A stretch of 25,892 bases of DNA, taken from a virus. Lineage: Duplodnaviria > Heunggongvirae > Uroviricota > Caudoviricetes. Shown here piece after piece: positions 1 through 25,892 of the stretch. The notes under the pieces are model-generated. The model had not been told where the DNA came from. It saw nothing but the letters and a program-made list of their open reading frames with translations, and searched no databases. The DNA is taken from IMG/VR virus record IMGVR_UViG_2734482557_000001, one strand, 5' to 3'. Numbering within the stretch: position 1 is the stretch's first letter; every line of letters starts with the position of its first letter. A program made the position numbers and the translations under genes.

Positions 1-256
1 GTTATCGCTCGCCACGGGAATATCTGCGGCAGCGGGCTTGTAATGGGTTAAGTGATAACAGATGTCTGGAAATATAGGGGCAAATCCAATCGTCGCCGTA
101 TTCCCGTATTAACAGAGACCGTAGCCCGACGGGGAACTCCTTCTGCGCGAGTGTGCGGGAATAATCAAAAACGATGCACACCGGGGTTACCGGGTACACA
201 TATTTCATCATGCCAGCGAGTCCGGTTCTGGCACGGAAGAAACCGGACGTTATGAT

Positions 257-667
257 TTAGTGCGGAAATATTTGTGTAGTGTTCTGTATGTTCTCAGTAA
301 AGAGTAATGAATTATCAAAGGTATAGTAATACCTTTTGTTTTCGTGGATATTTGTAATCCATCTGAAAACCCCTGCTGTAGCAAGATTTTTCCTGTATTC
401 GTAAAATGATAACTCTCCTGATTTGAATCCTTTTAAGGTGGCTTCTATAAGGCATTTATTTTTTGAAAATCTTACATTTACAACCTTACCCTGTCCTTTT
501 ATTAAAACCGTATTATCGTTTTCAAGAACAAGATGAATATTCTCTGTGGCTAAATAGTAAATGTAATGTGAGACATTGTGACGTTTTAGTTCAGAATAAA
601 ACCAGTGATAGTTTAAATTATTTCGCACTTTATCGAATATTTGTTTAAAAATGGCAACCTGAGCCAT
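257..667 (-). CDS. DUF1398-family prophage protein (YdfO/YbcV-like), AT-rich cargo gene
   Basis: ORF track 257..682 minus; start placed at the second ATG ([11 protein letters not shown]...), which has a GAAGG Shine-Dalgarno 7 nt upstream, giving 136 aa. Protein resembles the E. coli cryptic-prophage YdfO/YbcV family from memory. Visibly AT-rich compared with the flanking lambda-like DNA. Family assignment is from recollection, not a search. Confidence 0.55.
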
Positions 668-724
668 TGTAGTACCTTCCATGTGATATGAGGGGGCGTA
701 GTCTGCACGATTATCTAAATTGCT

Positions 725-958
725 TCAATCTGGTCTAACCTGTTTTCTGAGCAATTCAGTAATGTCACTCTTTTCTTTGTTTGCTTCAGGCGAAACTCTT
801 TTTTCTGAGCACAGTCTCCGGCGGCAGGCTTCAATGACCCAGGCTGAGAAATTCCCGGACCCTTTTTGAACAAGAGCGATGTTAATTTGTTCAATCATTT
901 GGTTAGGAAAGCGGATGTTGCGGGTTGTTGTTCTGCGGGTTCTGTTCTTCGTTGACAT
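725..958 (-). CDS. DUF3950-family small protein (YnfO/YlcI-like), possible ribbon-helix-helix fold
   Basis: 77-aa ORF starting MSTKNRTRRTTTRNIRFPNQMIEQINIAL...NFSAWVIEACRRRL, matching my recollection of YnfO/YlcI found next to Nu1 homologues in E. coli cryptic prophages. Divergently oriented to Nu1, directly upstream of cos. Confidence 0.55.
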   Translation of the reverse strand: MSTKNRTRRTTTRNIRFPNQMIEQINIALVQKGSGNFSAWVIEACRRRLCSEKRVSPEANKEKSDITELLRKQVRPD

Positions 959-1150
959 GAGGTTGCCCTGTATTCAGTGTCGCTGATTTGTATTGTCTGA
1001 AGTTGTTTTTACGTTAAGTTGATGCAGATCAATTAATACGATACCTGCGTCATAATTGATTATTTGACGTGGTTTGATGGCGTAGATGCACGTTGTGACA
1101 TGTAGATGATAATTATTATCATTTTGCGGGTCCTTTCCGGCGATCCGACA

Positions 1151-1325
1151 GGTTACGGGGCGGAAGGCGCGCGGGTTTTCGCTATTTATGACAATTTTCC
1201 GGTTTAAGGCGTTTCCGTTCTTCTTCGCCGTAACCTAATGTTTTTATTTAAAACACCCCCTGAAAAGAAAGGAAACGACAGGTGCTGAAAACGGGCTTTT
1301 TGGCCTCTGTCGTTTCCTTTCTCTG
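1151..1325 (+). promoter_or_regulatory. cos: cos site: cosN (variant 12-nt core GGGCGGAAGGCG at 1158..1169) plus cosB (R3 about 1209..1226, AT-rich IHF-type spacer, inverted 16-bp R elements at 1266..1281 and 1307..1322)
   Basis: Flanking sequence GGTTACG / CGCGGGTTTTCGCTATTTATGA and the downstream Nu1-binding R elements match the lambda left end as I recall it. The perfect inverted repeat AGAAAGGAAACGACAG / CTGTCGTTTCCTTTCT is read directly. The 12-nt core differs from lambda GGGCGGCGACCT at 5 positions. Confidence 0.8.
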
Positions 1326-1346
1326 TTTTTGTCCGTGGAATGAACA

Positions 1347-1866
1347 ATGGAAGTCAACAAAAAGCAGCTGGCTGACATTTTCGGTGCGAGTATCCGTACC
1401 ATTCAGAACTGGCAGGAACAGGGAATGCCCGTTCTGCGAGGCGGTGGCAAGGGTAATGAGGTGCTTTATGACTCTGCCGCCGTTATAAGATGGTATGCCG
1501 AAAGGGATGCTGAAATTGAGAACGAAAAGCTGCGCCGGGAAGTTGAAGAACTGCGGCAGGCCAGCGAGACAGATCTCCAGCCAGGGACTATTGAGTACGA
1601 ACGCCATCGACTTACGCGTGCGCAGGCCGACGCACAGGAGCTGAAAAATGCCAGAGACTCCGCTGAAGTGGTGGAAACCGCATTCTGTACTTTCGTGCTG
1701 TCGCGGATCGCAGGTGAAATTGCCAGTATTCTCGACGGGATCCCCCTGTCGGTGCAGCGGCGTTTTCCGGAACTGGAAAACCGACATGTTGATTTCCTGA
1801 AACGGGATATCATCAAAGCCATGAACAAAGCAGCCGCGCTGGATGAACTGATACCGGGGTTGCTGA

Positions 1867-1892
<26 letters not shown>
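1347..1892 (+). CDS. nu1: terminase small subunit gpNu1
   Basis: 181 aa; MEVNKKQLADIFGASIRTIQNWQEQGMPVLRGGGKGNEVLYDSAAV... is essentially identical to lambda Nu1; sits just downstream of cosB. Confidence 0.97.
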
Positions 1893-5573
<3,681 letters not shown>

Positions 5574-5593
<20 letters not shown>

Positions 5594-6893
5594 TCTCCCG
5601 CATATTGCCAGCATGGCTTTTAATGAGCCGCTGATGCTTGAACCCGCCTATGCGCGGGTTTTCTTTTGTGCGCTTGCAGGCCAGCTTGGGATCAGCTGCC
5701 TGACGGATGCAGTATCCGGCGACAGCCTGACTGCCGGAGAGGCACCCGCGGCGCTGGCGTTATCCGGTGATGATGACGGACCACGACAGGCCCGCAGTTA
5801 TCAGGTAATGAACGGCATCGCCGTGCTGCCGGTGTCCGGCACGCTGGTCAGCCGGACGCGGGCGCTGCAGCCGTACTCGGGGATGACCGGTTACAACGGC
5901 ATTATCGCCCGTCTGCAACAGGCTGCCAGCGACCCGATGGTGGACGGCATTCTGCTCGATATGGACACACCGGGCGGAATGGTGGCGGGAGCATTTGACT
6001 GCGCTGACATCATCGCCCGTGTGCGTGACATAAAGCCGGTATGGGCGCTGGCCAATGACATGAACTGCAGCGCAGGTCAGCTGCTTGCCAGTGCCGCCTC
6101 CCGGCGTCTGGTCACGCAGACCGCCCGGACAGGCTCCATCGGCGTCATGATGGCTCACAGTAATTACGGCGCTGCACTGGAGAAACAGGGCGTGGAAATC
6201 ACGCTGATTTACAGCGGCAGCCATAAGGTGGATGGCAACCCCTACAGCCATCTACCGGATGATGTCCGGGAAACATTGCAGTCCCGGATGGATGCAACCC
6301 GCCGGATGTTTGCACAGAAGGTGTCGGCATATACCGGCCTGTCCGTGCAGGCTGTGCTGGATACCGAGGCTGCAGTGTACAGCGGTCAGGAGGCCATTGA
6401 TGCCGGACTGGCTGATGAACTTGTTAACAGTACCGATGCGATCACCGTCATGCGTGATGCACTGGATGCACGTAAATCCCGTCTCTCAGGAGGGCGAATG
6501 ACCAAAGAGACTCAATCAACAACTGTTTCAGCCACTGCTTCGCAGGCTGACGTTACTGGCGTGGTGCAAGCGACGGAGGGCGAGAACGCCAGCGCGGCGC
6601 AGCCGGACGTGAACGCGCAGATCACCGCAGCGGTTGCGGCAGAAAACAGTCGCATTATGGGGATCCTCAACTGTGAGGAGGCTCACGGACGCGAAGAACA
6701 GGCACGCGTGCTGGCCGAAACCCCCGGTATGACCGTGGAAACGGCCCGCCGTATTCTGGCCGCAGCACCACAGAGTGCACAGACGCGCAGTGACACTGCG
6801 CTGGATCGTCTGATGCAGGGGGCACCGGCACCGCTGGCTGCAGGTAACCCGGCATCTGATGCCGTTAACGATTTGCTGAACACACCAGTGTAA
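5574..6893 (+). CDS. C: head maturation protease / scaffold gpC
   Basis: GTG start at 5574 preceded by GAGGAGGAGAAG; product (M)TAELRNLPHIASMAFNEPLMLEPAYARVFF... matches lambda gpC. The ORF-track start at 5439 is an upstream in-frame extension inside B and is not used. Confidence 0.9.
6288..6893 (+). CDS. nu3: scaffolding protein gpNu3, nested in-frame in the 3' part of C
   Basis: In lambda Nu3 is translated in the C frame from an internal start and shares the C stop. An in-frame ATG (MDATRRMFAQKVSAY...) lies at the expected distance, 606 nt from the stop. Confidence 0.6.
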   Translation: MDATRRMFAQKVSAYTGLSVQAVLDTEAAVYSGQEAIDAGLADELVNSTDAITVMRDALDARKSRLSGGRMTKETQSTTVSATASQADVTGVVQATEGENASAAQPDVNAQITAAVAAENSRIMGILNCEEAHGREEQARVLAETPGMTVETARRILAAAPQSAQTRSDTALDRLMQGAPAPLAAGNPASDAVNDLLNTPV

Positions 6894-6902
6894 GGGATGT
6901 TT

Positions 6903-7235
6903 ATGACGAGCAAAGAAACCTTTACCCATTACCAGCCGCTGGGCAATAGTGACCCGGCTCATACCGCAACCGCGCCCGGCGGATTGAGTGCGAAAGCGCC
7001 TGCAATGACCCCGCTGATGCTGGACACCTCCACCCGTAAGCTGGTTGCGTGGGATGGCACCACCGACGGTGCTGCCGTTGGCATTCTTGCGGTTGCTGCT
7101 GACCAGACCAGCACCACACTGACGTTCTACAAGTCCGGCACGTTCCGTTATGAGGATGTGCTCTGGCCGGAGGCTGCCAGCGACGAGACGAAAAAACGGA
7201 CCGTGTTTGCCGGAACGGCAATCAGCATCGTTTAA
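6903..7235 (+). CDS. D: head decoration protein gpD
   Basis: 110 aa [41 protein letters not shown]...; AAGGGA Shine-Dalgarno; near-identical to lambda D. Confidence 0.96.
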
Positions 7236-7290
7236 CTTTACCCTTCATCACTAAAGGCCGCCTGTGTGGCTTTTTTTACGGGATTTTTTT

Positions 7291-8316
7291 ATGTCGATGT
7301 ACACAACCGCCCAGCTGCTGGCGGCAAATGAGCAGAAATTTAAGTTTGATCCGCTGTTTCTGCGTCTCTTTTTCCGTGAGAGCTATCCCTTCACTACGGA
7401 GAAAGTCTATCTCTCACAAATTCCGGGACTGGTAAACATGGCGCTGTACGTTTCGCCGATTGTTTCCGGTGAGGTTATCCGTTCCCGTGGCGGCTCCACC
7501 TCTGAATTTACGCCGGGATATGTCAAACCCAAGCATGAGGTGAATCCGCAGATGACCCTGCGTCGCCTGCCGGATGAAGATCCGCAGAATCTGGCGGACC
7601 CGGCTTACCGCCGCCGTCGCATCATCATGCAGAACATGCGTGACGAAGAGCTGGCCATTGCTCAGGTCGAAGAGATGCAGGCAGTTTCTGCCGTGCTCAA
7701 GGGCAAATACACCATGACCGGTGAAGCCTTCGATCCGGTTGAGGTGGATATGGGCCGCAGTGCGGCGAACAACATCACACAGTCCGGCGTCACGGAGTGG
7801 AGCAAGCGTGACAAGTCCACGTATGACCCGACCGACGATATCGAAGCCTACGCGCTGAACGCCAGCGGTGTGGTGAATATCATCGTGTTTGACCCGAAAG
7901 GCTGGGCGCTGTTCCGTTCCTTCAAAGCCGTCAAGGAGAAGCTGGATACCCGTCGCGGCTCTCATTCCGAGCTGGAGACAGCGGTAAAAGACCTGGGCAA
8001 AGCGGTGTCCTATAAGGGAATGTATGGCGATGTGGCCATCGTCGTGTATTCCGGACAGTACGTGGAAAACGGCGTCAAAAAGAACTTCCTGCCGGACAAC
8101 ACGATGGTGCTGGGGAACACTCAGGCTCGCGGTCTGCGCACCTATGGCTGCATTCAGGATGCGGACGCACAGCGCGAAGGCATTAACGCTTCTGCCCGTT
8201 ACCCGAAAAACTGGGTGACCACCGGCGATCCGGCGCGTGAGTTCACCATGATTCAGTCAGCACCGCTGATGCTGCTGGCTGATCCTGATGAGTTCGTGTC
8301 CGTTCAACTGGCGTAA
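7291..8316 (+). CDS. E: major capsid protein gpE
   Basis: 341 aa MSMYTTAQLLAANEQKFKFDPLFLRLFFRESYPFTTEKVYLSQIPGLVNMALYVSPIVSGEV...; near-identical to lambda E. Confidence 0.97.
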   Translation: MSMYTTAQLLAANEQKFKFDPLFLRLFFRESYPFTTEKVYLSQIPGLVNMALYVSPIVSGEVIRSRGGSTSEFTPGYVKPKHEVNPQMTLRRLPDEDPQNLADPAYRRRRIIMQNMRDEELAIAQVEEMQAVSAVLKGKYTMTGEAFDPVEVDMGRSAANNITQSGVTEWSKRDKSTYDPTDDIEAYALNASGVVNIIVFDPKGWALFRSFKAVKEKLDTRRGSHSELETAVKDLGKAVSYKGMYGDVAIVVYSGQYVENGVKKNFLPDNTMVLGNTQARGLRTYGCIQDADAQREGINASARYPKNWVTTGDPAREFTMIQSAPLMLLADPDEFVSVQLA

Positions 8317-8357
8317 TCATGGCCCTTCGGGGCCATTTTCTCTCTGTGGAGGAGTTC

Positions 8358-8756
8358 ATGACGAAAGATGAACTGATTGCCCGTCTTCAGGAGCTGGGTG
8401 AGCAATTGAACCGCGATGTCAGTTTGACGGGAACGAAAGAAGAACTGGCGCTTCGTGTGGCAGAGCTGGAAGAAGAGCTTGATGACACGGATGAAACTGC
8501 CGGTCAGGACACCCCTCTCAGCCGGGAAAATGTGCTGACCGGGCATGAAAATGAGGTGGTATCAGCGCAGCCGGATACCGTGATTCAGGATACGGCTGAA
8601 CTGGTCACGGTCGTGGCACTGGTGACGCTGCATACTGATGCACTTCACGCCACGCGGGATAAACCTGTGGCATTTGTGCTGCCGGGAACGGCGTTTCGTG
8701 TCTCTGCCGGTGTGGCAGCCGAAATGACAGAGCGCGGCCTGGCCAGAATGCAATAA
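8358..8756 (+). CDS. FI: DNA packaging protein gpFI
   Basis: 132 aa MTKDELIARLQELGEQLNRDVSLTGTKEELALRVAELEEELDDTDE...; GGAGGAG Shine-Dalgarno; lambda FI-like. Confidence 0.95.
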   Translation: MTKDELIARLQELGEQLNRDVSLTGTKEELALRVAELEEELDDTDETAGQDTPLSRENVLTGHENEVVSAQPDTVIQDTAELVTVVALVTLHTDALHATRDKPVAFVLPGTAFRVSAGVAAEMTERGLARMQ

Positions 8757-8767
8757 CGGGAGGCGCT

Positions 8768-9121
8768 GTGGCTGATTTCGATAACCTGTTCGATGCTGCC
8801 ATTGCCCGCGCCGATGAAACGATACGCGGGTACATGGGAACGTCAGCCACCATGACATCCGGTGAGCAGTCAGGTGCGGTGATACGTGGTGTTTTTGATG
8901 ACCCTGAAAATATCAGCTATGCCGGACAGGGCGTGCGCGTTGAAGGCTCCAGCCCGTCCCTGTTTGTCCGGACTGATGAGGTGCGGCAGCTGCGGCGTGG
9001 AGACACGCTGACCATCGGTGAGGAAAATTTCTGGGTAGATCGGGTTTCGCCGGATGATGGCGGAAGTTGTCATCTCTGGCTTGGACGGGGCGTACCGCCT
9101 GCCGTTAACCGTCGCCGCTGA
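8768..9121 (+). CDS. FII: head-tail connector / head completion protein gpFII
   Basis: GTG start; 117 aa (M)ADFDNLFDAAIARADETIRGYMGTSATMTSGEQSGAVIRGVFDDPENISYAGQG...; lambda FII-like. Confidence 0.95.
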   Translation: MADFDNLFDAAIARADETIRGYMGTSATMTSGEQSGAVIRGVFDDPENISYAGQGVRVEGSSPSLFVRTDEVRQLRRGDTLTIGEENFWVDRVSPDDGGSCHLWLGRGVPPAVNRRR

Positions 9122-9132
9122 AAGGGGGATGT

Positions 9133-9711
9133 ATGGCCATAAAAGGTCTTGAGCAGGCCGTTGAAAACCTCAGCCGTATCAGCAAAACGGCGGTGCCCGG
9201 TGCCGCCGCAATGGCCATTAACCGCGTTGCTTCATCCGCGATATCGCAGTCTGCGTCACAGGTTGCCCGTGAGACAAAGGTACGCCGGAAACTGGTAAAG
9301 GAAAGGGCCAGGCTGAAAAGGGCCACGGTCAAAAATCCGCAGGCCAGAATCAAAGTTAACCGGGGGGATTTGCCCGTAATCAAGCTGGGTAATGCGCGGG
9401 TTGTCCTGTCCCGCCGCAGGCGTCATAAAAAGGGGCAGCGTTCATCCCTGAAAGGTGGCGGCAGCGTGCTTGTGGTGGGTAACCGTCGTATTCCCGGCGC
9501 GTTTATTCAGCAACTGAAAAACGGCCGGTGGCATGTTATGCAGCGTGTGGCCGGGAAAAACCGTTACCCCATTGATGTGGTGAAAATCCCGATGGCGGTG
9601 CCGCTGACCACGGCGTTTAAACAGAATATTGAACGGATACGGCGTGAACGTCTTCCGAAAGAGCTGGGCTATGCGCTGCAGCATCAACTGAGAATGGTAA
9701 TAAAGCGATGA
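9133..9711 (+). CDS. Z: tail completion protein gpZ
   Basis: 192 aa MAIKGLEQAVENLSRISKTAVPGAAAMAINRVASSAISQSASQVARETKVRRKL...; lambda Z-like. Confidence 0.95.
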   Translation: MAIKGLEQAVENLSRISKTAVPGAAAMAINRVASSAISQSASQVARETKVRRKLVKERARLKRATVKNPQARIKVNRGDLPVIKLGNARVVLSRRRRHKKGQRSSLKGGGSVLVVGNRRIPGAFIQQLKNGRWHVMQRVAGKNRYPIDVVKIPMAVPLTTAFKQNIERIRRERLPKELGYALQHQLRMVIKR

Positions 9712-10103
9712 AACATACTGAACTCCGTGCAGCCGTACTGGATGCACTGGAGAAGCATGACACCGGGGCGACGCTTTTTGATGGTCGCCCCGCTGTTTTT
9801 GATGAGGAAGATTTTCCGGCAATTGCCGTTTATCTCACCGGCGCTGAATACACGGGCGAAGAGCTGGACAGCGATACCTGGCAGGCGGAGCTGCATATTG
9901 AAGTTTTCCTGCCTGCTCAGGTGCCGGATTCAGAGCTGGATTCGTGGATGGAGTCCCGGATTTATCCTGTGATGAGCGATATCCCGGCACTGTCAGATTT
10001 GATCACCAGTATGGTGGCCAGCGGCTATGACTACCGGCGCGACGATGATGCGGGCCTGTGGAGTTCAGCCGATCTGACTTATGTCATTATCTATGAAATG
10101 TGA
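9708..10103 (+). CDS. U: tail terminator protein gpU
   Basis: 131 aa [54 protein letters not shown]...; start overlaps the Z stop. Confidence 0.95.
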
Positions 10104-10110
10104 GGACGCT

Positions 10111-10851
10111 ATGCCTGTACCAAATCCTACAATGCCGGTGAAAGGTGCCGGGACCACCCTGTGGGTTTATAAGGGGAGCGGTGACCCTTATGCGAACCCG
10201 CTTTCAGACGTTGACTGGTCGCGTCTGGCAAAAGTTAAAGACCTGACGCCCGGCGAACTGACCGCTGAGTCCTATGACGACAGCTATCTCGATGATGAAG
10301 ATGCAGACTGGACTGCGACCGGGCAGGGGCAGAAATCTGCCGGAGATACCAGCTTCACGCTGGCGTGGATGCCCGGAGAGCAGGGGCAGCAGGCGCTGCT
10401 GGCGTGGTTTAATGAAGGTGATACCCGTGCCTATAAAATCCGCTTCCCGAACGGCACGGTCGATGTGTTCCGTGGCTGGGTCAGCAGTATCGGTAAGGCG
10501 GTGACGGCGAAGGAGGTGATTACCCGCACGGTGAAGGTCACCAATGTGGGACGTCCGTCGATGGCAGAAGATCGCAGCACGGTGACGGCGACGACCGGCA
10601 TGACGGTGACACCCGCCAGTGCTTCCGTAGTGAAAGGGCAGAGCACCACGCTGACCGTGGCATTCCAGCCGGATGGCGCAACCGACAAGAGCTTCCGTGC
10701 GGTGTCTGCGGATAAAACAAAAGCCACCGTGTCGGTCAGTGGTATGACCATCACCGTGAAAGGTGTTGCTGCAGGCAAGGTCAACATTCCGGTCGTATCT
10801 GGTAATGGTGAGTTTGCTGCGGTTGCAGAAATCAACGTCACCGCCAGTTAA
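10111..10851 (+). CDS. V: major tail tube protein gpV
   Basis: 246 aa [57 protein letters not shown]...; lambda V-like including the C-terminal Ig-like region. Confidence 0.96.
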
Positions 10852-10866
10852 TCCGGAGAGTCAGCG

Positions 10867-11289
10867 ATGTTCCTGAAAACCGAATCATTTGAACATAACG
10901 GTGTGACCGTCACGCTTTCTGAACTGTCAGCCCTGCAGCGTATTGAGCATCTCGACCTGATGAAACGGCAGGCAGAACAGGCGGAGTCAGACAGCAACCG
11001 GAAGTTTACTGTGGAAGACGCCATCAGAACCGGCGCTTTTGTGGTTGCGATGTCCCTGTGGCATAACCATCCGAAGAAGACGCAGATGCCGTCCATGAAT
11101 GAAGCCGTTAAACAGATTGAGCAGGAAGTGCTTACCACCTGGCCCACAGAGGCAATTTCTCATGCTGAAAACGTGGTGTACCGGCTGTCCGGTATGTATG
11201 AGTTTGTGGTGAATGATGCTCCTGAACAGGCAGAGGACGCCGGGCCTGCAGAGCCTGTTTCTGCGGGAAAGTGTTCGACGGTGAGCTGA
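10867..11289 (+). CDS. G: tail assembly chaperone gpG
   Basis: 140 aa MFLKTESFEHNGVTVTLSELSALQRIEHLDLMKRQAEQAESDSNRKFTVEDAIRTG...; ends ...PVSAGKCSTVS. Confidence 0.95.
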   Translation: MFLKTESFEHNGVTVTLSELSALQRIEHLDLMKRQAEQAESDSNRKFTVEDAIRTGAFVVAMSLWHNHPKKTQMPSMNEAVKQIEQEVLTTWPTEAISHAENVVYRLSGMYEFVVNDAPEQAEDAGPAEPVSAGKCSTVS

Positions 11290-11705
11290 GTTTTGCCCTG
11301 AAACTGGCGCGTGAGATGGGGCGACCCGACTGGCGCGCCATGCTTGCCGGGATGTCATCCACGGAGTATGCCGACTGGCACCGCTTTTACAGTACCCATT
11401 ATTTTCATGATGTTCTGCTGGATATGCACTTTTCCGGGCTGACGTACACCGTGCTCAGCCTGTTTTTCAGCGATCCGGAGATGCATCCGCTGGATTTCAG
11501 TCTGCTGAACCGGCGCGAGGCTGACGAAGAGCCTGAAGATGATGTGCTGATGCAGAAAGCGGCAGGGCTTGCCGGAGGTGTCCGCTTTGGCCCGGACGGG
11601 AATGAAGTTATCCCCGCTTCCCCGGATGTGGCGGACATGACGGAGGATGACGTAATGCTGATGACAGTATCAGAAGGGATCGCAGGAGGAGTCCGGTATG
11701 GCTGA
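11265..11705 (+). CDS. T: T segment of the G-T tail assembly chaperone, expressed by -1 programmed ribosomal frameshift at the slippery heptamer GGGAAAG (11265..11271)
   Basis: G GGA AAG sits in the G frame at 11265..11271. The -1 frame is open from there to 11705 and encodes ...FDGELSFALKLAREMGRPDWRAMLAGMSSTEYADWHRFYSTHYFHD..., matching lambda gpT. The gpG-T frameshift is established lambda biology. Confidence 0.85.
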   Translation, partial: GKVFDGELSFALKLAREMGRPDWRAMLAGMSSTEYADWHRFYSTHYFHDVLLDMHFSGLTYTVLSLFFSDPEMHPLDFSLLNRREADEEPEDDVLMQKAAGLAGGVRFGPDGNEVIPASPDVADMTEDDVMLMTVSEGIAGGVRYG

Positions 11706-14259
11706 ACCGGTAGGCGATCTGGTCGTTGATTTGAGTCTGGATGCGGCCAGATTTGACGAGCAGATGGCCAGAGTCAGGCGTCATTTTTCCGGTACGGAAA
11801 GTGATGCGAAAAAAACAGCGGCAGTCGTTGAACAGTCGCTGAGCCGACAGGCGCTGGCTGCACAGAAAGCGGGGATTTCCGTCGGGCAGTATAAAGCCGC
11901 CATGCGTATGCTGCCTGCACAGTTCACCGACGTGGCCACGCAGCTTGCAGGGGGGCAGAATCCCTGGCTGATCCTGCTGCAACAGGGTGGTCAGGTTAAG
12001 GACTCCTTCGGCGGGATGATCCCCATGTTCAGGGGGCTTGCCGGCGCGATCACCCTGCCGATGGTGGGGGCCACCTCGCTGGCGGTGGCGACCGGTGCGC
12101 TGGCGTATGCCTGGTATCAGGGCAACTCAACCCTGTCCGATTTCAACAAAACGCTGGTCCTTTCCGGTAATCAGGCGGGACTGACGGCAGATCGTATGCT
12201 GGTCCTGTCCAGAGCCGGGCAGGCGGCAGGGCTGACGTTTAACCAGACCAGCGAGTCACTCAGCGCACTGGTTAAGGCGGGGGTAAGCGGTGAGGCTCAG
12301 ATTGCGTCCATCAGCCAGAGTGTGGCGCGTTTCTCCTATGCATCCGGCGTGGAGGTGGACAAGGTCGCTGAAGCCTTCGGGAAGCTGACCACAGACCCGA
12401 CGTCGGGGCTGACGGCGATGGCACGCCAGTTCCATAACGTGACGGCGGAGCAGATTGCGTATGTTGCTCAGTTGCAGCGTTCCGGCGATGAAGCCGGGGC
12501 ATTGCAGGCGGCGAACGAGGCCGCAACGAAAGGGTTTGATGACCAGACCCGCCGCCTGAAAGAGAACATGGGCACGCTGGAGACCTGGGCAGACAGGACT
12601 GCACGTGCATTCAAATCCATGTGGGATGCGGTGCTGGATATTGGTCGTCCTGATACCGCGCAGGAGATGCTGATTAAGGCAGAGGCTGCGTTTAAGAAAG
12701 CAGACGACATCTGGAATCTGCGCAAGGATGATTATTTCGTTAACGATGAAGCACGGGCGCGTTACTGGGATGATCGTGAAAAAAAACGCCTGGAGCGGGA
12801 TGCAGCCCAAAAGAGGGTAGATCAACAGCGTCAACAGGACAAAAATGCGCAGCAGCAGAGCGATACCGAAGCGTCACGGCTGAAATATACCGAAGAGGCG
12901 CAGAAGGCTTACGAACGGCTGCAGACGCCGCTGGAGAAATATACCGCCCGTCAGGAAGAACTGAACAAGGCACTGAAAGACGGAAAAATCCTGCAGGCAG
13001 ATTACAACACGCTGATGGCGGCGGCGAAAAAGGATTATGAAGCGACGCTGAAAAAGCCGAAACAGTCCGGCGTGAAGGTGTATGCGGGCGATCGTCAGGA
13101 AGACAGTGCTCATGCGGCCCTGCTGACGCTTCAGGCAGAACTCCGGACGCTGGAGAAGCATGCCGGAGCGAATGAGAAAATCAGCCAGCAGCGCCGGGAT
13201 TTGTGGAAGGCAGAAAGTCAGTTCGCGGTACTGGAGGAGGCGGCACAACGTCGCCAGCTGTCCGCACAGGAGAAATCCCTGCTGGCGCATAAAGACGAGA
13301 CGCTGGAGTACAAACGCCAGCTGGCTGCACTTGGTGACAAGGTTACGTATCAGGAGCACCTGAATGCGCTGGCGCAGCAGGCGGATAAATTCGCACAGCA
13401 GCAACGGGCAAAACGGGCAGCCATTGATGCGAAAAACCGGGGGCTGACTGACCGGCAGGCAGCGCGGGAAGCCACGGAACAGCGCCTGAAGGAACAGTAT
13501 GGCGATAATCCTCTGGCGCTGAATAACGTCATGTCAGAGCAGAAAAAGACCTGGGCGGCTGAAGACCAGCTTCGCGGGAGCTGGATGGCAGGCCTGAAGT
13601 CCGGCTGGAGTGAGTGGGAAGAGAGCGCCACGGACAGTATGTCACAGGTTAAAAGTGCAGCCACGCAGACCTTTGATGGTATTGCACAGAATATGGCGGC
13701 GATGCTGACCGGCAGTGAACAGAACTGGCGCAGCTTCACCCGCTCCGTGCTGTCCATGATGACAGAAATTCTGCTTAAGCAGGCAATGGTGGGGATTGTC
13801 GGGAGTATCGGCAGCGCCATTGGCGGGGCTGTTGGTGGCGGCGCATCCGCGTCAGGTGGTACAGCCATTCAGGCCGCTGCGGTGAAATTCCATTTTGCAA
13901 CCGGGGGATTTACGGGAACCGGCGGCAAATATGAGCCAGCGGGGATTGTTCACCGTGGTGAATTTGTCTTCACGAAGGAGGCAACCAGCCGGATTGGCGT
14001 GGGGAATCTCTACCGGCTGATGCGCGGCTATGCGGAAGGTGGTTATGTGGGCGGTGCCGGAAGTCCGGCGCAGATGCGGCGGGCTGAAGGCATTAATTTT
14101 AATCAGAACAATCACGTGGTGATTCAGAACGACGGTACGAATGGTCTGCCAGGTCCACAGATGATGAAGGCCGTGTATGACATGGCCCGCAAGGGTGCCC
14201 GTGATGAAATTCAGACACAGATGCGTGATGGTGGCCTGTTCTCCGGAGGTGGACGATGA
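11698..14259 (+). CDS. H: tail tape measure protein gpH
   Basis: 853 aa MAEPVGDLVVDLSLDAARFDEQMARVRRHFSGTESDAKKTAAVVEQSLSRQALAAQKAGISVGQYKAAM...; lambda H-like along its length. Confidence 0.97.
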   Translation: MAEPVGDLVVDLSLDAARFDEQMARVRRHFSGTESDAKKTAAVVEQSLSRQALAAQKAGISVGQYKAAMRMLPAQFTDVATQLAGGQNPWLILLQQGGQVKDSFGGMIPMFRGLAGAITLPMVGATSLAVATGALAYAWYQGNSTLSDFNKTLVLSGNQAGLTADRMLVLSRAGQAAGLTFNQTSESLSALVKAGVSGEAQIASISQSVARFSYASGVEVDKVAEAFGKLTTDPTSGLTAMARQFHNVTAEQIAYVAQLQRSGDEAGALQAANEAATKGFDDQTRRLKENMGTLETWADRTARAFKSMWDAVLDIGRPDTAQEMLIKAEAAFKKADDIWNLRKDDYFVNDEARARYWDDREKKRLERDAAQKRVDQQRQQDKNAQQQSDTEASRLKYTEEAQKAYERLQTPLEKYTARQEELNKALKDGKILQADYNTLMAAAKKDYEATLKKPKQSGVKVYAGDRQEDSAHAALLTLQAELRTLEKHAGANEKISQQRRDLWKAESQFAVLEEAAQRRQLSAQEKSLLAHKDETLEYKRQLAALGDKVTYQEHLNALAQQADKFAQQQRAKRAAIDAKNRGLTDRQAAREATEQRLKEQYGDNPLALNNVMSEQKKTWAAEDQLRGSWMAGLKSGWSEWEESATDSMSQVKSAATQTFDGIAQNMAAMLTGSEQNWRSFTRSVLSMMTEILLKQAMVGIVGSIGSAIGGAVGGGASASGGTAIQAAAVKFHFATGGFTGTGGKYEPAGIVHRGEFVFTKEATSRIGVGNLYRLMRGYAEGGYVGGAGSPAQMRRAEGINFNQNNHVVIQNDGTNGLPGPQMMKAVYDMARKGARDEIQTQMRDGGLFSGGGR

Positions 14260-14585
14260 AAACCTTCCGCTGGAAAGTGAAACCCGGTATGGATGTGGCT
14301 TCGGCCCCTTCTGTAAGAAAGGTGCGCTTTGGTGATGGCTATTCCCAGCGAGCGCCTGCCGGGCTGAATGCCAACCTGAAAACGTACAGCGTGACGCTTT
14401 CTGTCCCCCGTGAGGAGGCCATGGTACTGGAGTCGTTTCTGGAAGAGCACGGGGGCTGGAAAGCCTTTCTGTGGACGCCGCCTTATGAGTGGCGGCAGAT
14501 AAAGGTGACCTGCGCAAAATGGTCGTCGCGGGTCAGTATGCTGCGTGTTGAGTTCAGCGCAGAGTTTGAACAGGTGGTGAACTGA
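14256..14585 (+). CDS. M: tail tip assembly protein gpM
   Basis: 109 aa MKTFRWKVKPGMDVASAPSVRKVRFGDGYSQRAPAGLNANLKTYSVTLSVPREE...; lambda M-like. Confidence 0.95.
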   Translation: MKTFRWKVKPGMDVASAPSVRKVRFGDGYSQRAPAGLNANLKTYSVTLSVPREEAMVLESFLEEHGGWKAFLWTPPYEWRQIKVTCAKWSSRVSMLRVEFSAEFEQVVN

Positions 14586-15172
14586 TGCAGGATATCCGGC
14601 AGGAAACACTGAATGAATGCACCCGTGCGGAGCAGTCGGCCAGCGTGGTGCTCTGGGAAATCGATCTGACAGAGGTCGGTGGAGAACGTTATTTTTTCTG
14701 TAATGAGCAGAACGAAAAAGGTGAGCCGGTCACCTGGCAGGGGCGACAGTATCAGCCGTATCCCATTCAGGGGAGTGGTTTTGAACTGAATGGCAAAGGC
14801 ACCAGTACGCGCCCCACGCTGATGGTTTCTAACCTGTACGGTATGGTCACCGGGATGGCGGAAGATCTACAGAGTCTGGTCGGCGGAACGGTGGTCCGGC
14901 GTAAGGTTTACGCCCGTTTTCTGGATGCGGTGAACTTCGTCAACGGAAACAGTGACGCCGATCCGGAGCAGGAGGTGATCAGCCGCTGGCGCATTGAGCA
15001 GTGCAGCGAACTGAGCGCGGTGAGTGCCTCTTTTGTACTGTCCACGCCGACGGAAACAGATGGCGCTGTTTTTCCGGGACGTATCATGCTGGCCAACACC
15101 TGCACCTGGACCTATCGCGGCGATGAGTGCGGTTATCACGGTCCGGCGGTCGCGGATGAATATGACCAGCCA
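14585..15172 (+). CDS. L: tail tip protein gpL (3' end lost in an N-run gap)
   Basis: MQDIRQETLNECTRAEQSASVVLWEIDLTEVGGERYFFCNEQNEKGEPVTWQGRQYQPYPIQGSGFELNGK... matches lambda L; the ORF runs into the N-run beginning at 15173. Confidence 0.9.
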
Positions 15173-15422
15173 NNNNNNNNNNNNNNNNNNNNNNNNNNNN
15201 NNNNNNNNNNNNNNNNNNNNNNNNNNNNNNNNNNNNNNNNNNNNNNNNNNNNNNNNNNNNNNNNNNNNNNNNNNNNNNNNNNNNNNNNNNNNNNNNNNNN
15301 NNNNNNNNNNNNNNNNNNNNNNNNNNNNNNNNNNNNNNNNNNNNNNNNNNNNNNNNNNNNNNNNNNNNNNNNNNNNNNNNNNNNNNNNNNNNNNNNNNNN
15401 NNNNNNNNNNNNNNNNNNNNNN
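15173..15422. other. assembly gap (250 N) spanning the L 3' end and K 5' end
   Basis: Run of N; flanks are in recognisable L and K frames. Confidence 0.99.
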
Positions 15423-16040
15423 CCGGAGGCGTATTTCCGTATGTCGCCGGAAGACTGGCTGCAGGCAGAGATGCAGGGTGAGATTGTGGCACTGGTCCAC
15501 AGCCACCCCGGTGGTCTGCCCTGGCTGAGTGAGGCCGACCGGCGGCTGCAGGTGCAGAGTGATTTGCCGTGGTGGCTGGTCTGCCGGGGGGCGATTCACA
15601 AGTTCCGCTGTGTGCCACATCTTACCGGGCGGCGCTTTGAGCACGGGGTGACGGACTGTTACACGCTGTTCCGGGATGCTTACCATCTGGCGGGGATTGA
15701 GATGCCGGATTTTCATCGTGAGGATGACTGGTGGCGTCACGGTCAGAATCTCTATCTGGATAATCTGGAGGCCACAGGGCTGTATCAGGTGCCGTTGTCA
15801 GCGGCGCAGCCGGGCGATGTGCTGCTGTGCTGTTTTGGTTCATCGGTGCCGAATCATGCCGCCATTTACTGTGGTGACGGCGAGCTGCTGCACCATATTC
15901 CTGAACAACTGAGCAAACGAGAGAGGTATACCGACAAATGGCAGCGACGCACACACTCCCTCTGGCGTCACCGGGCATGGCACGCATCTGCCTTTACGGG
16001 GATTTGCAACGATTTGGCCGCCGCATCGACCTTCGTGTGA
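15423..16040 (+). CDS. K: tail tip assembly protein gpK (5' end lost in an N-run gap)
   Basis: After the gap the frame reads PEAYFRMSPEDWLQAEMQGEIVALVHSHPGGLPWLSEADRRLQVQSDLPWWLVCRG..., matching lambda K; the start codon is within the Ns. Confidence 0.9.
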   Translation, partial: PEAYFRMSPEDWLQAEMQGEIVALVHSHPGGLPWLSEADRRLQVQSDLPWWLVCRGAIHKFRCVPHLTGRRFEHGVTDCYTLFRDAYHLAGIEMPDFHREDDWWRHGQNLYLDNLEATGLYQVPLSAAQPGDVLLCCFGSSVPNHAAIYCGDGELLHHIPEQLSKRERYTDKWQRRTHSLWRHRAWHASAFTGICNDLAAASTFV

Positions 16041-16609
16041 AAACGGGTGCCGAAGCCATCCGGGCGATGGCCACACAGCTCCCTGCGTTTCGTCAGAAGC
16101 TGAGCGACGGCTGGTATCAGGTGCGTATTGCCGGGCAGGATGTTAGCACGTCCGGATTAACGGCACAGTTACATGAGGCTCTGCCTGACGGCGCTGTGAT
16201 TCATATTGTTCCCAGAGTCGCCGGGGCCAAGTCAGGTGGTGTATTCCAGATTGTCCTGGGAGCAGCCGCCATTGCCGGATCATTCTTTACCGCCGGAGCC
16301 ACCCTTGCAGCATGGGGGGCTGCCATTGGTGCCGGTGGTATGACCGGCATTCTGTTTTCTCTCGGTGCCAGTATGGTGCTCGGCGGTGTGGCTCAGATGC
16401 TGGCACCGAAAGCCAGAACTCCCCGCACACAGACAACGGATAACGGTAAGCAGAACACCTATTTCTCCTCACTGGATAACATGGTTGCCCAGGGCAATGT
16501 TATGCCTGTTCTGTATGGTGAAATGCGCGTGGGGTCACGTGTGGTATCTCAGGAGATCAGCACGGCAGACGAAGGGGACGGTGGTCAGGTTGTGGTGATT
16601 GGTCGCTGA
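15938..16609 (+). CDS. I: tail assembly protein gpI
   Basis: 223 aa MAATHTLPLASPGMARICLYGDLQRFGRRIDLRVKTGAEAIRAMATQLPAFRQKLSDGWYQVRIAG...; overlaps the K 3' end as in lambda. Confidence 0.95.
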   Translation: MAATHTLPLASPGMARICLYGDLQRFGRRIDLRVKTGAEAIRAMATQLPAFRQKLSDGWYQVRIAGQDVSTSGLTAQLHEALPDGAVIHIVPRVAGAKSGGVFQIVLGAAAIAGSFFTAGATLAAWGAAIGAGGMTGILFSLGASMVLGGVAQMLAPKARTPRTQTTDNGKQNTYFSSLDNMVAQGNVMPVLYGEMRVGSRVVSQEISTADEGDGGQVVVIGR

Positions 16610-16669
16610 TGCAAAATGTTTTATGTGAAATCGCCTCCGGGCGGTTTTATCGTTTATGGAGCATGACGA

Positions 16670-19600
16670 ATGGGTAAAGGCAGCAGTAAGGGGCATACCC
16701 CGCGCGAAGCGAAGGACAACCTGAAGTCCACGCAGCTGCTGAGTGTGATCGATGCCATCAGCGAAGGGCCGGTTGAAGGTCCGGTGGATGGATTAAAAAG
16801 CGTGCTGCTGAACAGTACGCCGGTGCTGGACAATGAGGGGAATACCAACATCTCCGGCGTCACGGTGGTGTTCCGGGCAGGTGAGCAGGAGCAGTCACCG
16901 CCGGAGGGGTTTGAATCCTCCGGCTCCGAGACGGTGCTGGGTACGGAAGTGAAATATGACACGCCGATCACCCGGACCATCACGTCGGCAAACATCGACC
17001 GTCTGCGCTTTACCTTCGGTGTACAGGCACTGGTGGAAACCACCTCAAAGGGAGACAGGAATCCGTCGGAAGTCCGCCTGCTGGTTCAGATACAGCGTAA
17101 CGGTGGCTGGGTGACGGAAAAAGACATCACCATTAAGGGCAAAACCACCTCGCAGTATCTGGTCTCGGTGNNNNNNNNNNNNNNNNNNNNNNNNNNNNNN
17201 NNNNNNNNNNNNNNNNNNNNNNNNNNNNNNNNNNNNNNNNNNNNNNNNNNNNNNNNNNNNNNNNNNNNNNNNNNNNNNNNNNNNNNNNNNNNNNNNNNNN
17301 NNNNNNNNNNNNNNNNNNNNNNNNNNNNNNNNNNNNNNNNNNNNNNNNNNNNNNNNNNNNNNNNNNNNNNNNNNNNNNNNNNNNNNNNNNNNNNNNNNNN
17401 NNNNNNNNNNNNNGGGTGACGGAAAAAGACATCACCATTAAGGGCAAAACCACCTCGCAGTATCTGGCCTCGGTGGTGGTGGATAACCTGCCGCCGCGCC
17501 CGTTTAATATCCGGATGCGCAGAATGACGCCGGACAGCACCACAGACCAGCTGCAGAACAAAACGCTCTGGTCGTCATACACCGAAATCATCGATGTGAA
17601 ACAGTGCTACCCGAACACGGCACTGGTCGGCGTACAGGTGGATTCGGAGCAGTTCGGCAGCCAGCAGGTGAGCCGTAATTATCATCTTCGCGGGCGCATT
17701 CTGCAGGTGCCGTCGAACTATAATCCGCAGACGCGGCAATACAGCGGTATCTGGGACGGAACGTTAAAACCGGCATACAGCAACAACATGGCCTGGTGTC
17801 TGTGGGATATGCTGACCCATCCGCGCTATGGCATGGGGAAACGTCTTGGTGCGGCAGATGTGGATAAATGGGCGCTGTATGTCATCGGCCAGTACTGTGA
17901 CCAGNNNNNNNNNNNNNNNNNNNNNNNNNNNNNNNNNNNNNNNNNNNNNNNNNNNNNNNNNNNNNNNNNNNNNNNNNNNNNNNNNNNNNNNNNNNNNNNN
18001 NNNNNNNNNNNNNNNNNNNNNNNNNNNNNNNNNNNNNNNNNNNNNNNNNNNNNNNNNNNNNNNNNNNNNNNNNNNNNNNNNNNNNNNNNNNNNNNNNNNN
18101 NNNNNNNNNNNNNNNNNNNNNNNNNNNNNNNNNNNNNNNNNNNNNNNNNNNNNNNNNNNNNNNNNNNNNNNNNNNNNNNNNNNNNNNNNNNNNNNNNNNN
18201 NNNNNNACTGGATTGACCCGGATAACGGCTGGGAGACGGCGACAGAGCTTGTGGAGGATACGCAGGCCATTGTCCGTTACGGTCGTAACGTCACGAAGAT
18301 GGATGCCTTTGGCTGTACCAGCCGGGGGCAGGCACACCGCGCCGGGCTGTGGCTGATTAAAACGGAACTGCTGGAGACGCAGACCGTGGATTTCAGCGTG
18401 GGTGCTGAAGGGCTTCGTCATGTACCGGGCGATGTCATTGAAATCTGCGATGATGACTATGCCGGTATCCGCACCGGCGGGCGCGTGCTGGCGGTGAACA
18501 GCCAGACCCGGACGCTGACGCTCGACCGTGAAATCACGCTGCCATCCTCCGGCACCACGCTGATAAGCCTGGTTGACGGGCAGGGGAATCCGGTCAGCGT
18601 GGAGGTCCAGTCCGTCACCGACGGCGTGAAGGTAAAAGTGAGCCGTGTTCCTGACGGTGTTGCTGAATACAGCGTGTGGGGGCTGAAGCTGCCGACGCTG
18701 CACCAGCGATTGTTCCGCTGCGTGNNNNNNNNNNNNNNNNNNNNNNNNNNNNNNNNNNNNNNNNNNNNNNNNNNNNNNNNNNNNNNNNNNNNNNNNNNNN
18801 NNNNNNNNNNNNNNNNNNNNNNNNNNNNNNNNNNNNNNNNNNNNNNNNNNNNNNNNNNNNNNNNNNNNNNNNNNNNNNNNNNNNNNNNNNNNNNNNNNNN
18901 NNNNNNNNNNNNNNNNNNNNNNNNNNNNNNNNNNNNNNNNNNNNNNNNNNNNNNNNNNNNNNNNNNNNNNNNNNNNNNNNNNNNNNNNNNNNNNNNNNNN
19001 NNNNNNNNNNNNNNNNNNNNNNNNNNNNNNGCTGACAGTCCGGGCAGTAAATGCGTGGGGGCAGCAGGGCGATCCGGCGTCGGTATCGTTCCGGATTGCC
19101 GCACCGGCAGCGCTGTCGCGGATTGAGCTGACGCCGGGCTATTTTCAGATAACCGCCACGCCGCATCTTGCGGTTTATGATCCGACGGTACAGTTTGAGT
19201 TCTGGTTCTCGGAAAAGCGGATTGCGGATATCAGGCAGGTTGAAACCACAGCACGCTATCTTGGCACGGCGCTGTACTGGATAGCCGCCAGTATCAATAT
19301 CAAACCGGGCCATGATTATTACTTTTATATCCGCAGTGTGAACACCGTTGGCAAATCGGCATTCGTGGAGGCTGTTGGTCAGCCGAGTGATGATGCATCC
19401 GGTTATCTGGATTTTTTCAAAGGCGAGATAGGGAAAACCCATCTGGCTCAGGAGCTGTGGACGCAGATTGATAACGGTCAGCTTGCGCCTGACCTGGCTG
19501 AAATCAGGACGTCCATTACGGATGTCAGCAATGAAATCACGCAGACCGTCAATAAGAAACTGGAAGACCAGAGTGCGGCAATTCAGCAGATACAGAAGGT

Positions 19601-20462
19601 TCAGGTTGATACAAATAATAACCTGAACAGCATGTGGGCTGTGAAGCTGCAGCAGATGCAGGACGGACGCCTTTATATCGCGGGTATTGGTGCCGGTATT
19701 GAGAACACCCCTGACGGCATGCAGAGTCAGGTGCTGCTGGCGGCGGACAGGATTGCGATGGTTAATCCTGCGAATGGCAACACAAAACCGATGTTTGTTG
19801 GTCAGGGCGATCAGATATTCATGAACGACGTGTTCCTGAAACGCCTGACGGCCCCCACCATTACCAGCGGTGGAAATCCATCGGCATTTTCCCTGACTCC
19901 GGACGGAAAGCTGACCGCTAAAAATGCGGATATCAGTGGCAGTGTGAATGCGAACGCCGGGACGCTCAACAATGTCACGGTAAATGAAAACTGTACGATT
20001 AAGGGCATGCTGGAGGCGACTCAGGTCAGAGGTGACTTCGTTAAAGCTGTATCCAAATCATTTCCGAAACAGGCTGGTACGTGGGGTAACACGGAAACAC
20101 CAAACGGGACGGTTACAGTCACCATAAGCGATGATCATAACTTTGACCGCCAGATTATTATTCCGCCCATTATTTTTAACGGTATAGCGTATGACGATCC
20201 GGGGAGCGGAAATAACCCAGGAGGCACGCGATACACGGGTTATGGTTTTGAAGTTCGCAAAAACGGCGTATTAATCGCATCCAGAGAAACTAAAGGTGCC
20301 ATTCCCGGTAGTTACAGTGCAGTTATTGATATGCCTAGTGGTGGTGGTAGCGTCACTCTGGAGTTTAAGATTTTCCAGAAAGGCAATCAGGGGGCAGGCA
20401 ATATCACCGACTGTACGGTGATTGTGACCAAAAAAGCGGCTTCCGGCATCAGTATTCGTTGA
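16670..20462 (+). CDS. J: central tail fibre / host specificity protein gpJ (three internal N-run gaps; C-terminal receptor-binding region diverged from lambda)
   Basis: N-terminus [54 protein letters not shown]... and internal segments match lambda J. The ORF is continuous in recognisable lambda J segments between gaps at 17171..17413, 17905..18206 and 18725..19030. Sequence after ...YLDFFKG departs from my recollection of lambda J. Confidence 0.92.
17171..17413. other. assembly gap (243 N) in J, flanked by a 62-nt direct duplication
   Basis: Run of N; 17109..17170 and 17414..17475 are identical except for one base. Confidence 0.99.
17905..18206. other. assembly gap (302 N) in J
   Basis: Run of N; the gap length does not preserve the J reading frame, so the size is an estimate. 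Confidence 0.99.
18725..19030. other. assembly gap (306 N) in J
   Basis: Run of N. Confidence 0.99.
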
Positions 20463-20484
20463 AATATTTATAACCCCAATAAAT

Positions 20485-20509
20485 GGCGTCAGGAATGACG
20501 CCTTTTTTA
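20485..20509 (+). terminator. intrinsic terminator downstream of J
   Basis: Hairpin GGCGTCA-GGAA-TGACGCC followed by TTTTTTA, read directly. Confidence 0.7.
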
Positions 20510-20532
20510 TTGCAGAAAAGCGAGAGGTAATT

Positions 20533-21339
20533 ATGCGTAAAGTTTGTGCAGCCATTTTGTCCGCAGCCATTTGCCTGGCCGTATCCGGTGCGCCTGCATG
20601 GGCGTCTGAACATCAGTCCACGCTGAGCGCGGGGTATCTTCATGCCCGGACCAACGTTCCCGGCAGTGATGATCTGAACGGGATTAACGTGAAATACCGT
20701 TATGAGTTTACGGATACGCTGGGGCTGGTGACGTCATTCAGCTATGCAGGAGACAAGAATCGCCAGCTGACCCGTTACAGCGATACCCGCTGGCATGAAG
20801 ATTCCGTTCGTAACCGCTGGTTCAGCGTAATGGCGGGGCCGTCTGTGCGCGTGAATGAATGGTTCAGCGCGTATGCGATGGCGGGTGTGGCTTACAGCCG
20901 TGTGTCGACTTTCTCCGGGGATTATCTCCGCGTAACTGACAACAAGGGGAAAACGCACGACGTGCTGACCGGAAGTGATGACGGTCGCCACAGCAACACG
21001 TCTCTGGCGTGGGGAGCTGGCGTGCAGTTTAACCCGACCGAATCCGTGGCCATTGATATTGCTTATGAAGGCNNNNNNNNNNNNNNNNNNNNNNNNNNNN
21101 NNNNNNNNNNNNNNNNNNNNNNNNNNNNNNNNNNNNNNNNNNNNNNNNNNNNNNNNNNNNNNNNNNNNNNNNNNNNNNNNNNNNNNNNNNNNNNNNNNNN
21201 NNNNNNNNNNNNNNNNNNNNNNNNNNNNNNNNNNNNNNNNNNNNNNNNNNNNNNNNNNNNNNNNNNNNNNNNNNNNNNNNNNNNNNNNNNNNNNNNNNNN
21301 NNNNNNNNNNNNNNNNNNNNNNTCGGTTATAAATTCTGA
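20533..21339 (+). CDS. lom: Lom outer-membrane protein (Ail/Lom/PagC family), interrupted by an N-run gap
   Basis: MRKVCAAILSAAICLAVSGAPAWASEHQSTLSAGYLHARTNVPGSDDLNGINVKYRYEFTDTLGLVTSFSYAGDKNRQ... matches lambda Lom including the signal peptide. After the gap the frame ends GYKF-stop as in Lom. GAGAGG Shine-Dalgarno upstream. Confidence 0.9.
   Translation: MRKVCAAILSAAICLAVSGAPAWASEHQSTLSAGYLHARTNVPGSDDLNGINVKYRYEFTDTLGLVTSFSYAGDKNRQLTRYSDTRWHEDSVRNRWFSVMAGPSVRVNEWFSAYAMAGVAYSRVSTFSGDYLRVTDNKGKTHDVLTGSDDGRHSNTSLAWGAGVQFNPTESVAIDIAYEGXXXXXXXXXXXXXXXXXXXXXXXXXXXXXXXXXXXXXXXXXXXXXXXXXXXXXXXXXXXXXXXXXXXXXXXXXXXXXXXXXXXXGYKF
21073..21322. other. assembly gap (250 N) in lom
   Basis: Run of N; a lambda-like Lom needs only about 45-60 nt here, so the N length is not the true length. 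Confidence 0.99.
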
Positions 21340-21365
21340 TTAGCCAGGTAACACAGTGTTATGAC

Positions 21366-21392
21366 AGCCCGCCGGTTCAGGCGGGCTTTTTT
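21366..21392 (+). terminator. intrinsic terminator downstream of lom
   Basis: Perfect 8-bp stem AGCCCGCC-GGTTCA-GGCGGGCT followed by TTTTTT. Confidence 0.8.
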
Positions 21393-21403
21393 GTGGGGTG
21401 AAT

Positions 21404-24400
21404 ATGGCAGTAAAGATTTCAGGTGTACTGAAAGACGGCACAGGAAAACCGGTACAGAACTGCACAATCCAGCTGAAAGCAAAACGTAACAGCACCACGG
21501 TGGTGGTGAACACGCTGGCCTCAGAAAATCCGGATGAAGCCGGGCGTTACAGCATGGACGTTGAGTACGGTCAGTACAGCGTTATTCTGTTGGTGGAAGG
21601 ATTCCCGCCGTCACATGCCGGGACCATCACCGTGTATGAAGATTCCCGACCCGGTACGCTGAATGATTTTCTCGGTGCCATGACGGAGGATGATGCCCGT
21701 CCGGAGGCACTGCGCCGTTTTGAGCTGATGGTGGAAGAGGTGGCGCGTAACGCGTCCGCGGTGGCACAGAACACGGCAGCCGCGAAGAAATCAGCCAGCG
21801 ATGCCAGCACATCAGCCCGTGAGGCGGCAACCCATGCGACTGATGCTGCAGATTCAGCACGTGCAGCCAGCACGTCAGCCGGACAGGCCGCTTCGTCGGC
21901 TCAGTCAGCGTCTTCCAGCGCAGGAACGGCATCAACAAAGGCCACTGAAGCCTCAAAAAGTGCTGCCGCTGCAGAGTCCTCAAAAAGCGCGGCGGCTACC
22001 AGTGCCGGTGCGGCGAAAACGTTAGAAACGAATGCGGCAGCGTCACAACAATCAGCAGCCACTTCTGCATCCACCGCGACCACGAAAGCGTCAGAAGCTG
22101 CCACCTCAGCCCGGGATGCGTCGGCTTCAAAAGAGGCGGCAAAATCATCAGAAACGAACGCATCATCAAGCGCCAGTAGCGCAGCTTCCTCGGCGACGGC
22201 GGCTGCAAATTCTGCGAAGGCGGCCAAAACGTCCGAGACGAACGCCAGGTCTTCTGAAACGGCAGCGGGACAGAGTGCCTCAGCTGCGGCAGGCTCAAAA
22301 ACNNNNNNNNNNNNNNNNNNNNNNNNNNNNNNNNNNNNNNNNNNNNNNNNNNNNNNNNNNNNNNNNNNNNNNNNNNNNNNNNNNNNNNNNNNNNNNNNNN
22401 NNNNNNNNNNNNNNNNNNNNNNNNNNNNNNNNNNNNNNNNNNNNNNNNNNNNNNNNNNNNNNNNNNNNNNNNNNNNNNNNNNNNNNNNNNNNNNNNNNNN
22501 NNNNNNNNNNNNNNNNNNNNNNNNNNNNNNNNNNNNNNNNNNNNNNNNNNNNGGCGTCATCGGCATCATCGGCGTCTGCTTCAAAAGATGAGGCGACCAG
22601 ACAGGCGTCAGCAGCGAAGGGCAGCGCCACGACGGCATCCACGAAGGCGACAGAGGCTGCTGGTAGTGCGACGGCAGCAGCTCAGAGCAAAAGTACGGCG
22701 GAATCTGCAGCAACGCGCGCTGAGACAGCGGCAAAACGGGCAGAGGATATTGCATCCGCCGTGGCGCTTGAGGATGCGAGCACGACGAAAAAGGGGATAG
22801 TACAGCTCAGTAGTGCGACTAACAGCACTTCCGAGTCACTGGCGGCAACACCAAAAGCCGTTAAGGCCGCGTATGACCTGGCTAACGGGAAATACACCGC
22901 ACAGGATGCAACGACAGCACAGAAAGGGATAATCCAGCTAAGCAGCGCGACCAACAGCACGTCTGAAACGCTGGCGGCAACGCCAAAGGCAGTAAAAGCA
23001 GCCAATGACAATGCTGAGAAACGTCTGCAGAAAGATCAGAACGGTGCGGATATCCCTGGCAAAGACACCTTTACGAAAAATATTGGTGCCTGCCGTGCCT
23101 TCGGTGGGTCAGTAAGCACAACAACAGGAAACTGGACGACTGCACAGTTTATCGAGTGGCTGGATTCTCAGGGAGCATTTAACCATCCATACTGGATGTG
23201 CAAGGGTTCCTGGTCTTATGGCAATAATAAAATCATTACTGATACTGGCTGCGGTAATATTCATCTCGCCGGAGCTGTCATTGAAGTAATGGGGATAAAG
23301 TCAGCGATGACGATCCGCATTACCACTCCGACCACATCCAGCGGTGGCGGAACAACCAACGCCCAGTTTACCTATATTAATCACGGAACAGATTATTCAC
23401 CTGGCTGGCGAAGGGACTATAACTCCAGAAATAAGCCAACGGCATCAGAGATCGGGGCGCTACCGTCAGGTGGAACAGCAGTATCATCAGTTAATCTGGC
23501 TTCAAAAGGTCGGGTAGCCGCGCTGACAGACAATACGCAGGGGGCAGCAGGTCTTGAGTTATACGAGGTGTATAACAACGGATATCCAACAGCGTATGGA
23601 AATATCATTCACCTGAAAGGGATGACAGCCGTTGGCGAAGGTGAGTTACTCATCGGCTGGAGTGGTACAAGCGGTGCTCATGCTCCGGCATTTATTCGTT
23701 CACGACGGGATACGACCGACGCAAACTGGTCGCCGTGGGCGCAGCTTTACACCTCGGCTCATCCTCCTGCAGAGTTTTATCCAGTCGGTGCACCAATCCC
23801 GTGGCCATCAGATACCGTTCCGTCTGGTTATGCCCTGATGCAGGGGCAGACTTTTGACAAATCTGCTTACCCGAAACTTGCAGCCGCTTATCCGTCAGGC
23901 GTGATCCCTGATATGCGTGGCTGGACGATTAAGGGCAAGCCCGCCAGTGGTCGTGCCGTATTGTCTCAGGAACAGGATGGCATTAAATCGCACACCCACA
24001 GCGCCAGCGCATCCAGTACGGATTTGGGGACGAAAACCACATCGTCGTTTGATTACGGCACTAAATCCACGAATAACACCGGGGCGCATACGCACAGTCT
24101 GAGCGGCTCTACAAGTTCAGCTGGGGCCCACCAACATAGTCAGACTGGGCCCAGAACGAATAGCGGGAGTCAACCTACTGGAATGTTTCCGGCAGGGAGT
24201 ACTCAAGTTAGCGGGACTAATCAGGTTGGTATCAGTGGCTCATTAACCAGTGGCACCTCCCAATGGGTAGGTAAATCATCTTCAGAAGGAAACCATACAC
24301 ACTCACTGTCCGGCACAGCAGCATCTGCGGGTGCACACGCGCATACTGTCGGTATTGGTGCTCATACGCACTCTGTTGCGATTGGTTCACATGGACACAC

Positions 24401-24479
24401 CATCACCGTTAACGCTGCTGGTAACGCGGAAAACACCGTCAAAAACATCGCATTTAACTATATTGTGAGGCTCGCATAA
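21404..24479 (+). CDS. stf: side tail fibre protein Stf (mosaic; interrupted by an N-run gap inside an Ala/Ser-rich repeat region)
   Basis: N-terminus [60 protein letters not shown]... matches lambda Stf. C-terminus ...[61 protein letters not shown] matches the lambda Stf tip. The frame is open on both sides of the gap; continuity across it cannot be verified. Confidence 0.88.
22303..22552. other. assembly gap (250 N) in the Ala/Ser-rich repeat region of stf
   Basis: Run of N inside low-complexity, GC-rich repetitive coding sequence. Confidence 0.99.
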
Positions 24480-25060
24480 TGGCATTCAGAATGAGTGAAC
24501 AAGCACGGACCATAAAAATTTATAACCTGCTGGCCGGAACTAATGAATTTATTGGTGAAGGTGACGCATATATTCCGCCTCATACAGGTCTGCCTGCAAA
24601 CAGTACCGATATTGCACCGCCAGATATTCCGGCTGGTTTCGTGGCTGTTTTCAACAGTGATGAGTCATCGTGGCATCTCGTTGAAGATCATCGGGGTAAA
24701 ACGGTTTATGACGTGGCTTCCGGCGACGCGTTATTTATTTCTGAACTCGGCTCATTACCGGAAAATGTCACCTGGTTATCCCCGGAAGGGGAGTTTCAGA
24801 AGTGGAACGGCACAGCCTGGGTGAAGGATACGGAAGCAGAAAAACTGTTCCGGATCCGGGAGGCGGAAGAAACAAAAAACAGCCTGATGCAGGTAGCCAG
24901 TGAGCATATAGCGCCGCTTCAGGATGCTGTGGATCTGGAGATCGCAACGGAGAAAGAAACCTTGTTGCTGGAAGCTTGGAAAAAGTATCGGGTGTTGCTG
25001 AACCGTGTTGATACATCAACTGCACCGGATATTGAATGGCCAGTAGCACCTATAGGGTAA
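24479..25060 (+). CDS. tfa: tail fibre assembly chaperone Tfa
   Basis: 193 aa [74 protein letters not shown]...; the ATG overlaps the stf stop by one nucleotide (TAATG). Confidence 0.95.
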
Positions 25061-25145
25061 ATTCGTAATGATTACCTAAATACGTTATTCTTTTGTTAAA
25101 AAAGTGATTTTGCTATAGGTAGGGAGTATGTTCTTGGATTAAGAA

Positions 25146-25176
25146 TAAAAAATCGCCATGAAAGAGCTTCATGGCG
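25146..25176 (-). terminator. strong intrinsic terminator for leftward (minus-strand) transcription
   Basis: Perfect 9-bp stem CGCCATGAA / TTCATGGCG with a 5-nt loop at 25154..25176; read on the minus strand it is followed by a T-run (plus-strand AAAAAA at 25146..25153). Confidence 0.65.
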
Positions 25177-25809
25177 AGTACATAAACGTACAAAATGTGA
25201 TGAAAGTAGAGTGGCGTAAGCCACTATATTAAGATATGACAATAGCGAAGAAAAGTAAATAACATTTTATGGACGTTTAATTGTTAATTATAAAAACTAG
25301 AGTGCCCGATATTGTTTATCTTGCTTTAAAATAATGTACTCAAACCAAATTTTTGAGCTAAAAGCTCAAATAATATAAATGCAATAATAATGTTTAATAA
25401 GACAATTAGCTTGCTTTGTATTTTCATTTCGGAATACTGTTAAGTAACTTTGATGACCCTAACAATAGATCGGAATTTTCTTAGAGTCAATGGTCACTGT
25501 TTTTGCTTGCAAAGCAAATGTTTTGGTGGTTATAAGTCGTCTTAATATAGTCACGCATGCAACTTGTTCCATGCGGAGATTAAAGATTGGAATATAACGC
25601 GAAGATGGAATTAAATTACATTTGCAATAATTAATTTATTATTACTCAATAATTACCGATATTATTATTGTAAATTAATCATTAGAATGCAAAAAGAAAT
25701 GTAACGGCAAAATAAGAGGACGATAGCTGAGAAAAAAGCGTGCTTTCCCAATCTGGGGCAAATCACGTCTGAATGACACCTGAAAACAGGTGGTAGCCTC
25801 AAGAAGGCT

Positions 25810-25892
25810 GGTGATGCTGCCAACTTACTGATTTAGTGTATGATGGTGTTTTTGAGGTGCTCCAGTGGCTTCTGTTTCTATCAGCTGTCCCT
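25810..25892 (+). mobile_element. IS1 left end (terminal inverted repeat GGTGATGCTGCCAACTTACTGAT...), truncated by the window edge
   Basis: The 83 nt from 25810 to the window end match the IS1 left terminus as I recall it, including the start of insA. Confidence 0.85.
25864..25892 (+). CDS. insA: IS1 InsA, 5' fragment (GTG start; M-A-S-V-S-I-S-C-P...), continues beyond the window
   Basis: GTG GCT TCT GTT TCT ATC AGC TGT CCC at the expected offset from the IS1 inverted repeat. Confidence 0.7.

Follow-up and report, generated by a model that had tools for sequence, protein, structure and literature searches.

The 25,892-nucleotide stretch of DNA that we analysed (the window) begins in a lambda-like prophage, in the DNA that separates the lysis genes from cos, and runs on into a full lambda-like late region. 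Two small minus-strand genes, one ydfO-like and one ynfO-like, sit there to the left of cos and Nu1, and they raise the question of whether they work together. A sequence-only reading had described them as one AT-rich cargo module and had suggested a regulator-effector, toxin-antitoxin-like or superinfection/defence pair. Our analysis points to a different answer, which we consider fairly probable: the lysis-to-packaging junction holds two accessory genes that evolve separately, and they do not form a single functional cassette.

Both open reading frames are present, and the features discussed below are collected in Table 1. Counted from its first ATG, the ydfO-like frame spans 257-682 and would encode 141 aa, but the Shine-Dalgarno sequence GGAAGG precedes the second ATG, which gives the 136-aa product annotated for ydfO in K-12 and in phage PhiR49_1, a 98.6% identical relative. 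The family assignments proposed from the letters alone were borne out by profile searches. YdfO matches Pfam DUF1398 (PF07166; YdfO/YbcV/YcgX) with E=3.3e-43 and 147 bits, against a gathering cut-off of 22 bits, and the match is full-length (profile positions 1-119 of 119). YnfO matches Pfam DUF3950 (PF13132) with E=2e-20 and 72.8 bits, the cut-off of this 30-residue model being 25 bits, and it also matches NCBIfam YlcI_YnfO_N (NF041551) with 35.2 bits against a cut-off of 30. Nu1 lies at 1347-1892 (Pfam Phage_Nu1, E=2e-101), and the position beside cos and Nu1 was thus read correctly. The two genes had also been called divergent from the late operon, which is accurate relative to Nu1 only: the late transcript starts upstream of the lysis genes and, in the circular or prophage form, runs antisense through both ydfO and ynfO. 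The remark that neither gene has an established function agrees with a 2024 review of the E. coli 'y-ome', which still lists ynfO and ydfO as uncharacterised.

Table 1 Features of the region from ydfO to cosN, in coordinates of the window.
Feature	Position (nt)	Strand	Basis and remarks
ydfO-like gene, 136 aa, DUF1398	257-667	-	ORF and Pfam; 31.4% GC; soluble, orphan YdfO fold
ynfO-like gene, 77 aa, DUF3950 (YlcI/YnfO family)	725-958	-	ORF, Pfam, NCBIfam, dN/dS, AF2
Predicted sigma-70 promoter of ydfO, inside ynfO 3' end	710-737	-	consensus scan, 9/12
AT-rich mosaic 3' part of ynfO, tail codons ~51-77	725-808	-	alignments; other sequence in lambda, DLP12 and further alleles
PdhR-box-like palindrome ATCTGGTCTAACCTGTT	728-744		sequence; overlaps ydfO -35 and last ynfO codons
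Probable ribbon-helix-helix core of YnfO, residues ~11-50	809-928	-	AF2 and fold searches
Predicted -10 element GACAAT of class II FNR-type ynfO promoter	992-997	-	sequence, alignment
Consensus FNR box TTGATGCAGATCAA	1019-1032		sequence; identical to FNR-bound K-12 site
AT-rich inverted repeat ATCAATTAATACG / CGTCATAATTGAT, candidate operator	1028-1060		sequence conservation
Rightward promoter-like site GTGACA-16-TATCAT, aimed across cos at Nu1	1095-1122	+	consensus, 10/12
Perfect 7-1-7 Fur box TGATAATTATTATCA, 6 bp left of cosQ	1107-1121		sequence
cosQ GGGTCCT	1128-1134		sequence and alignment
cosN	1158-1169		sequence and alignment; variant form in window

The two-gene module is already known, and it is a standard component of lambdoid prophages and not rare cargo. 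The first 150 nt of ynfO occur at 9861 places in 4184 of 5426 complete E. coli genomes (~77%), and the ydfO allele of the window is found at ≥99% identity in 1063 records. The resemblance to the Qin nohA-ynfO-ydfO arrangement of K-12 (b1548, b4533, b1549), which had been proposed, proved to be exact: gene order, strands, gene lengths (234 and 411 nt) and the 57-nt spacer all match, and the FNR, Fur and PdhR sites are the same. Qin YnfO is 97% identical to the YnfO of the window, whereas Qin YdfO is only 76% identical at the protein level, and with a dS of 0.68 for ydfO (0.014 for ynfO) this implies a recombination break between ynfO and ydfO. The Qin prophage also differs from the window in its cosN, and it is defective.

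Lambda and DLP12 carry both families at the same place of their right end, in the order ybcV (lambda gp78), ybcW (gp79), ylcI, cos and Nu1/nohD. The first 150 nt of ylcI and the block upstream of it are nearly identical to the window, and the ybcV promoter region is homologous to the region upstream of ydfO in the window. The two loci differ in what lies between the genes, which is ~600 bp with the opposite-strand ybcW in lambda and DLP12 and ~60 nt of unique sequence in the window, and YlcI is 64 aa long with a tail different from that of the 77-aa YnfO. The ylcI ORF has been left unannotated in the lambda reference records.

The wider distribution of the two families shows that they are independent of each other. 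DUF3950 was found in 155 phage records and DUF1398 in 43. DUF3950 genes without DUF1398 occur in the iss-ylcI-nohD arrangement of strain ECOD1, as a lone ylcI in strain A1.S1.18, and in Stx phage BP-4795, where 41 bp lie between DUF3950 and a divergently oriented gene for an HNH endonuclease. In the other direction, we inspected 30 loci encoding DUF1398 proteins less than 55% identical to that of the window (the Escherichia chromosomal ycgX locus and loci of Kluyvera, Pseudocitrobacter, Citrobacter and Salmonella diarizonae) and found neither DUF3950 nor Nu1 within 6 kb in any of them. Across 80 diverse viral loci, the divergent gene upstream of DUF3950 was always Nu1, a Terminase_2 small subunit or HNH; the downstream neighbours included Rz, PerC, a TonB_C lipoprotein, Ant and ybcW, mostly on the other strand, and only the 28-residue tail type of YnfO has DUF1398 next downstream. 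Near-identical YnfO proteins (97-100%, one tail type) pair with YdfO alleles whose identity ranges from the 70s% to 100%, and no co-variation of YnfO tail and YdfO allele was seen. Among close relatives, the two genes are adjacent in 78 of 80 viral loci. No terminator-like site was found in the 57-nt spacer, so that read-through into ydfO is possible in the Qin-type allele; the two genes may therefore be transcribed together there, and YnfO may regulate ydfO. Judged from these comparisons, the pairing of ynfO and ydfO appears to be positional and not functional, contrary to the functional pair proposed earlier.

The composition of the region also divides the module, inside ynfO at about codon 50. 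The description as AT-rich applies to ydfO and to the YnfO tail, the last 27 codons of which have 36.9% GC and 25% GC3, but not to ynfO codons 1-50, which have 48.7% GC and 56% GC3 and are close to Nu1 (52.7% and 55.5%, respectively). The deviant composition expected of a moron is thus seen in ydfO and the ynfO tail, at 31-37% GC compared with 53-58% in the flanking phage genes, and not in the first 50 codons of ynfO. The same boundary appears in the alignment of the YnfO family, in which the N-terminal 50 aa are almost invariant and the tail is hypervariable, with at least seven unrelated types in viral contigs. Both genes are under purifying selection, with a dN/dS of 0.06-0.13 for ynfO codons 1-51 (against diverged alleles, dS ~0.8) and of 0.21-0.34 for ydfO.

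The 5' half of ynfO belongs to a conserved block together with cosQ, the Fur box and the FNR box, and a uniform cargo module is not compatible with this. In the alignment, the block from cosN leftward through the start of ynfO is 81-100% identical per segment; the cosQ-cosN segment is 83-86% identical because the window has a variant cosN. The block is kept where DNA identity in cosB is down to 46-48% and the Nu1 proteins are only 37-56% identical. The segment 1019-1060, which holds the FNR box and the inverted repeat, is identical at 41 of 42 positions in the lambda-cos comparator that has diverged furthest, compared with 83% identity in the flanking non-coding DNA and a dS of ~0.85 in ynfO. 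The FNR box lies upstream of ynfO in 91 of 96 loci, and the Fur box is present in 81 of the 96.

Identical sites are bound in K-12. The one that matches the FNR box of the window was bound by purified FNR in an EMSA and lies beneath peaks of FNR ChIP-chip signal at nohA/ydfO and nohB (PMC1802558). The Fur box corresponds to the Fur sites of Qin and DLP12, which at 22.3 and 25.3 bits are among the strongest predicted in E. coli, and Fur caused a shift of the nohA site (PMC2189734). The two studies gave these sites to nohA/nohB, and neither mentions ynfO or ylcI (PMC1802558, PMC2189734). The predicted -10 element of ynfO is conserved in the alignment and reads GATAAT in a diverged allele, and its position puts the FNR box near -41, where class II sites lie, relative to a leftward ynfO promoter: the centre of the box, 1025.5, is ~-40.5 to -41.5 from a predicted ynfO start at ~984-985. 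We therefore infer, from the spacing of these elements, a leftward class II FNR-type promoter of ynfO. On the cos side, the Fur box overlaps the -10 of the rightward promoter-like site, at the position where Chen et al. predicted a Fur-controlled nohA promoter; a cloned nohA/B fragment had low promoter activity (PMC1802558). All promoter calls are consensus matches, of which there are four in the region against 2.6 expected by chance. We also looked for an operator shared by the upstream regions of lambda-cos-type and HNH-type loci, and found common 8-10-mers at chance level only; an Rfam search gave chance matches only, to the cosB hairpin.

A separate promoter of ydfO is suggested by consensus and conservation. 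It would consist of a -35 TAGACC (737-732), a 16-nt spacer and a -10 GATAAT (715-710), with a predicted start at ~703, and GATAAT and (C/T)AGACC are also found upstream of ybcV in lambda and DLP12. Since homology to lambda and DLP12 resumes in the ybcV/ydfO promoter region, the end of YnfO, i.e. its last codons and the stop codon, lies inside that region. The PdhR-like box of the window is one spacer base off the PdhR SELEX site reported at K-12 ynfO/ydfO. A paralogous PdhR site was reported at ybcV/ybcW, and in a pdhR mutant the ybcV mRNA falls 10-fold (PMC7660256).

The AF2 model of YdfO is confident (pLDDT 88) and has the fold of PDB 2HH8, the NMR structure of E. coli YdfO, a protein overproduced for that work; the structure search left it an orphan fold. 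In the model, two helices and three strands occur twice in the same order; only this order of secondary structure repeats, and an internal repeat at the sequence level is not significant. No hydrophobic segment was found in the YdfO sequence, so that the labels 'envelope protein' and 'head protein', the latter given by PHROG, are unsupported. YdfO is soluble and without a catalytic signature, and probably works by binding a host or phage component. The DUF1398 family is small, with 189 clusters at 50% identity, and a species-level genome scan gave genuine matches in Enterobacteriaceae only. CRISPRi showed that lambda gp78 (ybcV) is non-essential (PMC10695390), and K-12 ydfO mRNA rises ~100-fold after ionic-liquid shock (PMC4077768). 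A published statement that overexpression of YdfO raises oxidative-stress resistance was set aside, as the source paper names YfdO, not YdfO.

These properties place ydfO close to the bor/iss-type lambdoid morons of the lysis-to-cos junction, which are likewise minus-strand genes of deviant composition inside the late unit, with a promoter-like site of their own and a presence that varies among relatives. Its presence varies, as the loci of ECOD1 and A1.S1.18 and the Stx phages lack ydfO and keep ylcI, and the non-essential lambda gp78 shows that the gene is dispensable. In contrast to ydfO, bor has a known lipoprotein product and a phenotype, and our scan found no terminator-like site after ydfO.

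YnfO is, as had been noted, a basic protein (pI 10.9), and the suggestion that it contains a ribbon-helix-helix-like segment is plausible. The AF2 model of the core (residues 11-50, pLDDT 74-87) shows an extended basic arm and two helices, 19-32 and 34-53. Judging from this model, a ribbon-helix-helix fold is likely, and residues 1-50 would most likely form a ribbon-helix-helix DNA-binding dimer. The structural matches that would identify the fold are below significance: the top-ranked neighbours include the ParD, MazE and RelB antitoxins, and no comparison of YnfO with ribbon-helix-helix regulators (Arc, Mnt, CopG) or antitoxins gave a significant sequence or structure score. With E up to 10, the Pfam search returned DUF3950 only; a profile search against the PDB gave no match, and hhalign against Arc was not significant. 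Two further leads were discarded. The Pasteurella Pmp7 tblastn match is unreliable, since it falls within an annotated repressor gene but on the other strand, and the ylcI and nohA 'mutations' described in evolution experiments seem to result from confusion of the Qin and DLP12 paralogues in mapping, and say nothing about function.

How do the other explanations fare against this evidence? If the two genes were a regulator-effector operon, with YnfO as the dedicated regulator of ydfO and a common transcript from a promoter near cos, then their shared strand, the short spacer free of a terminator-like site and their adjacency in close relatives and in Qin would follow naturally. We consider such an operon unlikely, though worth keeping in mind, because lambda and DLP12 have the opposite-strand ybcW between the two genes, most DUF3950 genes occur without DUF1398 and diverged DUF1398 genes without DUF3950, and a conserved promoter-like site and PdhR box belong to ydfO itself; moreover, the YnfO tail is partly encoded by the ydfO promoter region and hence looks like the by-product of a replacement event. 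A type II toxin-antitoxin system, in which YnfO would be a ribbon-helix-helix antitoxin with a disordered toxin-binding tail and YdfO the toxin, draws on the antitoxin-like architecture of YnfO, on its best-ranked though sub-significant structure neighbours, and on the order of a small gene upstream of a gene of ~130 aa. This is the explanation to which we give the least credence, and we regard it as hardly tenable. Neither Pfam nor PADLOC assigns YdfO to a toxin family, its fold is an orphan, and the protein was overproduced in E. coli for NMR. Nor is there a conserved partner gene beside ynfO of the kind that antitoxins have, as solitary genes occur both ways; the tail and the YdfO allele do not co-vary, one YnfO allele pairing with YdfO alleles that share no more than 76% identity, and YlcI alleles with tails of 12-15 residues stand alone.

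Lysogenic-conversion cargo, with one or both genes acting in superinfection exclusion or in defence against other phages, would suit the location, as the lysis-to-cos junction is a known moron site that holds bor/iss, PerC, the TonB_C lipoprotein or Ant in relatives, and it would suit ydfO, which is AT-rich, possesses a promoter-like site of its own and is responsive to host regulators in K-12. We find it doubtful. Neither protein has a match in PADLOC-DB 2.0 beyond a chance-level Csx23 (E=0.025) for YdfO, neither has an enzymatic or membrane feature, and the literature searched links neither gene to defence. K-12 carries three DUF1398 paralogues and two DUF3950 genes, and we know of no phage-resistance phenotype reported for any of them. 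A rather different proposal makes YnfO a packaging accessory factor that binds near cos or the terminase genes during lytic growth. In its favour, DUF3950 always lies directly upstream of, and divergent from, the first packaging gene in three unrelated terminase set-ups, the 5' half of ynfO is linked to cosQ and cosN, and capsid-forming PICIs with TerS and TerL have been reported to carry DUF3950 as well (PMC13612085). Against it, ynfO is antisense to late transcription and hence badly placed for late expression, and no upstream sequence is common to the HNH-type and the cos-type loci. Lambda genetics has, to our knowledge, found no essential function at the position of ylcI, and we hold this role to be quite improbable. 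The lambda CRISPRi map takes in the neighbouring genes and not the ylcI ORF itself (PMC10695390).

We thus return to two separately evolving accessory genes, for which we can sketch the following roles. The 5' half of ynfO is part of a conserved backbone block made up of cosN, cosQ, the Fur box, the inverted repeat, the FNR box and the putative ynfO promoter. In the lysogen, ynfO would be transcribed leftward from its putative class II FNR-type promoter, starting at ~984, and Q-dependent late transcription, running antisense through ynfO, would silence it. YnfO would most likely be a repressor or regulator that acts between ynfO and the divergent packaging genes. For its part, ydfO would be an AT-rich moron wired to host regulators by its own promoter, which would lie over the PdhR box inside the end of ynfO, and its product is a soluble protein of orphan, internally duplicated helix-helix-strand-strand-strand fold that is dispensable for lytic growth.

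The role of YnfO could be made more specific, in a form that we offer as a speculative and rather improbable extension. YnfO/YlcI might be a lysogen-made ribbon-helix-helix repressor that is part of the packaging module and not of the cargo, and that, jointly with host Fur, silences a rightward promoter next to cosQ. The FNR-activated promoter would then make YnfO, and the terminase would be off and the prophage cos uncut during dormancy; upon induction, antisense late transcription would turn YnfO off. Such a repressor would explain why ynfO is divergent from three unrelated kinds of terminase genes.

In summary, the locus is one more copy of genes that are present in lambda, K-12 and most E. 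coli genomes, and we advise against annotating or following up ynfO and ydfO as a toxin-antitoxin or defence cassette. Just upstream of a small gene that was unannotated at the time lie the Fur and FNR sites long credited to nohA/nohB, and the idea that YnfO/YlcI, together with Fur and FNR, controls transcription beside cos is worth an experiment. If it is true that YnfO regulates the cos/terminase region, this would be a new layer of control in the best-studied phage.

The cohesive end of the window, GGGCGGAAGGCG, departs from that of lambda, GGGCGGCGACCT, at positions 7-12, and the alignment shows a lambda-type cohesive end in all seven comparators (7/7), including PhiR49_1, which is 98.6% identical. 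Exact copies of the window's variant are present in 78 IMG/VR contigs, and therefore the variant is a genuine cosN allele rather than an error. Beside cos, an FNR site and a Fur site both lie upstream of the ynfO/ylcI gene, and the Fur box, separated from cosQ by 6 bp, overlaps a predicted rightward promoter-like site. The literature attributes these FNR and Fur sites to nohA/nohB (PMC1802558, PMC2189734), and ynfO/ylcI is not named in either of the two mapping studies.

Features in and around the cos-proximal genes and towards the right end of the window
Feature	Position	Strand	Remark
69-aa ORF	2-211	-	same strand as ydfO, downstream of it
ynfO-ydfO junction	665-727		57-nt spacer
FNR site	1019-1032		
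Fur site	1107-1121		
Cohesive end (cosN)	1158-1169		GGGCGGAAGGCG, read from the window
N runs	15001-22600		several runs, 1601 N
Second AT-rich stretch	25060-25892		31-37% GC; right end, after the tail-fibre assembly gene

At the junction of the two genes, ydfO is in frame with ynfO and the spacer contains no stop codon. Public gene calls that take TGA as Trp include a 233-aa YnfO-YdfO fusion protein (P0014), whose cluster comprises 761 sequences. By our own estimate, a spacer of 19 codons would be free of stops by chance in ~40% of cases, so the shared, stop-free frame is probably without meaning. In the literature, overexpression of YdfO has been described as increasing resistance to oxidative stress (PMC4077768, citing Wang et al. 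2010). Since the text of that study never mentions ydfO and names YfdO of prophage CPS-53, the statement is likely a mix-up of the two gene names.

A Pfam search with the 69-aa ORF gave no match; a shorter form of it is annotated in PhiR49_1 as hypothetical. The second AT-rich stretch holds no ORF of ≥60 aa lying wholly within the window. The N runs interrupt the tail and tail-fibre ORFs and lower the sliding-window GC values.

Among the loci compared, one set (L017-L037 and L049-L051) consists of ~3.5 kb genome contigs carrying the ybcV-ylcI region of lambda at lambda-level identity, although the taxa given for them, which include Pseudomonas, Kitasatospora, Flavobacterium and Cohnella, are unrelated. 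These contigs look like lambda control DNA left over in assemblies. Many protein-database matches of ~3.5 kb have a similar appearance. Another set, from Kluyvera and relatives (L054-L073), contains diverged chromosomal DUF1398 genes, beside which a gene of ~74 aa, without a match in a Pfam search, is conserved in divergent orientation; diguanylate-cyclase-like, carbonic-anhydrase-like, DinI and cold-shock-domain genes are also found near these DUF1398 genes.

Follow-up and report, generated by a model that had tools for sequence, protein, structure and literature searches.

The distal part of gene J in this prophage raises a question about host range: does the tip of the central tail fiber carry a domain foreign to phage lambda, and which outer membrane protein would it recognize? 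A first-pass annotation of the window (the whole 25,892-nt stretch of DNA analyzed here) proposed that the C terminus of J is a non-lambda module, acquired by exchange at the fiber tip, that targets a receptor other than LamB. Our analysis leads to a related but more conservative reading. The distal central fiber of this lambda-like prophage very probably consists of two exchangeable alleles arranged around a conserved joint, a phi458/cdtI-type shaft and a 434-type, OmpC-specific tip.

Gene J and the continuity of its 3' end

Gene J lies where it would be expected in a lambda-like genome, after the M-L-K-I tail tip genes and before lom-stf-tfa (Table 1), and gene order in the window follows that of PhiR42_1 all the way from Nu1 to tfa, with ~96% identity. 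The sequenced pieces of J are all lambda-J-like, with 95 to 97% DNA identity to PhiR42_1 J. Every piece can be read through in one open frame, and the frame changes at the three N-runs inside the gene (17171-17413, 17905-18206, and 18725-19030). These shifts are uninformative, since the lengths of the runs differ from those of the reference: the six N-runs in the window comprise 250, 243, 302, 306, 250, and 250 N, where the reference predicts 242, -62, 274, 344, 43, and 258 nt. As three runs interrupt its upstream part, J can be regarded as only putatively intact in the window. The region at issue, 19380-20462, lies within gap-free sequence (19031-21072). All the J peptide strings quoted in the first-pass annotation were found there in frame 0; nt 19379 is the last base of the final G codon in ...SAFVEAVG, and nt 20462 is the last base of the J stop codon. 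The Pfam domains in the C-terminal part follow the order Ig_J (weak), Ig_J_second, Phage_Tail_Tip (E = 2.3e-31), and Ig_GpJ_C.

Table 1. Features of the J region and the genes downstream of it in the window
Feature	Coordinates	Strand	Remarks
Gene J, tail tip attachment/central tail fiber protein	16670..20462	+	Four sequenced pieces, N-runs between them
Segment A, lambda-like: end of the first Ig/FNIII-like domain and whole second domain	19032..19379	+	Ig_J_second aa 29-129, E = 1.4e-38
Segment B, corresponding to the lambda alpha-helical shaft (AHS) and upper beta-prism (CSF)	19380..19817	+	phi458-type allele
Segment C, conserved block FMND...SGSVNAN	19818..19955	+	Lambda aa 924-969
Segment D, beta-prism base, Ig-like receptor-binding domain, and stop codon	19956..20462	+	434-type allele
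lom, Ail/Lom outer membrane protein	20533..21337	+	Pfam Ail_Lom, E = 7e-109; N-run 21073-21322 inside
stf, side tail fiber	21404..24479	+	Pfam phage_tail_N, Phage_fiber_2, Collar; N-run 22303-22552 inside
tfa, tail fiber assembly protein	24479..25060	+	Pfam Caudo_TAP; lambda orf-194 93% identical

A window broken by six gaps whose lengths disagree with the reference could be misassembled, and the 2-kb contig carrying the J C terminus could have come from another lambdoid prophage in the same genome and been scaffolded here. The flanks of the 17171-17413 run share a 62-nt overlap containing a single mismatch, as in unresolved repeat contigs, and E. coli genomes with J-like sequence have a median of two such places. 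However, the continuous sequence 19031-21072 spans 349 nt of lambda-like J upstream as well as lom downstream, and an IMG/VR contig (L041) that is N-free in the examined stretch matches the window pieces over 18314-25892 at 100% or 99.7% with their order kept. A 40-mer taken from the AT-rich sequence downstream of tfa had exact matches in 44 IMG/VR contigs, none of which is the window itself, and in no species-representative genome. Complete genomes also hold an intact 1165-aa gpJ with the C terminus found in the window. We therefore regard such an artifact as unlikely, and even if it had occurred, the identity of the modules would be unchanged.

Divergence from lambda J by segment

We aligned J with lambda J (NP_040600). 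As the first-pass annotation had noted, the protein is lambda-like up to ...SAFVEAVG and again in the conserved block: segment A is identical at 112 of 116 aa (96.6%) and segment C at 45 of 46 aa (97.8%). The other two segments are unlike lambda, segment B with 61 of 118 identical aa (51.7%) plus 28 gap columns and segment D (19956-20459) with 67 of 157 (42.7%) plus 17 gap columns. In segment B, there is a net 28-aa insertion relative to lambda at about nt 19470-19559; the lambda AHS corresponds to lambda aa 809-861 (domain boundaries from PMC11101478). At the DNA level, identity to lambda in 60-nt windows drops from 1.00 at 19299-19358 to 0.05 at 19479-19538, returns to 0.95 to 0.98 at 19809-19958, and lies between 0.32 and 0.67 from ~19990 to the stop codon. 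The drop in GC content that had been remarked on at the 3' end of J is also present: segment D has a GC fraction of 0.478 (GC3 of 0.476), compared to 0.556 to 0.612 in the other sequenced J pieces and 0.544 in the whole window.

While these values bear out the divergence, they do not make the segments foreign. A phmmer search against the PDB aligned query aa 177-475 with chain J of 8iyk at an E value of 2.7e-86; homology to lambda J remains clear in the divergent parts, and what had been recorded as the lack of a match thus reflects a diverged allele and not an unrelated sequence. The last 136 aa of J (nt 20049-20456) match Ig_GpJ_C (PF12421) with an E value of 1e-25, over profile positions 1-134 of 135 and with 90.8 bits (cut-off, 26.2). 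An AlphaFold2 (AF2) monomer model of the receptor-binding domain (pLDDT of 79.4) adopts the gpJ fiber fold; in a Foldseek search of the PDB, its best four matches were 8xck, 9wcb, 9wca, and 8xcj (E = 5e-15 to 3.5e-14; query-normalized TM of 0.68), with 41% identity for lambda gpJ (8xck/8xcj) and 47% for A8 gpJ (9wca/9wcb). Lambda gpJ (P03749; PDB 8iyk; 8xck and 8xcj with LamB) has the same domain order and fold as the protein in the window; it differs in a shaft that is 28 aa shorter and in a receptor-binding domain that is ~41 to 43% identical, with three loop indels, and its receptor is LamB (PMC11101478). Since domain family and fold match those of lambda, the J tip is a divergent allele of lambda's own domain, and the change amounts to an allele swap in which no foreign domain was gained. 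The earlier claim of a non-lambda module was, in this respect, overstated.

The second protein among the structural matches, the A8 gpJ chimera (PDB 9wca; 9wcb with OmpC of E. coli EDL933), is an engineered fusion and not a natural phage J: its Ig-like domain is joined to lambda J in block C. Use of OmpC by this chimera was shown experimentally (Brodel et al., PMC11338833). The A8 domain is another allele, with 47 to 50% identity to the window and without the GTWGNT loop; the natural cluster that corresponds to A8 (P0052) is likewise at ~50%.

A 434-type tip and its predicted receptor

Alignment with the J proteins of lambdoid phages, which the first-pass annotation had proposed as a check, gave low tip identity to lambda but placed phages 434 and phi458 close. 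Segment D and phage 434 J (UMO75286, OL657226) are identical at 158 of 168 aa (94%) without a gap. Segment D carries all three 434 indels relative to lambda, including the shortened C-terminal loop, and the two proteins have all loop lengths in common. In the AF2 model, the gap columns relative to lambda are concentrated in predicted loops, and the indels map to loops and hairpins. Judged by its sequence, then, the J tip is of the phage 434 (h434) allele type. Gene context is alike in 434 and the window (I, J, lom, and side fiber), although the side tail fiber and the genes downstream differ, and the 434 shaft is short and lambda-type, with 52.5% aa identity to segment B and 28 gap columns.

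The receptor of phage 434 J is OmpC (PMC3509688, PMC11101478, PMC12502783), and lambda given the 434 tail fiber gene in place of J also uses OmpC (PMC3509688, PMC11101478). Lambda, 434, and phi330 have receptor-binding domains that are 35 to 40% identical and descend from a common ancestor (PMC12502783). Because of the 94% identity to 434 J and these published genetics, we infer that the tip binds OmpC, and the prophage is predicted to be OmpC-dependent and LamB-independent. The receptor switch foreseen in the first-pass annotation is thus supported at the level of sequence, and it would be of practical use in predicting the host range of this prophage. The bottom loops of the tip trimer would most likely dock onto OmpC, itself a trimeric porin, and not onto LamB; docking may trigger tail opening in the manner worked out for lambda.

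Two other assignments deserve consideration. That the C terminus is in fact a lambda-type, LamB-binding domain would agree with its Pfam family and fold, which are those of the lambda receptor-binding domain. Yet segment D is only 42.7% identical to NP_040600, with 17 gap columns and indels in predicted loops, while it is 94% identical to the J of the OmpC-using 434; a strong match to lambda J aa 970-1132 is absent from the window. We consider a LamB-binding tip extremely improbable.

The second assignment concerns specificity within the 434 type. Ten of the 168 positions of segment D are substituted relative to 434 J. Seven of these lie inside the Ig domain, including one in a predicted loop, where the residue is Gly in the window and Arg in 434 (KGNQ-G-AGNI and KGNQ-R-AGNI, respectively). 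Phage phi458 has the 434-like KVFHKGNQRAGNI; the window sequence differs there. On account of these substitutions, the range of OmpC alleles accepted by the tip could differ from that of 434. A stronger version of this idea is that the tip, although 434-like, binds a subset of OmpC alleles or another porin, such as OmpF, and not K-12 OmpC. Several of the seven Ig-domain substitutions adjoin predicted loops that bear indels relative to lambda; two OmpC-binding gpJ chimeras, A8 and 1A2, differ in the OmpC variants that they accept (PMC11338833), and lambda J reaches OmpF through point mutations (PMC11101478). On the other hand, the 434 loop lengths are all kept in a segment 94% identical to 434 J, and the exact Ig-domain sequence is a common natural variant (protein cluster P0001, 624 members) and not an unusual escape variant. 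A shifted specificity therefore appears unlikely, and use of OmpC in the manner of 434 is the reading we prefer. In a Nature 2026 paper that used ECOR13, which the PhiR phage records name as their host, J types are not assigned to receptors.

Shaft, joint, and reassortment

The nearest relatives of the two divergent segments differ. At the aa level, segment B and phi458 (OP434518) share 100% identity, compared with 52.5% for 434, and segment D is 97.0% identical to phi458 and 94% to 434. Over about 19300-20140, the window DNA matches phi458 at 100%; over about 20140-20350, it is 98 to 100% identical to 434 but only 83 to 97% identical to phi458, indicating fine-scale mosaicism. Other combinations exist among database proteins: the long-shaft allele is found with an A8-like tip (P0105) and with other tips (P0061, P0093), and the lambda-type shaft is found with a 434-type tip (P0005, phage 434) and with another tip (P0055). 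Since segments B and D have different nearest relatives and alternative pairings occur, module exchange at the fiber tip, as suggested in the first-pass annotation, is supported by these comparisons.

Block C, which separates the two segments, is likely the recombination joint. It holds lambda aa 964, the G of DISGSVNAN, at which engineered gpJ chimeras have been fused; natural variants of the sequence beyond this residue switch the receptor from LamB to OmpC (PMC11338833). The near-identical FMND...SGSVNAN sequence would let homologous recombination join different shafts and tips, and homologous recombination is presumably the mechanism of exchange. The prophage would provide a clean natural case of the J joint used for retargeting lambda particles.

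On the proximal side of the joint, segment B would form a phi458/cdtI-type helical shaft and upper beta-prism, extending 28 aa beyond those of lambda. The AF2 monomer model of the shaft and prism (pLDDT of 49) predicts a helix, a break, and a long helix, a weak hint that the insertion may be helical. A heptad count on the shaft was uninformative (best-register hydrophobic fraction of 0.44, compared to a background of 0.37). The lambda shaft refolds upon receptor binding (PMC11101478). It is conceivable that the longer shaft and the 434-type tip form a co-adapted unit, with the Gly-for-Arg change shifting the OmpC alleles accepted; if so, the longer shaft would alter fiber reach or trigger mechanics. 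We give this idea little credence and favor free reassortment, since each shaft type pairs with several tip types.

The pairing of a long shaft with a 434-type tip is common. It occurs in the 1165-aa J of phi458, cdtI (NC_009514), ev099, Ayreon, mEp332, and PhiR42_1, and in the gpJ of many E. coli prophages, such as WP_111738617 (strain LD93-1). Over 19031-20462, phi458 is 97.3% identical to the window and the other named phages are about 95 to 96% identical; for the LD93-1 gpJ, identity over nt 19380-20462 reaches 98.5%. The window differs from J of the phi458 group by point differences only. Coverage of the 1.4-kb region 19031-20462 reaches at least 80% in 25 phage records, the top-ranked of which are 94 to 97% identical. 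Of 5426 complete E. coli genomes, 1164 reach that level of coverage for nt 19380-20462, with a best identity of 98.5%. Knowledge of the h434 host range goes back to the 1970s, and the swap is textbook material. Because this host range is long known, because the allele pair is present in deposited phages, and because at least 80% coverage of the region is reached in about one-fifth of complete E. coli genomes, the 434-type tip on J represents a common, already described module swap and no new biology.

Downstream of J, lom occupies the same position as in lambda, 434, phi458, and PhiR42_1. An IMG/VR locus (L022), where the J 3' end and lom appear three times in tandem, was considered as a possible host-range cassette array and was rejected, since the single N characters between the copies mark joined contigs. 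In the side tail fiber gene, the C-terminal 252 aa of the product are 70% identical to lambda orf-314.

Sequence and fold of the J C-terminus

The window corresponds to the late-gene arm of a lambda-like prophage and is collinear from Nu1 to tfa with phage PhiR42_1 at ~96% DNA identity. Its tail-tip gene J is interrupted by three N-runs, and the C-terminal region that the first-pass annotation had singled out as non-lambda, 19380-20462, sits within an N-free stretch (19031-21072), flanked there by 349 nt of conserved J on its upstream side and by the beginning of lom downstream. The translation of nt 19032-20459 (476 residues) was aligned with J proteins from annotated records of lambda (NP_040600), phage 434 (UMO75286), and phi458 (UYE91775). 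The alignment bore out the coordinates, quoted peptides, and breakpoints of the annotation, leaving segment D only 42.7% identical to lambda. Scanned in 60-nt windows, the DNA matches lambda fully at 19299-19358 (identity, 1.00), hardly at all at 19479-19538 (0.05), and closely again at 19809-19958 (0.95-0.98); beyond ~19990, values are 0.32-0.67. The low GC noted at the 3' end of J is real (0.478 in segment D), because the other sequenced J pieces reach 0.556-0.612.

Features of the window, with amino acid identity to three J proteins for segments A to D
Feature	Coordinates	Lambda	phi458	434	GC	Remark
J	16670-20462					+ strand
N-run	15173-15422					250 nt; 242 nt in PhiR42_1
N-run in J	17171-17413					243 nt; -62 nt in PhiR42_1
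N-run in J	17905-18206					302 nt; 274 nt in PhiR42_1
N-run in J	18725-19030					306 nt; 344 nt in PhiR42_1
N-run	21073-21322					250 nt; 43 nt in PhiR42_1
N-run	22303-22552					250 nt; 258 nt in PhiR42_1
62-nt repeat	17109-17170, 17414-17475					flanks an N-run
Segment A	19032-19379	96.6%	99.1%	98.3%	0.555	to ...SAFVEAVG
Segment B	19380-19817	51.7% + 28 gap columns	100%	52.5% + 28 gap columns	0.509	
Segment C	19818-19955	97.8%	97.8%	91.3%	0.536	...SGSVNAN
Segment D	19956-20459	42.7% + 17 gap columns	97.0%	94.0%	0.478	to stop
stf	21404-24479					
AT-rich stretch	25061-25809				~0.29-0.34	between tfa and IS1
IS1 end	25810-25892					

The description of this module as non-lambda goes too far: its sequence has diverged from lambda J but is not foreign. 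A phmmer search against the PDB aligned residues 177-475 with lambda gpJ 838-1131 (E = 2.7e-86 for the stretch), and the Pfam order Ig_J_second, Phage_Tail_Tip, Ig_GpJ_C is that of lambda, with Ig_GpJ_C matched over its full profile at aa 340-475 (90.8 bits; cut-off, 26.2). An AlphaFold2 model of the last 177 residues, built from an alignment of 25 natural variants, is an all-beta domain (pLDDT 79.4). A Foldseek search of the PDB with this model ranked four gpJ fibre structures highest: the lambda central fibre in its closed (8xck) and LamB-bound (8xcj) forms, at 41% identity, and the fibre of A8, an engineered OmpC-binding gpJ chimera, in its closed (9wca) and OmpC-bound (9wcb) forms, at 47%; structure prediction thus returned the fold of the gpJ fibres. 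Insertions and deletions relative to lambda, one of them a shorter loop ahead of the final strand, map to predicted loops and hairpins of the receptor-binding domain, whose bottom loops L1-L4 enter LamB in lambda (PMC11101478).

Receptor of the tip

By sequence, segment D is the phage 434 allele: 158 of its 168 residues are identical to 434 J, without gaps and with every loop length in common. The receptor of phage 434 is OmpC, and the 434 fibre gene confers OmpC binding when it replaces J in lambda (PMC3509688, PMC11101478); Hantke 1978 is the source cited for this receptor in bioRxiv 10.1101/2022.09.30.509847. The 434 central fibre has been termed OmpC targeting, and the receptor-binding domains of lambda, 434, and phi330 are 35-40% identical and descend from one ancestor (PMC12502783). 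The different receptor predicted by the first-pass annotation would therefore be OmpC, which we infer from the homology of segment D to 434 J. Since the tip matches the 434 allele and 434 uses OmpC, the best-supported reading is that a trimeric Ig-like tip would dock on the OmpC trimer, and that docking would trigger tail opening as in lambda. At seven Ig-domain positions the window departs from 434, one being a Gly in place of Arg in KGNQ(G/R)AGNI, and two OmpC-binding gpJ chimeras differ in the OmpC variants that they accept (PMC11338833); the sequence thus does not tell which OmpC alleles this tip would accept.

The observation on the J tip is correct but ordinary, and was already known. 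Over the 1.4-kb region 19031-20462, identity is 97.3% to phi458 and 95-96% to cdtI, ev099, Ayreon, ev243, mEp332, and PhiR42_1, and coverage reaches 80% or more in 25 phage records. Of the 5426 complete E. coli genomes, 1164 match nt 19380-20462 over 80% or more of its length (best match, 98.5%); there the product is annotated "phage attachment tail tip protein J," and the exact Ig-domain sequence occurs in a database protein cluster of 624 member sequences (P0001). Moreover, h434 is a classical host-range marker, and one deposited record (H34) is titled "Lambda h434 imm21."

Shaft and tip exchange across segment C

Mapped onto the lambda fibre structure (PMC11101478), segment B is the counterpart of the alpha-helical shaft (lambda aa 809-861) together with the uppermost part of the beta-sheet prism. 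Segment C (lambda aa 924-969) makes up the lower prism, and segment D the prism base and receptor-binding domain. The 28-residue excess over lambda falls in the shaft. Modelled as a monomer, this region gave a poor result (pLDDT 49) but had one helix at 23-47 and, after a brief interruption, a long one at 53-96, suggesting that the shaft is likely helical and longer than that of lambda; counting heptads there was not informative (best-register hydrophobic fraction 0.44, background 0.37).

The proposed module exchange is supported by the nearest relatives of the two divergent segments, since segment B is identical to phi458 and only 52.5% identical to 434, while segment D is close to both. At the DNA level, the window and phi458 do not differ over ~19300-20140, and over ~20140-20350 phage 434 is the closer of the two (98-100%, against 83-97% for phi458). 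Shaft and tip alleles also occur in other combinations among database proteins: the long shaft is found with an A8-like tip (cluster P0105) and with other tips (P0061, P0093), and the lambda-type shaft with a 434-type tip (P0005 and phage 434) and with yet another (P0055). The joint always falls within segment C, as does lambda residue 964, the G of DISGSVNAN, after which lambda gpJ was replaced in the engineered chimeras (PMC11338833). Homologous recombination inside this near-identical block would be the natural explanation of the exchange.

Assembly gaps and the region downstream of J

The N-runs look like scaffold gaps whose sizes were estimated, not like length-preserving masks; their lengths are unequal to the PhiR42_1 equivalents, and the K/I, J, lom, and stf frames therefore shift across them. 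The 62 nt flanking the first N-run in J on either side are the same except for one T/C mismatch (V/A in the encoded peptide) and are single copy in lambda and PhiR42_1. This region looks like a scaffold gap between short repeat contigs, and the repeat suggests overlapping contig ends from two J copies of a multi-prophage strain, not a real duplication. Given these flanks and the mismatched lengths, frame changes are uninformative on the intactness of J. The record could itself be a chimeric scaffold, yet IMG/VR contig L041, N-free in the aligned stretch, is 100% or 99.7% identical to the window pieces in 18314-25892, with order kept, and an intact 1165-aa J with the same C-terminus is present in complete genomes and phages.

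The L041 alignment ends at window position 21009 and has 23 nt before resuming at 21323, versus 106 nt in PhiR42_1; either L041 thus has a shorter lom 3' end, or one assembly has collapsed it. Another IMG/VR record (IMGVR_UViG_2698536366_000004, reverse complement 1-9274) has the J 3' end and lom three times in succession, 88-89%, 89%, and 99.6% identical to the window. A cassette array was rejected here, because single N characters separate the copies and mark the joins between three prophage contigs from a single draft genome.

Apart from its N-run, stf is a single long gene, while that of laboratory lambda is frameshifted. The last 252 aa of its product share 70% identity with lambda Stf but diverge between the His-x-His repeats. 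Lambda Stf binds OmpC; if this stf product also does so, the side and central fibres of the phage would share one porin. The 750-nt AT-rich stretch beyond tfa contains no ORF of more than 52 codons, stands in place of the Pin-type recombinase region of PhiR42_1 and E. coli LD93-1, and is exactly conserved in 44 IMG/VR contigs; an exact 40-mer taken from it had no match among species-representative genomes. The window ends within the IS1 terminal inverted repeat (GGTGATGCTGCCAACTTACTGATTTAGTGTATGATGG...), and the arrangement of tfa, AT-rich spacer, and IS1 recurs in 280 E. coli genomes at 99.5% identity, the matching stretch being annotated as an IS1A family transposase.

Follow-up and report, generated by a model that had tools for sequence, protein, structure and literature searches.

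The window analysed here, a stretch of 25,892 nucleotides from a virus of the Caudoviricetes (IMG/VR record IMGVR_UViG_2734482557_000001), carries a side tail fibre gene, stf, whose coding sequence is broken by an assembly gap and whose middle does not resemble that of lambda. A sequence-only reading had described it as an intact-looking mosaic gene, suggestive of a functional fibre with swapped receptor or shaft specificity. The locus raises the question whether stf is a single open reading frame and which part of the fibre, the shaft or the receptor-binding tip, has been exchanged. The gene lies between lom and tfa in the late operon, in the order J, lom, stf, tfa, starts with the ATG at 21404 and ends with the TAA at 24477-24479. 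In the window it consists of 21404-22302 and 22553-24479 with 250 N in between. The terminator-like hairpin ahead of it has a stem (21366-21387) of 8 pairs, 7 of them G-C, followed by TTTTTGTGGG. The coordinates of all features are collected in Table 1.

Table 1. Features of the stf-tfa segment, with positions in the window, strand and basis of assignment
Feature	Position	Strand	Basis or remark
Terminator-like hairpin with T-run	21366..21397	+	between lom and stf, directly upstream of the stf start
stf aa 1-91, N-terminal tail-docking domain (StfN)	21404..21676	+	84/90 identical to lambda Stf
stf aa 135-299, Ala/Ser/Thr-rich proximal coiled-coil rod before the gap	21806..22302	+	composition; counterpart of the lambda proximal coiled coil
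N run in stf, 250 N	22303..22552	.	258 nt (aa 300-386, further Ala/Ser rod) in genomes with identical flanks
stf aa 387-461, end of the Ala/Ser rod	22553..22778	+	alignment with lambda
stf aa 462-502, Phage_fiber_2 repeat 1	22779..22901	+	common to lambda 358-394, 29/37 identical
stf aa 503-548, second Phage_fiber_2 repeat and linker	22902..23039	+	absent from lambda; like the end of Mu Sc
stf aa 549-678, module A, Cys-containing globular shaft domain of Mu S' type	23040..23429	+	
stf aa 679-794, module B, beta-rich shaft domain ending in the motif FIRSRRD...	23430..23777	+	phrog matches
stf aa 795-845, collar domain	23778..23930	+	Pfam Collar E 3.6e-12; 44/51 identical to lambda 530-580; matches T4 gp37 2XGF
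stf aa 846-914, proximal needle, HxH motifs 1-3 (866/868, 898/900, 912/914)	23931..24137	+	
stf aa 915-964, variable head loop, presumed receptor-contacting tip	24138..24287	+	14/38 identical to lambda
stf aa 965-1027 and stop, distal needle, HxH motifs 4-7, conserved C-terminus	24288..24479	+	57/72 identical to lambda
tfa, tail fibre assembly chaperone, 193 aa	24479..25060	+	Pfam Caudo_TAP E 4.6e-44

The frame had been described as open on each side of the gap, and both sides are indeed open, but as written they are different frames: the one from 21404 is frame 2 and the one at 22554 is frame 0, so that a gap of exactly 250 nt gives a +1 shift. This offset is uninformative because the lengths of the N runs in the window are not faithful to the real ones, the 250 N in lom standing for 43 nt, the 306 N in J for 344 nt and the 250 N in stf for 258 nt. 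Complete genomes with flanks 100% identical to those of the window (980/980 and 3340/3340 nt) hold 258 nt in the gap and encode Stf as one ORF of 1027 aa; in genome L008 the gap is filled in frame by positions 3817-4074. The same intact ORF was present in 8/8 complete genomes fetched via an identical Tfa, four of which match the window flanks at 100% and the rest at 99.88-99.97%. The window alone, with its 250 N inside stf, cannot show that the gene is intact, and intactness is supported by proxy, from the complete genomes with identical flanks. An exact look-up of the 1027-aa Stf in the protein collection gave no match, though the gene is called in the eight genomes. In tandem and direct repeat searches the repetition of the rod DNA was only weak, and therefore long exact repeats do not account for the assembly gap.

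The Pfam domains found in the segment were phage_tail_N, Phage_fiber_2 (two copies), Collar, Phage_fiber and Caudo_TAP. The phage_tail_N profile (PF08400) was spanned over positions 1-134 of 134 (E 1.5e-72), and StfN matched chain residues 1-94 of the Ur-lambda structure PDB 9E7M (E 1e-52). The equivalent residues of Ur-lambda form a dodecameric collar at the gpV-gpM junction (PMC12617516), and docking of the window Stf to the tail is predicted from this homology. Likeness to lambda, initially assigned to the N-terminal ~130 aa, extends across all 299 residues encoded ahead of the gap, at 87% aa identity. The Ala/Ser-rich character of the part that follows the phage_tail_N match is evident from the composition of aa 135-461 (A 38%, S 24%, T 12.5%); the proximal coiled coil of lambda comprises residues 102-393 (PMC12617516). 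Phage_fiber_2 (PF03406) covers two stretches of Stf (E 1.2e-37), visible in the DNA as a 107-nt direct repeat with 74% identity. The left mosaic junction, at ...ATPKAVK, falls within the first of these repeats. The second is 29/45 identical to Mu Sc and aligns with residues 97-173 of the Mu S' structure PDB 8JU3.

The mosaic architecture proposed earlier was confirmed, since the ends of the fibre are lambda-like and the stretch 23040-23760 has no alignment to lambda Stf. The non-lambda centre is wider than that, extending over ~22902-23777 and including the second Phage_fiber_2 repeat. Residues 394-525 of lambda, mapped in Ur-lambda Stf as the hinge (394-422) and the distal coiled coil (423-525) (PMC12617516), are replaced in the window Stf by the second fibre repeat and modules A and B. 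A hinge and hexameric distal coiled coil of the Ur-lambda type were not found in the window Stf, where this stretch does not align. The two elements are a trait of lambda's own fibre and not of the whole Stf family. In other respects the window gene resembles that of Ur-lambda: it shares the position between J-lom and tfa, the docking domain, the Ala/Ser coiled coil, one Phage_fiber_2 repeat, the collar, the HxH needle and the C-terminus. The window Stf is longer (1027 aa versus 774 aa in Ur-lambda), its rod alone by ~100 aa, whereas lambda Stf has in addition an FDYGTKTTGS repeat and an HxH-containing unit (GIGAHQHPVV).

Module A shares 76% identity with phage Mu S' (8JU3) and contains three cysteines, Cys566, Cys602 and Cys619 (codons at 23091, 23199 and 23250), one fewer than had been counted in the sequence-only reading. 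The novelty which that reading implied was not upheld, module A being the solved Mu S' domain and the allele a common one. An alignment of 34 diverse sequences of the module has 27 invariant columns, and strong conservation extends to phages of distant hosts (Photorhabdus, Xenorhabdus, Acinetobacter, Vibrio and Aeromonas); such conservation could point to more than a spacer role. The fibre repeat, the NGADIP linker and module A of the window are colinear with the stretch of Mu S' (gp52, the G(-) form; 8JU3) in which Sc ends and Sv' begins. Module A follows a constant-part fibre repeat, as in Mu S'-type fibres. The 32-residue unit between the two NGADIP motifs of Mu, which holds the G-segment boundary, is missing from the window Stf. 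Neither the tip domain of Mu S' nor the chaperone U' is present; the C-terminus is instead gp37-like and the chaperone lambda Tfa-like. The central region has counterparts in the invertible-segment fibres of P7 and D6, which align over 84-96% of its length with 65-71% identity.

Module B matched phrog_3299, 22609 and 37852 and had no match in a sequence search of PDB; neither Stf nor Tfa hit an NCBIfam family, and the Pfam profile Gp34_trimer reached 18.4 bits at the A/B junction, below its cut-off of 27. Homology of module B to the second domain of Mu was not detectable: BLASTP against a Mu S'-type protein recovered the motif RSxRD...W..YT alone (E 0.013). A profile search reached only E ~1, with the WSxWS strand in FN3 domains of the leptin receptor, which at most hints at an FN3-like sandwich and does not count as evidence for one. 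AF2 modelling gave a pLDDT of 57-75 for the module in context and of 38 for the module alone, the latter model, from a 10-sequence alignment, being unusable. In other fibres the modules are arranged as A-B, B-A or A-A, or occur singly. From the alignments, the central Cys-containing domain is a swap of the shaft and not of the receptor tip, because the stretch it replaces is the lambda hinge and distal coiled coil; of the two alternatives offered earlier, a swapped receptor or a swapped shaft, the second applies to this domain.

The right mosaic junction lies just ahead of GAPIPWPSD. The lambda-like C-terminal part begins with the collar at 23778 and comprises ~233 aa, not ~170 aa as first delimited; its GxHxH motifs and its matches to lambda Stf and T4 gp37 were corroborated, but it is broken by a non-lambda loop of 50 aa. 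The Stf tip matched T4 gp37 2XGF with E 2e-82, and all seven HxH motifs were aligned. Judged by this homology, the receptor-binding domain still belongs to the lambda/T4 gp37 type, and metal (iron) binding by the HxH triplets in a trimer is predicted from the conservation of the motifs. The window Stf has kept the collar, needle, seven HxH motifs and C-terminal strand of T4 gp37, and the chaperone gene likewise lies directly downstream.

The non-lambda loop within the tip, presumed to contact the receptor, was missed in the sequence-only reading. In the gp37/Stf family divergence falls in the same region as the OmpC/LPS specificity of T4 (PMC9659904), and in the window Stf, too, divergence from the T4/lambda receptor-binding proteins is gathered in the specificity loop. 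The head loop is unrelated to that of Ur-lambda, whose Stf binds OmpC (PMC12617516), and unlike that of T4 gp37 it is longer and only distantly related; it has no close relative in a characterised phage, the best matches among isolated phages being some gp37 proteins of T-even phages (56% identical). Its exact DNA was found in 25 of the 5426 complete E. coli genomes. Since the head loop itself is not lambda-like, the receptor specificity may differ from that of lambda.

The ATG of tfa overlaps the stop codon of stf by 1 nt. The gene is intact in the window and its product is 92.7% identical to lambda Tfa, a chaperone of the lambda Tfa type (Caudo_TAP) and not of the T4 gp38 subgroup. At least 1000 contigs, with names referring to Shigella sonnei, S. 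flexneri and E. coli, carry exactly this Tfa protein. Past tfa the window's contig continues for just 750 nt before it ends in IS1, and there is no ORF of at least 50 aa between tfa and the IS1 end that might represent an invertase gene; in some relatives pinQ lies downstream of tfa. Searching the window with a single 26-nt gix-like sequence of Mu yielded no match with up to 3 mismatches.

The whole stf was covered to at least 80% in 624 complete E. coli genomes, and the central region to the same extent in 800/5426. The isolated phages PhiR68_2, PhiR26_1, PhiR42_1 and mEp460_ev081 carry stf DNA 97-98% identical where aligned, over 86% of the query. From module B onward, the remnant of the Qin prophage in E. 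coli K-12 (stfQ, adjoining nohA) has 99.6-100% nt identity over the 261-264 nt tested; it is a truncated copy, whereas in the window stf the N-terminal docking domain and the rod are complete. On these matches the window stf is a known and widespread allele of the lambda-type side tail fibre, present in hundreds of genomes of E. coli and Shigella, and not a new kind.

The best explanation, to which we would give a probability of about 85%, is that stf encodes the side tail fibre of a lambda-like prophage together with its tfa, in the form of a common mosaic allele working as follows. Three chains would make up the side fibre, a trimer as in its homologues, with residues 1-91 predicted by homology to dock to the tail at the junction of tube and tip. 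The Ala/Ser-rich coiled coil, roughly aa 102-461 and some ~100 residues beyond lambda's, would form the proximal rod. Two fibre repeats would come next, then two globular shaft modules in place of the lambda hinge and distal coiled coil, and finally a collar and needle of the T4 gp37 type, the needle presumably held by its seven HxH metal sites. At its variable loop of 50 residues the needle would meet a receptor of the outer membrane, probably the LPS core or a porin, for example OmpC. Tfa would fold the Stf tip. Attachment by the side fibre would be quick and reversible, committed contact being made afterwards by the J tip fibre. The allele probably originated by recombination at ATPKAVK and GAPIPWPSD among fibre genes of lambdoid, Mu/P1/P7 and T-even type.

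Modules A and/or B could alternatively act as a second, lateral binding site, for instance for O-antigen or another surface glycan, in which case they would not be passive beads and the fibre would have two specificities. We consider this unlikely. The high conservation of module A across phages of distant hosts would fit such a role, and the Mu S' construct that contains the module belongs to a fibre studied for LPS recognition, according to passages in papers citing it. Yet in Mu S' module A is proximal to a separate C-terminal tip domain, and both modules vary in their order and in the number of copies, as structural beads would. A related and rather improbable idea is that module B might have a fold new to solved fibres, or that A and B might form an accessory surface-glycan site, so that the fibre reads two receptors, one laterally (A/B) and one distally (the gp37-like loop); the conserved Cys602/Cys619 pair might lock the domain by a disulfide after the virion has left the cell. 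That the central domain is an enzyme, a depolymerase or esterase degrading a surface polymer in the manner of tailspikes, is scarcely credible, as no enzyme family of Pfam or NCBIfam was matched and the Mu fibre domain was the sole significant structural match.

It is also improbable that no fibre is made at all, the gap hiding a lesion in a pseudogene or the prophage being defective. The +1 difference between the frames with the gap as written, the IS1 element that ends the contig shortly past tfa and an 83-nt deletion of lom in the closest complete genomes, where lom is called short, might be read in this way. Against them stand the demonstrably unreal lengths of the N runs, the intact tfa of the window and the uninterrupted 1027-aa ORF in every one of the eight genomes with identical Tfa.

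That phage tail fibres shuffle their domains has been known at textbook level since the early 1990s. The discovery value of the allele is small, as it is a common one, publicly available and with a tail fibre annotation. Its natural junctions, ATPKAVK and GAPIPWPSD, fall at R393 and S528, the points at which working lambda Stf chimeras were fused for engineered lambda delivery particles (PMC11338833), so that the A-B cassette appears to be a naturally tolerated substitute for the lambda hinge and distal rod. The head loop, a rare variant, is a candidate for another specificity towards porin or LPS in Shigella and E. coli.

The side tail fibre gene stf lies in a lambda-like late operon of the order J, lom, stf, tfa, preceded at a distance of seven bases from its ATG by the Shine-Dalgarno-like GGGGTGA, and its stop codon shares one base with the ATG of tfa, encoding the tail fibre assembly chaperone. 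The sequence-only reading of this DNA, largely right but in need of correction in its cysteine count, boundaries, frames and tip loop, took the frame to be open on each side of the N gap. Both pieces are indeed open, but as written they stand in different frames, and a gap of 250 nt would mean a +1 shift. Wherever tested, the N runs differed from the real lengths: the 250 N in stf replace 258 nt and the 250 N in lom replace 43 nt (five relatives each), and the 306 N in J replace 344 nt (four relatives). Reading-frame arguments across any of the six runs are therefore invalid.

At least 1000 contigs, labelled Shigella sonnei, S. flexneri or E. coli, encode the exact Tfa protein, and a look-up with it gave access to complete genomes. 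Four of these complete genomes match the flanks fully, over 980/980 nt (21323-22302) and 3340/3340 nt (22553-25892), and carry 258 nt in the gap and a single stf ORF of 1027 aa. The gene thus appears intact by proxy, from genomes with identical flanks and not within the window itself. The minus-strand ORF opposite stf is no gene; the N run and the GC-richness of the alanine codons produce it.

Coordinates of features in the window (nt) and in full-length Stf of 1027 aa (aa; a residue after the gap is the residue of the post-gap piece + 386)
Feature	Position	Strand	Remark
N runs in J, lom and stf	15173-15422, 17171-17413, 17905-18206, 18725-19030, 21073-21322, 22303-22552		last run is the stf gap, 250 N
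Terminator-like hairpin	21366-21387		just upstream of stf ATG
stf before gap	21404-22302	+	ORF from ATG 21404
stf after gap	22553-24479	+	open frame to TAA 24477-24479
Minus-strand ORF	21901-22755	-	284 aa, opposite Ala/Ser-coding stf, crosses N gap
tfa	24479-25060	+	193 aa
AT-rich stretch	25061-25810		750 nt, GC 29-34%, between tfa and IS1; no ORF of at least 50 aa
IS1 inverted repeat	25811-25892		contig stops 82 nt into it (GGTGATGCTGCCAACTTACTGAT...)
Tail-docking domain	aa 1-91		84/90 identical to lambda; matches Ur-lambda cryo-EM chain 9E7M
Pfam phage_tail_N	aa 1-134
Ala/Ser/Thr-rich rod	aa 135-461		A 38%, S 24%, T 12.5%
Phage_fiber_2 repeat	aa 462-502		common to lambda 358-394
Second fibre repeat and linker	aa 503-548		not present in lambda
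Module A	aa 549-678
Module B	aa 679-794
Collar domain	aa 795-845		44/51 identical to lambda
Needle with seven HxH motifs	aa 846-1027		each aligns to T4 gp37 in 2XGF, E 2e-82
Loop within needle	aa 915-964		50 residues, no match to lambda

As had been proposed, the fibre is a mosaic with lambda-like ends, and residues 503-794 (second repeat, modules A and B) are not lambda. The Ur-lambda Stf comprises StfN (1-91), a linker (92-101), a proximal coiled coil (102-393), a hinge (394-422), a distal coiled coil (423-525) and a gp37-like receptor-binding domain that binds OmpC (2025 structure paper, PMC12617516). Its proximal coiled coil corresponds to the rod of the window Stf, which is about 100 residues longer, and its hinge and distal coiled coil correspond exactly to the stretch that could not be aligned. 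The left junction falls at ATPKAVK, conserved in the fibre repeat, and the right one just before GAPIPWPSD of the collar, essentially at R393 and S528, the fusion positions in working lambda Stf chimeras (PMC11338833). The earlier interpretation was partly right: of the swapped receptor or shaft specificity that it suggested, it is the shaft that has been exchanged, the Cys-containing domain being, by this alignment, no swap of the receptor tip.

Module A contains three cysteines, not four (Cys566, Cys602 and Cys619; codons 23091, 23199 and 23250), present in 88, 105 and 108 of 110 module A sequences, respectively, and all missing in two. Its positions 56 and 79 (23205-23207 and 23274-23276) covary among the 110 homologues, with G/A in 59, as in the window, C/C in 45 and other pairs in 6. 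This could reflect a spatial contact, and the pattern hints at one that a subgroup has converted into an additional pair of cysteines, but simple shared ancestry could also be its source. The second repeat through module A is colinear with Sc and Sv' of phage Mu, which, unlike the window Stf, has a 32-residue unit between its two NGADIP motifs, spanning the G-segment boundary. We infer that deletion or recombination between these motifs placed an S'-type module permanently in a gene that does not invert; neither an invertase gene nor a match to the one Mu gix-like sequence searched is present in the window. In several close relatives, tfa is directly followed by a serine invertase gene of the PinQ/PinR type on the other strand (L001 6745-7335, L005 6618-7208, L006 6053-6643); in the window and in genomes of the Shigella type, its place is taken by the AT-rich stretch and IS1. 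No gene is called in this stretch in the matching complete genomes, and the tfa-IS1 junction region is covered to at least 80% in 513 E. coli genomes. The contig probably breaks off because of the IS1 repeat.

Module B is the sole part of Stf lacking a structural or functional anchor: sequence and profile searches of solved structures gave no relative, and its model was moderate in context (pLDDT 57-75) and poor alone. Its DNA is 99.6-100% identical to a fibre remnant adjoining nohA (Qin prophage) in E. coli K-12 strains. Of the 120 best relatives from the database, 80 proteins have A alone, 21 A-B, 14 B-A, 3 B alone and 2 A-A, so the modules behave as independent, shufflable shaft beads. In two partial E. 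coli proteins (P0019, P0020), both naturally occurring deletion variants, module A stops at ...LAGAVIEV and runs straight on into ...AALTDNTQ of module B, which means either that internal deletions are tolerated in the A/B region or that the copies are defective.

The His-rich tip, described earlier as lambda-like, keeps a lambda-like scaffold, but the loop between HxH motifs 3 and 4 shares just 14 of 38 aligned residues with lambda. Within isolated phages this loop is matched best by T-even gp37 proteins (56% identity), and only 25 of the 5426 complete E. coli genomes contain the identical DNA. Since divergence in the gp37/Stf family concentrates in the region setting the OmpC/LPS specificity of T4 (PMC9659904), receptor specificity may differ from that of lambda, via this loop rather than via the Cys-containing domain. 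In its nucleotide sequence, stf is recombinant over the 3' half when compared with its closest relatives, nt 1-1572 of the post-gap piece (22553-24124) being 98.5% identical to the ST70/PhiR68_2 type.

As written, lom looks 268 aa long, and relatives have 199 aa. Compared with PhiR68_2 and SE11, the complete genomes matching stf and tfa at 100% carry an 83-nt deletion at the lom 3' end (L008, 2813-2837) and a lom called short (135-160 aa). The window keeps at least 63 nt of the stretch deleted there (21010-21072); its lom is therefore unlike the one in otherwise identical relatives.

The whole stf is covered to at least 80% in 624, and its central region in 800, of the 5426 complete E. coli genomes. 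Over aligned DNA (86% of the query) it is 97-98% identical to annotated tail fibre or side tail fibre genes of the isolated phages PhiR68_2, PhiR26_1, PhiR42_1, mEp460_ev081 and Salmonella phage SPF_0923. The gene belongs to the lambda Stf/T4 gp37-tip fibre family as an ordinary member that is already public and made of known modules; it is a mosaic, probably a functional one, in which the shaft was swapped.

Follow-up and report, generated by a model that had tools for sequence, protein, structure and literature searches.

What does a lambdoid prophage hold in the DNA between tfa and an IS1 end, where annotation shows an empty spacer? The question is raised by positions 25061-25809 of the 25,892-nt stretch of viral DNA analysed here (the window), an islet that is bordered directly on the left by tfa and directly on the right, from 25810, by an IS1 inverted repeat. 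A preliminary description had presented the islet as a very AT-rich stretch of about 750 bp lacking open reading frames (ORFs) of 60 aa or more, and this proved to be true. The GC content is 31.5% (0.315), compared with 0.48 in tfa, an average of 0.55 in the rest of the window and 0.37 in the lowest other 749-bp segment of the whole stretch, and the longest ORF in the islet is 52 aa. The islet was also said to end exactly at an IS1 terminal repeat, as indeed it does, with the left inverted repeat GGTGATGCTGCCAACTTACTGAT starting at 25810. It folds better than dinucleotide-shuffled sequences (z = -4.95 for the minus strand and -3.30 for the plus strand), with 0 of 20 shuffles as good. Three of the four hairpins described previously are real, with stems of 6-9 bp (25210-25225), 8 bp (25352-25370) and 7 bp (25502-25518), whereas the fourth, placed at 25565..25586, was off by about 10 nt (its arms are at 25554-25563 and 25566-25575), and the strongest hairpin in the islet, a perfect 10-bp stem at 25153-25177, had been overlooked. 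An Rfam 15 scan of 24400-25892 at E <= 1 returned no matches in the islet; its sole match (IS009) was inside tfa.

Parts of the islet were found by megablast in 1343 of 5426 complete E. coli genomes, always on the chromosome, and the whole islet was present in the phages mEp332, PhiR70_1 and ev099. The matches comprised a full-length class (280 genomes), a second class covering 25061-25638 at about 96% identity, and a third class covering 25725-25809 only, which occurred in many genomes and in other contexts. The islet is a patchwork of three independently distributed modules, A, B and C, arranged as follows:

24479..25060, plus strand: tfa, 193 aa (Pfam Caudo_TAP, E = 4.6e-44), a tail fiber assembly protein in the annotation of relatives.
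25061..25638, no strand: module A, a 578-bp AT-rich cassette that co-travels with this tfa allele.
25612..25683, no strand: an AT-rich imperfect palindrome with inverted repeats and TAAT/ATTA tracts, across the junction of modules A and B.
25639..25724, no strand: module B, an 86-bp AT-rich palindromic linker, 24% GC.
25725..25809, no strand: module C, interpreted below as the distal 85 bp of a roughly 195-bp P arm from a fossil serU-type attP.
25810..25892, plus strand: left end of an IS1 of the IS1A type, starting with its terminal inverted repeat; 83 bp lie within the window and the element runs off the end.

The GC content differs between the modules (0.30 in A, 0.24 in B and 0.48 in C). 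Module B is found in relatives that have the whole islet and falls outside the matches of the second and third classes; the palindrome across its junction with module A includes five inverted repeats (I1-I3, I7 and I9) and has a fold z of -3.1. Module A is present in 828 of the 5426 genomes. In Qin-like prophages at ydfJ, it is found 3' of tfaQ at about 96% identity, flanked by the complete tfaQ and by 100 bp left over from the 3' end of another tfa, a placement that indicates that module A travels with this tfa allele as a cassette. (The Qin prophage of K-12 is without module A.) Most copies are at least 95% identical, and the diverged lineages have 91% (L040, L052 and L063) or 79% identity (L007 and L032).

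The preliminary description had located the islet where lambdoid prophages have their b-region or cargo, and this position was borne out. Its suggestion that the DNA normally found there was absent or replaced did not hold up, since this place is normally occupied by the very DNA of the islet, which is widely shared, as seen in the 1343 genomes and three sequenced phages. Taking all of the evidence presented below together, we consider it probable that the islet is what survives of the b-region in a lambdoid prophage, cut by IS1, and that module A is a moron-type unit within it.

The conserved core of module A, at about 25143-25490, consists of a minus-strand promoter-like site, a 33-codon ORF (ORF33) and an intrinsic terminator. 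In the order of predicted transcription, its features are:

25462..25490, minus strand: predicted sigma-70-type promoter, with -35 TTGACT at 25490-25485, a 17-nt spacer and -10 TATTGT at 25467-25462.
25326..25427, minus strand (start at 25427): ORF33, 33 codons, MKIQSKLIVLLNIIIAFILFELLAQKFGLSTLF, a predicted YncL-like single-helix membrane peptide.
25144..25228, minus strand: conserved 3' block, made up of a stem-loop (arms 25207-25215/25220-25228), an A/U-rich linker and the intrinsic terminator.

Variability was assessed over 33 distinct versions of module A, namely that of the window and 32 from 52 loci. The fraction of variable columns was 0.71 next to tfa (25061-25140), 0.12 in the terminator block (25141-25230), 0.43 at 25231-25325, 0.22 in the ORF (25326-25427), 0.33 in the 5' UTR and promoter (25428-25500) and 0.68 at 25501-25638. 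Conservation peaks exactly across the span from promoter to terminator, with about 0.7 variable columns in the flanks. The promoter is a consensus-level prediction, with 9/12 consensus matches in a promoter scan that returned 5 promoter-like sites compared with 4.5 in shuffles, that is, no excess. The 79% lineage retains the -35 hexamer, the spacing of 17 nt and, in the -10 hexamer, T1, A2 and T6, and its similarity collapses just upstream of the -35.

The terminator comprises a stem at 25177..25153 followed by a U-tract at 25152..25144; a terminator scan described it as 11 pairs followed by TTTTTTATTC, with the U-tract side also given as UUUUUUAUUC. The 111-nt terminator region had a fold z of -5.8, with 0 of 200 shuffles as good. 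No part of module A varies less than the 3' block (12% variable columns), and the terminator block was present in 827 genomes, always with at least 90% identity; nearly the same number have the ORF (828). The hairpin at 25352-25370 was rejected as a terminator: it falls within ORF33, and the 79% lineage does not share it.

ORF33 was intact, with 102 nt and no indel, in all 33 of the distinct versions. Compared with the 79% lineage, it has 18 substitutions with no indel or stop (codon positions 1/2/3 = 7/1/11); seven codons are synonymous and five residues are changed (V9I, I15F, F17L, E21K and S30Y). The flanking spacer gained 10 gap columns over the same comparison. In 20,000 simulations of 18 random substitutions, the mean was 11.1 amino acid changes and the probability of obtaining no stop and at most five changes was 0.00025, in a test that covers three sequence lineages only and rests mainly on one divergent comparison. 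Judged by the kept frame and the excess of third-position changes, ORF33 behaves as a protein-coding gene under purifying selection, and the earlier suggestion that the islet may encode small proteins is borne out in the form of a predicted, conserved 33-codon ORF. It is the sole small ORF of module A with a coding substitution pattern. The others, at 25096..25242, 25113..25193, 25459..25572 and 25487..25558 on the minus strand and at 25158..25232, 25416..25484, 25450..25545 and 25490..25597 on the plus strand, were rejected as genes, being either broken in variants or marked by non-synonymous changes only. Also rejected was the 52-aa ORF at 25665..25823 (minus strand), which matches a "hypothetical protein" of ev099 but spans the separately occurring modules B and C and is cut by IS1.

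Annotation pipelines almost never call ORF33. A phmmer search of 1.84 billion representative proteins recovered only the ORF33 peptide and a frameshift variant, each on 1-2 contigs. The literature search did not find the ORF33 sequence in any paper, and there was no meaningful match to it in Pfam or PHROGs. A tblastn search against phages failed to match even the known carriers, presumably because of the short length and low-complexity masking. Among genome contigs, a 22-mer from the terminator block gave 0 matches and a YncL/ORF33 profile gave 512 pattern matches, none of them confirmed, while a degenerate codon pattern found 4 extra loci in IMG/VR, none more divergent than those already in hand. 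These searches of genome contigs and IMG/VR recovered no ORF33 homologues outside E. coli-type prophages.

The relative that did emerge is YncL, a small membrane protein of E. coli. The NCBIfam model YncL (NF000537, equivalog) matched residues 1-28 of ORF33 with E = 1.3e-5 and 25.0 bits (23.5 bits for the divergent allele). Because this score is below the curated cut-off of 35 bits for NF000537, we treat ORF33 as a homologue or paralogue of YncL and not as an equivalog. BLASTP of ORF33 against K-12 YncL (MNVSSRTVVLINFFAAVGLFTLISMRFGWFI) gave E = 2e-7, with an ungapped alignment and 11/28 identical residues. The ungapped BLOSUM62 score of the pair is 60-61, compared with 20 +/- 4 (maximum 45) in 3000 composition-preserving shuffles. 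Thus, on the evidence of these alignments, ORF33 is homologous to YncL beyond what a shared hydrophobic composition would give. (YnfT of the K-12 Qin prophage was also considered as a relative and is unrelated.)

The 33 aa of ORF33 are laid out as K2 and K6, a hydrophobic segment L7-L23 and then K26, and both ORF33 and YncL (b4598, 31 aa) have one hydrophobic helix flanked by basic residues. Over the 28 aligned residues, the two are 39% identical and 64% similar, with S5, N12, A16, L19-F20, L22 and F27-G28 in common. Each has a short monocistronic unit to itself, complete with a terminator, predicted in the case of ORF33. However, yncL is chromosomal and has a Shine-Dalgarno sequence, AAGGTGG, whereas ORF33 is prophage-borne and without one: no AGGAGG-like motif precedes the ATG in any lineage (upstream sequence ...ACAGTATTCCGAA-ATG). 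Unlike yncL, ORF33 is followed by a long conserved 3' UTR, and there is no nucleotide similarity between the two loci. YncL itself is a 31-aa inner-membrane protein induced by stress and in stationary phase; when overproduced, it causes membrane depolarisation and nucleoid condensation (PMC12542507).

We considered the possibility that the functional product of module A is an RNA, with the 3' block (25228..25144, minus strand) acting as an sRNA that arises by processing of the 3' UTR or by transcription from an internal promoter, and that could coexist with the peptide. This block is the most conserved part of the islet and folds strongly, and its arrangement of a stem-loop, an A/U-rich linker and a terminator is the usual build of an Hfq-dependent sRNA. 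Its substitutions are mostly outside the stems, in loops, and one of them (25220 G>A) keeps a G-U pair on the minus strand only. A candidate internal promoter (-35 TTAACA, -10 TGTTAT) is present at about 25282..25254. Furthermore, Salmonella yncL is expressed as a short, sigma-S-dependent "coding sRNA" transcript that was first described as an sRNA (PMC5437024). However, the block matched no Rfam family, its variants include no compensatory pairs of changes, the 79% lineage does not keep the internal promoter (4 nt are inserted in its spacer), and no target was identified. An sRNA as the functional product is accordingly a doubtful reading, though one that would leave room for the peptide.

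A second alternative is that the islet is a non-coding spacer, AT-rich and probably H-NS-bound, brought together by phage recombination, in which ORF33 is silent and its conservation reflects recent spread. The high identity of most copies would fit such a view, as would the missing Shine-Dalgarno sequence, the finding that nothing is annotated beneath the islet in any of the E. coli RefSeq records listed, and the occurrence of only 3 instances of the ORF33 peptide among about 15 billion predicted proteins. Recent spread does not account for the 79% lineage, however, in which the frame is kept and the 18 substitutions are biased towards third positions while the flanks gain indels, nor for the similarity to YncL, which is far beyond compositional chance, nor for conservation that maps onto the promoter-ORF-terminator unit. 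We therefore regard a silent spacer as unlikely. A match to a known non-coding spacer common to many prophages, with no transcription, had been named in the preliminary description as what would refute its reading: the islet does match an unannotated spacer of this kind, but that spacer contains a conserved, predicted coding unit.

The tight link of module A to one tfa allele in two prophage backgrounds, and the antisense placement of ORF33 directly after the fibre genes, raise the question of whether ORF33 confers superinfection exclusion or receptor-linked immunity and is inherited along with the tail-fibre cassette. There are analogies for such an arrangement in llp, which is co-inherited with the T5 receptor-binding gene, and in cor, which is co-inherited with the tail genes of phi80 and N15. 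A 33-aa inner-membrane helix cannot, however, mask the outer-membrane receptor of side tail fibres, and ORF33 has no sequence similarity to known exclusion proteins in Pfam or PHROGs; this role is very unlikely. A type I toxin-antitoxin locus, in which a hydrophobic ORF33 toxin is checked by an antisense RNA, would suit the short, hydrophobic peptide, the cut in viability and depolarisation caused by YncL overproduction (PMC12542507) and a weak plus-strand promoter-like site at 25236-25265, but is highly improbable given that neither the scans nor the 79% lineage comparison found a conserved antisense promoter or terminator, that the hairpin at 25352-25370 within ORF33 is not shared by that lineage, that YncL is not classed as a toxin and that there is no match to a known type I family in Pfam, NCBIfam or Rfam.

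We return, then, to module A as a moron-type unit. Morons such as lom and bor of lambda and gp15 of HK97 are autonomous promoter-gene-terminator units inserted between phage genes. Like these, module A lies at the end of the tail region, has an atypical, AT-rich composition, a predicted promoter of its own and a strong terminator, and is distributed independently of the neighbouring modules. Measured against the usual features of morons, the terminator is both strong and conserved and the composition is atypical, while the promoter is a conserved consensus match only. Module A is also much smaller than the classical morons, and would be expressed from the prophage. The unit would be transcribed leftward from its sigma-70-like promoter, antisense to the tail genes, and the terminator would stop this transcript before it ran antisense into tfa. 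During lytic growth, late rightward transcription through tfa would oppose the module A transcript. By analogy with YncL, the ORF33 peptide may insert into the inner membrane of the lysogen and modulate its membrane potential or stress state, and the conserved 3' block may act as an RNA in its own right. Taken to its furthest extent, this reading makes the YncL paralogue a lysogenic-conversion moron in about 15% of complete E. coli genomes, whose peptide tunes membrane potential or stress tolerance or excludes phage DNA and whose 3' UTR doubles as a regulatory sRNA, a combination that we offer tentatively, as a possibility.

In the same proposal, modules B and C are structural leftovers to which no present role is given, save for a possible tI-like terminator in the latter. 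Module C forms three minus-strand hairpins, one of which (25769..25732) is followed by U6, although their fold is not significantly above that of shuffles (z = -1.4). The origin of the module is suggested by an IMG/VR contig (L041) in which tfa is followed by the whole islet, the rest of module C, a serU-like core, a short P' arm and a leftward tyrosine integrase gene. As read from its sequence, this order is the vegetative arrangement of b region, P, core, P' and int. The 9-mer CTTGGAATW occurs 5 times in the 11.9-kb L041 locus, compared with 0.4 expected, and no copy lies outside the att arms: the P arm has two, one of which is inverted, and the P' arm has a tandem run of three. Relative to the serU of the chromosome, the core carried by the phage has a compensatory A>G / T>C change in the stem of the variable arm. 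With five arm sites, a serU-like core and an adjacent int, L041 has what is expected of an attP. Module C is also found at the right ends of prophages in two other loci (L006 and L009); in L009, from an ST131 strain, module C and the serU segment form the right junction of a prophage located at serU, beside zinT. The order of elements in L041, the arm repeats and the L009 junction together identify module C as the P arm of a serU-specific attP.

The attP of lambda has the arm sites P1 and P2 on one side and P'1-3 on the other, and tI/sib lies beyond int. The L041 site follows the same order from b region to int, with int reading leftward into the P' arm, and likewise has two arm-type repeats in P and a tandem run of three in P'. 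The stem-loop at 25769..25732, the equivalent of which is found about 260-290 bp beyond the int stop in L041, would by analogy be the counterpart of tI/sib, a stem-loop with a U-run on the leftward strand at the corresponding place. The core differs, being the 3' half of tRNA-Ser(CGA) (serU) in place of the core of lambda. The window has 0 CTTGGAATW arm sites and lacks both core and int: its module C is an att remnant, not an att site. Unlike the lambda attP, the arm is a dead remnant that has lost the core, the P' arm and int; att-lambda (bioA/ybhB side) is apparently the site used by the prophage.

The sequence to the right of the islet is shared with other genomes. The junction between the islet and IS1 was found at 99.6% identity in 79 genomes, beneath an annotated IS1A transposase. 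In relatives free of IS1 (TUM9757 = L003, mEp332 = L001 and ev099 = L002), tfa is followed by a 1505-bp spacer and a 744-bp AraC-family gene, beyond which there are IS3-family fragments and then the prophage end at ybhB/bioA, that is, att-lambda. In one of the 79 genomes, L004, the same AraC-family gene comes after IS1 with only 206 bp between them. The preliminary description had suggested that the islet might be the remnant of a cargo locus truncated by IS1 and that the rest should be sought beyond the element. Both suggestions turned out well: in the 79 genomes with the same junction, an AraC-family cargo gene is found just beyond IS1.

The AraC-family protein resembles YdeO and GadX, and is identical at 246/247 positions to ECs_0287 of Sakai, which is at the right end of prophage Sp1. 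Z0321 has been described as PatE, a "putative regulator (prophage CP-933H), O-island 8" (OI-8), and PatE is an RpoS-dependent activator of acid-resistance genes (PMC2907692, PMC10877973). From its position, we infer that Z0321 is the same gene as ECs_0287, and hence that the AraC-family gene is patE. The PatE (Z0321/ECs_0287) locus and that of the relatives have the same serU half and flank upstream and the same partial ISEc48 downstream. In EHEC, however, the gene is in Sp1/CP-933H at thrW, whereas here it would belong to a lambda-att prophage, with IS1 206 bp upstream and the gene itself beyond the window.

Compared with L003, L004 is missing 550 bp beside IS1 (L003 5750-6299), and the flanks of its IS1, AAGAAGGCT and CTTATTGGC, contain no target-site duplication. 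The missing sequence and the lack of a duplication point to an IS1-mediated adjacent deletion, which is characterised by a single IS1, the retention of one original junction, here with the loss of 550 bp, and no 9-bp target duplication. This event is reconstructed from the relatives, the right junction of the element being beyond the window. The deleted 550 bp include the 3' half of serU, from the anticodon stem to CCA, and the 279 bp that follow serU in the chromosome; the serU segment (L003 5860-6199) matches 5423 of the 5426 genomes at about 97%, under "tRNA-Ser" annotations. The idea that the islet is a silenced promoter region of the cargo is not, for the most part, compatible with this layout, in which the cargo-proximal 206 bp are beyond IS1 and the intervening 550 bp are deleted.

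The history of the locus may be envisaged as follows. The P arm of module C would have come from an attP that once targeted the serU tRNA gene. The order of P arm, serU 3' half, 279-bp chromosomal flank and patE in the IS1-free relatives would be a fossil attR junction, and the presence of this fossil attR in the lineage of mEp332, ev099 and the window suggests that an aberrant excision from serU brought in patE along with its surroundings. IS1 would then have inserted inside the first arm-type Int site (GGCT/TGGAATA, with the break marked by the slash) and deleted the next 550 bp, leaving the prophage of the window, by inference at att-lambda, with IS1 206 bp upstream of patE. The genome of the window presumably continues past IS1 as in the 79 genomes, and the predicted sequence beyond its end is a 768-bp IS1, CTTATTGGCTG..., the 206 bp, patE, a partial ISEc48 and attR by ybhB/bioA.

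In large part, these findings are ordinary phage mosaicism and archaeology. The fossil P arm, the serU 3' half and its flank would record base by base how patE became phage cargo, and the widespread allele in 79 genomes, with IS1 206 bp upstream of patE, could change the expression of this regulator. The new part is the unannotated, prophage-borne paralogue of YncL: a spacer that looks empty, and is blank in hundreds of genomes and in sequenced phages, holds a predicted small gene with a clear signature of selection. As such, ORF33 would add a case of very small morons, which are systematically missed by phage annotation. If the tentative proposal above is true, it would be a "coding sRNA" with two functions, which phages spread along with a tail-fibre cassette. 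YncL, its kin, is a membrane peptide linked to stress, the function of which is only now becoming clear, and the phage-borne paralogue may provide a new handle on peptides of this type.

The region between the tail-fibre genes and patE, an AraC-family regulator gene, holds chromosomal DNA in the sequenced phages mEp332 and ev099: the 3' half of the tRNA gene serU followed by 279 bp of the chromosome that lies downstream of serU. The arrangement represents a fossil attR junction and indicates aberrant excision. The same segment is found in TUM9757, and is deleted in the lineage of the window. O157:H7 Sp1 shares the serU segment from the core onward, preceded there by a different phage arm. Coordinates of the serU-related elements are as follows.

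Segments related to the serU attachment site
L003 (TUM9757) 5860-6199, serU 3' half and chromosomal flank; also in L001 (mEp332) and L002 (ev099)
L041 (IMG/VR contig) 10357-10417, phage-borne serU 3' half
L006 (O26 RM8426) 3860-4270, module C between ttcA-like att cores
L009 (ST131 strain) 3885-3956, module C between ttcA-like att cores

The phage-borne serU 3' half of L041 differs from the chromosomal copy by one pair of compensatory changes (GGAGTAGGGGCAACTCTACC versus GGAGTGGGGGCAACTCCACC), so that a functional tRNA would be restored upon integration. Module C, the serU-type P-arm stump, also occurs at the right ends of Rac/ttcA-site prophages, together with 12-14 nt of the serU core and with a ttcA-like att core on either side. 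The annotation of one of the two ttcA-like cores as a "capsid protein" of 168 bp appears to be spurious. The "hypothetical protein" annotated in ev099 (L002 4615-4782, minus strand, equivalent to 25675-25842 of the window) covers both module C and the linker, module B, and is interrupted by IS1 in the window. It is probably not a gene, because modules B and C are found separately elsewhere.

The Rfam family RF02111 ("IS009") gave a full-length match at 24822-25020 on the plus strand of the window (218 bits, E = 8e-55), wholly inside the tfa coding sequence; the match probably reflects a family made from a conserved tfa segment, not an independent RNA gene. A remnant of about 100 bp from the 3' end of a second tfa, 76-89% identical to the upstream tfa, follows module A in the Qin-like prophages (L005 5580-5680, L007 4546-4645 and L008 4580-4680). 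A cassette of tfa and module A thus appears to have been inserted by recombination ahead of an older tfa. In the window, a very AT-rich, 70-bp imperfect palindrome (25612-25683) with TAATTA and AATAAT repeats spans the module A/B breakpoint, and it might mark a recombination junction or serve as a nucleoid-protein binding site.

Six N runs of 243-306 bp each lie inside the tail and tail-fibre genes of the window.

N runs in the window
15173-15422
17171-17413
17905-18206
18725-19030
21073-21322
22303-22552

They create spurious low-GC windows in composition profiles and give rise to the X-runs in translations, for example in the stf ORF (22032-24479).

In 20Ec-P-124 (L004 7161-8134, with the same IS1 junction as the window) and in 78 further genomes, only 206 bp separate IS1 from patE downstream of it; the IS1 transposase is oriented toward that gene, and 550 bp of the patE upstream region have been removed in this lineage. 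We hypothesize that the position of IS1, or the deletion, could change patE expression through read-through or lost silencing.
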